A stretch of 64,000 bases of DNA from Candidatus Hydrogenedentota bacterium (GTDB lineage Bacteria; Hydrogenedentota; Hydrogenedentia; Hydrogenedentales; SLHB01): assembly GCA_963668025.2 (NCBI GenBank), contig CAXXTH010000010.1, positions 768,001-832,000 on the forward strand. Direction: 5' to 3'. Positions within the stretch are counted from its first letter, which is position 1. Each line of letters begins with the position of its first letter. The notes under the pieces were generated by a model that saw only the letters and a list, made by a program, of their open reading frames with translations, did no database searches and was not told the DNA's origin. Shown one piece after another: positions 1-64,000 of this stretch. A program made the position numbers and the translations under genes.

Positions 1-969
1 CTGCTTACATTTCCGTTCATATTCCCGGTGTGGCTGCAACGCCATTTTATCGCATGAAGTTTTGCGAGAGCCGGAACTGCCGATAGTCAGCGCGTACAAA
101 CTGATCGGATAGCATTGCACGGAATCAATCCGTACATCCCTGTGGGGTTGCACTGCAAGGCCTCCCGCGCTTAGCAGTGTATTCCCGGCCATGGATGAAG
201 GAACGCCTAGCACTTCCGTGATGAACGCATGCGCACCCGCCAGCGTCGGCATGAGAGCCTCTACAGGGAAGGGGGCCTGTTTGTCATCGCACAACAGGGG
301 CACCGGCTCAACACGGGGCACCTGGATGGCCTCAATGGCCACGCTATTGCTTTCGGACAACTCTTTTAGTAGCGCCGCCAGCGGTTCAGGGTCAGGTACC
401 GGGCCGAATTCATCCCACTGGGGGCGTTGCGCCTTTACCCAATCGCATATGTCACCCTTGGGGGGCAGTTCCGGCAAACGGCATACAACCACTTCGGGGG
501 AGGGATCAAGCTTACTGAGACACGCGGCCACGGCTTGGGCGTATTGCTCTCCGGGTTCATCGTTATCGGGAAGAATGATCACCCCGGACATATTCCGCAA
601 TGGCTTCCAATCGGCCTTGGATGCCGCCTGTGCGCCGCCTAAAGAACATACAGCAGATAGACCCATACCGCACAATGCCGCAACACACTTCTCGCCTTCC
701 GCCACATAGACGGGGCCGGTATCGAACACAAGAATTGATTCACGTCCAAACAATGGGTGTGGTTCAATTGCGCCCGCCGCCCATGCGTTGCCATTGCGTT
801 TAAAAAATGGCAGGGTCACCTTGGATCCATCGGGGAGATCGTAACGCGCCACATACCCGATGATATTCTTGTTTTCGTCTCGATAGGTCCAGAGATGGCG
901 GAATATCCCGCCTTTATAAGCGGTCGATATTCCGGGTGGCATTAATTGGATGGGAGCCGTTGCGCTCAT
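1..969 (-). CDS. Toprim primase fused to a DUF3987/YfjI-type helicase-like domain (3' end beyond window; absent from the ORF track)
   Basis: My translation from ATG 969: MSATAPIQL...VYVAEGEKCV...IILPDNDEPG...KGDICDW (Toprim) then PFPVEAL...PISLYALTIGSSGSRKTSCD (Walker A); open to position 1. Confidence 0.85.
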   Translation of the reverse strand, partial: MSATAPIQLMPPGISTAYKGGIFRHLWTYRDENKNIIGYVARYDLPDGSKVTLPFFKRNGNAWAAGAIEPHPLFGRESILVFDTGPVYVAEGEKCVAALCGMGLSAVCSLGGAQAASKADWKPLRNMSGVIILPDNDEPGEQYAQAVAACLSKLDPSPEVVVCRLPELPPKGDICDWVKAQRPQWDEFGPVPDPEPLAALLKELSESNSVAIEAIQVPRVEPVPLLCDDKQAPFPVEALMPTLAGAHAFITEVLGVPSSMAGNTLLSAGGLAVQPHRDVRIDSVQCYPISLYALTIGSSGSRKTSCDKMALQPHREYERKCKQ

Positions 970-1253
970 GCACACCCCCATTCCGCCGCCAAGTTATCGA
1001 GTGCGGCGCGAAAGCCAAGATCATACCTCGCTTGCTGAAACGCGATTATGTCTTGGCCACGCACACCACATGCGAAGCACTTATATGCACCCGTTTCCAG
1101 ATTCGCGGAAAAACTGGAAACGTGATCTTCGTGGAAGGGGCAAAGCCCCGAAGCGTAACGGCCTCGGGGCTTGTACCTCTGAATGGCGTTTGAATAGAAA
1201 TCGCGTGGATCAATTTGCTTGACACGATCACGGAGAGATGGTATAGTTTTCAT
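966..1253 (-). CDS. CHC2 zinc-finger (primase zinc-binding domain) protein
   Basis: GLCPFHEDHVSSF...YKCFACG motif; RBS TAAGGA before ATG 1253; ATGA overlap with the Toprim gene. Confidence 0.85.
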   Translation of the reverse strand: MKTIPSLRDRVKQIDPRDFYSNAIQRYKPRGRYASGLCPFHEDHVSSFSANLETGAYKCFACGVRGQDIIAFQQARYDLGFRAALDNLAAEWGCA

Positions 1254-1292
1254 ACGGAATTTCCTTAATGTTTTTGCGCCCATAACGCTCGG

Positions 1293-1511
1293 TCAAGCGT
1301 TGTGGGCGTCGCCATTTTCATTGATCCATTGCTGAAACGCACCTTCATGAATAAGCACTCTCTTTCCAATTTTGCGAATAACCTTGTCTCGGAAGCCGTC
1401 GATGTTCCGAAAAATGAGATGCCGTAGACCGCTCTCACTTGGCCAAGGATTATTCCGCGCCCATTCGCGCACCGTAAACAGCCGATTGCTTTGTAAACCT
1501 GTGTATTCCAT
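1293..1511 (-). CDS. AlpA/excisionase-like small DNA-binding protein
   Basis: LFTVREWA...PSESGLRHLIF...KIGKRVLIHEGAFQQWI winged-helix pattern typical of satellite regulators placed before primase genes. Confidence 0.7.
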   Translation of the reverse strand: MEYTGLQSNRLFTVREWARNNPWPSESGLRHLIFRNIDGFRDKVIRKIGKRVLIHEGAFQQWINENGDAHNA

Positions 1512-1580
1512 GTCACCATCCTTCACTAGTGGGGATTAATCCCCGTTCCAAAAAAATGGGCACAATGCCCAATCACACAC

Positions 1581-1609
1581 AGCTTAAACTATTCTATTAC
1601 TATTGTCAA
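1581..1609 (-). promoter_or_regulatory. sigma70-type promoter for the replication module
   Basis: TTGACA (1609-1604)-17 bp-TAAGCT (1586-1581) on the minus strand; perfect palindrome GGGGATTAATCCCC at 1531-1544 downstream. Confidence 0.6.
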
Positions 1610-1636
1610 GTCCTGCTAAACAGGATAACGCTAGAC

Positions 1637-1891
1637 CTATTTGAACATCGCCTCGATCTGCCGCTGGGTCGCTTTTTCGCGCCGAAGCCGTAAAAGTTGC
1701 TCGTGCTGCTGTTCATCCCACGTGGGGGGAGCATCCTGATATTCGGCAAATCGCTCCTGGAGCCGGTCAATCGCATCGAGCATGGCCTTTAGGTGTCCCA
1801 AGCGTTTGTTCTGGGGAAGTTTTGACATATTCTCGCCGTGCGCAATAACGGCCTCGATTGCCAGCTTTAGATTGTATTTAACCTCGATCAT
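1637..1891 (-). CDS. Hypothetical helical protein (84 aa)
   Basis: ORF with GAGGT RBS before MIEVKYNLK; co-oriented in the operon. Confidence 0.55.
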   Translation of the reverse strand: MIEVKYNLKLAIEAVIAHGENMSKLPQNKRLGHLKAMLDAIDRLQERFAEYQDAPPTWDEQQHEQLLRLRREKATQRQIEAMFK

Positions 1892-1898
1892 AGTTACC

Positions 1899-2372
1899 TC
1901 ACTTGTCGGGCCTGCTGCCCGATTTGTCCATCGTTTCTTTGAAAGTCTTGAAGGCAACTTTTGCCAGTATCTCTAAATCGCTATCGCTCGCTTTGAGTGC
2001 TTCTTCCCGCAAATTCGGCATATTTGCTCGTCTGCTTAGATTCCATGCGCGGGGTGAAGGCATGCGCACTTCCAGGCGATTAGGAGATACCTTGATAACA
2101 TACTGGGACATCGTGTTCTCTTTAGATTCACCTGTATATGTAAGCGGATTTGAATGGCCGAACCTGCGGAACTTTCGCGCCTGGTATTTCGCCGTCCGTG
2201 GTTGATATCCATATTCTTGCGCGCCCTGAGTTGTGAAGTGTTTTGGGAATAGCTTTTCACGCCAAAATTCCGCAACGGACAGATTGGCTTTTTGCCGCGC
2301 CTCTTTTGCGGCATTGGCCATGCCCCGGGGCGTTTTACCTGGAAAAATAAGAGTAGGTTTGATTCGGATCAT
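1899..2372 (-). CDS. Phage virion morphogenesis / neck-tail-completion-like protein
   Basis: HFTTQGAQEYGYQPRTAKYQARK...PLTYTGES resembles the basic P-R/S..Y..RK...L..TG pattern of Mu gpG/P2 gpS-like proteins; abuts the upstream gene. Confidence 0.5.
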   Translation of the reverse strand: MIRIKPTLIFPGKTPRGMANAAKEARQKANLSVAEFWREKLFPKHFTTQGAQEYGYQPRTAKYQARKFRRFGHSNPLTYTGESKENTMSQYVIKVSPNRLEVRMPSPRAWNLSRRANMPNLREEALKASDSDLEILAKVAFKTFKETMDKSGSRPDK

Positions 2373-3872
2373 TTATTCACCTCCCATGAGCGCTTGGCCA
2401 CGGTCGGGGCGGGTGCTGGGTCGTTGATTCCTAAAAGTTCGCGTTTGCTCTTTGGTGGCTTCGGTCAATTTGTCGAGCCGGTCAGTGATCGCTTTCACAT
2501 CTTGACTATCCAGCTTCGCATTAATTGATTCCTTCACGGCATATTGCGCTAAGCTCGCAGCCGGATGCTTCCATTTTTCTACTTCACCGTAAATACTTCC
2601 AGCCGCCTGTAAGTAATGGCCTTCCTGGAATTGTTCACTTGCACGCGATAATGCACGCATAGATCGGCGCATGCCGTACCAAGGAATTCCTTCATCTGTC
2701 GTCAACCCGCCTAGTCCGGCTTCCTCCATCTGCAAGCCTGCTTGCTGATTTTCTAGCGCCATCTGTTGGCTTTCGTATGCGCGCCGTCCGGTCATGCGCC
2801 GCGCCGCCGCCGCCGCCCGCATTTCGGCTGTTTGCTGCTGCCTCTGTAACTCCGGGAATTGCGCTTGCTTCGATAACATTAGATCCCGGGCGTATCCAGC
2901 GGGCTTTTGCGCCGCCGCTTGTTGGGCGAAGAAATCTGCGTTCTGCTCAAGCCATCCAAGCGCTTGGCCTGTCTCTTTTGCCTCAATTCCGTATCGTTTA
3001 TATTGCGTCCAGTCGGCAGCATCAGCGCCCATTACCTGCTTGATGCCAAGCGCCATTTGCGGTTCTGATACCTCTGCCGCCGAATTTTTCCCATACATTT
3101 TTGCGACTTGCAAAGTGAGTGGGGAGTCTTGCCTTAGTCCTTTTGATATATTACTAACCACGGTAGGTAATTGATCACGCGGGGCCGATCTCGATGCGGC
3201 AGAAGCGGCAGCCAAGCCGATATCCAGGCTCGAAAAACCGCCAGCTTGCGGCATGACTCGGGCGATATCCGAAACTTCAAGATCAGATGCTTGGGCGTGA
3301 AAAGCCGTCAAATCTGTGGTTTGTTGCGGAGTTAGTCCACGCGCCGTTCCGCTCAAAATCGCCGTTTCTGAATCTTCCGTTTTGGCCCCGAACTGATTTA
3401 GAAGCATCATCTGATTGGCCATCACTCGGGCCTTTTGTTCATCGCCCTGCATGCGGGATAGCGCCCTCGCCCATATCTCTGTACTATCAGCGGCAGAGAC
3501 GCCATAACGCGCGCCGTGCATGGTGGACTCTGCCATAATTCTAGGATTGTCAGACACCATCATTAAGCCGGTCGATTTCTCGATCAGGGAATTGACAGCG
3601 GTTCCAGACCGCTGGGCCATTTCCTCAAATGCGCGTAATGCGCCTGTGGCAGCATCAATGCCGGTCTTCACGGAGAGCACGCCCCCGGCCATTTTTATAA
3701 GGTCGGATGTACCCTTGCCTGCGAAATCAAGACCCCTACCGGCGCGCCCTCCACTGCGTTCTACGCCATCCAAGGACTTAACAAGGCCTTCGATTTTTTT
3801 GGTGAATGAGACAACATCTTGCACAGCCTTGGCCGTGTCAGCGTCCATCTTATAGATTAAGTCAGAAGGCAT
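2373..3872 (-). CDS. Short tape-measure-like (or DNA ejection) protein, 499 aa
   Basis: N-terminus LIYKMDADTAKAV..., Ala/Gly/Gln-rich helical composition, C-terminal ITDRLDKLTEATK coiled coil; follows the capsid gene. Confidence 0.55.
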   Translation of the reverse strand: MPSDLIYKMDADTAKAVQDVVSFTKKIEGLVKSLDGVERSGGRAGRGLDFAGKGTSDLIKMAGGVLSVKTGIDAATGALRAFEEMAQRSGTAVNSLIEKSTGLMMVSDNPRIMAESTMHGARYGVSAADSTEIWARALSRMQGDEQKARVMANQMMLLNQFGAKTEDSETAILSGTARGLTPQQTTDLTAFHAQASDLEVSDIARVMPQAGGFSSLDIGLAAASAASRSAPRDQLPTVVSNISKGLRQDSPLTLQVAKMYGKNSAAEVSEPQMALGIKQVMGADAADWTQYKRYGIEAKETGQALGWLEQNADFFAQQAAAQKPAGYARDLMLSKQAQFPELQRQQQTAEMRAAAAARRMTGRRAYESQQMALENQQAGLQMEEAGLGGLTTDEGIPWYGMRRSMRALSRASEQFQEGHYLQAAGSIYGEVEKWKHPAASLAQYAVKESINAKLDSQDVKAITDRLDKLTEATKEQTRTFRNQRPSTRPDRGQALMGGE

Positions 3873-3893
3873 ATATTTCTCCGTTGCTTAGTT

Positions 3894-3957
3894 GGGGTGG
3901 CGGCGGAAGTGCACACCGCCACCCCTAAAATGGCGCTCGCCGCCAAACGAGCGCCGG
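3894..3957. other. Two GC-rich hairpins between the capsid and tape-measure-like genes
   Basis: GGGGTGGCGG/CCGCCACCCC (3894-3925) and GGCGCTC/GAGCGCC (3932-3957); no U tract on the coding strand. Confidence 0.5.
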
Positions 3958-3991
3958 TTATCCGTGAGGCGAGTCACGGCAAGGAGCCTGG

Positions 3992-5923
3992 TTACGAAGC
4001 GCCGGTGCATTTTCGAGAGCAGCGCCAATCAGTCATACTAAGGCCTACGTCTAAACGCACATCCCAGCCAATGCCCCATTCCCCCCTATCGAGCGAGAAG
4101 GTGCGTAGCGCCGGGATTTCATCACCGCCAGCGAGATGCACAATCTCGATAGACGGGGAGTTTTGTGTGCTAAACAGGTAATACGCGGTGTTGCTACCAG
4201 AATGAGTTACGCCGGTTCGGGGATCAACCACGCCATCAGCGCTCAGGCGCTCTTCGGAAATAATATCCAGTCCCAGCACATTAAGTGGGTTGCCCGCGCC
4301 ATCGCCGCTATCCTCGAAACGTTGCGAACTCGAAACGATTTTCGCGGCCAAGAAATACAGCGCGGAAGGAACCACAAGCGTCTTGGCCCGCAAGCCTAAA
4401 ACCGTTTGGCCTACACGCGTGCTTTGCAGCGCCGCGATCTGTGCTTCAAGAGCCGTTGCAGATAGCGCCGTGCCTGTCGTTCCAAGGTTGTTGTGATCGC
4501 CATGGAAGAAGGCCGTACCGTCCGCCGCGTTTGCGTTTGCTAGTATAGCGGACCACACAAAATCAAGTTTGCTTCGCATGCACGCCGCGCCCATTCGATA
4601 GGGTGCATCCGTGATCGCGCCCATATGATCGGCTGCAAGCGTTTCAATGCCTACCTGAAACATCTGCGCAAACGAGTAAACCCGATACGTCTCGGATTCA
4701 TCTGCAAAGTACGTATGGTGCGCTTGGCCACCCGGCGCAAGCTGATTGGCCGTCAAACTCGGACCGTATTTAACACGTTTTTGTGTTTCAAAATCTGGGG
4801 CAGTGATTCGCGGAAGGAACCGGGTGGTGTCTTCGCTTTCCGCCAAACCTTTCAGTAGGGACATACGAACGGAGCCGCTCAAAATATCGCTAAACGTTAG
4901 CGTGCTTTCCGCGCGTGTCAGCACTTCGCGCACAGCGCGTTCTCTGGAGCCGGGTACGCGCAAGCCCGCCGCCCTTAGAACTTCCTTCGCTATATCGCTG
5001 TAGGTTAAGCCGCGCTGCCCCTGCGTTTTTTCTAGCGCCGCCTTCCACTGCGATTGCTCTTCATACGGAAGCATGGACAACGCCCGCGCGCCGTCAAATG
5101 TCTCGGGGAGCAATTGAGCGGAACGATGAACTGCCGGATTCATCTGGAAGCCGAATTGCAGATCAATACCCGCCGGGCCTTGCGGATACAGCTTGGCGTC
5201 GATTGCATCCAGGATTGCCGCGCGCACCTGGTTTTCATCCATCTCGCCAGACAGCGCCCGCGTGCGTAGCTCCTGGTTCACGCCATCGGGATACTTATCG
5301 AGCACCTTCCGGATCGCCAATTCGACTTTTGGGTCAAGGGTGCGTTCTTCGAGTACAGTAGTCGTTTGTTCTTCAGGCATAGGTTTCAATCCTTCTGCGC
5401 ATGAGCGCGTTTTTGCATTTCGGTCCGCGCCTATCGCGGTACAACTCAATTCCTTCAATTCCCATTTCGTAGACACACGTAATGGCATGTTCTCAGGGGC
5501 AGTATATGAGCGGCCATTGACGATCTCGGTCTCGCCCGCCTTAATGTCTCGCTTGTCCAAAATGCGATAGCCAACAGACACATCACGTGCATGGCCATCG
5601 CGGTATTTTTCGTAGACGGGTTGCGCATCCGCTGCAAAGTAAATCCGACCAACCATGCGGCCACCGTCAATATGGATGTCTTCCACATGGCCTAAAACGT
5701 CATGGATGCTTGAGCGGCTGTGGCTATCGCACACTGGCAAATACTCGGGGAGATCCGCGCCGTGCATATCCAGGACTTCGGTGTAGGGATCCCAGCCGCC
5801 CATTTCTACGGGGGAATCAGTAGCGAGAACGGCCTCCACTGAACGGGTGGCGTCGTCTGCGGTGCTGGGCGTGATGGTGAGAGAGCGGGTTGTTAGATCG
5901 TTACTCATCTCGCTCATGCCCAT
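3992..5923 (-). CDS. Prohead protease (HK97-type) fused to a Mu gpT-like major capsid protein
   Basis: Protease motifs PVCDSH, DVSVGY, WELKELSCTAIGAD; capsid part PDFETQKR...ETYRVYSFAQMF...FHGDHNNL...TLVVPSAL...WDVRLDVG. Confidence 0.85.
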   Translation of the reverse strand: MGMSEMSNDLTTRSLTITPSTADDATRSVEAVLATDSPVEMGGWDPYTEVLDMHGADLPEYLPVCDSHSRSSIHDVLGHVEDIHIDGGRMVGRIYFAADAQPVYEKYRDGHARDVSVGYRILDKRDIKAGETEIVNGRSYTAPENMPLRVSTKWELKELSCTAIGADRNAKTRSCAEGLKPMPEEQTTTVLEERTLDPKVELAIRKVLDKYPDGVNQELRTRALSGEMDENQVRAAILDAIDAKLYPQGPAGIDLQFGFQMNPAVHRSAQLLPETFDGARALSMLPYEEQSQWKAALEKTQGQRGLTYSDIAKEVLRAAGLRVPGSRERAVREVLTRAESTLTFSDILSGSVRMSLLKGLAESEDTTRFLPRITAPDFETQKRVKYGPSLTANQLAPGGQAHHTYFADESETYRVYSFAQMFQVGIETLAADHMGAITDAPYRMGAACMRSKLDFVWSAILANANAADGTAFFHGDHNNLGTTGTALSATALEAQIAALQSTRVGQTVLGLRAKTLVVPSALYFLAAKIVSSSQRFEDSGDGAGNPLNVLGLDIISEERLSADGVVDPRTGVTHSGSNTAYYLFSTQNSPSIEIVHLAGGDEIPALRTFSLDRGEWGIGWDVRLDVGLSMTDWRCSRKCTGAS

Positions 5924-6392
5924 CCTTCTTACCTCGAACAAAAGTATGGAGCACTTCTAGAATCGGAGAATCGGGCATGATCGTCAATATGTCCATCATC
6001 CATTCTTCCTCTTTGGTGGTAGCACAGAATTTGTGCCCAAAGCCCAGATGATGCCGAATGAGCGCGCCGCGTACTCGACCATATCCAAACACGCTTATCA
6101 TCGCGGCCAGCGGGGAAAGTCCATCATCCAGGGTCATTGTCAGCGCCTCCCATGGAGCGTTCACCCCAAATGAGGATATCGCCGCATCCGGCATTTCCCA
6201 CTGTTTATCCTTAACGAAGAGCGAACCTGCTACAACGGCTTGGAGTAGATCATTGAGCCGTTCACGTGTTTCTTTGTGGGGGATGGATGCACCACGCTCC
6301 AACGCGCCCCAAGCCACGCGGCTTATCCCCAACAGACCAGCGATCTCTGCCTGGGATAGCCTCAAGGCCTTTCGTGTCTTTTCAAGGTCCAT
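5901..6392 (-). CDS. XRE-family helix-turn-helix regulator with C-terminal extension
   Basis: RKALRLSQAEIAGLLGISRVAWGALERG...P; RBS TAAGGA; 3' end overlaps the capsid start. Confidence 0.85.
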   Translation of the reverse strand: MDLEKTRKALRLSQAEIAGLLGISRVAWGALERGASIPHKETRERLNDLLQAVVAGSLFVKDKQWEMPDAAISSFGVNAPWEALTMTLDDGLSPLAAMISVFGYGRVRGALIRHHLGFGHKFCATTKEEEWMMDILTIMPDSPILEVLHTFVRGKKDGHERDE

Positions 6393-6441
6393 GACAAATT
6401 CCTTAACTTTTTCCAAGCAGCCCATCTGCTAGTATACTGAA

Positions 6442-6470
6442 ATTATACACGAAAGATAAGTACTTGTCAA
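6442..6470 (-). promoter_or_regulatory. Consensus sigma70 promoter of the XRE-capsid operon
   Basis: Exact TTGACA (6470-6465)-17 bp-TATAAT (6447-6442); inverted repeat ACTTG-T-CAAGT (6462-6472) over the -35. Confidence 0.8.
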
Positions 6471-6700
6471 GTGGTATTCGTCAATCCTAAAATAATGATG
6501 AATTCGGGGTGTAGCACCTTCATTTCCTTCGCCGCCTGCGCCATAGCCTCACCTCGGAAGTCGTTAGGTTCCTCGTCCGAGCGAGGAACCTTTGCGCCTT
6601 TCCCGTAATGTTCGCCGGACTCTTTCTGTCGCTCCTTCGCCGCAGGCTTGTACATCTCGGATAGCTTAGCGGCTGAAAAAGGGGTGTCAGTGTCCACCAA
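6467..6700 (-). pseudogene. Fragment resembling the AKERQ/HTH linker of phage ParB-like proteins
   Basis: AAKERQKESG...RGEAMAQAAKEMKV, truncated on both sides. Confidence 0.35.
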
Positions 6701-7078
6701 AAATCCCTAGGAGGCCTGAAAACGCTCAAAACCTGTCCTAGGGGGCATGTTTCGGGCTGATTTGCCCTCCTAGAACTTTATGGAATTTCACATTATGAGT
6801 AGGTTAAAATGGGCATGGGTTAATATGATATATGAATAAAAGCCTGTAAAAGCCCTAATTGCAGTAGTTTAGGGGTGTCAATGTGCTATAGGTGGGTCGA
6901 TGCCCGGCCCGCCCTTGTCCTTTGGTGTATCACAGGACCCGTACACTGGTACGGCATTTCGGCCTTCCAGAATGCCCCCAGAGCGACGATCTCCCGCAAG
7001 GCTGTATCATCTATCATGCTATCCCTCGCCCTGTGTCGGCCAGCGTGGTGCGGTGCTGGGTCACTGCCGAATGAGACA

Positions 7079-7312
7079 CTAAACGCCTGCTTCAAGAAGC
7101 GATACCACACCACTTCCATGGACGGAATTGTATAAGGACTCGATATACTCGATGATGGATTCCCTGGAAAGATAGATGCGTCGCCCGCGTTTGTAGCCTT
7201 TGATTTTTCGCAACTCAAATAATTCAACCCAGTGTTTCCATGAGTGCCGGAACTCTGCCACTGCCTCATTAGGTGTAATGTCATGGCGGACGATTTCCTT
7301 ATCCATAATCAT
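7079..7312 (-). CDS. Excisionase-like HTH protein
   Basis: ITPNEAVAEF...KIKGYKRGRRIYLSRESIIEYIE; RBS AAGGAGAG; near the integrase. Confidence 0.75.
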   Translation of the reverse strand: MIMDKEIVRHDITPNEAVAEFRHSWKHWVELFELRKIKGYKRGRRIYLSRESIIEYIESLYNSVHGSGVVSLLEAGV

Positions 7313-7368
7313 CTCTCCTTTTTTTTATGGCGGGCCAGCACACGCCAGCCCGCTGCCACTCATTTCTA

Positions 7369-7659
7369 TTATTCGGCCAGGCTCACCGCCAAATATTGCC
7401 AGTCTTTAGGCTTAAAGCTGTGCGAAAAATCCAATGTGCTAAATTCGAGTTCATCATTGTTCAAATTGGCTTCAATGTGGATCTGATTGTCGACAGTGAC
7501 ATAAATCTCCCCACTCTCAACAGAATCACATGTGAATCGTTCCGGTGCGATTCCAAACCGTATACCGGCCAGATAGCGCGCCTTGGCTCTGAGGAATTCG
7601 ATCATTAGAACGGAAAGGCTTTCGAGAGATTTGGCTTGTTCGATAATTTGCATAGACAT
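7369..7659 (-). CDS. Hypothetical protein (96 aa)
   Basis: ORF with TAAGGA RBS, co-oriented between int and xis. Confidence 0.55.
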   Translation of the reverse strand: MSMQIIEQAKSLESLSVLMIEFLRAKARYLAGIRFGIAPERFTCDSVESGEIYVTVDNQIHIEANLNNDELEFSTLDFSHSFKPKDWQYLAVSLAE

Positions 7660-7728
7660 GGTGGGAATTCCTTACGGAGGCGATATAATTCTACGGACGG
7701 CGGAGCCTTCGTATCCGCTGCTCGCATC

Positions 7729-7765
7729 GGCCTTCAGGTGTTCGAGCACCTGGGGGCCTTTTTAT
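7729..7765 (+). terminator. Intrinsic terminator on the antisense (+) strand
   Basis: GGCCTTCAGGTG-loop-CACCTGGGGGCC followed by TTTTT. Confidence 0.65.
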
Positions 7766-7800
7766 GCTCACCGGCCACAATGCCGTATGATGCCTCAAAA

Positions 7801-8036
7801 AACTTTAGCAGCTTTAGCAAACGTTAGCAAATCGCAAAAAGTCATAAGCCTTTCAGTGACATATACTTACAACAAATTTTAGCAAATTAGAAACTTTAGC
7901 AGGGTCCGTTTTTTCGCCCCTCCGTCGCAACGCTGTCGCAACCGTCGCAACCACGTCGCAAATTTACTATCTATGTAAACCTAATGACACCAATTACTTA
8001 TCATCTTCTGTCGCAGTGTCGCAACTGTCGCAAGGG
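7801..8036. repeat. Two tandem iteron-like repeat modules (TTAGCA-type and GTCGCA-type)
   Basis: (T)TTAGCA at 7804, 7813, 7824, 7878, 7895 plus variant TTAGAA at 7887; GTCGCA at 7924, 7935, 7944, 7955, 8010, 8018, 8027. Confidence 0.85.
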
Positions 8037-8386
8037 TTTGTATTTCCAGGTAACGAAATACTCATTTTTAGCATTGCTTGCTTAATATCATTCTGGAATA
8101 AATGGGAATACCGCATGGTCATGGCCAGGGATGTATGGCCAAGCACCGCGCCGATCTGTTGGAGGGTCATTCCCGAACTTGCCATCAGACTTGCAGCGGT
8201 ATGCCTAAGATCGTGAATTCTACAATCTTGAATATTCGCCCGCCTTATCGCCCACAACCATGCATGGCGGTATGTTTGATATGATCCCGGAAAGATTTTG
8301 CCCTCTTGTCCATCTTGGGCACGCTTACTCAATACTTCCATAGCGAGATCTATAAGTGGAACATCACGCCCACGATTAGATTTTTC

Positions 8387-9914
8387 GTAACACTTTAGCC
8401 GACTGAAGTGTTTTCCGGTGGCAGGGGAGGCAATTGGCCGGTGTTGAGGTAGTGGACCAGGGCGTTGCAGACGGTGCAGACGGGGTTTTGCCCGCGTTTT
8501 TTCAAAGTAAAGAAGACGCTCATGAGCACCGCTTGTATGGCGGCTCCTTGGTCGCTGCGGTTGCAGTAACTGTTTTTGCGCAGGATAACGGCAGGACGGA
8601 TGGAGCGTTCCGCCAAGTTGTTGTCGAAGGGAACATCTGATTGGCCGAGAAAAGTGAAGAGTTCATCCTGGTGTCGGCGCAGCCTTTTTATGAGGCGCTT
8701 GGCGTTGGCGTCCTCCCAGGGCGTATCGCACAAGTCCCGCAAGCGCCGGGCGAAGCGCGCGCGGCGCGAGTCGTACGCCTCCGGTTCGAGCTCGCCGCGC
8801 CGCCGCCACAGCCGGATGGCGTCGGCAATCAGGCGGCGCAGCTTTTTGGCGAAGGCGGGCCAGGCCGGGCTGGGCGATTTGTATTTCTCCACGTGCTCGA
8901 GTTCGCGCAACAAATGCACGAGGCACTTCTGCCGGGCGGCGCACGCCACGGCGTTGTACGCGGCCCAGAAGTCGGCCACCAGCGTTCCGGCGAATTCCCG
9001 CGTGAAGAACTGCTGGAGCGCCGGACTCCCCCGCGAATGGTCGATCAGGAAAAAGCTCAGCCCTTTGGTGGCGAAACACCACAGCCATCGGGTCTTGCCA
9101 TTCACGCGCCAGCCGGTCTCGTCGGCGTTGAGCACCGCCGAGTCCAGCGCTTCCTGGTGAATGGCCTCGTACCAAGGCAGGAGAATCTCCGCCAGCCTGC
9201 GCCACATGTGCAGCAGCCCGCCCGGCGTGACCTGGAAAAGCAGGTGGAAATCGAAGACCTCCACGATTTGCGAAAGCGTGTTGCCCAACACATAGTGCAG
9301 CCACGCGCTGAGGACCAGCACCCGGTTGCCCAGGGTCGCGCCCGGCAAGGCCGCCGCCACAACCGGCTCGACTTTCTTCTTGCATCGCGGACACCAGTCG
9401 CGGTGAATGGTATGCTCGGTGATTTCCGGACGGATGCCTTCGGGTATGTCTTCGGTGTAGCGCGTGCGGGTCTCCGCGCGGCGGTCCAGCGGCCCGCCGC
9501 AGTCGGGACACACCTTGGTGCGGTGTGTTTCACGCCGGTCGATACGTTCGGGCGGCACGCGCCGGCTGCCGGGGTGGCCCATCTTGCGTCCCGGCTTTTT
9601 CTTGCCGCGCACAGGCGTCTGGGGTTTCCCGTAAACTGGCTGCATGCCCGAAGGGGTGGAGGGCGTTTGGTGGGAAGTGAACGCCGCCTCGGCCTGCTGC
9701 TCCGACAGCAGCTTGGATTGCGCCAACAGGGCAAACACCACGGCATCTTCGCCCAATGCGTAGATCGCTCGGGCTTGCTCCTCCGAGAGCAGCGGTCCCA
9801 ATGGAATGCCACTTATTGCCGTCGCCATGGCGTCTTGGCCCAAAACCACAACATCTTGTAACTATATTATACCGAAACGCTACTTATAGTTGCGCCAGAC
9901 GGCTAAAGTGTTAC
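8387..9914 (-). mobile_element. IS66-family element, single-ORF (ISBst12-like) type, copy 1
   Basis: Terminal inverted repeats GTAACACTTTAGCCG; 8-bp TSD GATTTTTC at 8379-8386 and 9915-9922. Confidence 0.95.
8395..9849 (-). CDS. IS66 transposase (TnpC-like)
   Basis: CPDCG zinc finger, ADETGW, QKCLVHLLR, DNNLAERSIR motifs. Confidence 0.95.
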   Translation of the reverse strand: MVLGQDAMATAISGIPLGPLLSEEQARAIYALGEDAVVFALLAQSKLLSEQQAEAAFTSHQTPSTPSGMQPVYGKPQTPVRGKKKPGRKMGHPGSRRVPPERIDRRETHRTKVCPDCGGPLDRRAETRTRYTEDIPEGIRPEITEHTIHRDWCPRCKKKVEPVVAAALPGATLGNRVLVLSAWLHYVLGNTLSQIVEVFDFHLLFQVTPGGLLHMWRRLAEILLPWYEAIHQEALDSAVLNADETGWRVNGKTRWLWCFATKGLSFFLIDHSRGSPALQQFFTREFAGTLVADFWAAYNAVACAARQKCLVHLLRELEHVEKYKSPSPAWPAFAKKLRRLIADAIRLWRRRGELEPEAYDSRRARFARRLRDLCDTPWEDANAKRLIKRLRRHQDELFTFLGQSDVPFDNNLAERSIRPAVILRKNSYCNRSDQGAAIQAVLMSVFFTLKKRGQNPVCTVCNALVHYLNTGQLPPLPPENTSVG

Positions 9915-10731
9915 GATTTTTCCAATTCCGGGGGAATGGTTAGTATCCTCTGTTCTAAATTAATACGTTCCCATGTAAGTGTTATCAATTCCCCAAAACG
10001 GCAACCCGTAGAGACCGCCATGAGAATGAGATCCTCTAGGTTTTTGTTTTGCGATTCATGGCAAGCAACCCGTAAACGCTCCAGTTCATCTTGACTGAGA
10101 TATCTCCGCCGTCCTGGGTTCGGGCTTGGCTTTGAGACGTTATGCATGGGATTTGATTCTATGAGACCCCATTCCTTTGATGCCGTGGTAAAAACATGGG
10201 ATAGGGTTTGCAGGTATTGTCTTATCGTGGTGGGGGAGAAATCGCGGCCTTGCCTGTTCGTACCGTTTTGCAATTCTGTTCTGCAAGCAACAATATCAGA
10301 TGGACGCACAGAGCTGATTGTCATATGCCCTATTCGGGCTTGCCACCACCTAAGGTGCAGTTCTTGGGTCAATAGGACCGAAGGGCGTTTCATGTTTAAA
10401 ACTTCACGAATATACCGCTCAATGGCTTCAGACATTGTTGAAGCATGCACTTCAGCGCGGACTTCTCCGCTTATAATTTCTTGCTCTTTGGCGCGTGCCC
10501 AGTCTTTTGCATCCGTTAAGCGTCGAAATTGTTTGGAGCAACTGTGCCCATGCATGCGCACCCTAGCAAGGAAGCGTTTCTGCCCCTTTTTGGTTACGCG
10601 CTCTTCAAAATTGGCCATAAAAATAAACCCCGCTTTTTGTTAGTGTCACTTGCGTGCCACTTGGCTTATTGAAGCCCAAAAAGCGGGATTTGTCAAGACC
10701 ATGTAAGTCATTGACTTACAAGTATTTAAAT

Positions 10732-10807
10732 TGGTGAACGGGATGGGATTCGAACCCATGACCACCGGATTAAAAGTCCGATGCTCTACCAACTGAGCTA
10801 CCCGTCC
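10732..10807 (-). tRNA. tRNA-Lys (anticodon TTT), CCA encoded
   Basis: Reverse complement GGACGGGTAGCTCAGTTGGTAGAGCATCGGACTTTTAATCCGGTGGTCATGGGTTCGAATCCCATCCCGTTCACCA, 76 nt cloverleaf. Confidence 0.97.
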
Positions 10808-10959
10808 AATGGCGCAGATCTGCGCGGAAAGCGCATCCAAGCAGAAGCGCGTTAAGTTTAGTCGAAGCCTTTCGTAATGTCAAATAAACAGGCGCATTAT
10901 TTTTTGCATTCTGTTTGCACTATGATGGTTCACTATCTAGGTCCGACTGGGGCCGGGTG

Positions 10960-11700
10960 TTATGCTTCCTCGGGTTCTAGTTCAATTTCTAGATCGTAGG
11001 AGTAGGTGTGTTCCTTTTCCCGGGGACAAGCCGCCAGCCATTGCCCAGTTGGCGACACAATGCCTGAGGGGCAGTTCAAGGGGCCATTCATAGACGCGGC
11101 ATTCGCGGTGCAGATATGGCACCCGCTTTCGATTGCCCGCAATATCAGATTGGATTCATGATACGCCGCGTATATGGGTTTTGTCCCCGAATCGACGGAA
11201 TGAAACAGCACCTGGATGCCTTTTTGCCCCAGACGGGAAGAGAGATGGGGATCAGGGAAAATGCCTAAGCCTGGAGTGACCCACATATCGTTGCCAATGA
11301 GGCAGCCGAAGGCGAGTCCATGATGTCTGAACACGCGCAATTCTTCGCCCGGCTTGCAAAATTGCCGGTCGGCGTCCGTAGGCACGATTTTTTCGTGAGC
11401 GCCCAGCAGATTGCCTTCATGGGAAATGATGCGGGTTTGGATGTATGTCGCGCCATCCATGCGCCATCCCGTGCCGATAAAGGCGGTCACGTAACTCTGG
11501 CGGCATGCGGCGGAAATCTGCCGTAGCGCGGCATGCACGTTCTTTTCGCTGAATTCACTGTTTCGGCCTGATAAACTCATCTCGGGGAATAGGATATAAT
11601 CTGCATCCGTCTTCGTGATATGGTCTAAAATCTTGTGGAGGTTTTCGTCTAGTTTTGGGGAAACTGCCATTTGAACGCCGGTGATACGTACGGTTTGCAT
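10960..11700 (-). CDS. Carbon-nitrogen hydrolase (nitrilase superfamily) protein
   Basis: ILFPEMSLSG and HEK motifs; nucleophile region reads GCLIGND. Confidence 0.85.
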   Translation of the reverse strand: MQTVRITGVQMAVSPKLDENLHKILDHITKTDADYILFPEMSLSGRNSEFSEKNVHAALRQISAACRQSYVTAFIGTGWRMDGATYIQTRIISHEGNLLGAHEKIVPTDADRQFCKPGEELRVFRHHGLAFGCLIGNDMWVTPGLGIFPDPHLSSRLGQKGIQVLFHSVDSGTKPIYAAYHESNLILRAIESGCHICTANAASMNGPLNCPSGIVSPTGQWLAACPREKEHTYSYDLEIELEPEEA

Positions 11701-11809
11701 TGCCAGTACCTCCCGTGGTTGGACTGTCGCCAGTTTGAGCATAGCATACTTCCTCAATGGATAACGATTACCGGCGGCTCATGCTGTTGTAACAATTGGG
11801 AAACGAAAA

Positions 11810-12679
11810 ATGAATGTGCGGATCATCGCTAATCCCGTGTCGGGAGCGGGGCGGGGCCTCAAGCGGGCGGATGCGCTATATGCGGCGCTCAAAGCGCGTG
11901 GAGCATCCGCTGAACGCTTTATCACCTCGGAGCGGGGCGAAGCACAAGCCGAGGCGGCGCGTCCAGGGGCTGATTATGTTGTCGCCGTAGGCGGCGATGG
12001 CAGCGCGAATGAAGTAGCCAATGGCCTTCGCGGGAGCGGCGCCACTCTAGCCATTCTGCCCATTGGCACCGCCAATGTAGTGGCGCGCGAGCTGCGCACT
12101 CCGTGGAATCCGGAAAAGCTCGCGGACCTTATCATGTCGGGGCGGACGCGGCTGCTCGATACCGGCGAAGTGAACGGACGCATCTTCCTGCAAAGCGGAG
12201 GCGCGGGCCTGGATGCGGCGGTGGTGGCGCGGGTGCATGCGCGGCGCGGCAAGCGGATGGGTTATTGGCGGTATGTGCAGCCCATACTGCAAACCGTCTG
12301 GACGTATCGTTTTCCTCCTATCCGCGTGCTGGTGGACGGTTCGCTATTCTGCGAAGACGCCGGATACGCCGTGGCGGGCAACTGCCGGTTTTCGGCGGGA
12401 GCGTTTCCGCTTACCCCCGAGGCGCGTTTCGACGATGGGCTTCTGGATGTGTGCGTGTTTCGGGGGCTTGCGCTCCCACGCATCGCCAAACTGGCTATTG
12501 CATCTTGGATGCCTGGATTTGCCCAGCGCCGCGATGTGCTTTACATCAAGGCGCGGCATATCGTCTTTGAGCCCGCATCTGGCGCGCCCGTTCCTTTTCA
12601 GATCGATGGCGATCCCTCGGGCTTGCTGCCGGCCACGTTTGAAGTGCGGCCCGCTTCCCTGCGCGTCGCAGCGCCATAA
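11810..12679 (+). CDS. Diacylglycerol kinase family lipid kinase (YegS/BmrU-like)
   Basis: NPVSG, GGDGS, PIGTANV, QIDGD motifs. Confidence 0.92.
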   Translation: MNVRIIANPVSGAGRGLKRADALYAALKARGASAERFITSERGEAQAEAARPGADYVVAVGGDGSANEVANGLRGSGATLAILPIGTANVVARELRTPWNPEKLADLIMSGRTRLLDTGEVNGRIFLQSGGAGLDAAVVARVHARRGKRMGYWRYVQPILQTVWTYRFPPIRVLVDGSLFCEDAGYAVAGNCRFSAGAFPLTPEARFDDGLLDVCVFRGLALPRIAKLAIASWMPGFAQRRDVLYIKARHIVFEPASGAPVPFQIDGDPSGLLPATFEVRPASLRVAAP

Positions 12680-12693
12680 ATCAGAATACGGCG

Positions 12694-13818
12694 CTAAACG
12701 GCGGGCGCAAGGGCTTCATGGGCTTCCTTGAGCTGTTTTATCACGGCGATATGCTGCGGGCATTTCGACATGCACTGGCCGCATTCGGTGCATGCGGTCG
12801 AAGCGAGGTTATTCTCTTGCTGGTCTTTCAACAATTGGCCGTAAACAGCCCGCGAATGCTCCCATAAGCCGTATACTTTCGCCTGGTTGTATAGGGCGAA
12901 GATATGCGGAATGTTCACGCCATGGGGGCACGGCATACAATAATTGCAGCCTGTGCAATAGAGGTCCGCCATGCGCTTTAGGCGTTCTAGATGCTGGCGG
13001 ATGGCTTCCCGATGCCCGGCGTTGAGCGGAACCGGGTCTTCGGATGTATCGAGATTCTCGGTGACATGCCGCATCTCGCTCATGCCAGAAAGGGCTACAT
13101 CGATATGGGGATTGGCCAGCACGAACCGCAACGCCAGCTCAGGCACGCGTGCGATGCCCGGCGCTACGCCGGATAACACCTCGTTCGGCGCGCCCAGGCG
13201 GCCGCCGCCAACTGGCCCCATGGCCACGATGCCGATGCCTTTTTCATGCGCGAGCGCGATGCTCTCCTCGAGCTGGCGGTCGAGCAAATTATATTGCAGC
13301 GTGATCACCTCCGGATATCCCGTCTCGATGATTTTCTTCAGGGCCGCGTTGTTATCATGGAAAGAAATGCAAATATGGCGGACAAGGCCCTGATCCCGGG
13401 CCTTCTCCATCCATTTCGACACACGCGGGAGCACCTGATTGAAAAAAGAATCCTCATTTACGCCATGGTGGTTGTAGATATCGAGATAATCCACTTGAAG
13501 GAATTTCAGGCTGTCCTCGAGAAGCTCCCACCAATCTTCCTCATGCTCTCCGAGATAGTGGTTCTTCGTCGAAACAATCACTTTGTCACGCCAGCCTTTG
13601 AGCGCATCGCCCACGGCGCGCTGGCTATCCGCATTGCAATAAAACACTGCTGAATCGATGTAATTGACGCCGCGTTCAAAGGCAGCATGGATCATCTGAG
13701 TCGATTTTTCGCGGTCCACCCGCGCATCCGCGCCTTGTCCTATCATGGGGAGCCGCATCGCCCCAAATCCCAGCCGCGATACCTTCAGTCCTGTCTTGCC
13801 AAGCATGGTGTATTGCAC
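12694..13818 (-). CDS. Aldo/keto reductase with C-terminal 4Fe-4S domain
   Basis: SRLGFGAMRLP, YIDSA, CTGCNYCMPCP, CTECGQCMSKCPQ. Confidence 0.92.
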   Translation of the reverse strand: MQYTMLGKTGLKVSRLGFGAMRLPMIGQGADARVDREKSTQMIHAAFERGVNYIDSAVFYCNADSQRAVGDALKGWRDKVIVSTKNHYLGEHEEDWWELLEDSLKFLQVDYLDIYNHHGVNEDSFFNQVLPRVSKWMEKARDQGLVRHICISFHDNNAALKKIIETGYPEVITLQYNLLDRQLEESIALAHEKGIGIVAMGPVGGGRLGAPNEVLSGVAPGIARVPELALRFVLANPHIDVALSGMSEMRHVTENLDTSEDPVPLNAGHREAIRQHLERLKRMADLYCTGCNYCMPCPHGVNIPHIFALYNQAKVYGLWEHSRAVYGQLLKDQQENNLASTACTECGQCMSKCPQHIAVIKQLKEAHEALAPAV

Positions 13819-13953
13819 GTAATCTCTCCCTATTCATGCTACTATCTGGAAAAAAAAACTTTCTTTGTAACGATTCGCGGCGCAAATAAAGTCACATCAA
13901 ATACTTGCATATATCTGCTCTTTGCATGGCGTTTTGCTTAAGTCTTGCGCATC

Positions 13954-13977
13954 GCATGGGCGAGACGCCCATGCTAC
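13954..13977. repeat. REP-like palindrome family 1, GTAGCATGGGCGxxxCGCCCATG; further copies at 26963, 37544, 37590, 48475, 48499
   Basis: Near-identical GTAG/GTGG-capped hairpins in intergenic gaps, two sites as inverted doublets. Confidence 0.8.
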
Positions 13978-14125
13978 GAGAGTTGTAAAACATTTTAGAA
14001 GATATACTCGAACTACTAACAAACAAAATCTTGTTTTCTTGCATGTATTTCTGTGTAAGTCAAATATAATCAAATTGTTATGACACACGTTTTTAATGGT
14101 GTTTTGGTTAGCTTTTCCTTTGACT

Positions 14126-14147
14126 GGTGGGGCAAGCCCCACCCTAC
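14126..14147. repeat. REP-like family 2, GTAGGGTGGxGCTTGC; further copies at 44746, 48937, 51360
   Basis: Recurring intergenic GTAG-capped imperfect hairpin. Confidence 0.6.
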
Positions 14148-14231
14148 GCTTCAAATTTTAGTGTATTTAGTGGTTAAATCTGGATTTCTGGTTGCGGCTA
14201 CGCTGCGCCGTGTTATTTGTATACAAACAAT

Positions 14232-14993
14232 CTAGCCGAACAAATATTCCATCGTGGGAGTGATTGATATGACCGTGATTACGGCATTATTCTTAATCAC
14301 AAACTCGCTTAAACCCACGTGGGAGCATGAATTGCCCCAGTCATACGTGTAGCCCAGCCGGGTCCACGGCCAATCGTTATTCTCGATCTGCCATTGAACC
14401 CATTCTTTGTGCTCCTGGCTGATTTGCATGGCATCATTATCCAATGGAAAATCCAGCTCCGCCTCGTGGTCGGTCACTTCCGGATCAGGGCTAGGCCGGA
14501 ACAGGTCTTGAGGCTCGACCCAAAATTCTACAAACCAAACCCGATTAGTGGTATGTGGCATTCCCAAAAGCTGTTTCAGGCGCAATTCCGCATTCCCGGT
14601 ATTCAATAGAGGATGCTGTTGCACCCAGTTTTGCACTTCCGGCGCGGCAGTCACCCATAGATCCACGGCGGGCTGGTATTTGCCGTCATACCGCGCCGTA
14701 TAGGATTTTCCCACGACATACCCGGAGTAGCTGGTCCATGTCACCATTTTCACACGCGAGCCGCCTGGTTCGCCTTCCCATACCAAATCCGGAGTGTATT
14801 TGGTGATAGCGGTTAAGTCACGGCAGATTTCCGCTGGTTGGGGATCCTGGGCGTCCGCGACCGCCGCATCGAATGCCGCCAGCAAATCCTCCTCTGAAGG
14901 CTGCGTAACGGGCGGGCATGCGGCAAGCAGAATAGGAAGCAGCAAGGACGCCACGAACAGATGCGCGGTGCGATTTGAGATGAGCCGTCTCAT
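14232..14993 (-). CDS. Putative lipoprotein, conserved hypothetical
   Basis: Lipobox LLAAC; conserved-looking QLLGMP, DLFRP, PWTRLGYTYDWG. Confidence 0.75.
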   Translation of the reverse strand: MRRLISNRTAHLFVASLLLPILLAACPPVTQPSEEDLLAAFDAAVADAQDPQPAEICRDLTAITKYTPDLVWEGEPGGSRVKMVTWTSYSGYVVGKSYTARYDGKYQPAVDLWVTAAPEVQNWVQQHPLLNTGNAELRLKQLLGMPHTTNRVWFVEFWVEPQDLFRPSPDPEVTDHEAELDFPLDNDAMQISQEHKEWVQWQIENNDWPWTRLGYTYDWGNSCSHVGLSEFVIKNNAVITVISITPTMEYLFG

Positions 14994-15437
14994 GGCAAGA
15001 CTCCTTTAGGTTGAGCAATCCAATGAGCAACGAATGCACGTATTATACGGGCCGGGTAGTCAAAAAAGAACTTGCGGGCGGGCCTGAGTCATGAAAGTGG
15101 GTTTGTAGCGTTTCGCAAGGAAATCGGTCACTTTTTTCGTAAATGGACGCATACATCGTACGTCTTCTCATAGAAAAGGCGCTTTATTGACTTCAAAATG
15201 GTTCACGATTGCCTGCATCCACCAGTTATGCCTGTTAGCCCGCTTTGCGCGGACTCTCCTTATCACACGGCTTCAACCGGGGCGAAAGCATCGCAAAAAC
15301 AAACTCAGAGCACGCTTTAACGCGGCTTCACAACTTGCTTCAGCATACACTCTTCCTGCTAAGGCAGTGCGAAAAGCCACACAAAAGCGCGCTATACACT
15401 GGTTTGTTTTAGCTCTCCACCTGGCGGAAGCCAGCGC

Positions 15438-16385
15438 CTAGCCTTGTGGTGGAACGGGCTGCGTTTTTGGCAATCGGTCTTGCTTTTTCTTTTCAAAGTC
15501 CGCCCGAATGCGGGCGATTTTGGCCAATAGCTCCGGCGCAGGCTCGATGGTGCGCAGGAGATGCGGATAATATCCCTCCCAATCTTTATATCCGGATTGT
15601 TTTGCTTTTTCGAGGCGCTGCTCGTACGGGAGATCCGTCATCATCAAGTCGAAGATCATCAGGAAAGGCTCGGAGAACTGCGTGAGTCCCGAATCGCCCT
15701 TGGTCACACTGATATAGTAATGTCTGGTTTTGAGTTCCCTAACTTGACTCTCATATTTACCTCGTATGTCTTGAAGCAATTCTTCGTTCGTGGGCTTGGG
15801 TGGGGGCGGCCAGTCGCCTAAGCCCCAGGAAATCGCCTCGCCATCCGCGGATACGATATCGAAACAGCCCTCATGGAAATACGCTGGATTATATCGCACT
15901 TTCCAATCCGCATCTTCCTGCTGGCTGGCTTTCTCGAGATCGGCCACCAATCGACGGGTGGCCTCTTCTTTGGGAAAATGCTGGATATAATACATTTCCT
16001 TGGCATTCCAAAACGCATGCGCCGCTTCACATTTGGTTTCGGGTTTGTAGAAGGTAATGGGATTGCCTCCATTCGGTGGTTCACTAGGATTCTCTTCGAT
16101 GAGCTCCGGATCCGGAATTGGCCAGTGTTCCCATGGAGTCGAGATCGGCTGGCCGTTCAAATACAGGTTCAAACCGCGCCGTTCCACGATATACGGTTCC
16201 GGCGCATAGGCGCCGTTCATGATGAGAACCGCCCCATCGCGGATCTCCGTCCTTTCTTGCCCAAACTCCTGGATGAGCCGTTGCTCGACCTCTAGGTTGA
16301 CTTCGACTTGTGGATAAGCAGATATTGAAATCAATATCGCAATTCCGAACATAAAAACTTGAGATAACATTTTTATATTGTACAT
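15438..16385 (-). CDS. Hypothetical secreted protein
   Basis: Signal-peptide-like N-terminus (VFMFGIAILISISAYP); long ORF. Confidence 0.65.
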   Translation of the reverse strand: MYNIKMLSQVFMFGIAILISISAYPQVEVNLEVEQRLIQEFGQERTEIRDGAVLIMNGAYAPEPYIVERRGLNLYLNGQPISTPWEHWPIPDPELIEENPSEPPNGGNPITFYKPETKCEAAHAFWNAKEMYYIQHFPKEEATRRLVADLEKASQQEDADWKVRYNPAYFHEGCFDIVSADGEAISWGLGDWPPPPKPTNEELLQDIRGKYESQVRELKTRHYYISVTKGDSGLTQFSEPFLMIFDLMMTDLPYEQRLEKAKQSGYKDWEGYYPHLLRTIEPAPELLAKIARIRADFEKKKQDRLPKTQPVPPQG

Positions 16386-17355
16386 ATCTCTAAGTCTCCA
16401 CTTTGTTAAGTCTATAGATTGTAGCCAATATTTCACAGAATCATTAGTACCAAGGAAACAAAAAGTAATCCCCCAGTTTACCACCGTTTGGTGCAATTGC
16501 ATCTACATCACAGCTTTGGCCCCCTGGTGCTTTAATATAATCTCCATTTAGGTACACTAAAGCAAAGGGCCGAAGATATTCAGGGATATAATAATAGACC
16601 CATGAATATACCATTGAGCCAGAAACATTTTTGCGTTCAAAAAATGATCCGGTGGTACATTGAGGATCTAGCTCATAAAACCGATCATCGGTTGCTGAAC
16701 ATACACTATCAACTGTATGCATGTTATGAACGCAGTATACGTAATTTGGAACTACCCAGCCGCCAAAAATGTATGTGCTAACAATTGCCGGGCATAATGT
16801 GGTGGGTGGTGGAGTAGAAGGATACATGCGAAAATAACTAGAGTAACCTCCATAATTAAATGCAACATCAGCATATCGCCTATCTAGATCCGTTGAATAT
16901 GGATCTCGTCCATTCATTCTCTTTAATAGAAGCTTAACATCATTGCAAATTGATCCGTAAGTTGATCCATATACAAATCCAAATCCTACTCGACCTCCTA
17001 TGGATGAGAGTAGGGATTGCGTAAAATTTCCCTCTTCTGCGGACAAGCAGCTGCACGCAAATACAATAGAATCGTTCTCTGTGGTATGAGGTTGAGCATA
17101 AAGCTCAAACCATGTGCCGAAAACCAATACTCCCCATACCCTTGTTGATACACCATTTATCCAAATAATCCTTCTTCCTACTTGCATATACTGATTACCG
17201 ACTCCATTTGCAGCGTTTCGCCATGCCGTACAAGCTGCAAATCCAGCATCATTATATGTTAGGTTGAGAGCGAGTATGTTAGGCATACCTTCATTCATCC
17301 AACCATGCGCCATATGGCCAGTTATTCCAGCGAAACCATACAAATCGAAATTTAG

Positions 17356-18020
17356 TGCGACCTAGAAACCCACGTCCTTTGGACGTGGTCATAGGGCCTT
17401 TGGCTCAGCCTGTTTGAGCCCATCGGCATCCCCTACACTCGTGTTGTTCCGCAACACCGAGGAAGGAGATGCCAATGAGTCGTTTCCGCAAATTATCACA
17501 TGCGATATGGTATTGCCAATATCACATGGTATGGGTGCCCAAATACCGCTACCGGGTTTTGACGGGACCGGTGGGCAAGGAGGTCTACACCTGTATCCAA
17601 ATGTTCTGTGGGCAGCAAGGATGCGAGGTGCTCGAATTGAATGTACAGCCCGAGCACGTGCATTTGCTTGTGATGGTTCCGCCAAAGGTGTCGATATCGG
17701 ATCTGGCGGGCATTTTGAAGGGGCGTACGGCGATCCGGATATTCAAGCAGTTTCCGCATTTGAAAAAGAAGCCCTATTGGGGCAATCATTTCTGGGCACC
17801 TGGATATTGCGTGGATACCGTGGGGCTTAACGAAGAAATGATCCGCAAGTACGTGAAGTTCCAGGAAGAAGCGGAACGTCACGATGAACAGCTAAAATTG
17901 AAGTACTGAACCAAGCGGTGTTGCGGAACACAACCCACGCTTGCATCCTTTGGGTGCAAGCACTCAGCCACTCTCTGAGTGGCCAAAGCAAAGCCACGTC
18001 CTCTGGGCGTGGTTTTTTAC
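17356..18020 (+). mobile_element. IS200-like element (tnpA only)
   Basis: Subterminal hairpins CCACGTCCTTTGGACGTGG (17370-17388) and CCACGTCCTCTGGGCGTGG (~17994-18012); no TSD; boundaries inferred from restoring the host frame. Confidence 0.8.
17469..17909 (+). CDS. tnpA: IS200/IS605 family Y1 HUH transposase
   Basis: YHMVWVPKYR, EHVHL (HUH), FWAPGY, YVKFQ (catalytic Tyr). Confidence 0.95.
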   Translation: MPMSRFRKLSHAIWYCQYHMVWVPKYRYRVLTGPVGKEVYTCIQMFCGQQGCEVLELNVQPEHVHLLVMVPPKVSISDLAGILKGRTAIRIFKQFPHLKKKPYWGNHFWAPGYCVDTVGLNEEMIRKYVKFQEEAERHDEQLKLKY

Positions 18021-18632
18021 TCTTACACATTCATCAACATCTGTATCAAAATAGAGATCTCTTGATCTACTCATTACACTATAGCCCTGATCGTAACCAT
18101 CACTGGGGCCTTCAGGATTAACTGTATTAGCTATTAAAGTGTTACAAGTATCTTTAGAATATTGTTCAAAATAGATGGGCTCCCAAAACCTAATATAGTG
18201 ATCTTTAGGACACTCAGCAATGCCATGTGATTCATTTGACCAGAGCACGAGCAGGAACAATAGTGAGAAAACCGCGAAGTGCCGCATAGGAAAGTCCTCC
18301 ACATAGTTGCTACTTTCGTAAACGTATACCATGTGCGCCATGTATAGTGTGTAACAAGTTCGGTATTTTGTCAAGCACATTCTTCGAGCTTACCTCTAGA
18401 TGATGCGCTTCCTGAGCATCTGACAAGAAGCTTCCATCTCGAAAAGCATTGACGCCGGGAATTTTAGGTGCTAGATTGAATGTATAGATAAACGAAGTGG
18501 TGTGTATCGCAATGTGTCTGCTCGCGTTCATTTTCGCCTGCGGATACAGGGCGCGTAACATTCACCCGACCGCAAGGTGATTCCGAGCGGAAAGGCATGC
18601 ATGCGGCATGAATAAATCATGAATGCTGTTTT

Positions 18633-18672
18633 GCTCCCTTTTCGCGCGGAAGCGCGGAAAGGGGGCTTTTTT
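18633..18672 (+). terminator. Intrinsic terminator in the 5' leader of the TM1266-hydG operon
   Basis: GCTCCCTTTTCGCGC-GGAA-GCGCGGAAAGGGGGC followed by TTTTTT, ~18 nt before ATG 18691. Confidence 0.8.
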
Positions 18673-18690
18673 ATTTGGAGCGTATGCCGT

Positions 18691-18963
18691 ATGGATAAGA
18701 GGATTGGAATTGTAGGCGTTGTGATTGAAGATATCGCGTGCGCTGAACAGGTCAACGCCGTTCTACATGAATACGGACGGCTCATTATCGGCAGGATGGG
18801 GATTCCATACCGGGAGCGCGGCGTATCGGTCATATCGCTGATAGTGGATGGCAGCAATGATGATATCAGCGCTTTGACCGGCAAGCTGGGCAGGATATCC
18901 GGCGCCTCGGTGAAATCCATGATCACCAAACAAGCGTCCTCATATTCCCGGCAGCCATTGTAA
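18691..18963 (+). CDS. TM1266-family iron-only hydrogenase system putative regulator (ACT-like)
   Basis: RIGIVGVVIED...IIGRMGIPYRERGVSVISL...ISALTGKLG; adjacent to hydG. Confidence 0.88.
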   Translation: MDKRIGIVGVVIEDIACAEQVNAVLHEYGRLIIGRMGIPYRERGVSVISLIVDGSNDDISALTGKLGRISGASVKSMITKQASSYSRQPL

Positions 18964-19037
18964 AGGCAGGTTCGGCGTAACGGGCTTTCCCGGAAACATG
19001 CGTTTCCTTATATGCATAACACGAAAGGAGCAAGACA

Positions 19038-20465
19038 ATGTACAACGTAAAATCCATGGACGCGAACGAATTTATTGAAGATGGAGAGATCCTGGCGTCT
19101 ATTCAGGAAGCAAAACAACTGGCTCAAAATAGCGCGGAAATCGACCGGATTCTGGCGAAAGCCCAGACCTATCAAGGCATCTCCCATCGAGAGGCGGCGG
19201 TCTTGCTCGAAATCGATGACGAAGCGGCGCTCGAGAAAATGTATGCCATCGCTCGGGAGATTAAGGAGACGATCTACGGCAAGCGAATCGTGCTGTTCGC
19301 GCCCTTGTATCTATCCAGCTATTGCGTGAATAACTGCGCCTATTGCGGCTACCGGTGCGCCAATACAATCGGACGGCACCAGCTCACGCAGGAAGAACTG
19401 CGCGAGGAAATCCGGGCATTGCAAGCCATGGGCCACAAGCGCCTGCTGCTGGAAGCAGGCGAAGATGATGAACGATGCCCTATCGAGTACATCCTCGAGT
19501 GCATCAAAACCATCTACAATGAGAAATTCGAAAACGGCGCGATTCGCCGGGTGAATGTGGATATTGCCGCCACCACGGCGGAGAACTACCGGAAACTCAA
19601 GGATGCGGGCATCGGCACGTATATTCTTTTCCAGGAAACCTACCACAAGCCGACCTATCTGGCCTTGCACAGCGGCCCGAAGTGTAACTATGAGTGGCAT
19701 ACGGAAGCCATGGACAGGGCCATGCGGGGCGGGGGCATTGATGATGTGGGCATCGGCCCGCTATATGGGCTATATGACTACCACTACGAAACCGTGGCGC
19801 TGCTGATGCATGCGGAACACCTGGAGGCCGTCAACGGAGTAGGCCCGCACACCATCTCGTTTCCAAGGCTTCTACCGGCGGAAGGCGTCCATTTCGACGA
19901 TTTCCCCTATATCGTCAAAGACCGGGATTTTAAGAAAGTCGTAGCAGTCATACGTATGTCGGTTCCCTATACCGGGATGATCCTCTCCACGCGGGAGAGC
20001 GTCGAATTCCGCAAAGAGCTGTTGGAGATCGGCATCTCTCAGATGAGCGCCGGGTCATGCGTGGGCGTCGGAGGATATGCCCAACGGACAACGGTCGATG
20101 AAAGCGGGCTTGAGGAAAAGCCGCAATTCAATCTTGCAGATCATCGAAAACCCATTGATGTGATTAAAAGCCTAGTGAAAGACGGCTATGTCCCCAGTTA
20201 TTGCACCGCCTGTTACCGGGAAGGCCGGACCGGCGACCGTTTCATGCCGCTGGCGAAATCGGGCCAGATCGGGAATTTCTGTTTGCCTAATGCCCTGCTC
20301 ACCTTTGAAGAATATTTGAAAGATTATGGCGACACCGAATTGCAGGAGATAGGGCAGCAGATGATCGATCGTGAGATTTTGAATGTTCCTAATGAAAAAC
20401 AACGTGAGAGGGCGGTCGATTTTCTCGGCCGCATCCGAAAGGGAGAGCGCGATCTGCGATTTTAA
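19038..20465 (+). CDS. hydG: [FeFe]-hydrogenase H-cluster maturase HydG (radical SAM)
   Basis: CVNNCAYC radical SAM motif, LFQETY, C-terminal CTACYR...C second cluster motif, ends GERDLRF. Confidence 0.95.
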   Translation: MYNVKSMDANEFIEDGEILASIQEAKQLAQNSAEIDRILAKAQTYQGISHREAAVLLEIDDEAALEKMYAIAREIKETIYGKRIVLFAPLYLSSYCVNNCAYCGYRCANTIGRHQLTQEELREEIRALQAMGHKRLLLEAGEDDERCPIEYILECIKTIYNEKFENGAIRRVNVDIAATTAENYRKLKDAGIGTYILFQETYHKPTYLALHSGPKCNYEWHTEAMDRAMRGGGIDDVGIGPLYGLYDYHYETVALLMHAEHLEAVNGVGPHTISFPRLLPAEGVHFDDFPYIVKDRDFKKVVAVIRMSVPYTGMILSTRESVEFRKELLEIGISQMSAGSCVGVGGYAQRTTVDESGLEEKPQFNLADHRKPIDVIKSLVKDGYVPSYCTACYREGRTGDRFMPLAKSGQIGNFCLPNALLTFEEYLKDYGDTELQEIGQQMIDREILNVPNEKQRERAVDFLGRIRKGERDLRF

Positions 20466-21073
20466 GGCTTGGTGAAGTTGAGTCATTTTCAACGCAGAGG
20501 CCCGGAGAACGCAAAGTATCGCAAAGCATCCACTCTTCTCTATTCTCGAATGTGCGAATAAACGGTTCGAGAGCGGTTTTTTCGTAATGCTTTAGCGGAC
20601 TGAAGCAAGAGCTGTTTTTAGATATAATTTACAAGATTGAACATGATCGCCAAGATTATTCACATATTTGAACCTTAATCTATGAATTGTCCGGGCGTAC
20701 TTTTTTTGTGTAGCAAAATTGCCATTAAAAAAATTGTGTTTCATCTTGTTTAAAAAAATCCCCCATCAATGGAGGTTTGTTATGTATTCGCGGTTCAAAA
20801 AACGGCCCGACGCTTTCATTTCAGATGGCTAAAGTGTTACATTTTTCCTACTTTGCGAATCTATGTGTTCTCCACGCCTTGCGTTGGAAATGATCGTCCA
20901 TATCGAGTTGTAGGAATATCAAGTATAATAGGACAATTTTATCCGGCGATTTTCGGATTTGACACTATTTGATACCGTGAGGCACCATACTTAATCACTT
21001 CGACTTGCATGGCGTCTGGCATGGTGCGGCGGGCCTATAGTAGCCGCGGGGATTCCCACAAAGGCTTGAATTC

Positions 21074-24016
21074 ATGGATGGCGACGCATTTACCATACTT
21101 GCCGCTGAAAGCAATCACGCCGTGTTCCTTATCCGGGGTGGGCATATCGTTTTTGCGAATACCGCTGCGGAATTGCTGCTTGGATACAGCTATGGCGAGA
21201 TGGCGGAGCACACCAATTTTTGGAGCCTTTTTGAGCCAGATGTGCGGTTAAGCATTCTATCGAATGCGCCAGGCCAAAAAGGGCAGCCTGCGGCCAAGCA
21301 TATTGAAACGCGCTTGCGAAGCCTGTCTAATGTGTATCTGCCCGTGAAGCTTTCCGTAATCCCCGCCGAAGAAGGGCAGCTTTGCGTTATTGTACGGAAG
21401 CTTGCGATAGGCAGTGGCTGGGAGGAAACCGCCGCACTGCATATGAGATATGCCGATGCGCTGGCCACGTGCGCCCATGTGCTTTTGGCGACGACCGAAG
21501 TGGAAGCGGCGCTGCCCGCCGCCGCACGGGCGTTGTGTGAAGCGGCATGCGCATGCATGGTGTGCTTCTTCGAGAATGTGCGGGATAATGGCGGCAGCCG
21601 GGGGATGCGGCTGTTGTACGAGGAAGACGCCCAAGGCGGCATGTCCTTGTTTGAAGGGCCGGATGGCCGCCAGATGGCAAGCCAGCCAGATTTTCTGAGG
21701 TGGATATCATTGCTGGCCAGCGAGCAGGCCATGCATGGGCCTATCAGCCAATTGCCTAAAGAGGAGCGTGATTTATTCGCCCAGCATGGGATTGGTTCGG
21801 TTTTGATCTTGCCGGTATGGTCGGAGGGCGTATGGTCCGGCATTGTCCTATTCGGTGCATCAGATAAAAGCCGTTCCTGGCCCGCGCATGAACGCCGCAG
21901 CTTGCAGCTCGCGGCGCAGATTATCGGAGCCTACTTAGCGCGCGGGAGGGCGGAGGAGCTTACAAAGCGCCATCGGGATGAGTTGATGGCGGTGAATCAA
22001 CAGCTCGAGGACGCCATTTCCCGGGCCAATCGCATGGCGCTCGATGCGGAGATGGCCAGCATCGCGAAGAGCGAATTCCTTGCCAATATGAGCCATGAGA
22101 TCCGTACGCCCCTCAATGGAGTCATTGCCACCTCCGGATTATTGGCCGATACGCCGCTCACGCCCGAGCAGCGTGAATATGCGGAGATTATCCGCGTGTC
22201 GGGCGAGACCTTGCTGTCTTTGGTGAATGACATACTCGATTTCTCTAAAGTGGAAGCGGGCAGGCTCGAGCTGGAGAGCATTGATTTTAATCTTCGCGCG
22301 TGTATCGAAGAGACAGGCGATTTGCTCGCGGCGCGCGCGCATGAACAGGGCCTGGAGATGCCTATCCTTATGGAGCGCGGCGCACCGGAATGGGTGGGCG
22401 GCGATCCTTCCCGGTTCCGGCAAGTGCTCCTCAATCTGGCGGGCAATGCAGTTAAATTCACCCAAGCGGGCGAAGTGTGTATACGCGTGGAGGTGGTGGA
22501 GGAATCCGCGGAATCCGTGACGGTTCGAACCAGCGTATCGGATACTGGCATTGGCATCCCACCGGACCGCATTGCATCGTTGTTTAGCCCATTCACCCAG
22601 CTCGATGCATCCACCACGCGGCGCTACGGAGGCACCGGCCTGGGCCTGGCTATTTCCAAGCGGCTTGTTAATGCCATGAACGGAGAGATAGGGGTCGAGA
22701 GCGTGGAGGGAAAGGGCTCGACCTTCTTCTTTACGATACCGTTCCGCAGGCCGTCTGCAAGCCGCGCCATGCCTGCTGGCCATGCAATGCTCCGTGGTGT
22801 GCGCGTCCTGGTGGCCGACAACAACGCGAAAAACCGCCAGGCTTGCATGGAATGCTTGGCTGCTTGGGGATGCGAGGCTTTCGAGTCAGAGTTTGAGAAG
22901 AATGTGTTGTCCTTATTGCGCGGCGCTGCTGGCGCGCCGCCATTCCGCGCCGCGTTGCTCGGAATGAATTCAAGCGATGTTTTAGCGCAAGAGCTGGCCG
23001 CCGCTATTTCCCAGGATGCATCGCTCGCCGGTGTGCGCTTGATCTGGATGGCGCTGGCCACCCAGCGCGCGGAAGGCCAGAAGCTAGCTGCCGCATGCAG
23101 CGGCGCTTATATCGTCAAACCGGTGAAGCAACATGCGCTTTATAATGCACTGGCCGAAGTGATCGGATTTGCGTCCCATGAAGCGGGGGGCGGTTCCACC
23201 GAACGCGCTAATGACGCCGCCCCCGATGAAGCGCAGCGGAAGCAATTCCGAATCTTGCTCGCCGAGGACAATCGGGTGAATCAAAAGGTGGCGGAACGTA
23301 TGCTGGCGCGCCTTGGTTATGGGTGCGATATCGCCGATAATGGCTTGGCCGCCTTGGATGCAGTGTCCCACCGGGTATATGACCTCATCTTGATGGATTG
23401 TCAAATGCCTGAGATGGATGGATACCAAGCGACACAGGCCATCCGGCGGTGGGAGCTGGGCCAGCAGCGGCGCGTCGCCATTGTGGCCATGACCGCCGCA
23501 GCCATGAAGAGCGACCGGGAGCAATGTATCGAATCTGGCATGGATGATTATATTACCAAGCCGGTGGACATTCATGCGCTGGATGCCGTGCTTAGGCGGT
23601 TTCTCGACGCCAAATTGGAATCGCCGCCAGCGGATGAAGCAAAAGACTCAGAAGCCGACATTAACGCGCAAGGCCCCCCGCCGGTGGATTTCACTCGGCT
23701 TGAATCCATTCTGGAAGGCGACCATGTGCTGTTTCAAGAAATCATGAGCATGTTTTTATCCGACACAACCAGCCGCTTGGAATGTTTGCGCAAAGCGGTA
23801 TCAGCAGAAGATATGGCTGAGATCATGCGTCTTGCCCATTCGCTTCGAGGCGCCAGCAGCAATATAGGCGCCATGGGATTGGCGTCCGCCGCGGAAGCAC
23901 TGGAGAAAAGCGCCAAGGCCGGCGATCTGGAAGAATCTGAAGTTGTGCATTCGCGTGTCGAGTCTGAATTTAAGCGAGTACGGCGCGCGCTCGAAGAACG
24001 AATTGGCAGGCAATAG
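21074..24016 (+). CDS. Hybrid sensor histidine kinase (PAS-GAF-HisKA-HATPase-REC-REC-Hpt)
   Basis: [49 protein letters not shown]. Confidence 0.95.
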
Positions 24017-24037
24017 TTTGGAGTTTATCGCGCAGGT

Positions 24038-26917
24038 GTGGATGACACCAGCGTCATGGAGGTAAAAGTGGTGTCAATGGATGGTGCGGCGCAGCGAAAA
24101 GCAATATCGAGCGGGCCATGTGAAGTGCGTTTTGATGACTTAACGCGGCGTCTCTACGCTACGGATGCATCTATTTATCAAATCGAACCTTTCGGCGTGG
24201 CGTTTCCCCGCACGGCCCAAGAGGCGAGCCATGCCATGCTGGCCGCCGCCGAGGCAGAGGTTTCAATCATTCCGCGTTGCGGCGGTACGGGCCTTGCCGG
24301 GGGTGCCGTGGGCCCGGGGCTGGTGATTGATTTGGCCCGCTACAATCGTAAAATCACCGATCTGGACATTGAACAGCGTACTGTCCGCGTAGGCGCGGGT
24401 GTTGTGCTCGATCAACTCAACACATTTCTAGCGCCGCATGGCTTTTGTTACGGCCCGGATGTCGCCACAAGCTCCCGCGCTACGCTCGGAGGCATGATTT
24501 CCAACAATTCATCGGGCGCGCGCGCTCCCATATATGGCACGACTTCCGAGCATGTGCAATCCTTGGAAGTGATTCTGGCGGATGGCTCGCTCCGGACCGT
24601 GGGCGGCATACGGGAGGGTCTGGAAGAACTCCGTATCGCTGTAGACGGCATTGTCTCACGTGTAGCTCCCGAAGTGGACGCCCGGTTCCCCAGCGGCATA
24701 TGCAAGCGGTGGCCTGGATATGGATTTGATCGGTATTTGCGCGGCGGGCGGGGCCTTACGAAAATCCTAGCGGGCAGCGAAGGCACTCTGGCCGCTATTT
24801 GGTCGGCTGAACTGAATATCGTCCCGCTTCCAAAAGAAAAGGGAGTGGCCCTGTTCTTTTTCGCCTCCGTGCCCGAGGCCATGCAGGCCACGGTGGAATT
24901 CCTCGATTTGAAGCCCGCCGCCATCGAGCATATGGACCGCGCGTTATTCGGGCAAACCCGAGGCCAGCATGCTTTTACCGAGACGCGCCGGTTTTTACGC
25001 CTCGACGAGGAACCTTGCGAAGCGATTTTGATCGTCGAATTTTATGATCACGTGGCCGAAAAACTGGCTGCCCTCGAACAGCGCACTATCGGGTTGCGTT
25101 CCATGATGGTGACGGAACCCTCGGAAATGGCCATGGTGTGGAATCTGCGCAAGGCGGGCCTTTCGCTGCTGACGGGCCGGAAAGGGTCCATCAAACCCAC
25201 CGCCGGGGTCGAGGACGTAGCAGTCCGTCCCGAACAATTGCCCGCTTATGTCGATAGCCTGCGGGAAATCATGAAATGTACGGGCGTCGAGGCTTCGTAC
25301 TATGGCCATGCCGCCTCCGGCCTTCTGCATGTCCGGCCCGTGGTGGATCTACATACCGCCGAAGGCGTCGCCGCGTATCGAAAAGTTGCGGAAGAAGTAT
25401 CGGCGCTGGCCCGGCAGTTCAACGCGTCCCTTGCATCGGAACACGGCGTAGGCATTGCGCGCACGGAATTTTTGCCGGAGCATCTCGGCCCTGAACTCAT
25501 GAACGCCATGCGCGCCGTTAAGCAACTGTTCGACCCGAACGGCTTGATGAATCCGGGTAAAATCCTCCCATCGGACAAGGCCGGACCCTTCCGGATTGAC
25601 ACGAATTTGCGCATGGGCGCGGGCTACCTCATCCATTTGCCGTTCACGCCTGTGCTCGCCTTCGCCGAGAAAGACGGCTCATTCGTGGGCAATCTCGAAC
25701 AATGCAACGGCTGCGGCGGTTGCCGCCAAGATGTGCCCACCATGTGCCCCACGTACCAAGCCACGGGCGACGAACTCATGTCCACCCGGGGCCGCGCGAA
25801 CATCCTGCGCGCTACTTTGGAGGGCCGGTTCTCGGGGAATGGGCAGTTGCTGCTGGCAGCCGAATTAAGCGAGGCCTTGAACAATTGCTTGTCGTGCAAG
25901 GCCTGCGCGGTGGAATGCCCCTCGAACGTGAACATGCCGCTGCTCAAAGCGGAAGTGCTTCATGCCAAACATCAGCAGACAGGCGTCACCTTGCGCGAGC
26001 GAATGATTAGCGGATTCGACGCCATGGGCCAATTGGCCAGCATGACTCCCCGCATCGCGAATGCGTTCATGAACCTCAAACCCGTACGCGTTTTCATGGA
26101 ACAGGCCATCGGTTTCACCTCGAAACGGCCTTTCCCCCGTTTTGCACGGAAACGTTTCGACCGATGGTTTGCACAGCATACGCCCACGGGCGCGGGGGGG
26201 CGCGGGAATGTGGTGTTGTGGGATGACGCCTCCGTGCGATATTGCGAACCGGAGGTGGGCATTGCAGCCGTATCGGTTCTGGAAGCGGCGGGCTACCGGG
26301 TGCGCCTGTTGAAGGGCCGGAAATGCGATGGGCGCCCGGCGTTCAGTACAGGCCGCCTGGATATTGCCCGGAAATACGGCGAGCATAATGTGCGCCTGTT
26401 CCGCCAAGACGGCACGCGTGATCCCATTATCTTTTTGGAGCCTTCCAGCTATTCGATGTTCGTGCAGGATTACCGTGAACTGGGAATCGCGGACACCGAA
26501 GACGTGTCGGCGCGCTGCGTGCTCTTCGAGCAGTTTGTGTATGAGCTGCTCGAAAAGCACCCCGATGCGTTACATTTCAAGAACATCCCCACGAACGTGG
26601 CCATTCATACCCATTGCCACGCGAAGGCGCTGGCCGATCCCGCCATCGGCGAGAAGCTCCTTCGCAAAGCGCCGGGGTGCAGCGTGTCCACGCTGAAGAC
26701 GGGCTGCTGCGGCATGGCGGGCCAGTTTGGCCAATTGCGCGAGAAATATGAACTGTCCATTCAAGTAGGCAAGCTTTTTGCCGAACAGGTCGGTACGATG
26801 CCCGCGGGAGCACGGCTCATTGCCAATGGCACGAGCTGCCGCAATCAAGCGAATCATCTCACCAGCGCACGCCCCGAGCATATCGCCCAATTTCTAGCCA
26901 GCATACTGGCGGAGTGA
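24038..26917 (+). CDS. FAD-binding / Fe-S oxidoreductase (YdiJ/GlcD-GlcF fusion type)
   Basis: YATDASIY, GGTGLAG, SEHGVG, CNGCGGC, CLSCKACAVECP, CCGMAG. Confidence 0.92.
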   Translation: MDDTSVMEVKVVSMDGAAQRKAISSGPCEVRFDDLTRRLYATDASIYQIEPFGVAFPRTAQEASHAMLAAAEAEVSIIPRCGGTGLAGGAVGPGLVIDLARYNRKITDLDIEQRTVRVGAGVVLDQLNTFLAPHGFCYGPDVATSSRATLGGMISNNSSGARAPIYGTTSEHVQSLEVILADGSLRTVGGIREGLEELRIAVDGIVSRVAPEVDARFPSGICKRWPGYGFDRYLRGGRGLTKILAGSEGTLAAIWSAELNIVPLPKEKGVALFFFASVPEAMQATVEFLDLKPAAIEHMDRALFGQTRGQHAFTETRRFLRLDEEPCEAILIVEFYDHVAEKLAALEQRTIGLRSMMVTEPSEMAMVWNLRKAGLSLLTGRKGSIKPTAGVEDVAVRPEQLPAYVDSLREIMKCTGVEASYYGHAASGLLHVRPVVDLHTAEGVAAYRKVAEEVSALARQFNASLASEHGVGIARTEFLPEHLGPELMNAMRAVKQLFDPNGLMNPGKILPSDKAGPFRIDTNLRMGAGYLIHLPFTPVLAFAEKDGSFVGNLEQCNGCGGCRQDVPTMCPTYQATGDELMSTRGRANILRATLEGRFSGNGQLLLAAELSEALNNCLSCKACAVECPSNVNMPLLKAEVLHAKHQQTGVTLRERMISGFDAMGQLASMTPRIANAFMNLKPVRVFMEQAIGFTSKRPFPRFARKRFDRWFAQHTPTGAGGRGNVVLWDDASVRYCEPEVGIAAVSVLEAAGYRVRLLKGRKCDGRPAFSTGRLDIARKYGEHNVRLFRQDGTRDPIIFLEPSSYSMFVQDYRELGIADTEDVSARCVLFEQFVYELLEKHPDALHFKNIPTNVAIHTHCHAKALADPAIGEKLLRKAPGCSVSTLKTGCCGMAGQFGQLREKYELSIQVGKLFAEQVGTMPAGARLIANGTSCRNQANHLTSARPEHIAQFLASILAE

Positions 26918-27047
26918 ATAAGCGGCCAAGTATGAGATGAAAATAGTTTTTCGAAATCTCCCGTAGCATGGGCGTCTCGCCCATGACGCACATGCTAGAG
27001 CCTATGTTTTATTTCGGTAACAACCGCACTTTATTAACAAACATAGT

Positions 27048-27071
27048 GTGGGACCGGCGCCTTCGCCGGTC
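27048..27071. repeat. REP-like family 3, GTGGGACCG...CGGTC; further copies at 39926-39948 (inverted) and 39970-39993
   Basis: GTGG-capped hairpins in intergenic gaps. Confidence 0.6.
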
Positions 27072-27142
27072 ATTCGCCGCAATCGGAAAAGCCCATGGCA
27101 TAACGGCATGCAGTCATAACGTGGAGGAGAATATCGGCGAAA

Positions 27143-29177
27143 ATGGCTTCAAACGTTCACCCTAGACGGCATCTTGAAGTATTGTCTCTTTCTATTTTGG
27201 CTTGCCTGGCTTTTTCGGTTCTGGAACTGATTAAGTTCCAACGCATATATGGATGGTGCGGCGGCGATTTTCAAGGCTGGGCTGGCGTTCTGCTTGGATT
27301 CGGCATTTACCTGGCGCTGGTCTGGGGAGTAGCGGAGCTGGCGCTGGCTGTTGTCCGTATGGCAAGCCGCCAACGGGATTGGATGCCCGTAGTTGCGGTC
27401 TGGTTCTCCTCCTCGCTGGTGTGGTCCGCCGTATGCGCTGGCGGGGGAAATGTCCGCCTGGCCACCATCGTGTGCATGCCGGTGCTTTTGTGTGTTTGCT
27501 TTGTGGGCGCAGGATGGCGGAGAGGTGCGCGCCTGAACCGTTATATCGCGCTGGCCTTGTGTTTCCTAGCTTGCGGCGCGGCGCAAACCGCCTTGGGCGA
27601 ACTACTTTTTTTGTCTCCCCACCGCCTCCTATACGCCACGCCCGCCGCATTGGCGTATGGCTTGCTCTCGGGTTTGTTGCTGCTTTGGATGCGAAGCCGC
27701 TCCTGGCGGGTCCGGTTCGTATGTGCCGTGCTGATGCTTGGCTTGCCGTTTTCGGTTTTTGCCTTGCGCTTCGCGCCAGCACGCGCCCATAACGGCGCTC
27801 CGCCGAATCTAGTCTTGATCACCTGCGATGCGTTGCGAGCAGATTTTTGTTCCGTATATGGCGGGACAACGCCGACGCCCGCCCTCGAATCGCTTGCCCA
27901 AACCGGACGATTGTATGCATCGAGTTATTCGCTTGCCCCATGGACCCTTCCTTCCATGGTGGGCCTGTTTTCCTCATCATATCCGCCAGGCGTAGCGCCT
28001 CATTCCGAGCCTGCGCAGGCTATTCGCGCGCTCACCCGAAACCGCATCCCGGATGAAACGCCCACGCTCGCAGAATTGCTGGCGGCTCGAGGTTATAGGA
28101 CAGGAGGATTCAGCGGCAATCCCTTGTTGCAGGGACCAAACGGCGTATTTCGAGGTTTTCAGGCATCCGCCGCATTCTATAACCGTGCAACCGCTAAAAA
28201 CGGGCCTGTTGCGCCAAGTCCCCATATTGCAGGGAGCGGCGGCCCGCTTTTGGCCGGAGATCGCCCCCGAGCGTCCATTAGACACTACGCGCATCCTCAC
28301 CCGGTACGCCCAGCATTTCATCCGGCGCAACGCCCGCCAGCCGTTTTTTCTCTGGGTTCATTACATGGACCCCCACACGCCGTTGGATCCTCCCGAGAGG
28401 TATCGCTCGATGGCGGGGCCTCGGCCGGTGTTTTGCGATGCCGATCCTCGCTGGGGCTGGAATTCTTTTTCCCGTCAGCCGGTATACAATGATTTGGTTC
28501 TGGATGAACCGGATCGCCGTTACATCGAGTCCTTATATCGGGGTGAAGTGCGGTATGTGGATGAAGGCGTTGGGCAGAGCCTAGGTGTGCTGGATGCCTT
28601 GGGGCTTCGAGAGCGCACCGTAGTATGCCTCACGGCGGACCACGGCGAGGCATTCTGGGAGCATGGCCATTTCGGGCATGGCACAGCATTATATGATGAA
28701 CAAGTCCATGTGCCGCTCCTATTTTCGGGGCCAGGCATTGAATCCGGCCAGGAATCCGCGCCCGTCTCCGCCATCGGCGTCATGCCAGCCTTAGCCAGCC
28801 TTCTTGGGATTCCGGCTCCTCCCCAATGGAACGGGCAATCTTTGCTTGAATCGCCAAATCAGCCTTGCTATATACGCGCTAACAATCCACTTATCACCCC
28901 CGAGCCGCTTGAAGCCGTCGTTTCTCCCTCTAGCGGTTTGAAAGGCATTCACGGCCTCGCATCGAATCGGTTCGAGCTGTATAGGCTTGATGAAGATCCT
29001 GCGGAACAACGTGATTGCAGCGCGGGGCAGCCAGCCGATGCGGAGACGTTGCGCGCGGTGTTGGAGAAGTGGAACGCCGCCTATCCGCCGGGTGAGTCTG
29101 CCGCACAACCCGCGAATGCGGAAGAGGAGATGATGGAGCAATTGCGTAATATGGGATATGCAGGACAGAAAAATTAG
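27143..29177 (+). pseudogene. Membrane-anchored sulfatase-family protein with one frameshift (or sequencing error)
   Basis: N-terminal TM helices, PNLVLITCDALRAD and WTLPS in one frame; FFLWVHYMDPH, TADHGE, HVPL in the +1 frame; switch near A5 at 28196-28200. Confidence 0.8.
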
Positions 29178-29221
29178 TGATTTGGTGAGGATTTAGCCGA
29201 TTCAACCGATTTATAGCCGTT

Positions 29222-30322
29222 TTACTTGGATGAAGAAGAGAGTCCGGCTTCGACGTTATCCCAGGATATGAGTTTGAAGTTTTGGTTGTCGGAACCGTTA
29301 TCTCCGTCCTGGACCACAAGCAGTCCCTTTGGATAGGCAGAACCTAGGGATTCATGCGTCACATCCAGCCCATCGGTTTCTGTCACGCCATCAATGCCAT
29401 TGCCTTCTACGATGCGAAAAGACTTTTCGTACGCGTAGGGCTCCGTGCGCTGGTAGAGCACGAACATATTATTGCCTTGGCTTGATGCGATGAGATGCCC
29501 CGCACCATTTTTGCCATAATAAATGGCTAAACCTTCGATATCAGCCGCCAGATGCCCGCGCGGCCCTACGAGATCCACGAGCATGCGTTTGTCCGGATTG
29601 AAATCGGGTTCCGCGCCATAGCGCCAAATACCGATATTCTCTTCAGAAACGAATAGGAAGCCCGCTTCGTCATCCGCCACGCATCCCTCGACTTGGGAGC
29701 CTACGCAGAAGGTGCGCACAAGCTGTGCGCCTATTTTGCCGCCTTCCGTTTCTTCGAGCTTCCATTGCTGGACGGTTCCGTCCTTAGCGTTCACAAAGGC
29801 GAAATACTGGCCTGTTTTCGAGTTATGATACATGCAGAATCCATACGCCTCGATGCCGGTCCGAATGGGCGCGGCCGTAATATCTTCCAGCATGCGGGCG
29901 CCCGGATTCATCCGGTATATCGCCAGCGTATTATCAGAACGATTGCTTGCGGCGACAATATCCGTGGGCTGGCCCGCCAGCGGAAAGCCGTATCGAATAT
30001 CCACATTATTGGGTTTTCCCGTGGCGAGGTCTTGAAGGATATTTCCCTTGAGGTCGAAGACAACGAGCCCGCCTTTCTTGTTGGTTCCTATAATAACGCT
30101 TAGGGCGCGGTCCGTGGGATGCAGCCAGATACATGGGTCATCCGCGGAATCTTCGGGAGTCGAGACTGGGGCAGTCTCCGCACTGGGAGAGATATCAAAA
30201 ACGGCATCTGGTTCCGCGCAAGCGGGCGTGGCGGATATGCTGGCGGCTATTACCCAGAAGAACATGCCGGGAATCCACCTGCGGGAATTGAATGTGCAAC
30301 GAGTCTGCTTCACCAATTGCAT
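29222..30322 (-). CDS. phy: Beta-propeller 3-phytase
   Basis: DSADDPCIW, NNVDIRY, VEGCVADD, DIEGL, SSQG, ETDGLDV, VVQDG. Confidence 0.92.
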   Translation of the reverse strand: MQLVKQTRCTFNSRRWIPGMFFWVIAASISATPACAEPDAVFDISPSAETAPVSTPEDSADDPCIWLHPTDRALSVIIGTNKKGGLVVFDLKGNILQDLATGKPNNVDIRYGFPLAGQPTDIVAASNRSDNTLAIYRMNPGARMLEDITAAPIRTGIEAYGFCMYHNSKTGQYFAFVNAKDGTVQQWKLEETEGGKIGAQLVRTFCVGSQVEGCVADDEAGFLFVSEENIGIWRYGAEPDFNPDKRMLVDLVGPRGHLAADIEGLAIYYGKNGAGHLIASSQGNNMFVLYQRTEPYAYEKSFRIVEGNGIDGVTETDGLDVTHESLGSAYPKGLLVVQDGDNGSDNQNFKLISWDNVEAGLSSSSK

Positions 30323-30407
30323 GAGCCTGCTCCTCTTTCTGCTGGATTATGGGATTGCCATTGGAGAGGCATACTAGCATGTATTTATGAGGAAAATATG
30401 AGGAAAG

Positions 30408-31325
30408 CTATTCTTCTGGCAAGGGAAGGGATGCAGGCCTGGGAGGGGCTGGATTTTGACGGGATTCAATGAGTTGACTCCAACGGTTTTGCCGTTTTTG
30501 GAGATGTTCCATGAATTCAGCGAAGAGCTCCGACATGCGTTCGCCAGGCCTATCGCTCGCGGATTGATCAAGCACGGCGGCGAACGAATTCAGCAGCAGG
30601 TCAATTTCACTCATGGACAATGCATCGTAATGGCGCATCACCATTTTATCTACGGCGATCCGCAAGCGCCCGCGCATGCGCCGCTCTTCCGCGTTGACTT
30701 GAGGAGTGCGCGTTTCAAGTGATTTCCGCAAGGAAATGTTCGAGATCCGAATCTCGGTGGAGCTCGCTGGCGTTGCCATGTCTTGTTCTGGCGCTGGGAA
30801 AGCGTGCTCTTTCTTTACAGGTTCGCTTGAGGGGGATGGATAGGCCAGCGTGGCGGCGTAATCACTTAAGCCTTGCGCGGCGAATGAGATGGCTTCATCG
30901 GATAGATCCGGGCCTTGTTTTGCCAGACTGCCGGGAAGCCCCAGTTCATCGCAAGGCGAGGAGGCGTTATCTTGCATCAGATCAAACAACATGGGTGGAA
31001 GATCAACTCCCCGCCGTTCCGCGCGCCGACGCTGCCGGTCGAGTTCCTGTTCGCAGGCGGCTTGCCGGGCTTTCGTCGCGTCCAGAGCTACTTCAAGGCG
31101 GGAAAGAATGCGGTTCCATTTTCGGATGTCGTGGGCCTCTTGCTGCCGCCGTTCATCGGCCAGTTCGAGCAGCTCGCGCACCCGTAATTCGGCTTCCCGC
31201 GCCTGGGAATGCATACGCATGGCCCGTTGGTATTCATCTTCGATATGCTGCGTGGGAACATCACCCATAGGTCTTCCGTTCTTCTCCCCCCATGCTATGG
31301 TAGCATCAGTATACCAGATTTTCAC
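30408..31325 (-). CDS. Hypothetical coiled-coil protein
   Basis: Long ORF with heptad-rich N-terminal half; start uncertain. Confidence 0.55.
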   Translation of the reverse strand: MKIWYTDATIAWGEKNGRPMGDVPTQHIEDEYQRAMRMHSQAREAELRVRELLELADERRQQEAHDIRKWNRILSRLEVALDATKARQAACEQELDRQRRRAERRGVDLPPMLFDLMQDNASSPCDELGLPGSLAKQGPDLSDEAISFAAQGLSDYAATLAYPSPSSEPVKKEHAFPAPEQDMATPASSTEIRISNISLRKSLETRTPQVNAEERRMRGRLRIAVDKMVMRHYDALSMSEIDLLLNSFAAVLDQSASDRPGERMSELFAEFMEHLQKRQNRWSQLIESRQNPAPPRPASLPLPEE

Positions 31326-31415
31326 TGTCTGGTTGCGAACCCATTATATGCTCAGGCTTAAAAAAAAACTCTTTACCACTGTGTGCGGCGTTGTTTGGAT
31401 AGCCGTGCGAGGGCA

Positions 31416-32957
31416 TTATTCGGCAGGCAAATCCTGGCCGCCGGGCAGGAGGGCATATGGTGCGGCAATGGGGGGCTCCAGGCGCACGCGTAGAGCAAAA
31501 CCAGAGCCGGATTGCTTGATAAGCTCTACCGTATCGCGGGGCCTTTTTTCGGGTTCATTCAAGCTGGCCGAGGCATAGGGCCAGCAGGCAACATCGATAG
31601 GCCGTTTGCCTTTGATGGCTATTTCGCCGCCTTCATCCGGCCAGGGAGTGGGATGGAAAGACACCTGCATTTCATTGGCGGGGAAATAGTGCATGGGCGC
31701 GGCTGCCTGGCAGGGGAGCGCTTTGCTGAATAGCGTGTCTTGCGAAATGGCGTCCGACAAGCATAGGGGCGCGCCTTTGTAAAATTGGTAATCCGGGCAC
31801 ACCAGCAGCGGTTTTTCAGATGCTTGAGCGGCGGCTTCCTGTTGGAAGCGTTGTACGGTTTGCGAGGCGCTCCGCCATGCGAAATCCCGATTGATCTGCA
31901 TGCCGAAATAGATGGCGCATAAGATGGTTGTGGCGGAGACCATGGTCGTGCGCCAGCGTTCGTTTTCCATGATGCGAAGGCACAGCGCCACGAACGCCAC
32001 ATGATACATCGCGCTAGGAAGCAGGAGCTGTCCGCCTCCCACGAGATGGACTAAATCCACCGGCTGGCTTTCACTGGATACGCGCAGCACGCACATGGCC
32101 AGCAGTCCGAACAAGATGCTGCCCCGCTGGGCTTTGCGCAAAACCAGCACCACCACACCCAGTACGCTCAGCGCCGCCAGCCACCCAAGCCATGGGGAAT
32201 CGTGAAACGTTTTGGCGGTCTCAGGCAGGAAACCCAGCGGATAGAAAAGGAAATAGAGCGGAGCGAAACGCTGGGCAAGGCCGAATCCGCCCGCGCGAAT
32301 CTCCGATGCATGAACGAAGATGGCCGCAACGCCCAACAATACAAAGGGGGCCAAACGCCAATAGCGCCGTTTTTCTTTGGGCGTAATGAGGCATTCGTAC
32401 AAAACTACGGCTGCGAATGCCAGCGTGCATGCCGGGCTGGAGAACGAAGCCGCGGCCATAAAGCCGAGTGATGCAATGTATCTCCATTTTGCGGGATGCC
32501 AGATGTGGCTGGCGTAAAACATGAGCGCCGCAAGCGTTAAGAAACACGGCAGGAGGCGTTCCACCCCGGATAGGTGGAGTACGGCTTCTCCCGTGGCGGG
32601 ATTGGCCATGAAGAGCGTAGCCGCGAGTGTGCCCAGCCAGAATGGGCCTTTCATGCTGAAAGAGACGATTCGGGACAGGCAGAGCATGCAGGCATAGAGG
32701 CACAGCATATTCACCAGATGATAGCCTGGCAGCCATGTTCCAAAGAGAGACATTTCTCCGCGAAACACGAAGCTGGGGAGCCATCCCATGGCGCTGCTGC
32801 TGGGGGCAGCCAGCAGCTCAAAGTCCCGCCCGAGCGGGTAAACCGTTAAGCCCCAGGCATATACGATGGATAGGTAGATGAACATGACTACCGCGTCATA
32901 TTTAGCGCGGTATTTTAATCGCAATTCGGCCATTCGGCTGGGTTGACGGCGTCGCAT
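31416..32957 (-). CDS. Multi-pass membrane protein (possibly GT-C-like)
   Basis: Many hydrophobic segments; GYHLVN...LFMANP...EAV pattern. Confidence 0.7.
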   Translation of the reverse strand: MRRRQPSRMAELRLKYRAKYDAVVMFIYLSIVYAWGLTVYPLGRDFELLAAPSSSAMGWLPSFVFRGEMSLFGTWLPGYHLVNMLCLYACMLCLSRIVSFSMKGPFWLGTLAATLFMANPATGEAVLHLSGVERLLPCFLTLAALMFYASHIWHPAKWRYIASLGFMAAASFSSPACTLAFAAVVLYECLITPKEKRRYWRLAPFVLLGVAAIFVHASEIRAGGFGLAQRFAPLYFLFYPLGFLPETAKTFHDSPWLGWLAALSVLGVVVLVLRKAQRGSILFGLLAMCVLRVSSESQPVDLVHLVGGGQLLLPSAMYHVAFVALCLRIMENERWRTTMVSATTILCAIYFGMQINRDFAWRSASQTVQRFQQEAAAQASEKPLLVCPDYQFYKGAPLCLSDAISQDTLFSKALPCQAAAPMHYFPANEMQVSFHPTPWPDEGGEIAIKGKRPIDVACWPYASASLNEPEKRPRDTVELIKQSGSGFALRVRLEPPIAAPYALLPGGQDLPAE

Positions 32958-32996
32958 GAGGGCAGAGTCTACTGAGTGAGCGTCTTGGAATCAAGC

Positions 32997-33272
32997 TCAA
33001 CGTATGGTGAACCGGTCGTATTGCGGTTCGCCTTGGGTCCAGAGAGAATCGGTGTGGGATACATAAGAATACGAAGGGCCGCGTTCACAGAACTCGAGCA
33101 TGCACTCGAGTGCTGGCCGCGGCCCTTCAAACTCTGCTTCCACGCGCCCATCGGGCAAATTACGCGCCCAACCGGCTAAGCCTAACATGCTGGCTTCACG
33201 CTGGATGGAGAACCGGAACCCTACGCCCTGGACACGGCCCGACACCCATACGTGCAAGCGCTCTATTGCCAC
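32997..33272 (-). CDS. acyP: Acylphosphatase
   Basis: VSGRVQGVGFR and GWARNLPDGRVE signatures; GTG start. Confidence 0.95.
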   Translation of the reverse strand: MAIERLHVWVSGRVQGVGFRFSIQREASMLGLAGWARNLPDGRVEAEFEGPRPALECMLEFCERGPSYSYVSHTDSLWTQGEPQYDRFTIR

Positions 33273-34633
33273 ATATCGACCAGGCGTTCGCGGAATTGCG
33301 CATAGGCGGAAGACACGGCCGCCTGGCAAGCACGGACTGATACGCCGGTGTTTTGGCTTTCGAGAGCAGGTTGAATCAGCACGGTCAAATCTTTGATGCC
33401 CATCTCCGTGATGAGTTCACAAACCCGTTCTTGCACGGGGGGGAACTTGTCGGAGCGAAGCGCGTTTTGAAGCACCGGAATGGCTGTCCGGTCGCCTCCC
33501 ATGCGCAAAGCCACGGCAAGTTCAACTAACTGCGTCTGAGCGGATTCGACCTCGTCTATCCGCTGGTCGCGCCGCTCACGCAAGATATCCATGGATTTCA
33601 AGTCGCCATCTTTGGCTAAGAACATAGCGGCGTCTGTTTGAAGAGTAGGTATGGGGATGATCTCTTCCGTAATGATTTTCCGCCCATCGGGATCATCCAG
33701 CTTGTATAGCACGCGGCCAAGGCGGAAGCGGGTTGTGCTTGAAGCGTCGGCAAGCTGGTCTTTCATCAACTGGGTATTGGCTTTATCGCCAGACAGCAGC
33801 TTGGAAAGCGCAAAAATTGCAGCCTCGCCTTTGTCCGTGTTCCGGTCATCCAGCATTAGGATGAGGTCGGCGACGATTTCTTTATCGCCCAGCCGGGCCA
33901 AAGCGCGCGCGGCGGAGCTCGATATGTCTGGACGGCGGTCCCGAAACATTTCAAGCAGGTCAGGTTCGCCTTTTTTGTATTGGATGAGCCCCGCGAGCTT
34001 GGCGGATTCGGAGCGGATAACCCGGTTGCCGCTGGCAAGACCGGCATCAAGCACTTCCGGTTTGATGTCTTCCACGCGGCCCATCAAGTACAGTTCCATG
34101 CAAGCGGCGATTCCGCTTGCAAGGTCATTGCTGTCCCTGATTTTTAGGATATACTCGCTGGCTTTGTCTTTGGCGGCTACTTCACCGCCCACGCCGAGTA
34201 TGGCGGCGGCATCGAGCTTATAATTTTGGCTGGCGTCACCCGCATCGAAGATGGCGGAGGCGCGCTCCAAGGCCCGCTTCACGATTTGCTGTTGTTCCGG
34301 CAGCAGGTTAATGCCAGGGGCGGGCTGCCGATCCGGCTTTTCAATGCGCCCTTCTTGCACGCGGATTTCCGCGAGGGATTTGAACAGATAGGTCTGGCGT
34401 TCATTGTTGTCGGTCTGAACGGCGATATAATCCGGACCGATCTCGAGGACCCGGAGGTTGGTGTCTTCTGCGTTCGAACCGTTGATGACTGCCGTTACTA
34501 GGACATCGCTTCCAGCAAGCTGCTGAAGCGTTTTTCCATTTGCCCCCGTAAGCGTGGGAGTTTGCGCGGATGCAATCGCCGCAATACATACAGCAGTGAT
34601 GGCAAGCAAGCTGAGTCGTCGCATGGCCCTCAT
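33263..34633 (-). CDS. Secreted HEAT-repeat protein
   Basis: Signal peptide; repeated AARALARLG/AIFALSKL helical repeats. Confidence 0.75.
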   Translation of the reverse strand: MRAMRRLSLLAITAVCIAAIASAQTPTLTGANGKTLQQLAGSDVLVTAVINGSNAEDTNLRVLEIGPDYIAVQTDNNERQTYLFKSLAEIRVQEGRIEKPDRQPAPGINLLPEQQQIVKRALERASAIFDAGDASQNYKLDAAAILGVGGEVAAKDKASEYILKIRDSNDLASGIAACMELYLMGRVEDIKPEVLDAGLASGNRVIRSESAKLAGLIQYKKGEPDLLEMFRDRRPDISSSAARALARLGDKEIVADLILMLDDRNTDKGEAAIFALSKLLSGDKANTQLMKDQLADASSTTRFRLGRVLYKLDDPDGRKIITEEIIPIPTLQTDAAMFLAKDGDLKSMDILRERRDQRIDEVESAQTQLVELAVALRMGGDRTAIPVLQNALRSDKFPPVQERVCELITEMGIKDLTVLIQPALESQNTGVSVRACQAAVSSAYAQFRERLVDMWQ

Positions 34634-34830
34634 TTTCTCCTCAACTTTGTATTGTTGGGTTAATTCGCGGACATTCTACACATTCTATGAAACCCCGTTC
34701 ACCTCTAAAAACACAAGAGGCTTTGCCGCCTAGCCAGGCGGAAAATGAACAAGCTTGGCATGCATAATCGCGGAATCCGCACCACTAATGCAAATTTACC
34801 ACGCGTGAGCCGGAAATCCGCGCGCAAAGC

Positions 34831-36078
34831 CTAATGTAGTTCGATTCGTTCTTGTTGCATAAGCTGTTGCAGGTAGGCTTTTGCCGCGTCCAAGGAAGGC
34901 ACGAGCGGATTAGTGGTAAGGGCTTGCAAAGCATACTCGTAGGAGCGATGCCGCACCGCTTCGACGGTGAGGCGGTCGCTTTCCTTGACCGAAAAGAATA
35001 GTCCTTTTAGAAAACGGGGGCAGCTTCCCACTTTTTGGACGGATACGCCCTCCTTGCTGACGGACGCGGCGAGTTCCACGCTGCAATTATCCGGCAGGTC
35101 GCGAATGGCGCCGCCGTTGCGCACGCATAAGATATGCTCACTCGGTTCGCTCCGTTCCAGCGCCTCGATCAACGGCACGATGGTTTCCTCATACCAGGCG
35201 GCATTGCGGGCTCGAGTGAGATCGGGGATATCAGCAAGATGCTCATCTTCATACAGCCGCAAAATCTGGCGCTCAGCTTCATACAGTACTTCGGCGCGGT
35301 AGCGCGCGGTGGACTCTTGTTTTTTTAACAAGATGTCTTTATGAAAAAAAATGCCCACCCGCCGCGTCGGTATCAGGTGGAACAGCTCGATCAGCTCGGT
35401 GTCAAATCCGTCATCCTTGAGCAATTCCATCCGTTCGAAGATGCGCGGCATCAGGCTTCGCCCTTGGCATTTCACATCTTGAAACCAGCCCAATTGATTG
35501 AGGCCGATATAATCAAAAGCGAGCTCCATGGGGTCGTGGTGGAGTAGCTCGGCGATTTGTTTGATGTAGCCGCCGGGCAAGTCGCTTGCGCCGATGACAT
35601 TTAGTTTCGAGTATTTAAGCAGCGCCTCGACGCAGATTCCAATGGGATTAGTTAAATTGATGAGGGTTGCATTGGGCGCGGTTTCTTCTATGATGCGGGC
35701 ATACTCGAATAAAACAGGCAGCGTGCGCATGGCGTTGGCGAATCCGCCCGCGCCCAGGCTTTCATCGCCGATCATGCCCATGCGCGGGGGCGTTTTCTCA
35801 TCGCGCAGCCGCGCTTGCATGCCGCCTACGCGGATGTTGTTGAGGATATATTTTGCGCCGCGCACGCCTTCTTGGACGTTATCCGTGCCATGCACGAGCG
35901 CCGGGAATCCCCGTTTGTTGAGAAGGCGCTGGCAAAACCCACTGACCAGTTTCAACTTGTGGGCGGAGCGGCCTATCAGCACAATCTCTTTGACATTCAG
36001 ATTGTGCGAAATGACGGATTGGATAAATTCCGGGGCGTAGACGCTGCTGCCGCCCAAAACGGCGATACGGGGGATCAT
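34831..36078 (-). CDS. Glycoside hydrolase family 4 (6-phospho-beta-glucosidase-like), divergent active site
   Basis: IAVLGGSSVY Rossmann motif, IRVGG...RLRDE, INLTNP, ALTTNPLVP. Confidence 0.88.
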   Translation of the reverse strand: MIPRIAVLGGSSVYAPEFIQSVISHNLNVKEIVLIGRSAHKLKLVSGFCQRLLNKRGFPALVHGTDNVQEGVRGAKYILNNIRVGGMQARLRDEKTPPRMGMIGDESLGAGGFANAMRTLPVLFEYARIIEETAPNATLINLTNPIGICVEALLKYSKLNVIGASDLPGGYIKQIAELLHHDPMELAFDYIGLNQLGWFQDVKCQGRSLMPRIFERMELLKDDGFDTELIELFHLIPTRRVGIFFHKDILLKKQESTARYRAEVLYEAERQILRLYEDEHLADIPDLTRARNAAWYEETIVPLIEALERSEPSEHILCVRNGGAIRDLPDNCSVELAASVSKEGVSVQKVGSCPRFLKGLFFSVKESDRLTVEAVRHRSYEYALQALTTNPLVPSLDAAKAYLQQLMQQERIELH

Positions 36079-36779
36079 GCGGGTATCGCCTCCTCTCCAT
36101 GGAGCCCCATGATACGGCGCACCGCGTCATGGCCGATTTTCGACAACCCATCCAGCAAACGGCGATACGATAGGGGCTTCGTTTCCAATCGGATGCGCCC
36201 GGCCCGAAGAGCTTCCACCACCCCGGACGGCGTTTTTTCCGCTTGGACAAAGGTGAAGTTGGTGTTTTCGTAGGGCACGCCATGGTGATCGGATGTGGCG
36301 ATGCAAGGCAGGCCGTGTTGTTGCGCCACGCGTATGGCCTTGCGGTTAAAATTGATCGCGGGAATATAAAATGAGCAGTATTCGATGGCGTCGAAGCAAT
36401 GGATATGCTGCAATAGGCATGCGCCCAGGCTGGTGGGGGAGGGGAAATAGGGGTGGGGGGCGATAATGAGTTCGCCCCGGCCCCGGATGGCGTGCAAGTG
36501 CCTGAAAGTCTTGACTTTCCATTGCTCCGCGCAAGGATTAAGCATGAGGACATGCTTGCCTTCAACGAGCAGTTCCACTCCAGGCAAGAGCAAGATGCCG
36601 CGCCGTTCCGCGTAACGGGCCAGCCGTTGAGTGGCCGGGTAGCCCCGGTGTCCGGTTATGGCCAGCACATCGACGCCCGAGGCTGCGGCGCTCTCGATCA
36701 ACATTTCCGATGAATAAGGCAGATCATCGGTCCGATCATCGCCCGAATGGGAATGTACGTCTGTTTTCAGCCATTCCAT
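36075..36779 (-). CDS. PHP domain phosphoesterase
   Basis: DVHSHS, AITGH, PGVE...H, APHP, TSDHH. Confidence 0.85.
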   Translation of the reverse strand: MEWLKTDVHSHSGDDRTDDLPYSSEMLIESAAASGVDVLAITGHRGYPATQRLARYAERRGILLLPGVELLVEGKHVLMLNPCAEQWKVKTFRHLHAIRGRGELIIAPHPYFPSPTSLGACLLQHIHCFDAIEYCSFYIPAINFNRKAIRVAQQHGLPCIATSDHHGVPYENTNFTFVQAEKTPSGVVEALRAGRIRLETKPLSYRRLLDGLSKIGHDAVRRIMGLHGEEAIPA

Positions 36780-36931
36780 GGTATCCGGCGCACCTCCGTA
36801 ATCTGGAATGCAGAACGTATGGCCGCGCCCGCAGGGCGCATAAGCCTCTGCTTGTAATCTTACCAGCGGCGATGGCCGTATGCAAAAACAACGGCTTGGC
36901 AATGGTTACTCGAGCGGATAATCGCCTCGCC

Positions 36932-37507
36932 TCAGAGCATGATATCGTCCGGCTCGATAACGGATTCGCCCGCGTTGCACAGGTCACAGGCGTCTGGCGG
37001 CCAGCTTTCGAGCGCAAGGCGCGCCAAAGGCTCGAACCGGCAGTCGAACGCGGCTTCGCCGCCGCTCCGGTCAATCAAAACGCCTACGCCCGCCACTTCC
37101 GCGCCGCGCCCGCGCAGATGCTCGATGGTCTTCTGGACCGAGCCGCCGGTGGTGATCACGTCTTCGACCACAAGCACGCGGGTCCCGGCGGCAAGGCGGA
37201 AGCCCCGCTTCAGCGCCATGCCGCCCGCGCCGTCTTTCTCGGTGAACACGGCGCGGCATCCCAAGTGGCGCGCCGTTTCATAGGCGAGGATGATGCCGCC
37301 GGTGGCGGGGCCGCACACCAGCTCGATGTGTTCCTGCTGGAAACGTTCGGCCAGGGCCTTGCACAGGGCTTCCGTTTTATCCGGGTATTGCAGCACCCGC
37401 GCGGCTTGCAAGAAAAACCGCCCATGGCGGCCGCTGGTGTATAGAAAATGGCCTTCCAATAAGGCTCCTGCGCTTCGGAAAACCTGGATGACATCCTGTT
37501 CGTTCAT
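36932..37507 (-). CDS. pyrE: Orotate phosphoribosyltransferase
   Basis: GHFLYTSGRH and VLVVEDVITTGGS PRPP motif. Confidence 0.95.
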   Translation of the reverse strand: MNEQDVIQVFRSAGALLEGHFLYTSGRHGRFFLQAARVLQYPDKTEALCKALAERFQQEHIELVCGPATGGIILAYETARHLGCRAVFTEKDGAGGMALKRGFRLAAGTRVLVVEDVITTGGSVQKTIEHLRGRGAEVAGVGVLIDRSGGEAAFDCRFEPLARLALESWPPDACDLCNAGESVIEPDDIML

Positions 37508-37622
37508 TCCGCCTCCTTAATTAAGATGGTTAAATCTGCTCCCGTAGCATGGGCGTCCCGCCCATGAAGCACAAGCTAGAGCCATCGCTGCATGGGCGGG
37601 ACGCCCATGCCCACGGGAGTAT

Positions 37623-39539
37623 TTAGTTCTCAATGGCGTCCAGTTCTGCCCATCGCGTGTAGCGTTCTTCGACACGGGCCTTGGCTGCGTCCAATGCTTC
37701 CAAGGTTTCCTGCACTTTGGCGTAGGGTTGTTCATAGAACTTCGGCTCGTGAATGCAGTCCTCGAGCCGCTGGACTTCCGCTTCCGCCTCATGAATGGAC
37801 GCCTCGATAGTAGCGAGTTCTTGTTTTTCTTTCCAGGATAAGCGCTTGCCCTTGGGCGCTTCCGGCTTTGGAGGGCGTTCTTTCACCGGTTTGGGCTGCG
37901 CCAGGGCCTTGGCTTCGGTGCGCTCGCGTGCGTAACGCAAGTAATCATCATGGTTTCCGGCCACCAGGACCACCTCGCCATTTTGCTCGAAGGAAAGGAT
38001 GTGCGTGCAGGCCCGGTTGAGGAAGAAGCGGTCATGGCTGACCAGGATAGCGCAGCCCTGGAAGGCGAGGACGGCCTCTTCGAGTACCCGGAGGGTGTAG
38101 AGGTCAAGGTCGTTGGTCGGCTCGTCCAGGATCAGGATGTTGCCGCCCCGAAGCAGTTTCTTGGCCAAATCGATGCGGTTGCGTTCGCCGCCGGATAAGT
38201 TTTCCATGGGCATGCGCAGCGTGGCGCGGTCGAACAGGAATTTCTCGAGGTACGAGGGTATAAACAACCGCTGGCCGTTCACCTCCATGTATTCCGCCCC
38301 GCCGGTCACATGCTGTAAAATAGTGTGGGCGGGATTGATCTCTTCATGGCTTTGGTCCACATAGAGGAACTGGGCCGTTTCGCCCATGATCACCAGGCCC
38401 GACTGGGGCGCTTCCACGCCCATGAGCACACGGAGCAGGGTGGTCTTGCCGCAGCCATTGGGGCCCAGCACGCCCACCCGCATGCCTTTTTGCAGGATAA
38501 ACGAGAAATCTTGGAACAAGGGCGCATCGCCATACGCAAACGAGATAGCTTTTGTCTCGATGGCGATCTTTCCAAGGCGGGGCGGCTCCGGGATGGCGAA
38601 GTCAAAGGCGCGGTCGCGGGGTGGCGGCCCTTGCTCATCCAAGTCGTCAAACCGCTTGATGCGGGCCTTCTGTTTCGTGGCGCGCGCCTTTGGACCCCGG
38701 ATGATCCAGTCCAGCTCGCGGCGCAAAAAACTGCGCCGGTTTTGCTCCGTCTGGGCCTCGATGATTTCACGGGCGGCTTTGCGTTCGAGATAGACTTCGT
38801 AGTTGCCGGGATACGAATAGAGCCGTGCGTTTGTAAGCTCGACAATGCGGTTCACCACTCGTTCGAGGAAATAACGGTCATGGGTGACCAATATGCACGT
38901 GCCGCGATAGGCGGCGAGAAAGGTTTCCAGCCATTGGATGCTGTCGATATCGATGTGGTTGGTCGGTTCGTCGAGGAGCAGCACATCCGGCTTTTGAAGC
39001 AGAGTGGCCGCGAGGTCCAGCCGCCGAAGCTCGCCGCCGGATAAATCGCTTACTCGCCGGTCTTCGGGTGGCAAGGCCAGCTCGGTGGCAATCCGTTTGA
39101 TGGTGGATTCCAGGTTCCAAGCGTCGGCCAGGTCCAATTCATGCTGGAGCGCGGAGAGCCGCTCCTCCAGTTGCGGGTTCCCATGCGTATGCGCCCAATC
39201 GGAGGAAAGGCGCTGGTGTTCATCGAGGAGCGCCCGCACGGACGCCGAGGCGGCACGGAGCGCTTCGCCCACCGTGGATGCCGCCGAGAGCGCGCATTGC
39301 TGCTGGAGCATGGCCACGCGCAACCCCTGGCGCATGGTCACGAAGCCTTCTTCCGGCGCGTCAAGCCCCGTAAAGATGCGCAGCAGCGTCGATTTGCCCG
39401 AACCGTTGCGGCCAATAAGGCCCACGCGGTCGCCTTCATGAATCGTCAGCGACGCGTCCTCGAGGATCGTCTGTGCGCCAAACCGCTTCGTGGCATTTTG
39501 CAGGCCCAAAATGGCCTGCCCTTGCGTCTCACCCGCCAT
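37623..39539 (-). CDS. ABC-F family ATPase (Uup-like)
   Basis: Two ABC cassettes (GRNGSGKS, LSGGE, DEPTN) and C-terminal RLSWKEKQEL coiled coil. Confidence 0.92.
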   Translation of the reverse strand: MAGETQGQAILGLQNATKRFGAQTILEDASLTIHEGDRVGLIGRNGSGKSTLLRIFTGLDAPEEGFVTMRQGLRVAMLQQQCALSAASTVGEALRAASASVRALLDEHQRLSSDWAHTHGNPQLEERLSALQHELDLADAWNLESTIKRIATELALPPEDRRVSDLSGGELRRLDLAATLLQKPDVLLLDEPTNHIDIDSIQWLETFLAAYRGTCILVTHDRYFLERVVNRIVELTNARLYSYPGNYEVYLERKAAREIIEAQTEQNRRSFLRRELDWIIRGPKARATKQKARIKRFDDLDEQGPPPRDRAFDFAIPEPPRLGKIAIETKAISFAYGDAPLFQDFSFILQKGMRVGVLGPNGCGKTTLLRVLMGVEAPQSGLVIMGETAQFLYVDQSHEEINPAHTILQHVTGGAEYMEVNGQRLFIPSYLEKFLFDRATLRMPMENLSGGERNRIDLAKKLLRGGNILILDEPTNDLDLYTLRVLEEAVLAFQGCAILVSHDRFFLNRACTHILSFEQNGEVVLVAGNHDDYLRYARERTEAKALAQPKPVKERPPKPEAPKGKRLSWKEKQELATIEASIHEAEAEVQRLEDCIHEPKFYEQPYAKVQETLEALDAAKARVEERYTRWAELDAIEN

Positions 39540-39679
39540 GCATATCTCTCCAAGACATCCGTTTACCGAGGCGATACCATAGCGCGGGCTTTCGACCGGA
39601 TACAAGCTGATGGAAAACACCTGACGTGGGCATTGCCCACAACCCAATGGAACGCATAAAACAGTTTGTTTTCATTTAC

Positions 39680-39790
39680 CTTTGCGTTCTTGGCGGCTTT
39701 GCGTGAGTATAAACTGGTTGGGCGCACTGGCGCTAGCAGCGTGTAGAATCTTGAGTTACATATTTTACGCAAAGCCGCCAAGGCGCAAAG
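39680..39790. repeat. Inverted doublet of the CGCAAAG/CGCAGAG..CGC repeat family; relatives at 20491 and 48682-48760
   Basis: CTTTGCGTTCTTGGCGGCTTTGCG ... CGCAAAGCCGCCAAGGCGCAAAG. Confidence 0.55.
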
Positions 39791-40029
39791 AATATAAGGT
39801 CCATCACGCGGCATAACCGCAATCAACGAGCCGGATTTTGAGGCCACCTTATGCAGGGGCGAAAATATTGCCCGCCGCACAATGGAACGGCATGAATCTG
39901 GCGATTTTCGCACCCGTGAAGAATAACCGGCGAGGGCGGCGGCCCCACACTCTGTTTGCCGTATATCGTGTGGGACCGCCGCCCCCGGCGGTCGTATAGT
40001 CTATCGATTACATGGGCGTGTTCTTTCGT

Positions 40030-41280
40030 TCAGGTTTTACTATCTTCTGTAACAACCTCCACGACTTGCACAATGGGGGGTGGGATAACGGCATTCGCCT
40101 TTACCGTTCTCTGGGAGAACACTTCGCTCCAATCAATGTGGGCGGTCACTTTCATCAATACCGCCAAAGTCACCACGGAACCGATAGCTACGGTCAGGCC
40201 TGTTATCCCCTTCAGGAAGAAACTGTAGGAGAACAGGACCAAAAAGAACACTTGGCCTGCCGCCGCGACTTTCCAGGGAAACTTTCCCTTCAGCGCCGTC
40301 GAAAGATAGCTCGTCACCAGGGCAACCGAGACAATCGCCGAGATTACGAAGGCGAGATGGGTGTTGACCAAGCCGGCCATATAGGCGAGCAGCAGGTGAA
40401 ACGCAAAGAATCCGGCTGCTACAAAGAGGTAATGCATGGGGTGGATGTCCACTTTGTACAGGATGTTGATGGTGGCCACCAAGACGAAGAAGAAAATAAG
40501 GCACACCGGCGCAAAGAAGGTGATGCGAGAGATCAATGGCCCTGGATTCAGCTTTTCCGGGATAATGACGCCGATGTCCTGCCGGGTGATCAAGTCCGTC
40601 GCTTGCCAGGCAAGCATCATCCCGTTTCCAGCATGCCCGGACGACATGGGTGACAAACTGCCGTCTGGATAATCCACCTTCCGAAAGTCGGTTTGCACCG
40701 TCAAGTCGAGATTCTGAACGCGGCCCACGTCTTGAGGCATCAAGTACCGCCACTCCCGAATACCCCGGGTGGTGTAGCAGACACGGAAATCCGTACTTTG
40801 TCCCGGAGCCAGTTCGACCATCTCATTAGCGCCTTCCTGCGGGTTAATGGGAGAGGCCAACTGCTCGTTGTTGAGGGATAGGACGAAATCGTCGTATGTC
40901 CCGTTGGTGGCTGGAAAATCGAAGTGGATGCGGATCTTCTGCGCCACCGCTTCGTTATTGGTGATCGTGTATGTTCCGTCAAACGCGCAAACATAGGTCG
41001 GGTGCCAGATAAGCCCCTTTTTCCGGTAATCCGTCTTGAGGTCCACCTTGATCAGGTTCTTGGCGGGCATGACCGGGCGCACCCGTTCACTGCCCGGAAT
41101 CTCCGCGGTTACCGACGGCGTTTTCTGGCCGAGTGGAGCGCCCCACATCTCCTCGACCATAGGCCCCAGACGCCCATGAAACTTGCCCGTTCTCATGGTA
41201 GTGGCGACGCCAAGGGTCCACCACCCCGCACAGGCGAGTAGAAATATGATTCCTACTGCGATGAACCTTTTCACACTCAT
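40030..41280 (-). CDS. CreD-family inner membrane protein
   Basis: N-terminal TM, periplasmic domain, IHPMHY...FHLLLAY, six C-terminal TMs ending TAHIDW. Confidence 0.75.
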   Translation of the reverse strand: MSVKRFIAVGIIFLLACAGWWTLGVATTMRTGKFHGRLGPMVEEMWGAPLGQKTPSVTAEIPGSERVRPVMPAKNLIKVDLKTDYRKKGLIWHPTYVCAFDGTYTITNNEAVAQKIRIHFDFPATNGTYDDFVLSLNNEQLASPINPQEGANEMVELAPGQSTDFRVCYTTRGIREWRYLMPQDVGRVQNLDLTVQTDFRKVDYPDGSLSPMSSGHAGNGMMLAWQATDLITRQDIGVIIPEKLNPGPLISRITFFAPVCLIFFFVLVATINILYKVDIHPMHYLFVAAGFFAFHLLLAYMAGLVNTHLAFVISAIVSVALVTSYLSTALKGKFPWKVAAAGQVFFLVLFSYSFFLKGITGLTVAIGSVVTLAVLMKVTAHIDWSEVFSQRTVKANAVIPPPIVQVVEVVTEDSKT

Positions 41281-42932
41281 TGGGCAGTTTCCTTTCCTTC
41301 CACGTTGTTCAAGGGTTCCTTGTACGATATCGCCAATTTCATCTCCTCGCCATTGTGGAATGCGCGTGAGAAGAAGTATTGTTTGCCGACAAATTCCGCC
41401 GGAAGCTGGTCGGCCTGTCCTGGCGCCGGACTGACTGGCCCCTCGAGAGAGAGGAGTTCGACGCGCGCGGGCAGCGCTATGCCGACATACACATTCTGGG
41501 ACGGCAGGCCTGTCTCGGGAACGGCCAGGTCAAGCCGTCCCTGGAGGGCCAGCTTGGGGCCTTTTCTAAGAAAGGCGAATTCCACATGGGACGGTTCGTT
41601 GCCGGCCAACGGAATGATCCATGCGCCCTGGCCATCGGAGTAGACATCCCGCTTCACGTTATTTACCGAGAGCGACCAGATCTCGCCGTCCGGAATCGCT
41701 TTCATCCGCAAGCGCGGGCCCACTTCGGGGGCTACGTCCATGACAAGAATCGAAAGAATATTCCCGTTTTCCTCGAATGAACTGAAGAAGCGCAAACTAT
41801 CGAGCACGGCAGTAGGCGCTTGGATGGGTTGAAGCCGCGTAAGCGTCAGCTCCACCGGCTCATTTGGCGGAATGCCCGAATAGGTCCGGTTTCCCTCCAC
41901 GCTCTTGCTCAAGACTTCCCCAAGCCGTTCGGTGGGAATCTGCGACACCAACCCATTGGCCGCCACCGTGGCCTGCCCGTTTTCAGGCTCTTGAACCACG
42001 AGACGCCCCTGCTGTCCCGTATTGCCCACGATTACGGGGAGTAAAAAAGATACGTTACCGGAGTCCGGTGGCATTTCCAGCGAAAACTCGATGGAGAACA
42101 CTCCTTGCTCGTTCTGGGGCACGTTGAGTTCATACTGATTATTCTCCAAGCTCCGGATCCAGGAGGACTTCAGGGATGACGAGATATACTTGGCATTCTC
42201 TGGCGCTTGAAGCAGCACGGCGGTAGGCACGGCTCGAATGGGGTGAAAAAACGTGGTGATGAGCAAGCGGTTTTCCTGGAAGCTGAGACGGGAAATGGCA
42301 TCCATCTCGATCTCGGTGGCGGCGGCCACGCCTTGTATATCCACATAGCTCACCGTCAAACGCCGCGAGGCGGAAAGATGGTAGCTCCCGTCCGCGCTGG
42401 CCACGCCGGGTTCCTCGGCCAGCCGGCAGTTCGGCGGCAGTGTCAGCTCTAGGGAGTTTTGAACCGCGGGCGGTATGCTGAACGATATGACACGCGATTC
42501 GATGTCTTCCTGAGGCCGCACCATAAAGGCGGCCGTGAGCTGAAATTCCGGCACGCTCCGGTCGGGAAAAAACGACATGCCGCTTTCATCTTGCGCCGCG
42601 AGGATCGTTCCTCCCGCCACGTTGGTTATCTGGGTAATCACCACTTCCGGGCTGAACAGCGGAATCGCTTCCGCCTCGCCCGAAATCACTTTTCCGGAAA
42701 GGAACACTTCGCCTTCCGCACTGGCGCTGCCGATCCGTAGTTTGTAACGCGCTTCATTAATCGAGTAGACCTGCGGCTCCTTGGCTGGCGCGGCGGCCTG
42801 CTCTGCAAGTTCCCTCTTAATACTCTCCCGGTAAAGATCCTTGAATTCGCTCCACGGGATGGATATCCCTTCATCCCCAAGCGCGCAAATGGATGCGGCT
42901 TGTACTATTATCAGCAGTGCGGCAACTTTCAT
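41277..42932 (-). CDS. Secreted hypothetical protein coupled to the CreD-family gene
   Basis: Signal peptide MKVAALLIIVQAASICA; ATGA overlap with the downstream gene. Confidence 0.7.
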   Translation of the reverse strand: MKVAALLIIVQAASICALGDEGISIPWSEFKDLYRESIKRELAEQAAAPAKEPQVYSINEARYKLRIGSASAEGEVFLSGKVISGEAEAIPLFSPEVVITQITNVAGGTILAAQDESGMSFFPDRSVPEFQLTAAFMVRPQEDIESRVISFSIPPAVQNSLELTLPPNCRLAEEPGVASADGSYHLSASRRLTVSYVDIQGVAAATEIEMDAISRLSFQENRLLITTFFHPIRAVPTAVLLQAPENAKYISSSLKSSWIRSLENNQYELNVPQNEQGVFSIEFSLEMPPDSGNVSFLLPVIVGNTGQQGRLVVQEPENGQATVAANGLVSQIPTERLGEVLSKSVEGNRTYSGIPPNEPVELTLTRLQPIQAPTAVLDSLRFFSSFEENGNILSILVMDVAPEVGPRLRMKAIPDGEIWSLSVNNVKRDVYSDGQGAWIIPLAGNEPSHVEFAFLRKGPKLALQGRLDLAVPETGLPSQNVYVGIALPARVELLSLEGPVSPAPGQADQLPAEFVGKQYFFSRAFHNGEEMKLAISYKEPLNNVEGKETAQ

Positions 42933-43576
42933 TTCGCGGTTCTCCTTGCTGCGGATTCCTACCCGCCAGATTAATGCGAATCTGTTTGACAACCTGCCCT
43001 CGTTTTTTCACACGGGACAGCGCACACGCGGCGTCATCTCCTTTCTCTTGAAAGACATCCTCATGACCCTGCCGCAGGCCATCTTCATCAATGTTCCTTC
43101 ACGTTGATTAACACTTTGTTTTGCAAAGCTTAAAGGCAAAATAAGTACGCCTTCTCTACGCGGCTGATAATCCCTTTATGCGCATATTGTCTCCTTGGGT
43201 ATGCTTTGCTTGTGCGGTGTTCTGAATCAGGCCATGCACGCCGTTATCGCGCACTGTTCTCCACCGTTATCTAGGGGCATTATACCACGAAGCTTTGTAA
43301 TGTCAAGTGCTTTTTTATACAATACTTTCGGCCATGCCCAAGTTGTAAAAGACACACAAATGCAATCTTTATATACAGCGAAGAGGCGCATAGTTCCCCG
43401 AGGATGGTGTGCATTGGCGAAACAAGGCTTTGCGCTGATATTGCATGGAACTCAGGTATAGAGAGTTGAGCGGATGGAGCATGGGCGAGCTGCACAGGCG
43501 TCGTGAGCCGTAAAAAATCCGCACGGACCTGCGCACCCAATAGAAGAACTGCTCGTCATTTGTTTATAGGCAAAAG

Positions 43577-44380
43577 CTAAACTTTCTCGATGTGCCCAGA
43601 TTTCTTGCGGTTGCGGTATGCGAGCCCCATCAATCCAAGACAGAAAAGGGATAATGTGGCCGGCTCAGGCACTACATATTTCACCGTGAGTGTAGCAGCG
43701 CCCAGGCCGAAAGAGCCCGCTTGTCCTGAGGCTACATAATCATAATGCCAATCGGTCACCATTCCCAGGCCGCCAATGGGATCAGGATGGGTGATGAACC
43801 AGGTGCTCATATACCACGCCGCGTTTTCACTAAAATGTAAACTGAGGTCAAGATCTCCATCCATAAGATAATTGTACGACTTATCCGTGCCCGAGCCCAG
43901 TGTCAATGATAGTCCATTCTGTTCATAATTCAAGACATACGAGCCATTTCCCTCAACATTAACCACATCGTTTAAGGAATCGGGATCAAACAGGGCGCCA
44001 TCATGGGTTGAATAATTATAATCGTCCTCATAGTAAGTGAAGTATGCATATCCTGTTGACGCATTTCCCAAAACGGTATTGACGACGCTGTCCGCTGTAT
44101 CGAAGTTCCATGCATTTATCGTCAAAACAGCCGACATAATCTCTGCATCCGGATGCGCCAAGAGCCAGGAATTGAGGTTGAAAGACCAGTATTGGTAGGG
44201 ATTTATGGGTGTTACAAATGGATTGGCGCCTGGCGTCCAATGGCTATTCGTAAAGGTCACCGTGTCTGCGCAAGCCGTACCCGAGAAAATCAACGCGCTC
44301 ATGAGAGCCACGCCAGCGATTGGATGCAGACGCCTCACGCGGTGTGGAGATGGCGCTTTTTCTGAAAACAGATTATTCAT
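43577..44380 (-). CDS. PEP-CTERM exosortase-substrate protein
   Basis: Signal peptide; C-terminal VPEPATLSLFCLGLMGLAYRNRKK. Confidence 0.92.
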   Translation of the reverse strand: MNNLFSEKAPSPHRVRRLHPIAGVALMSALIFSGTACADTVTFTNSHWTPGANPFVTPINPYQYWSFNLNSWLLAHPDAEIMSAVLTINAWNFDTADSVVNTVLGNASTGYAYFTYYEDDYNYSTHDGALFDPDSLNDVVNVEGNGSYVLNYEQNGLSLTLGSGTDKSYNYLMDGDLDLSLHFSENAAWYMSTWFITHPDPIGGLGMVTDWHYDYVASGQAGSFGLGAATLTVKYVVPEPATLSLFCLGLMGLAYRNRKKSGHIEKV

Positions 44381-44607
44381 GATGCTTCTCCCCTGTGGAT
44401 GGTGGAAACCAGTTCCGGAATAAGAGTAATGAAGGCATTCCGTTACCTCACGTGAGCACGTACCGTTGCACTAAAGCCGCACTATCGCTTCGTCCCGGGA
44501 GCGATAGCGTGGAATCGATACCTTATAAAGACACGATTGAGTGTTTGTGTGCGCAAACGAACGTTAAGTGAACAGCCCGATTGAAGTATAGCCCGACCTT
44601 GATACAC

Positions 44608-44624
44608 AGCATTTTTTATGCCAA
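44608..44624 (-). promoter_or_regulatory. sigma54 (-24/-12) promoter for the PEP-CTERM gene
   Basis: TTGGCATAAAAAATGCT on the minus strand, GG-N10-GC. Confidence 0.65.
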
Positions 44625-44951
44625 TAATAGGCAAATACCCCTAATGCATTATATTAAAATGAGTTATACGAATATAGAGAGTGGCAAAATCATTCACATA
44701 GAACAGAAGTTGTTCATCTTTGGCTAATGTTTTGATGTAAAAGCGGTAGGGTGGAGCTTGCTGCATCTTGCCTGCTGAAAATATTCATACGGGTAATCTA
44801 GTTGTCGTCGAGCATGGCCTGTGGTACATTGTGCTTGTACAAGATTGACTTGGACGCGATACCAGTCTGCTCAAGCAGGCGGGGTACTTTATGGAGCACG
44901 TTTCTGAGAATGCCGTGAGGAGACTGGCCAGCCACACGTCGCAGTAGATCA

Positions 44952-45629
44952 ATGGACTTGAACGTTGGCCGAGACATGAGGCTCATTCCGAAAAACAGCT
45001 ACGTTTTAGCGCTTGCGTTGGGGGCTTTCACCTCAGCGTACGTCAACTCTTTTTTCTTCTTCGCTGAGTGGTGGGCGGTTTCGCCACACGGATCAGATAT
45101 CGGGCTGTGGGTCGTCCTCTTTTTCATATTCCCGATGACCGCAGTAGTGTTGGCTTTCCTACCCGCAGTGCTACTGCTCGCCATCTTCAAGCGTACCCGC
45201 AAGCTGGCCTTGCACGCCATCGTATTTCTACTCGTCTACGTGGGGGGCGAGGTGATCTACATGCGGTCGGCGGAGCATCTGCGCATGCATACATTTTACC
45301 AACTCGCGGAGCGTAGCGCCCTGCTTATCGATGCGATTACCCGGTTCGAGACGGATCACGGGAAACCGCCATCAGAGTTGACGGAACTCGTGCCCGATTA
45401 TCTAACGGCCATACCGACCACAGGAATGAAAGCCTATCCCAAGTATCAGTACTTCGTGCCTGACAATGCCCAGCAGTTCGAAGGCAATTCTTGGGCACTA
45501 GTCGTTGATACTCCAAAGGCTGGTCTCAACTTTGACATGTTTATCTACTTTCCAAAAAAGAACTACCCAAAGTATGCGTATAGTTCATGGTTGGAGAGAA
45601 TCGGGGACTGGGCATATTGTCACGAATGA
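44952..45629 (+). CDS. Hypothetical membrane protein
   Basis: Three TM segments, then LIDAITRFETDHGKPPSELTELVPDYL. Confidence 0.7.
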   Translation: MDLNVGRDMRLIPKNSYVLALALGAFTSAYVNSFFFFAEWWAVSPHGSDIGLWVVLFFIFPMTAVVLAFLPAVLLLAIFKRTRKLALHAIVFLLVYVGGEVIYMRSAEHLRMHTFYQLAERSALLIDAITRFETDHGKPPSELTELVPDYLTAIPTTGMKAYPKYQYFVPDNAQQFEGNSWALVVDTPKAGLNFDMFIYFPKKNYPKYAYSSWLERIGDWAYCHE

Positions 45630-45729
45630 ACAGCAAACAACACTTTATGGCGAAGTGTAATAGGCTAAAGATACTATGACGAAACCAAGTAACTAGTATT
45701 ATGGCGCAGCAAATGAGTAGTACACAACC

Positions 45730-46581
45730 ATGCAGATCGCATTGGTGGATAATAGGAGAATCGAAGCGTTTCCGGGAGGTAGAGGTGTTTGCCCAATTTG
45801 TGGTTCGGATATGATATCTAAATGTGGTCCGCGTATAATGCATCATTGGGCACATCATAAGATTAAGAATTGTGATCCTTGGTGGGAGAATGAAACTCAA
45901 TGGCATCGTGATTGGAAAAACCAGTTTCCTCTAGAATGTCGAGAAGTATCACATATTGCTGACGATGGAGAGATACATAGGGCCGATATAAAGACCCCTA
46001 CGGGTATTGTTATTGAAATTCAACACTCAAGTATGACGGATTCTGAGAGAACATCTCGTGAAGAATTTTACCAGAATTTAGTCTGGGTTATTGATGGTTC
46101 AGGATTTAGAGAAAACTTTGATATTTACCACATGCTACCAAATCCAGATTCTGAGTTAGCTCAGGATCTGGTATGGGCTAAAGCCGAGCGGCATATGCAT
46201 GGAGCTAATCGGGGAATCTTCTTTCGGATTTCAGAAGCTCGCAAAGATGATCCCGCCATAACCAAAGCGACACTTTATGGTGGTGAGGTGCATGGAATTC
46301 ATGAAATAGAAGAAGAATTAAATCTATCTTATAACGGCTACCACCAATATGATTGGATACGTCCCCGAAAAACGTGGCTGGATGCACGTTGTCCTGTGTA
46401 CATTGACTTTGGCGATGAATGTCTTGTTAAGCTGGATGTCTACGATTCATCGGAGTTGAAATGCGTCAGACTTGTCTCAAGAAGGAAATTCTTGCACGAC
46501 GTTATGGTAGAGAGGGTTGCAGGGAATATCGCTACACGGTTTTTACCCAATTGGCAGCAATCTGGCCCAATAAAAAGGTGA
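45730..46581 (+). CDS. CoiA-like PD-(D/E)XK nuclease family protein
   Basis: CPICG...HHWAHH...C zinc motif, ETQWH, HRADI, IEIQHS. Confidence 0.85.
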   Translation: MQIALVDNRRIEAFPGGRGVCPICGSDMISKCGPRIMHHWAHHKIKNCDPWWENETQWHRDWKNQFPLECREVSHIADDGEIHRADIKTPTGIVIEIQHSSMTDSERTSREEFYQNLVWVIDGSGFRENFDIYHMLPNPDSELAQDLVWAKAERHMHGANRGIFFRISEARKDDPAITKATLYGGEVHGIHEIEEELNLSYNGYHQYDWIRPRKTWLDARCPVYIDFGDECLVKLDVYDSSELKCVRLVSRRKFLHDVMVERVAGNIATRFLPNWQQSGPIKR

Positions 46582-46624
46582 ATTCGAGAAAGATAACCAA
46601 AAGTAACCATGAGGCAGGAAGCAC

Positions 46625-47458
46625 ATGAGACTAGGCGGACCAATATTCAACAAAACTGAGAGTCCAGAATCGTGGATCTCGACCGTGCGCGCCGCAGGGT
46701 ATCGGGCGGCGTATTGCCCCGTCGCGCCGGATGCGGATGACGATACGGTCAACGCTTATGCCGGGGCGGCGCGCAATGCCGATATCGTCATCGCGGAAGT
46801 GGGCGCATGGAGCAATCCGATGAGCCCCGACGCGGCGACGGCGAAGGCGGCGCTCGATTGGTGTATTGCGTCGCTCGCGTTGGCGGACCGGATCGGTGCG
46901 TGCTGTTGTGTGAACATCGCGGGCTCTTGCGGCGAGAAATGGGACGGGCCGGATGCGGCGGACTTGACGGATGCCACGTTCGACCGGATCGTTGAGGTGG
47001 TTCGGACGATCATCGATGCGGTCAAGCCCACCCGAACGTTTTACGCGCTGGAAACGATGCAGTGGATGTATCCGGATTCACCCGACTGCTATCTCAGGTT
47101 TATCAAGGCCATTGATCGCCAAGCGTTCGCCGTCCACCTCGACCCCGTGAACCTTGTGTGCAGTCCACAGCGCTATTTCGCCACTGGCCCGCTGATAGAG
47201 GAGTGCTTCGCCAAGCTGGGGGCGCATATCAAGTCTTGCCATGCGAAGGACATCCTGTTGGGAACGAACGCGACGGTGCATCTCGACGAAGCCAGGCCGG
47301 GACTCGGCAATCTCGATTACCGGACGTTCTTGAGGGAGTTGAATCGACTGCCTGCGGATGTTCCGCTGATGCTTGAACACCTGCCCAACGAGGAGGAGTA
47401 CCGTGTGGCAGCCACGCATATACGGACTGTCGCCCAACAGGAGGGAATCACGCTGTGA
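46625..47458 (+). CDS. Sugar phosphate isomerase/epimerase (xylose isomerase-like TIM barrel)
   Basis: ALETM, HLDPVN, CHAKD, LMLEH metal ligands. Confidence 0.88.
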   Translation: MRLGGPIFNKTESPESWISTVRAAGYRAAYCPVAPDADDDTVNAYAGAARNADIVIAEVGAWSNPMSPDAATAKAALDWCIASLALADRIGACCCVNIAGSCGEKWDGPDAADLTDATFDRIVEVVRTIIDAVKPTRTFYALETMQWMYPDSPDCYLRFIKAIDRQAFAVHLDPVNLVCSPQRYFATGPLIEECFAKLGAHIKSCHAKDILLGTNATVHLDEARPGLGNLDYRTFLRELNRLPADVPLMLEHLPNEEEYRVAATHIRTVAQQEGITL

Positions 47459-48429
47459 AGCACTGTGCTATCTCCATCACCGCCAAGGAATGCGCCGCGC
47501 TTGTGGATGTTGCGGAGCCTGGCGCTTTAGGCGCTCACGAGGTTCGAGGAAAAACCGTTTGTACGCTCATCAGTCCGGGAACCGAATTGGCGGGCGTATA
47601 CACGGGGGCGTCCTTTCCAGCCTTTCCGGGGTATGCGGCGGTTTTCGAGGCTGAAGAGATCGGGGCCGATGTGAAAGGCGTGCCGGTGGGCGGCATCTAT
47701 TTTTGCATGGGGCCGCACCGCAGTTACCAGCAAGTCGATGCTTGTGCGGCGCATCCGGTTCCCGAGGGCTTGCCGCCAGAAAAGGCCGTACTCGCGCGTC
47801 TGATGGGTGTTCCGATGACGACCCTGATGACTACCGCCGCGCGTCCCGGCGATAGGGTCATGGTTTCCGGCGCTGGGCCGGTGGGATTTCTGGCTGCACA
47901 AGTGTTTGCGCTGTCTGGATACGAAGTCCTGGTGGTGGAACCCGATGATGCGCGCAGGCGTCAAGTCGAGCAATCCGGCATCTCCACCGTGTACCCAAAA
48001 GCGCCTTGCGAGGATGCGGATGTCGCGGGCACGGTGGCGCTGGTGGTGGAATGCTCCGGACACGAGCAGGCCGCACTGGATGCGTGCCGGATGGTGAGGA
48101 AACGGGGGGAAGTCGTGCTGGTCGGCGTCCCCTGGCGGCGGCAGACGGATGTGTACGCCCACGAACTGCTATCCGCCGTCTTTCACAAGTATGCCGTGTT
48201 GCGCAGCGGATGGGAGTGGGAACTCCCGCATTATCCCGCCGATTTTAACCCGCACAGCATCCACTCCAATTTCGACACGGCGCTCCGCTGGCTGGCGTCC
48301 GGACGCATCGCCGTTGACGGCTTGAGCACAATGGTAGACCCCCGCGCCGCCCAGTCCGCCTACCAAGGTTTACTGCACAAACGAGCCCAAGGATTGTTCT
48401 CGGTGTTCGATTGGAGGTTGATCGCATAA
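47455..48429 (+). CDS. MDR-family (zinc-type) alcohol dehydrogenase-like protein
   Basis: LISPGTE, FPGYAAV, GAGPVG, VVECSG. Confidence 0.85.
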   Translation: MKHCAISITAKECAALVDVAEPGALGAHEVRGKTVCTLISPGTELAGVYTGASFPAFPGYAAVFEAEEIGADVKGVPVGGIYFCMGPHRSYQQVDACAAHPVPEGLPPEKAVLARLMGVPMTTLMTTAARPGDRVMVSGAGPVGFLAAQVFALSGYEVLVVEPDDARRRQVEQSGISTVYPKAPCEDADVAGTVALVVECSGHEQAALDACRMVRKRGEVVLVGVPWRRQTDVYAHELLSAVFHKYAVLRSGWEWELPHYPADFNPHSIHSNFDTALRWLASGRIAVDGLSTMVDPRAAQSAYQGLLHKRAQGLFSVFDWRLIA

Positions 48430-48557
48430 AGCGTTTCAAAATTGGATGTAGCCAAATGGTGGGCTTTCTCTCCCGTGGCATGGCCGTCCCGGCCATGCGC
48501 ATGGGCGAGACGCCCATGCTACGAGAATTAAAGGAGGCTTGGCGCTTTGGCGATTGT

Positions 48558-48920
48558 GCAGTCTTGCATTGGTCGACGTCGATTCACCTATGCCAAGCGG
48601 GCATGTGCCGAAGGCACAATCGACCACAGCCCAGGGCCGGCCGCAGCCAGGAGGGCAAGGGAGCCTCTGGGAAAAGACTTGAACGCAGAGGCGCTGAGGA
48701 CGCTGAGCTTCGCGGAGTAGGCCTCCCTCCGCGAAACTCCGCGTCCTCAGCGCCTCTGCGATGTTCTGTAATGCGATAATAACATGCAATGAATGACTTT
48801 TGGGATGTCCTTTCAGGAAAATTCTTGGGGGGGGGCGCTCATACCCAGGGGATCCCTTGCCCTTCGGGCGGCGGTCGGCCCTGGGCTGTGTTGGGATGTC
48901 CCTTCGGGACACACGCTACA
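48558..48920. repeat. Composite MITE-like repeat; pieces recur at 50860-50925 and 51267-51340
   Basis: GTCTTGC..TGGTCG.CGTCGATTC.C.TATGCCAAGCGGGCATGT and CCCAGGG...GGGCGGCGGTCGGCCCTGGGCTGTG...GTCCCTTCGGGACAC each present twice. Confidence 0.7.
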
Positions 48921-49127
48921 GTCTTTTGTGTTTCCCGTAGGGTGGCGCTTGCCCCCGTTTGGGCTGAAAACCTTGAACTGGTACATGGGATAGACGATGC
49001 ATCCTGGCTGACGGAATACCTCAAGATGGAGCAAATCGGCTCGATTTATTAGGCGGATGAGTATTGGTCTTGCTGTTACATCATGCGTGTGCCAGCCTGG
49101 ACGCACCCCAAACAGAAAGGGTACGAA

Positions 49128-50840
49128 ATGGGAAATACACTCAGCGCTCTGATGGCAAGAGGCAAAAGGTTGTTCGGAAGGCATACCGAGGGAGGGCTTT
49201 CGCCTAATGAGGAGAAGGCCCGGTTCGCCAAGATATTGAAGGCGGCGGAAACCGGAGACGCTGAGGCGCAAGCTGAGGCAAGCCTCATGTACATGGAGGG
49301 GAAAGGGATTCCGCAGGATTACGAAGAGGCCATACGGTGGATGTGCAAAGCCGAGGCAAACGGATGTTTCACCGCGCGAATATACCTTGCCGCGGATTGC
49401 CTGAGCGATGAACTCGATGCTTTCCGAATATTCATGCCAGCATTGAAGTTTCTTCCTGGCCTGGCGGAGCAAGGAGATCCAGATGCTCAGTATTGGCATG
49501 GTTTTAGGACATTTGTTTGTGCAAACCGCCCTGACGGCGGATGCACTGAAGACAGAGACAAAGCACTCTATTGGATCCGCAAAGCGGCCGAGGGAGGATG
49601 TACTCAGGCGCAAGCGTTTCTCGGCTCTCTATATGCACGAGGCAAGCATGTTCCACGAGATTATGAAGAAGCGATGAGATGGTTTCTAAAAGCGGCGGAA
49701 CAGAGCAACGATGACGCCAGATTTAACATAGGCCTGATGTATCTTGTGGGCGATGGCGTTACCCAGGATGCAACCACGGCCATGAGTTGGTTCGACAGAG
49801 TTTCTAAACGGCAGAGGCATAAATGTTACTGGTTTCACATGGGAGATTTGTATTCCGAAGGAGCACGGCTACCGCAGAACGACGAAAAAGCAATGTATTG
49901 GTATACTAGGGCGGCGGAGGACGGGGACGATAACGCTCAGCTTAAGCTCGGCCTTATGTATGCGGAAGGCGCTCGTGTCCCCCAAAATGCGGAGATGGCC
50001 ATCAAGTGGTTCCGCAAAGCGGCAAAACAGGGTGAAGGGATTGCGTTCTGCCATATCGGCGCCATGTATGAAAACGGCATCGGTGTTCCGCAAAGCTATT
50101 CTAAAGCGTTGAAATATTACGGTAAGGCGGATTGGCATCCCAAGGCGATGAGCCAGATGGGATACCTGTATGCCACCGGCTTGGGGGTGCGCCGCAACTA
50201 TAAAAGGGCGCTGAGATGGTATTGTGCACCGAAGATTGCGCCGGAGATTGAAGTACAAAGAGATAGATACGAATTATCTGAGTTTTGTGCGGCTTCCTTC
50301 TATTTGAATGGCTTGGGTGTTGCGCAAAATGACAAAGAGGCATTCCGCTGGTACCGCCAAGCGGCCGAAAAAGGGTTCGCTTTGGCGCAGTTCTGCGTAG
50401 GCTCCATGTATTTCAGCGGCCGTGGCGTTTCCCAGGACTATGAAGAGGCGCTTTCTTGGTATCGCAAGGCCGCTGAACAAGACCTCGCGTTGGCGAAACT
50501 GCATATAGGTTATATTTATTATATGGGCTTGGGTGTTCCGGAAGACAAAGCCGAAGCCACGAAATGGTTCCGGTCGGCCATAGAGGGAAAGAAGGATCTT
50601 CAGAAACCCGCAGCGATATTAGCTCCAAGCCAAGGCATCCCCGATGTATGCCTGAACGCGCTCAGAGTGCTAAACCGTTTTTCATTCTCCGACATACCGG
50701 AGCTGGCAAATGAAATAGATGACGAATTTTGGATGACCGAGTATCTCAAAATGGAGCAAATTCACTCGATCCATTGGGCGGATGAATATTGGGCTTGCCA
50801 TTCCATGTTGGAGATGCCAAGCGAGGGTCCTTTTGACTAG
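49128..50840 (+). CDS. Sel1-like repeat (SLR) protein
   Basis: Multiple AQ..LG.MY..G.GV.QD..EA..W..KAAEQG repeats. Confidence 0.95.
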   Translation: MGNTLSALMARGKRLFGRHTEGGLSPNEEKARFAKILKAAETGDAEAQAEASLMYMEGKGIPQDYEEAIRWMCKAEANGCFTARIYLAADCLSDELDAFRIFMPALKFLPGLAEQGDPDAQYWHGFRTFVCANRPDGGCTEDRDKALYWIRKAAEGGCTQAQAFLGSLYARGKHVPRDYEEAMRWFLKAAEQSNDDARFNIGLMYLVGDGVTQDATTAMSWFDRVSKRQRHKCYWFHMGDLYSEGARLPQNDEKAMYWYTRAAEDGDDNAQLKLGLMYAEGARVPQNAEMAIKWFRKAAKQGEGIAFCHIGAMYENGIGVPQSYSKALKYYGKADWHPKAMSQMGYLYATGLGVRRNYKRALRWYCAPKIAPEIEVQRDRYELSEFCAASFYLNGLGVAQNDKEAFRWYRQAAEKGFALAQFCVGSMYFSGRGVSQDYEEALSWYRKAAEQDLALAKLHIGYIYYMGLGVPEDKAEATKWFRSAIEGKKDLQKPAAILAPSQGIPDVCLNALRVLNRFSFSDIPELANEIDDEFWMTEYLKMEQIHSIHWADEYWACHSMLEMPSEGPFD

Positions 50841-50993
50841 ACATATTCCAAACGATGGCGCAAGTCTTGCGCTGGTCGCCGTCGATTCGCTTATGCCAAG
50901 CGGGCATGTCTCTTCGGGACACACGCCACGGTCTTTTATGTAGAAGCTACAGAGTCGTTGTGCTGTCAAAAAAATCTGAAAGGGAGAAGAGAG

Positions 50994-51146
50994 ATGAGAT
51001 CAATCAGTGCCTCTATCATTGTCCTTGCTGCTGCCATTCTGCTGCTTGGCGGTTATTACATGCGAGAGCTCTATATTCTGGTAGTGGGTTATGGAGTCGG
51101 CCTAATCGGTCTAATAGGCTGGTATGTTAGCATGAAAGAGAAATAG
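50994..51146 (+). CDS. Small two-TM membrane protein (50 aa)
   Basis: RBS GGGAG; two hydrophobic helices. Confidence 0.55.
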   Translation: MRSISASIIVLAAAILLLGGYYMRELYILVVGYGVGLIGLIGWYVSMKEK

Positions 51147-51528
51147 TATAGAATTGAGCAAGGCAGCCTCTGGAGCAGTTGCATTGTCGTATATGCCTTG
51201 TAAGGGCATCCTTGGCGCATTGGAAATGGAGCGCCCTTACAGGGCGCGTCTCATGGTTTGGTTTTACCCAGGGACGCCCTTGCCCTACGGGCGGCGGTCG
51301 GCCCTGGGCTGTGGTGGAATGTCCCTTCGGGACACGCTTTGCGGCTTTTTGTGTTTTCAGCAGGGGGCTTGCTCCACCGTTAGGATTGGAAACGTTGAAC
51401 GACACAATACTGAATTATAAATCAGTTATCAAGGTCTGGATTTATGTTATAATAATACAACAAAAGAAGCAGTATAGAAATTATATCATTGCTATTTGTA
51501 GTAATGATAGAATATAAGGAGGCTTCTT

Positions 51529-51908
51529 GTGTTTCATTATTTTCTCCTCCAAAAAAGAATAATAATGTTCTTGGCGATCTTGCTGGTAATTGCTCCAAAG
51601 TCGTTCTGTGACAACTATTATTATCATCCGCAATGCGTTACATCCAGTGTGCCAAACGCATACAAATCGCCAACGGAACTGGTTACAGACAAAATAGTTT
51701 TGGCGACAAAATGGTGGAATTATGCAAATAGGGTAGTTCCTCATGAATACGGCCATACTGCTGGTCTGCGACATCCTGATGATCCAAACGTAACATGTCC
51801 ACCGCGCCACCGATTGTACATTCCCTGAATTTTATGTGTTCAACTACGGGATCTGACCATGATTTTCTCATCACATGTCAATGTGATGAGTTGGTGGGGC
51901 ATCACTAA
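51529..51908 (+). pseudogene. Degraded secreted metzincin-type zinc metalloprotease
   Basis: HEYGHTAGLRH (HExxHxxGxxH); a Met-turn-like LNFMCS lies in another frame ending at 51908. Confidence 0.55.
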
Positions 51909-51968
51909 GTGAAGTGAATCCCTAATATTTGGCCAATGATAATTTCGCAAGAAAGGAGATTGTCTCCG

Positions 51969-52658
51969 ATGAATAGTAGTCACAAACACAAATATTCATA
52001 TTTTTGTACAGCAGCATGCATGCTGATGATTTCTTTTGCTGGATATTCGGAAGAAGCGTTACCAGCAAAACCTTTTGAAAAAATTGTACTCGATGAGGAG
52101 TATGATTTCGGGCGCGAATATCATCCGTACAATGAAAAGGACGCAGAGAGATTTGCCTCTTTGTGTGATGAAAACGTGGTACAGGCGCTTCTTTCCATTC
52201 TCGCCAACGAAGAATCAGATTACGAATATAATAAGGCGAAAATCGCTTTTTTCATTGGAAAAACCAAGGATCCCAAAGTATTTGATGTTTTTGTCAAATG
52301 TTTGGAGCGTTGGCTGGCAGCCCCTATCAATAAAGAGACGGAATATTATATCTTTTTTACTATAACGGCTATTATGTTTTTGGGAGACGAGCGTTCTGCT
52401 GATTATTTGGCAGACATGGCCAAAGCAACATATTGGGAGCATTTACCAAACGGATTGGTCAGTAGTATCGAAGGAAAAACAAGCAAGAGTCTCGTTAGAT
52501 TTTACAGAGAGCATATTATTTATACTTTAAGTCATGCAAAAAATGAATACACAATAAAAATTCTTACAGAAATGGAAACGGATCCGTGTTTCGCCGACCT
52601 GGGTGACATCATACAGTCCGTCAAGCATCAACAAGAAACACAGGATGTGATGGAGTGA
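51969..52658 (+). CDS. Secreted helical (HEAT-like) hypothetical protein
   Basis: RBS AAAGGAG, signal peptide, AT-rich. Confidence 0.65.
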   Translation: MNSSHKHKYSYFCTAACMLMISFAGYSEEALPAKPFEKIVLDEEYDFGREYHPYNEKDAERFASLCDENVVQALLSILANEESDYEYNKAKIAFFIGKTKDPKVFDVFVKCLERWLAAPINKETEYYIFFTITAIMFLGDERSADYLADMAKATYWEHLPNGLVSSIEGKTSKSLVRFYREHIIYTLSHAKNEYTIKILTEMETDPCFADLGDIIQSVKHQQETQDVME

Positions 52659-52702
52659 ACGAATCGGGACTAGACATCTGGGGCGGAAAGATGGGATAGA
52701 AC

Positions 52703-53447
52703 ATGAAAAAACGTAGGAAATTCTTTTTTTTCTGTATATTCATTGGAGGAAATGTCATATGCCAGTCTGCAACAGCTCATCTATCCACTGAATACATTAC
52801 TGGAAAGACCTATGACGCGGTGTTGACTTATCTTAACAAAGACCAAGCATTTGCAACACGATATTACAATGTCAAGGATTGTTTCTTGTCAGCAGATAAA
52901 CTTGGCGAAATTATGCCGGAGTTAGACAGATTAGTCAGCGAGAGCCAGGATATTTCCCCTGAAGTGCATGTTCATATGTTGGCGTTGCTGGCGGACTATT
53001 ATTCCTATGCGGATTCCCCTCGACGGGAAGTCGAAACGTTGGACTCTATGAGAAAAACTGATGTTTTTTCTGCGGAAGACGCAGAAGAAATGGCGTATTG
53101 GATAGATGTGGACACGTGCCAAATTTTGACTTATACACGTAGCACTAAGGAGAGTTTCCAGCCAACCATGTCGGAGATAGATTCTGCATATGAAAACTTG
53201 TTTTCTAGATATAGTCCCTATCGATATGAAATTTTGAGAGGCCATTATCAGTATGCCATGGCTGCTTATCGTTCCGCATCGAGATTACAGGATGATCATT
53301 ATTACTTGGTTGCGTTAGATCATCTACGGGAAGTACATAGGATCGCCCAGGAAGTACTGTCTCGCCCATCACTTGCGGAAGATGAAGCGATTCTGAATAA
53401 AGCGACTGAGTTCGAAAGAAAATACGTGAATAGTAGATATAATTTTG
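52703..53447 (+). pseudogene. Secreted hypothetical protein truncated by IS66 copy 2
   Basis: ORF reads into the IS left end at 53448; its 3' part is not found after the IS. Confidence 0.7.
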
Positions 53448-54975
53448 GTAACACTTTAGCCGTCTGGCGCAACCATAAGTAGCGTTTCGGTATAATATAG
53501 TTACAAGATGTTGTGGTTTTGGGCCAAGACGCCATGGCGACGGCAATAAGTGGCATTCCATTGGGACCGCTGCTCTCGGAGGAGCAAGCCCGAGCGATCT
53601 ACGCATTGGGCGAAGATGCCGTGGTGTTTGCCCTGTTGGCGCAATCCAAGCTGCTGTCGGAGCAGCAGGCCGAGGCGGCGTTCACTTCCCACCAAACGCC
53701 CTCCACCCCTTCGGGCATGCAGCCAGTTTACGGGAAACCCCAGACGCCTGTGCGCGGCAAGAAAAAGCCGGGACGCAAGATGGGCCACCCCGGCAGCCGG
53801 CGCGTGCCGCCCGAACGTATCGACCGGCGTGAAACACACCGCACCAAGGTGTGTCCCGACTGCGGCGGGCCGCTGGACCGCCGCGCGGAGACCCGCACGC
53901 GCTACACCGAAGACATACCCGAAGGCATCCGTCCGGAAATCACCGAGCATACCATTCACCGCGACTGGTGTCCGCGATGCAAGAAGAAAGTCGAGCCGGT
54001 TGTGGCGGCGGCCTTGCCGGGCGCGACCCTGGGCAACCGGGTGCTGGTCCTCAGCGCGTGGCTGCACTATGTGTTGGGCAACACGCTTTCGCAAATCGTG
54101 GAGGTCTTCGATTTCCACCTGCTTTTCCAGGTCACGCCGGGCGGGCTGCTGCACATGTGGCGCAGGCTGGCGGAGATTCTCCTGCCTTGGTACGAGGCCA
54201 TTCACCAGGAAGCGCTGGACTCGGCGGTGCTCAACGCCGACGAGACCGGCTGGCGCGTGAATGGCAAGACCCGATGGCTGTGGTGTTTCGCCACCAAAGG
54301 GCTGAGCTTTTTCCTGATCGACCATTCGCGGGGGAGTCCGGCGCTCCAGCAGTTCTTCACGCGGGAATTCGCCGGAACGCTGGTGGCCGACTTCTGGGCC
54401 GCGTACAACGCCGTGGCGTGCGCCGCCCGGCAGAAGTGCCTCGTGCATTTGTTGCGCGAACTCGAGCACGTGGAGAAATACAAATCGCCCAGCCCGGCCT
54501 GGCCCGCCTTCGCCAAAAAGCTGCGCCGCCTGATTGCCGACGCCATCCGGCTGTGGCGGCGGCGCGGCGAGCTCGAACCGGAGGCGTACGACTCGCGCCG
54601 CGCGCGCTTCGCCCGGCGCTTGCGGGACTTGTGCGATACGCCCTGGGAGGACGCCAACGCCAAGCGCCTCATAAAAAGGCTGCGCCGACACCAGGATGAA
54701 CTCTTCACTTTTCTCGGCCAATCAGATGTTCCCTTCGACAACAACTTGGCGGAACGCTCCATCCGTCCTGCCGTTATCCTGCGCAAAAACAGTTACTGCA
54801 ACCGCAGCGACCAAGGAGCCGCCATACAAGCGGTGCTCATGAGCGTCTTCTTTACTTTGAAAAAACGCGGGCAAAACCCCGTCTGCACCGTCTGCAACGC
54901 CCTGGTCCACTACCTCAACACCGGCCAATTGCCTCCCCTGCCACCGGAAAACACTTCAGTCGGCTAAAGTGTTAC
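53448..54975 (+). mobile_element. IS66-family element copy 2, nearly identical to copy 1, no TSD
   Basis: Same 1528-bp length and GTAACACTTTAGCCG IRs; flanks TAATTTTG and TAAAATCC differ. Confidence 0.95.
53513..54967 (+). CDS. IS66 transposase
   Basis: Protein identical to 8395-9849. Confidence 0.95.
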   Translation: MVLGQDAMATAISGIPLGPLLSEEQARAIYALGEDAVVFALLAQSKLLSEQQAEAAFTSHQTPSTPSGMQPVYGKPQTPVRGKKKPGRKMGHPGSRRVPPERIDRRETHRTKVCPDCGGPLDRRAETRTRYTEDIPEGIRPEITEHTIHRDWCPRCKKKVEPVVAAALPGATLGNRVLVLSAWLHYVLGNTLSQIVEVFDFHLLFQVTPGGLLHMWRRLAEILLPWYEAIHQEALDSAVLNADETGWRVNGKTRWLWCFATKGLSFFLIDHSRGSPALQQFFTREFAGTLVADFWAAYNAVACAARQKCLVHLLRELEHVEKYKSPSPAWPAFAKKLRRLIADAIRLWRRRGELEPEAYDSRRARFARRLRDLCDTPWEDANAKRLIKRLRRHQDELFTFLGQSDVPFDNNLAERSIRPAVILRKNSYCNRSDQGAAIQAVLMSVFFTLKKRGQNPVCTVCNALVHYLNTGQLPPLPPENTSVG

Positions 54976-55346
54976 TAAAATCCATGAAGCACACCAAAAA
55001 GATGCAAGCGTTGCTGGAGCGCATGGCGCAGATTAAGCGGATGGAGCGCGGGAAGCTCTGTCAAATGGGCGGGCGTCCCCACTTTAACCACCAGAGCTGG
55101 GAGAACGAGAAGAACGTGGTTCGCTATGTGTCGGCGCGCGAAACCGAGTTCCTAAAAGAGGCCATCAATGGCTACCAGGCTTTCATGAAGCTGGCTGAAC
55201 GCTACGTTGACGAAGTCGTCAAGCAAACCCGCCGTGAGCGCGCAAAGACCTTCCCCCCAGCGAAAAATCCCAGGCCACGTTGACAGAAAAAATCATGCAC
55301 AACAGGATAAATCGACTCTTGAGCACTATTAGATGCGTAAGCCCTG
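54976..55346. mobile_element. ISAs1-family element copy A, truncated by IS66 (small ORF and one IR remain)
   Basis: Matches the right ~370 bp of copies B and C; IR TTAGATGCGTAAGCCCTG at 55329-55346. Confidence 0.9.
54984..55283 (+). CDS. Small IS-associated protein (DUF6788-like), copy A
   Basis: MERGKLCQM...HQSWENEKNVVRYV...AINGYQAFMKL; 3 aa differences from copies B/C. Confidence 0.75.
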   Translation: MKHTKKMQALLERMAQIKRMERGKLCQMGGRPHFNHQSWENEKNVVRYVSARETEFLKEAINGYQAFMKLAERYVDEVVKQTRRERAKTFPPAKNPRPR

Positions 55347-55370
55347 GCCTGAACACCAGGGCTTACGCAT

Positions 55371-56528
55371 CTAAATTCCCAGTAAACGTAGAAGGTATTC
55401 GGGGTCGAGTGCAGCAGCGAAGCGCTTGCCCCTGAGGAAATCTTTGTTGGTCTTGTCTTTCTTGAGGAGGTTGAGTGTAATTCTCCTCAAGGAGGCGAGA
55501 TTCTGGGCGGCGTTTCTTGTTCGGGCGCGGTTGTCGTCTTCGCGAAAGATAATGTCTAGGCACCAGTGCAAATTGTTTTCCACGCCCCAGTGTCCACGCA
55601 CGGCGTGGGCGAATCGTCGTGCGTCGAGGGGCAGGCTGCTCAAGTAGTAGCGCCGCTCGATGGTGTTCTTCCCTTTTTCCTTGCGGATGGACTCGACCAT
55701 GCCGAAACTCTTGAGGCCCTTCCAAAGTCCTTTGTCCTCGAACCAGCCCAAGTCGGTGGATTGCCAGTATCGGCGGGTTTCGATGCGGCCATGCCCCTTG
55801 TCGATGGTCTGGTGGAAATCCATCCGTGTGGCGTCGGCTGTTGGCGCGCACTGGGTGGCGCAAGGGGGAACGGCGTCCTTGAAAAAGGCCTTCACTTCTT
55901 CTAGGGCGGTGGCGTGGTTGCCTTTGAGGGCCAGCACGTAGTCGGCCTGCCGTTGGATAATGTGGGAGGCGATATCCTTCTGGCAGCCCATGGCGTCCAG
56001 GGTGACGATGGCTCCCTTGAGCTTTAAGGCGTTGAGGAGTTTGGGGACGGCGGTGATTTCGTTGGATTTCTCGTCCACCTTGACCTGCCCCAGCGCCAGG
56101 CCGTGCTCGCAAGCCCATGCGCTGACGATGTAGGGGATGGCCTCCCCCTGATTCAAGGCGCGCCGCAGGGCTTTGCCGTCAATGGCGGCGACCTCATCGC
56201 TTAGATTGGGGCAAATGCCCTGCACCCATTGGCCGAAGCATTCCAGAAAGGCATGGGGGTCGAGGGCGGAAAAGACCCGGTTGAAGGTGTCGTGCGAGGG
56301 GATGCCGCCGGGCAATTCCAGGAAGCCCTTCAGCCAATCCTCCCGGAGCCGGCCGAAGCGCTCCATATCCGAAAAGCTCTCTCCGCCCACGAGGGCTGAG
56401 CATAGCCCAATCACCAAGATGTCAATGAAGTTGTGCCTGCGGGTCCGGTCCATGCGGGGATCAGGCAGGCCCGCGAAACACTCGATAATAGGCTTGGGCT
56501 TGGGCAGGGATTTCTTTTCAGCGGTCAT
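55371..56528 (-). CDS. ISAs1 family transposase
   Basis: DPR, PSHDTF, IDGK, KSNEI, DAMGCQ, LKGN, HGRIETR, HWGVENNLHW..D..FRED. Confidence 0.97.
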   Translation of the reverse strand: MTAEKKSLPKPKPIIECFAGLPDPRMDRTRRHNFIDILVIGLCSALVGGESFSDMERFGRLREDWLKGFLELPGGIPSHDTFNRVFSALDPHAFLECFGQWVQGICPNLSDEVAAIDGKALRRALNQGEAIPYIVSAWACEHGLALGQVKVDEKSNEITAVPKLLNALKLKGAIVTLDAMGCQKDIASHIIQRQADYVLALKGNHATALEEVKAFFKDAVPPCATQCAPTADATRMDFHQTIDKGHGRIETRRYWQSTDLGWFEDKGLWKGLKSFGMVESIRKEKGKNTIERRYYLSSLPLDARRFAHAVRGHWGVENNLHWCLDIIFREDDNRARTRNAAQNLASLRRITLNLLKKDKTNKDFLRGKRFAAALDPEYLLRLLGI

Positions 56529-56599
56529 GGGGTGCTCCTTTCATTCATGCGCCGAAGCACTGTTGACTCTAGTATATAGAATTCTATATATTAAAATCC

Positions 56600-56899
56600 A
56601 TGAAGCACACCAAAAAGATGCAAGCATTGCTGGAGCGCATGGCGCAGATTGAGCGGATGGAGCGCGGAAAGCTCTGTCAAATGGGCGGGCGTCCCCACTT
56701 TAACCACCAGAGCTGGGAGAACGAGAAGAACGTGGTTCGCTATGTGCCGGCGCGCGAAACCGAGTTCCTAAAAGAGGCCATCAATGGCTACCAGGCTTTC
56801 ATGAAGCTGGCTGAACGCTACGTGGACGAAGTCGTCAAGCAAACCCGCCGTGAGCGCGCAAAGACCTTCCCCCAAGCGAAAAATCCCAGGCCACGTTGA
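56600..56899 (+). CDS. Small IS-associated protein (DUF6788-like), copy B
   Basis: Inside the ISAs1 IRs, divergent from the transposase. Confidence 0.75.
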   Translation: MKHTKKMQALLERMAQIERMERGKLCQMGGRPHFNHQSWENEKNVVRYVPARETEFLKEAINGYQAFMKLAERYVDEVVKQTRRERAKTFPQAKNPRPR

Positions 56900-56985
56900 C
56901 AGAAAAAATCATGCACAACAGGATAAATCGACTCTTGAGCACTATTAGATGCGTAAGCCCTGCCTGAACACCAGGGCTTACGCAT

Positions 56986-58144
56986 CTAAATTCCCAGTAA
57001 ACGTAGAAGGTATTCGGGGTCGAGTGCAGCAGCGAAGCGCTTGCCCCTGAGGAAATCTTTGTTGGTCTTGTCTTTCTTGAGGAGGTTGAGTGTAATTCTC
57101 CTCAAGGAGGCGAGATTCTGGGCGGCGTTTCTTGTTCGGGCGCGGTTGTCGTCTTCGCGAAAGATAATGTCTAGGCACCAGTGCAAATTGTTTTCCACGC
57201 CCCAGTGTCCACGCACGGCGTGGGCGAATCGTCGTGCGTCGAGGGGCAGGCTGCTCAAGTAGTAGCGCCGCTCGATGGTGTTCTTCCCTTTTTCCTTGCG
57301 GATGGACTCGACCATGCCGAAACTCTTGAGGCCCTTCCAAAGTCCTTTGTCCTCGAACCAGCCCAAGTCGGTGGATTGCCAGTATCGGCGGGTTTCGATG
57401 CGGCCATGCCCCTTGTCGATGGTCTGGTGGAAATCCATCCGTGTGGCGTCGGCTGTTGGCGCGCACTGGGTGGCGCAAGGGGGAACGGCGTCCTTGAAAA
57501 AAGGCCTTCACTTCTTCTAGGGCGGTGGCGTGGTTGCCTTTGAGGGCCAGCACGTAGTCGGCCTGCCGTTGGATAATGTGGGAGGCGATATCCTTCTGGC
57601 AGCCCATGGCGTCCAGGGTGACGATGGCTCCCTTGAGCTTTAAGGCGTTGAGGAGTTTGGGGACGGCGGTGATTTCGTTGGATTTCTCGTCCACCTTGAC
57701 CTGCCCCAGCGCCAGGCCGTGCTCGCAAGCCCATGCGCTGACGATGTAGGGGATGGCCTCCCCCTGATTCAAGGCGCGCCGCAGGGCTTTGCCGTCAATG
57801 GCGACGACCTCATCGCTTAGATTGGGGCAAATGCCCTGCACCCATTGGCCGAAGCATTCCAGAAAGGCATGGGGGTCGAGGGCGGAAAAGACCCGGTTGA
57901 AGGTGTCGTGCGAGGGGATGCCGCCGGGCAATTCCAGGAAGCCCTTCAGCCAATCCTCCCGGAGCCAGCCGAAGCGCTCCATATCCGAAAAGCTCTCCCC
58001 GCCCACGAGGGCTGAGCATAGCCCAATCATCAAGATGTCAATGAAGTTGTGCCTGCGGGTCCGGTCCATGCGGGGATCAGGCAGGCCCGCGAAACACTCG
58101 ATAATAGGCTTGGGCTTGGGCAGGGATTTCTTTTCAGCGGTCAT
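56986..58144 (-). pseudogene. ISAs1 transposase with +1 frameshift
   Basis: A6 at 57497-57502 versus A5 in copy B (55882-55886); also V>M, R>W and A>V substitutions. Confidence 0.85.
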
Positions 58145-58215
58145 GGGGTGCTCCTTTCATTCATGCGCCGAAGCACTGTTGACTCTAGTATATAGAATTC
58201 TATATATTAAAATCC

Positions 58216-58515
58216 ATGAAGCACACCAAAAAGATGCAAGCATTGCTGGAGCGCATGGCGCAGATTGAGCGGATGGAGCGCGGAAAGCTCTGTCAAATGG
58301 GCGGGCGTCCCCACTTTAACCACCAGAGCTGGGAGAACGAGAAGAACGTGGTTCGCTATGTGCCGGCGCGCGAAACCGAGTTCCTAAAAGAGGCCATCAA
58401 TGGCTACCAGGCTTTCATGAAGCTGGCTGAACGCTACGTGGACGAAGTCGTCAAGCAAACCCGCCGTGAGCGCGCAAAGACCTTCCCCCAAGCGAAAAAT
58501 CCCAGGCCACGTTGA
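58216..58515 (+). CDS. Small IS-associated protein (DUF6788-like), copy C
   Basis: Identical protein to copy B. Confidence 0.75.
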   Translation: MKHTKKMQALLERMAQIERMERGKLCQMGGRPHFNHQSWENEKNVVRYVPARETEFLKEAINGYQAFMKLAERYVDEVVKQTRRERAKTFPQAKNPRPR

Positions 58516-58596
58516 CAGAAAAAATCATGCACAACAGGATAAATCGACTCTTGAGCACTATTAGATGCGTAAGCCCTGGCCTGAACACCACTTTCC

Positions 58597-58626
58597 TTGT
58601 GTTGTGTCTTCACCGGGGAGTATAAT
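58597..58626 (+). promoter_or_regulatory. Putative sigma70 promoter of aroF-scpB-rluB
   Basis: TTGTGT-18 bp-TATAAT immediately downstream of the ISAs1 target. Confidence 0.45.
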
Positions 58627-58707
58627 CTTTATTCCGTCTTTTCGGGCCAGGGGCGCGGCTCGAGTGGGGTTTCGCGCTCATGGTGAAGCGCCAGAGGTGA
58701 ATGAAGC

Positions 58708-59721
58708 ATGATCATAGTCATGGAGTCGCGCGATAAACAGGATGTAGATCGCGTTGTCGCCAAAATAGAAGAATTCGGGTATCAAGCCCATATCATATGT
58801 GGCGTCGAACGTACGGTGATCGGAGCCGTAGGTGATGAACGCACCAAGGGCCGTTTGCTTTCCCTCGAGTCCATGCCCGGCGTGGAAAAAGTCGTACCTA
58901 TCCTCAAGCCGTTCAAACTCGCCGGACGCGAGCTCATACCGGATAATTCCGTCTTTCATACAGGCCCAGCGCAAATGGGCGGCAGCCGGTTCTGCGTCAT
59001 GGCGGGGCCGTGTTCCGTAGAGTCGCGCGAGCAAATACTCGAGACCGCGCGTATCGTGTGTGATGCGGGGGCTGCGGTGCTCCGAGGCGGAGCATATAAG
59101 CCGCGTACATCGCCATACAGCTTTCAAGGGCTCGAAGAGGAAGGCTTGAGCCTTCTCGAAGAAGCCCGTGAAGCGACGGGATTGCCTATCATTACGGAAG
59201 TGCTCACGCCTGAGCAAGCTCCCTTTGTAGCGGAGCATTCGGACATCCTTCAAATAGGCGCTCGCAACATGCAGAATTATGGCCTCTTGAAGGCCGTGGG
59301 GAAGCTGGACAAGCCGGTGTTTCTCAAGCGGGGCATGATGTCCACCATCAATGAATTACTGATGTCCGCCGAATACATCATGTCGGAAGGCAATAAACAA
59401 GTGATCCTCTGCGAACGGGGCATCCGCACGTTTGAGACAGAGACGCGAAATACGCTCGATATCAGCGCGGTGCCCGTGCTCAAGAAGCTGACCCATCTGC
59501 CTGTTTTCGTTGATCCCAGCCATGGCACCGGCCATTGGGATTTGGTGGCGCCCATGGCGAAGGCGGCTATCGCCGCTGGTGCGGATGGGCTCATGATTGA
59601 GGTGCATCCGAAGCCCGAGGAAGCCTTTTCGGATGGCGCCCAATCGCTCAAGCCGGGCCGTTTCCAGAAATTAATGGAAGAAATCCAGCCGTATCTGCAA
59701 CTCGCCGGAAAGACGCTGTAA
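58708..59721 (+). CDS. aroF: 3-deoxy-7-phosphoheptulonate (DAHP) synthase, type Ibeta with N-terminal ACT domain
   Basis: [46 protein letters not shown]. Confidence 0.96.
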
Positions 59722-59727
59722 CCGGAT

Positions 59728-60315
59728 ATGTCGGAAGAAGAACGTATTTTAGAGCAAGAAGAAGAAGAGCTCGAGCCTGTCGAGACGCTGGGCCGTGAGG
59801 AAACTCGCCAGGCGCTGCATGCGCTGCTTTTCGTGAGTGATAAGCCGCTGAGCGCCGAACGCCTCGCGGAGGCCATGGGCGATATCGATCCAGAAATGGT
59901 GGTTATGCTGCTCGAAGAATTAGTCGGCGCGCTCGAACAGCAAAGCGCTCCCTACGAGTTGAGGGAGATCGCCGGGGGGTACCAGTTCACCACCAAAACC
60001 GCTTTTGCGCCCTATATCCGGCGGCTGCTGCAAATCAAAAAAAGCAACCGCTTATCGAAGACTGCGCTCGAAACGCTTGCCATCGTCGCGTATAAACAGC
60101 CTTGCACACGCACTCAGGTCGAGGAGATTCGCGGCGTCAGCGTCTCCCACGCATTCGAACTATTGCAAGAGAAACGCCTGATTAAGGTGGCCGGTGTCGC
60201 GGAAACGCCCGGACGGCCAAAACTATACCGCACGACAGATGAGTTTTTAGTTCATTTTGGAATCAAGAGCCTTAAAGAACTGCCTTCCATCGAGGAGCTA
60301 CGCGAACTTCGATGA
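59728..60315 (+). CDS. scpB: SMC-Scp complex subunit ScpB
   Basis: ALLFVSDKPL, LETLAIVAYKQP, GRPKLYRTTDEFL. Confidence 0.95.
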   Translation: MSEEERILEQEEEELEPVETLGREETRQALHALLFVSDKPLSAERLAEAMGDIDPEMVVMLLEELVGALEQQSAPYELREIAGGYQFTTKTAFAPYIRRLLQIKKSNRLSKTALETLAIVAYKQPCTRTQVEEIRGVSVSHAFELLQEKRLIKVAGVAETPGRPKLYRTTDEFLVHFGIKSLKELPSIEELRELR

Positions 60316-61088
60316 AGCCAGGCGGGACACAGGGAGTTGATACAGCCACGGGCATGATTCGGCTGCAACGTTATCTCGCTGAATGTGGAGTAGCTTCCCG
60401 GCGCCAATCTGAAACGCTCATTTCGCAAGGGCGGGTGAAGGTGAATGGCCAAGCTGCTCAACTGGGCGCGAATGTGGACCCGCAACAGGACCAAGTCACC
60501 TTGGATGGCCGTCCTGTGGGGCGGGGAGGCAAAGTATATATCCTCCTCAATAAGCCCCGCGGTGTCATTACGAGCGCGCGGGACACCCATCAGCGCAAAA
60601 CCGTCATCGACTGCTTGAACGGCCTGGATGCGCGGGTATTCCCTGTCGGCAGGCTCGATATGGATGTTGAAGGCGCGCTCTTGCTGACAAATGATGGAGA
60701 ACTCGCCTTCCGGCTGACGCATCCCAGCTACGAAATCGAAAAAGTGTATCTGGCGAAAGTCCAAGGCAAATTCCAAGGCGAGGCGGCGCGGAAGCTCCAG
60801 AAAGGCGTCAAGCTCGAGGATGGCTGGACCTCTCCCGCGGGCGTCGCCATCATCCAGCATTTGCCTGGCGCAACACTGCTCCAGCTCACCTTGCACGAAG
60901 GCCGCAAACGTGAAGTGAAACGCATGTGCGCCCATGTCGGCCATCCTGTCATCGAACTGCGCCGAATCTCGTTAGGCGGCCTTGGCGTCGAAGGCCTCAA
61001 GCCCGGCGAATGGCGCCATCTCCAGCCTCAAGAAGTCCAAGCATTGCGTGAGCGCACCGGCCTTTCGGATTCCGTAAGGCTAGAATAG
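60312..61088 (+). CDS. rluB: rRNA pseudouridine synthase (RluB/RsuA family)
   Basis: S4 domain RLQRYLAECGVASRR, GRLD catalytic motif, EGRKREVKRM; follows scpB. Confidence 0.9.
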   Translation: MKPGGTQGVDTATGMIRLQRYLAECGVASRRQSETLISQGRVKVNGQAAQLGANVDPQQDQVTLDGRPVGRGGKVYILLNKPRGVITSARDTHQRKTVIDCLNGLDARVFPVGRLDMDVEGALLLTNDGELAFRLTHPSYEIEKVYLAKVQGKFQGEAARKLQKGVKLEDGWTSPAGVAIIQHLPGATLLQLTLHEGRKREVKRMCAHVGHPVIELRRISLGGLGVEGLKPGEWRHLQPQEVQALRERTGLSDSVRLE

Positions 61089-61197
61089 CGCCGCATCACA
61101 AATGCATCCTCTTTAGGTGATACGCCGCCTGAAATGGCGTTTTTTTTGACGCCATGCCGTTGCATAATTCAATGGAGCCCATCTCTAATGCGTTGAA

Positions 61198-62887
61198 CCT
61201 AAAAAAGGCAGTAGGAACTTGCTTTGGGATTTTTCCAGCCCAATTTTGTAAAGAAATAACTGTCCTGGCCCGCTCTTTACGTTGGCGCCGACAGCAGGTT
61301 GGGGGTGGCCAGCGGCCTTCCCTCGAGTATTTTGGCGAAGATCCGGCTGAGGATCGTCCGCCATCGTTCGTTCCGGTTCAACTGCCGCGCAGTTGCTTTC
61401 ACCTCCGATAAAAAGGCGTTTACGGATTTCAGAACTTGTTCCATAGCATGTCCTTGCGCATGCACGGGGGTGATGGTGAGCGTGGTTTGGCCTCCGTGGC
61501 GGGTCTGCTGTCCCACACCATACAGCAGCAGAGGGCGGCTTGTGATCGCTTCGGCGTGGCGCTCCGGAATCGCCAAGCGCACGTACAAAGACCACCAATT
61601 GTAAATCAGGGCTATGATTCGCGCCATGATTTGGCAGCGCTTCATATCGTGGGTGGTATACCCGCCCCACCCCCACTGGTTTTTCTGTTCATCGTAGATG
61701 TTTTCCGCATCGCCCCGGTCGCGATAATGCTGGGCCAAGGCCGATAGGGGGTCTGTCAGCGAAGTGGCCAGCAGCGCGTATTCATACTGCTGCACGGCTC
61801 CCGCTTGGATCTCGATGAGCTGTAGTTGGGGGGAGGGGTCAGGCAATAGCGGCTCCGTTTCCAGAACGATACTCCCTTTGAGCTTGCGCCGCAGAACGAT
61901 TACCCGGCGTTTGCTCGTCCATCCCATAAGCTCCAGACGGTCTTCCAAACCTTCCCAGCCTTGGCCTGCTGGCGTCCAGTCCTTAGAACAAAAGGCCTGC
62001 TGGATAAGCCGTTTCACGTTGCTGGTCTGCCGCAATTTGAACAGATAGGGCACTCCGCGCGCTTCGGCTTCGCTCATGTCGCGTTCGTTGCCGAAGGCGC
62101 AGTCGCCGCGAATCATGCCCGGCCAGGCCGCGCGCGGCAAGCCATCGAGAAAATGCCACAATCCAGGCATGGTGTATTTCGCCGCCGTCTCGTTGCCCGG
62201 CCGGACTTCCACGTCCAGCACCAAGCGCGTGTTCGCCATAAAATAGGTATGCAGCACATGAGAAGGACGGCCCTGTTTCGCCGGATTGTAGCCCAGCACG
62301 GCCCCTTCTTGATGGCCGAACAGGGGCTTCACGCTTGTATCCACGTCCAAAATCCAAGGCTCATAAAGCAACGGCTCATAACAGCGGCGCAGGTGCTTCT
62401 GTAGCCAGCCCGCGCAGGCTTCCCCGTCCGCCAGTATAAATGCCCGCCGCGCCGAGGAGGCGCTCATGATCTTGCTCATACCCAGCAAGCCCGGGTTCAC
62501 CGCGTCGTAACGGACCGCGTCAATGTGCGCATAGCGGGTGTGGCCCGCCAGCACTGATAAAAATAGCGTGCCCAGCACATCCCTCTTGCGCGGCGCATTA
62601 TTGCTGGCGTACGCCAGCGGACAGTCCTCCACCCACGCTTCAAAAAGCTCCGCCGTCTTGAGGAAATCGATAAAGAACGCCAACTGGCCAAACGGCGTCG
62701 TTGCCGCCTCCCGGTCCCATTCCACATGCACCCGGCCCCCGTAGCTATCTACGAAAATCGGCACCTCCAAAGACAACCATTCCTCCTCTCCCAATGGGGA
62801 GCATCTTGCTGTTGCGATTCTGTTTCCATGTTCTTTATCTTGAACTACTTCCTGCTCGACACTCAAGATTCAACTGGCGTTTTTAGG
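61198..62887 (-). mobile_element. IS1380-like element
   Basis: Imperfect IRs CCTAAAAAAGGCAGT and CCTAAAAACGCCAGT; flanks TTGAA and GTGAA. Confidence 0.65.
61277..62866 (-). CDS. DDE transposase (IS1380-like)
   Basis: ILDVDTS, GHQEGA..GYNP, IRGDCAF, YRDRGDAENIYDEQK. Confidence 0.88.
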   Translation of the reverse strand: MSVEQEVVQDKEHGNRIATARCSPLGEEEWLSLEVPIFVDSYGGRVHVEWDREAATTPFGQLAFFIDFLKTAELFEAWVEDCPLAYASNNAPRKRDVLGTLFLSVLAGHTRYAHIDAVRYDAVNPGLLGMSKIMSASSARRAFILADGEACAGWLQKHLRRCYEPLLYEPWILDVDTSVKPLFGHQEGAVLGYNPAKQGRPSHVLHTYFMANTRLVLDVEVRPGNETAAKYTMPGLWHFLDGLPRAAWPGMIRGDCAFGNERDMSEAEARGVPYLFKLRQTSNVKRLIQQAFCSKDWTPAGQGWEGLEDRLELMGWTSKRRVIVLRRKLKGSIVLETEPLLPDPSPQLQLIEIQAGAVQQYEYALLATSLTDPLSALAQHYRDRGDAENIYDEQKNQWGWGGYTTHDMKRCQIMARIIALIYNWWSLYVRLAIPERHAEAITSRPLLLYGVGQQTRHGGQTTLTITPVHAQGHAMEQVLKSVNAFLSEVKATARQLNRNERWRTILSRIFAKILEGRPLATPNLLSAPT

Positions 62888-63556
62888 GTGAAAATGTATG
62901 ACTTGTATGCACACGGCGTAGTAGCAGCCAAACTAGACCGTTTTAACGAAACGCGCTTACGATGATTGAATCATGGAATGAAGATCGATAGCATCATAAC
63001 CAAAGTCATCGAAGGCGTCCAATTCGTCGATGGCCGACTCAAAAAATGCAGCTTAGAAAAGTTAGGAAAGTTTAGAGCGGCTTCGCTCACTGAGCAGTTT
63101 ATACAAGATTTGGTAATATCGAATCGTCGTGCTGGATAACCTCTCGCCTTATCAGTTTTCCGCTGTTGCAGAAATGATTCAAGCATCCGGTGCGGAGCTT
63201 TAGTATTAGCCACCTTACAGTTCCGACCTCAATTCCACAGAAAAGAAGTGGTCCAGGGCCCAAGAAATCTTGCGTTCTCTTTTTGTCCGGTTATATAACC
63301 AGGCCATTAATGCAACCGATATTATTTATTTTATCCCTTCGTTTTTAGCCCCCTTTTTTTGTTTTGACGGCTCAGCAATAGCCATATTGTGGCCATTGTA
63401 AATATATCATAAATTATTATTATATAAGATATTAAGTTTGCAAGGGATGCTCTGAATAATCGCTCTAGTTTCATGCCTTGACAAGCCGTCGTTTTTTTCG
63501 ATATATTGTATCGGTTGTACAACATGGCAACACTAAACGTATTTGGAGGAATAACG

Positions 63557-64000
63557 ATGGAATCCGCTAGACCCAATTGTCAAATGCCCCGCGTCGGGAT
63601 GTTGCTTACAGCTACAGATGTGTTCAATGCGTCGGCGAAAGAGCGCTCGGAACGCCTTATCCGTGAGCGGTTTGAGCTGCTGCGAGCTTCGGATAAAATT
63701 GCACTGGACAGCCTTGTCGTGGACCGGCTGTCGAGTCCGCATGCTGCCCTTGCGGCGGCAGACGCTTTTGCAGAAGCGTGTGTGGACTTGATTCTGATTG
63801 TGAATGTAGGGTTCCCGGATGGGCATGTATTTCTGACAGTGGCGACGCATCCTCATCTTGCCCGAATTCCTCTGGCAGTGGTAGCGGAACCGGAGCCTGA
63901 AAGCCGGGAGTGGGCAACCAATGCGTGGTGCGGCGCGATTATGAACAACCATGTTGCCCGCCGCATCGGAAGGCCTATTGTTACGCTACCGGGGCCGTTT
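63557..64000 (+). CDS. L-fucose/L-arabinose isomerase-family protein, 5' part (runs off window; absent from the ORF track)
   Basis: RBS GGAGG; my translation MESARP...AADAFAEACVDLILIVNVGFPDG...EPEP...NAWCGAIM. Confidence 0.6.
   Translation, partial: MESARPNCQMPRVGMLLTATDVFNASAKERSERLIRERFELLRASDKIALDSLVVDRLSSPHAALAAADAFAEACVDLILIVNVGFPDGHVFLTVATHPHLARIPLAVVAEPEPESREWATNAWCGAIMNNHVARRIGRPIVTLPGPF

Follow-up and report, generated by a model that had tools for sequence, protein, structure and literature searches.

The window analysed here is a stretch of 64,000 nucleotides whose left end carries a tRNA-Lys gene and, next to it, a small integrated element. The features are listed below; positions outside the window are given in C10 coordinates.

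10732..10807, minus strand: tRNA-Lys(TTT) (ARAGORN)
10732-10777, minus strand: right-hand att copy, the 3' 46 nt of tRNA-Lys (repeat with C10:766440-766485)
9915..10618, minus strand: tyrosine integrase, N-terminal fragment (phrog_1 9e-40; PF00589 1.6e-7)
8387..9914, minus strand: IS66-family insertion sequence, 1,528 bp (PF03050 2.8e-42, zf-IS66)
7994..8386, minus strand: tyrosine integrase, C-terminal (catalytic) fragment (PF00589 8.7e-14; phrog_1 3e-21)
7837..8033, minus strand: TTGCGA-containing repeat cluster, 6-7 copies (repeat search)
7369..7659, minus strand: 96-aa ORF, no family (no match in Pfam, PHROG, NCBIfam)
7079..7312, minus strand: 77-aa DNA-binding protein of the HTH_17 (excisionase/AlpA) type, weak match, Xis-like (PF12728)
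6442..6470, minus strand: promoter with a 12/12 match to the sigma-70 consensus (TTGACA-17-TATAAT), 17 nt ahead of the XRE start
5901..6425, minus strand: XRE-family regulator, 174 aa, first gene of the structural operon (HTH_31 3.1e-7)
3992..5941, minus strand: fusion of prohead protease, linker/scaffold and HK97-fold major capsid protein (phrog_4523, PF25209, NF045541)
2373..3872, minus strand: 499-aa protein, tape-measure family by predicted fold and synteny
1899..2372, minus strand: 157-aa protein, virion module by position in related loci
1637..1891, minus strand: 84-aa ORF, last gene of the structural operon (no match in Pfam, PHROG, NCBIfam)
1557..1571, minus strand: terminator-like hairpin with T-run, between the structural and replication operons
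1293..1526, minus strand: 77-aa ORF preceding the primase genes, named AlpA in the initial annotation
966..1283, minus strand: CHC2 (DnaG-type) zinc-finger protein, 105 aa (PF01807 4.7e-14)
1..981, continuing leftward to C10:766918, minus strand: Toprim + DUF3987 primase/helicase-like protein (Toprim_2 5.9e-5; DUF3987 5.6e-14)

The tRNA-Lys beside the element, already proposed in the initial annotation, was recovered by ARAGORN, and an att search to the left of the window bore out the small size suspected there. The second att copy (C10:766440-766485) is identical to the 3' end of the tRNA-Lys at 45 of 46 nt, with an exact core of 37 nt in direct repeat (10741-10777 and C10:766449-766485); a third copy was not found within 40 kb. 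From att to att the element spans 12,329 bp and extends 1,551 bases beyond the left edge of the window. After subtraction of the 1,528-bp insertion sequence (IS) it measures about 10.8 kb, and its unique content without the IS amounts to 10,719 bp with a GC content of 50.8%, compared to 55.4% for the genome. The left flank outside the att copy contains a group II intron, located within 3 bp of this distal copy, an ABC sugar transporter, thiamine genes and an IS, followed by housekeeping genes; beyond both repeats only chromosomal genes, the group II intron and IS are present. IS and intron copies are abundant throughout this genome. No phage module was found in the left flank, so that the locus is not the end of a prophage of more than 30 kb with portal, terminase and tail modules to its left.

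According to the ORF listing, the genes of the element form a single co-oriented chain on the minus strand. This chain had been described as int-xis-XRE-protease/capsid-tape-measure-like-morphogenesis-like-hypothetical-AlpA-zinc finger-Toprim/DUF3987. The co-orientation is real, but the integrase is split by an IS, which had gone unmentioned, the xis match is weak and AlpA could not be confirmed. The integrase is the sole broken gene of the element. The IS66-family element within it has the termini GTAACAC...GTGTTAC, codes for one transposase of 484 aa (ORF 8395-9849) and is surrounded by an 8-bp target duplication, GATTTTTC. Once the IS and one copy of the duplication are removed, the integrase frame rejoins as one ORF of 362 aa. 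Because the target duplication is retained and 11 other genomic copies show at least 99.6% identity (one more shows 93.8%), a recent insertion is suggested. Excision by the element's own integrase is now impossible, and this copy is grounded by the IS.

The Xis-like ORF at 7079-7312 reached PF12728 with an E-value of 8.4e-5 and 23.2 bits, which is under the cut-off of 27 bits. The XRE protein gave sub-threshold matches to the RstR and DicA repressors, and the 3' end of its gene overlaps the start of the capsid gene. Seven promoter-like sites were detected versus 7.2 expected from shuffled sequences; a score of 12/12 was obtained for the site at 6442..6470 only. XRE, protease/capsid fusion, tape measure, 157-aa protein and 84-aa ORF form one operon with this promoter upstream and the terminator-like hairpin downstream. 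For the ORF at 1293-1526, no match was obtained in Pfam, PHROGs, NCBIfam or PDB sequences, and the label AlpA is unconfirmed since it has position alone behind it. The primase ORF is open over its full 688 aa (C10:766918-768981). Just downstream of its stop, left of the window, lies a second TTGCGA cluster with eight copies (C10:766729-766853), and the two clusters are mutually inverted. TTGCGA[ACT]GG occurs 0.49 times per kb in the element and 0.032 times per kb in the genome; these repeats may act as iterons or operators.

The initial assignment of the gene at 3992-5941 to a protease/capsid fusion was upheld by three profile matches. The protein of 649 aa (641 aa counted from the ATG at 5917) matched phrog_4523, 'major head and protease protein', at 1.1e-77, PF25209 at 2.1e-27 and, over residues 29-647, NF045541 at 4.1e-82 with 276.8 bits, below the NCBI cut-off of 525 bits. 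It can be aligned with its family over the full length, and 18 of 18 relatives carry H66, H109, S114, E156, S158 and D165 without exception. With 205 aa, its middle segment is the shortest in this set of 18 (218-379 aa in the others), and the closest fusion among the sequences searched shares 37% identity. The identity of this protein as a protease-capsid fusion is solid.

The 499-aa protein showed no match in Pfam or PHROG. Its AF2 model (pLDDT 76.7) is all-helical and gave 72 fold matches in BFVD at E<=1e-3, with TM-scores of 0.22-0.45 for predicted against predicted structures; among the top 50, all named matches are tape measures or minor tail proteins. No PDB fold matched at E<=1e-3. Thirty colinear relatives, mostly of 450-590 aa, were recovered, the closest among the sequences searched with 35% identity, and of 27 aligned relatives one matched PhageMin_Tail (PF10145) at 0.0023 and two matched tape-measure PHROGs. 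A TP901-core tape measure is recognized by a match to PF10145 or a tape-measure PHROG, by a long helical protein and by a gene position after the tail-tube and chaperone genes. This canonical position is held by relatives in four phage-like loci (L018, L023, L028 and L029) and not by the gene in the window. By predicted fold and synteny the protein appears to be a tape-measure relative, with modest TM-scores and weak sequence links. The tape-measure-like reading given at the outset is thus favoured by the colinear relatives, the BFVD folds and the position in related phage loci.

The 157-aa protein matched no named family, and hhalign comparisons with HK97 gp10, HK97 gp11 and lambda U yielded nothing. 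Homologues are present in four related genomes and ten metagenome loci. In the phage loci the family adjoins a 297-aa tail-gene family and lies upstream of it, and the ESM Atlas clusters nearest to the protein are viral, one of them bearing Phage_tail_S. Its earlier description as morphogenesis-like agrees with the location of the family in the head-tail part of related phage modules. Judged by position only, it is probably a tail-completion or neck protein; it could be a connector-like part, though it belongs to no family. For the 84-aa ORF the best Atlas score was 0.81, which is a lead only.

Portal, terminase, tail-tube, baseplate and lysis genes had been reported as missing, and 0 matches to these families were indeed obtained among the element ORFs scanned with Pfam, PHROGs and NCBIfam. 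A recognisable cos/pac site or a small terminase was not found in the element either. Judged by its ORFs, the island appears to hold three virus-particle genes only, for the capsid, the tail "ruler" and the probable neck protein; because it carries only these three, a helper phage would most likely be needed for its spread.

For comparison of the gene order, 55 related loci were available (51 metagenome, 3 viral and 1 genome), and upstream genes were counted in loci with at least 1.7 kb of upstream sequence. In 30 of 31 such loci, or 29 of 30 distinct ones because L009 and L056 are the same, the capsid fusion is immediately preceded by a portal-like gene; in the element XRE occupies this place. 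In the phage loci L018, L023, L028 and L029 the 157-aa family is followed by two tail genes and then the tape measure, whereas the element has the tape measure before the 157-aa gene and lacks the two tail genes. The element's integrase or primase was found in 0 of the 55 loci, so its architecture is known from one copy, and no close relative was found in the sequences searched. The tape-measure family occurs in 7 of 135 genomes of the phylum, three of them with phage-like loci (G016, G106 and G126). In three more genomes the relatives lie in non-phage contexts without tail genes: G034 has a small terminase (phrog_57, 1.1e-13), a 99-aa gene product, the 157-aa family and the tape measure in this order, immediately next to PilZ and nuoLMN genes; G125 has DUF5906 primase/helicase - 122 aa - S49 protease - 274 aa - 68 - 91 - tape measure; and in G113 the tape measure is located 1.3 kb from an integrase. 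The host genome (93.75% complete) contains no homologue of the terminase-like, portal-like and tail proteins of this lineage and no match to PF03237, PF03354 or PF04860. No helper phage for the element is known.

On balance, we lean towards reading the element, which lies in the 3' end of tRNA-Lys, as a PICI/P4-like, helper-dependent satellite with a shell of its own making and a tail ruler that takes the place of the helper's. The XRE protein would keep the operon off until a helper phage comes, and replication would start from the TTGCGA repeat clusters bound by the element's primase-helicase. The capsid fusion may then form an own, possibly smaller, shell on the portal of the helper, and the tape measure and neck-like protein would replace the helper's versions, resulting in chimeric tails like those of PLEs. 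The helper would have to supply terminase, portal, connectors, tail tube, chaperone, tail tip and lysis functions; it may belong to an uncultured phage lineage in which all three gene families occur, with the portal followed by the capsid fusion and, further on, by the 157-aa family, two tail genes and the tape measure.

The erosion of the locus by mobile DNA (the IS in the integrase and the intron next to the distal att) and the many IS and intron copies in the genome could also indicate a decaying remnant of a prophage, or a mosaic of integrative element and prophage, in which the three structural genes are leftovers without a present role. Yet the IS insertion looks recent, the att copies are near-perfect and all genes bar the integrase are intact and full-length with family-invariant residues, and we consider such decay rather unlikely. 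That the structural genes are not in phage order would suit a remnant; however, they belong to one tightly packed operon behind a 12/12 consensus promoter, and since XRE replaces the portal gene upstream and the order of tape measure and 157-aa gene differs from that of the phages, the element is not a simple prophage remnant, nor does simple deletion yield its gene order. Small terminase, cos site, helper and close relative were all not found, as decay would predict, but tail genes are also absent around the tape-measure relatives of three other genomes, which stand next to a small terminase, a primase or an integrase. An unpackaged defence island, in which capsid fusion, tape measure and neck-like protein are decoys poisoning the assembly of phages of the related lineage, is quite improbable. 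In its favour, no packaging gene was found in the element with Pfam, PHROGs and NCBIfam, the XRE-led operon with its strong promoter could be on before infection and a block of tail assembly is documented in the available text of PMC12987554 for Rta of PLE11, a satellite-borne defence acting on the phage tape measure, but integrase, att, primase-helicase and repeat clusters are the kit of a moving, replicating element, a decoy would not need a complete protease-scaffold-capsid fusion whose catalytic columns are conserved, and this reading overlaps the satellite reading and does not exclude it, because known satellites combine interference with transfer.

As a satellite, the element resembles P4-like satellites and the AlpA-type PICIs of Gram-negative bacteria in its tRNA-sited integrase, the small DNA-binding protein upstream of the primase-helicase and its size of about 11 kb. 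The two separated clusters of short repeats recall P4 ori/crr. The P4-like set, listed in part in PMC10085698, comprises psu, sid, delta and epsilon together with int, alpA and alpha; the element has an integrase and a primase, and the scans with general family databases reported no psu, sid, delta or epsilon. P4 and the classical PICIs remodel the helper capsid, encode no capsid protein and carry no tail gene.

PLEs use a large serine recombinase and RepA, and their integrase and replication genes differ in type from those of the element. In PLEs, according to the available text of PMC12987554, a tape measure and a tail assembly chaperone are conserved, some with a baseplate hub, the capsid protein is that of ICP1, and the tape measure is built into the PLE's own virions to give chimeric tails, which is the sole experimentally shown role of a satellite tape measure described there (Vibrio cholerae PLE1/4/11). 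In contrast, the element pairs its tape measure with an own capsid fusion and a neck-like protein, and no chaperone-like ORF is adjacent.

With capsid-forming PICIs (cfPICIs) the element shares integrase, regulator, primase, an own capsid with prohead protease and a similar size class. The SatelliteFinder model for cfPICIs comprises 11 core components, of which at least nine are required, among them portal, head-tail adaptor, head-tail connector, HNH, TerS and TerL (PMC10085698, as far as its text was available). Of this set, the element contains the split integrase, XRE and the weak HTH_17 protein, CHC2 zinc finger and Toprim/DUF3987, and its fusion protein (phrog_4523, NF045541) provides capsid and prohead protease; portal, adaptor, connector, HNH, TerS and TerL were not detected with Pfam, PHROGs and NCBIfam. 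Mergers of protease and capsid are reported there for Firmicutes cfPICIs. Tail components are 'forbidden' in the cfPICI model and also in the PICI model (PMC10085698), and the element has one in the 499-aa tape-measure-like protein. The initial statement that capsid-forming PICIs lack a tape measure is not supported, as cf-PICIs and PLE-like elements are figured with putative tmp genes (PMC12987554, Extended Data Fig. 10 legend).

The EPIPs of Mycolicibacterium aichiense encode a major capsid protein and a tape measure (PMC12822802, available in part). Like the element they are small, have an own capsid and tape measure without tail-tube or lysis genes, and depend on a helper for the rest. Unlike the element they carry a serine integrase, a small terminase, a head-to-tail adaptor and stopper and a scaffolding protein, and a primase-helicase like that of the element is not listed in the available text (PMC12822802). 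Small terminase, adaptor and stopper of the EPIP type had no match in the element with Pfam, PHROGs and NCBIfam, whereas the tRNA-sited tyrosine integrase (PF00589), the protease-capsid fusion and the zinc finger with Toprim/DUF3987 primase are found in the element and not in EPIPs as described. Compared by these descriptions, only capsid and tape measure are common to both sets, and the hosts are unrelated. Taken together, the claim that the element fits no known satellite type is not supported: with the PLE tape measures, the tmp-bearing cf-PICIs and the EPIPs, published in 2025-2026 (PMC12987554, PMC12822802, both available in part), its lifestyle is not a new category, and its exact gene set differs from PLEs, cf-PICIs and EPIPs alike.

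The 3' 46 nt of the tRNA-Lys(TTT) gene, with the CCA end, are repeated at C10:766440-766485 (C10, contig CAXXTH010000010.1, of which the window covers 768001-832000; 45/46 nt match, 37 exact), so that the duplicated tRNA end expected on the left by the initial annotation was located, and no further att copy exists in the 40 kb leftward. The span between the two att copies is 12,329 bp. After removal of an inserted IS the unique content is 10,719 bp with a GC content of 50.8%, compared with 55.4% for the source genome (6.15 Mb, 24 contigs). A large prophage to the left, the alternative raised by the initial annotation, is not there, because the flank consists of a group II intron followed by genes for ABC-type sugar transport and thiamine biosynthesis and by another IS. 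The right flank of the tRNA contains a nitrilase-family gene together with genes for a lipid kinase and an aldo-keto reductase. The element is a real, sharply bounded island of satellite size with an unusual set of three virion genes.

The 1.9-kb group II intron (C10:764541-766437, left of the window; L002:16541-18437) ends no more than 3 bp from the left att copy. Its 487-aa ORF carries RVT_1 and GIIM domains (reverse transcriptase and maturase), and the genome contains 14 other near-full-length copies with at least 99.5% identity, plus an interrupted one. Insertion beside a tRNA-like hairpin may reflect the target preference of the intron.

All genes of the element are encoded on the minus strand and point away from the tRNA.

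Features of the tRNA-Lys element (window coordinates)
10732-10807, minus: tRNA-Lys(TTT)
9915-10618, minus: tyrosine integrase, piece 1 (phrog_1, 9e-40)
8387-9914, minus: IS66-family element, 1,528 bp, single 484-aa transposase (PF03050, 2.8e-42)
7994-8386, minus: tyrosine integrase, piece 2 (PF00589, 8.7e-14)
between integrase and Xis-like ORF, minus: 96-aa ORF, no match in Pfam, PHROGs or NCBIfam
7079-7312, minus: Xis-like ORF, weak HTH_17 match under the Pfam cut-off
5901-6425, minus: XRE regulator, preceding the capsid fusion
3992-5941, minus: protease-capsid fusion (phrog_4523 "major head and protease protein", 1.1e-77; PF25209, 2.1e-27)
2373-3872, minus: 499-aa ORF, no direct family match
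1899-2372, minus: 157-aa ORF, homologues in related genomes and metagenomes
after the 157-aa ORF, minus: 84-106-aa ORF, no match in Pfam, PHROGs or NCBIfam
1293-1526, minus: 77-aa ORF, no match in Pfam, PHROGs or NCBIfam
966-1283, minus: CHC2 zinc-finger ORF, family match
leaving the window on the left, minus: Toprim/DUF3987 ORF, 688 aa in the genome

Searches of Pfam, PHROGs and NCBIfam returned nothing for the 499-aa, 157-aa, 106/84-aa and 96-aa ORFs and for both 77-aa ORFs, the best ESM Atlas score of the 84-aa ORF (0.81) was not usable, and an Rfam scan of the element gave zero family matches. The sole 12/12 sigma-70 consensus site precedes the XRE gene by 17 nt, and a hairpin with a T-run follows the 84-aa ORF; together they delimit an operon comprising the XRE, capsid, tape-measure, 157-aa and 84-aa genes. 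Repeats containing TTGCGA, about 15-fold enriched in the element relative to the genome, form two inverted clusters on either side of the element's att/integrase part. The left cluster (C10:766729-766853) has 8 copies in 10-bp tandem units directly beyond the primase stop, and the right cluster (window 7837-8033) has 6-7 copies where the integrase gene ends. They could be iterons or operators. Arm-type integrase sites are unlikely, since the integrase-proximal cluster lies about 1.2 kb from the core even with the IS removed.

The integrase gene predicted by the initial annotation proved to be a tyrosine integrase, but the IS66-family insertion dividing it had been overlooked. The insertion, which has inverted ends and is flanked by an 8-bp target duplication that is still intact, separates the two integrase pieces; without it the frame, judged by computed length alone, is a single ORF of 362 aa. 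Of the other genomic copies, eleven show at least 99.6% identity and one shows 93.8%. A second copy is present within the window at 53448-54980, and the 12 near-identical copies genome-wide point to a recent transposition burst. As the IS splits the integrase, the element is grounded, and apparently became so recently.

Comparison of the capsid fusion with NF045541 gave an end-to-end match (4.1e-82), but under the NCBI cut-off. Its protease and capsid parts have the usual length and retain the invariant H/H/S/E/S/D columns, while the scaffold-like middle segment is the shortest among 18 relatives (205 aa versus 218-379). Relatives lie in 51 metagenome loci, 3 viral contigs and 1 genome locus, with a 7-sequence alignment as one of the queries; the scan of genome contigs detected one distant locus, and only one of 60 other genomes among the relatives matched, weakly. 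A portal-like gene lies directly upstream of the fusion in 30 of the 31 loci with enough upstream sequence (29/30 distinct), usually preceded by a terminase-like gene. The exception is L069, in which the capsid gene is unfused. Relatives of the element's integrase or primase occur in none of 55 capsid-fusion loci. A PDB sequence search with two neighbour proteins from L022 returned nothing.

The 499-aa protein was difficult to place by sequence. A word-based homologue search gave one weak match only, tblastn with this and the 157-aa protein against GenBank phages gave none, and scans of viral contigs with the protein and its best relative returned nothing. An exhaustive HMMER search revealed 30 colinear relatives, mostly of 450-590 aa; among 27 aligned family members one touches PhageMin_Tail (0.0023) and two touch tape-measure PHROGs. 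The alignment-based AlphaFold model is all-helical (pLDDT 76.7, above 90 over residues 110-360) and has 72 BFVD matches at E<=1e-3, with TM-scores of only 0.22-0.45; every named entry in the best 50 is a tape measure or a minor tail protein. Foldseek against the PDB gave no match at E<=1e-3, with designed helical repeats alone appearing, and the PDB sequence profile search returned only coiled-coil noise. Synteny outweighs the fold argument. In the phage-like locus L018 of genome G016, a portal gene (phrog_21, 3.6e-63) is followed by protease (phrog_53) and capsid (phrog_1005) genes and by two small genes; next come the 157-aa family, genes of 297 and 246 aa, the 499-aa family and finally three large ORFs. 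The block from the 157-aa to the 499-aa family, with 297-like and 246-like genes, recurs in L023, L028 and L029, and the slot of the 499-aa family in these phage loci is the canonical tape-measure position. The tape-measure-like call of the initial annotation is backed by both synteny and predicted-fold matches, and we place the protein, at moderate confidence, in a tape-measure family.

A word-based search with the 157-aa protein returned only the query; homologues were identified in 4 related genomes and at 10 metagenome loci. None of 15 family members matched Pfam, PDB sequences gave nothing, and neither did hhalign against HK97 gp10, HK97 gp11 and lambda U; the single-sequence fold (pLDDT 49.3) was too poor for a structure search. 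In the ESM Atlas the protein falls among viral clusters (0.96), one of them with Phage_tail_S. The family is present in 9 of 27 capsid-fusion loci with at least 4 kb of downstream sequence, and it adjoins the 297-like gene on its upstream side in phage loci with both. Placement in the virion module held for the gene previously called neck-like, but Pfam, PDB and hhalign comparisons gave no match for a neck identity; from its position we regard it as a putative neck or tail-completion protein.

Phage-like loci with homologues of all three structural genes, which the initial annotation proposed to look for in full prophages, were found: the capsid fusion, the 157-aa and the 499-aa family co-occur in L028 and L029. 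In the element the XRE gene occupies the place of the portal, the connectors and the 297-like and 246-like genes are missing, and the tape-measure gene comes ahead of the 157-aa gene. With this rearranged order the element is not a single-deletion derivative of the phage arrangement, the other alternative previously considered.

Of 135 genomes from the phylum, 7 carry the tape-measure family; three of the loci are phage-like and three others are not. The latter all lie on short contigs and show their architecture only in part. In G034 (L020, C94:7028-9673) a small terminase, a 99-aa ORF, the 157-aa family and the tape measure abut PilZ and nuoLMN genes of the chromosome; the combination of packaging gene and tail ruler is satellite-like. 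In G125 (L021, C385:1-6915) a DUF5906 primase/helicase is followed by an ORF of 122 aa, an S49 protease, a coiled-coil-like 274-aa protein, ORFs of 68 and 91 aa, the tape measure and a 71-aa ORF, without an intervening portal or tail-tube gene; on its short contig this may be another island manipulating capsid and tail. In G113 the tape measure is followed by a 131-aa ORF, with an integrase 1.3 kb away. Common to the element and these three loci is the tape measure alone, plus the 157-aa gene in G034.

Four listed public runs from two studies contain the element sequence, none of them an RNA run. A contig of 10,006 bp begins at the left att copy and stops at the edge of the IS, because assemblies break at repeats. 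The contigs contain no supported joint for excision or a circle, of which they cannot demonstrate the absence. In runs X1-X3 (L076:1-1391) depth was about 60 for the group II intron, 37 for the IS and 4.8 for the element in the same run; the roughly 8-13x higher depth of intron and IS agrees with the assembly copy numbers. Homologues of the lineage's terminase-like, portal-like and tail proteins are absent from the source genome (93.75% complete), as are matches to PF03237, PF03354 and PF04860, so any helper must come from outside.

On balance, the element is most likely a helper-dependent satellite that builds a shell of its own and modifies the tail core. A decaying remnant, to be weighed with the split integrase on one side and the invariant protease and capsid columns on the other, is rather unlikely. 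A pure interference island is improbable. Within the satellite interpretation, a distinct class with exactly three virion parts and private small-headed particles, belonging to a wider undescribed set of tape-measure islands (G034, G125, G113), is a tentative proposal that we consider doubtful. In such a class the shortened scaffold segment of the protease-scaffold-capsid fusion would set a small capsid, and the element would supply the tail ruler and a protein capping the finished tail, giving an otherwise stolen phage the element's tail core. If true, the minimal parts list would be capsid, tape measure and neck-like protein without portal, terminase or connector, and would inform which components of the virion a parasite needs to have itself for private particles. 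As a single IS-inactivated copy whose close relatives and helper were not found in the searched data, the element has its value as a lead.

The initial annotation held that the element fits none of the known satellite families. The concept of satellites with capsid and tape-measure genes is already published, but not the present parts list in this lineage. [quoted passage not shown] EPIPs, in the available part of a 2025 preprint (PMC12822802), encode a capsid protein, tape measure, small terminase, adaptor, stopper and serine integrase, and marine VEIMEs are described in the portion consulted of PMC9618062 as lacking capsid genes. Tail manipulation by satellites has so far been shown experimentally in cholera-phage PLEs only and inferred for EPIPs; if the satellite interpretation holds, the element would extend it to an unrelated bacterial lineage of uncultured type. 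For cfPICIs, the accessible text of PMC10085698 gives a definition by 11 core components in which tail genes are forbidden, and the element illustrates the resulting blind spot of satellite finders, in which any tail gene disqualifies a candidate.
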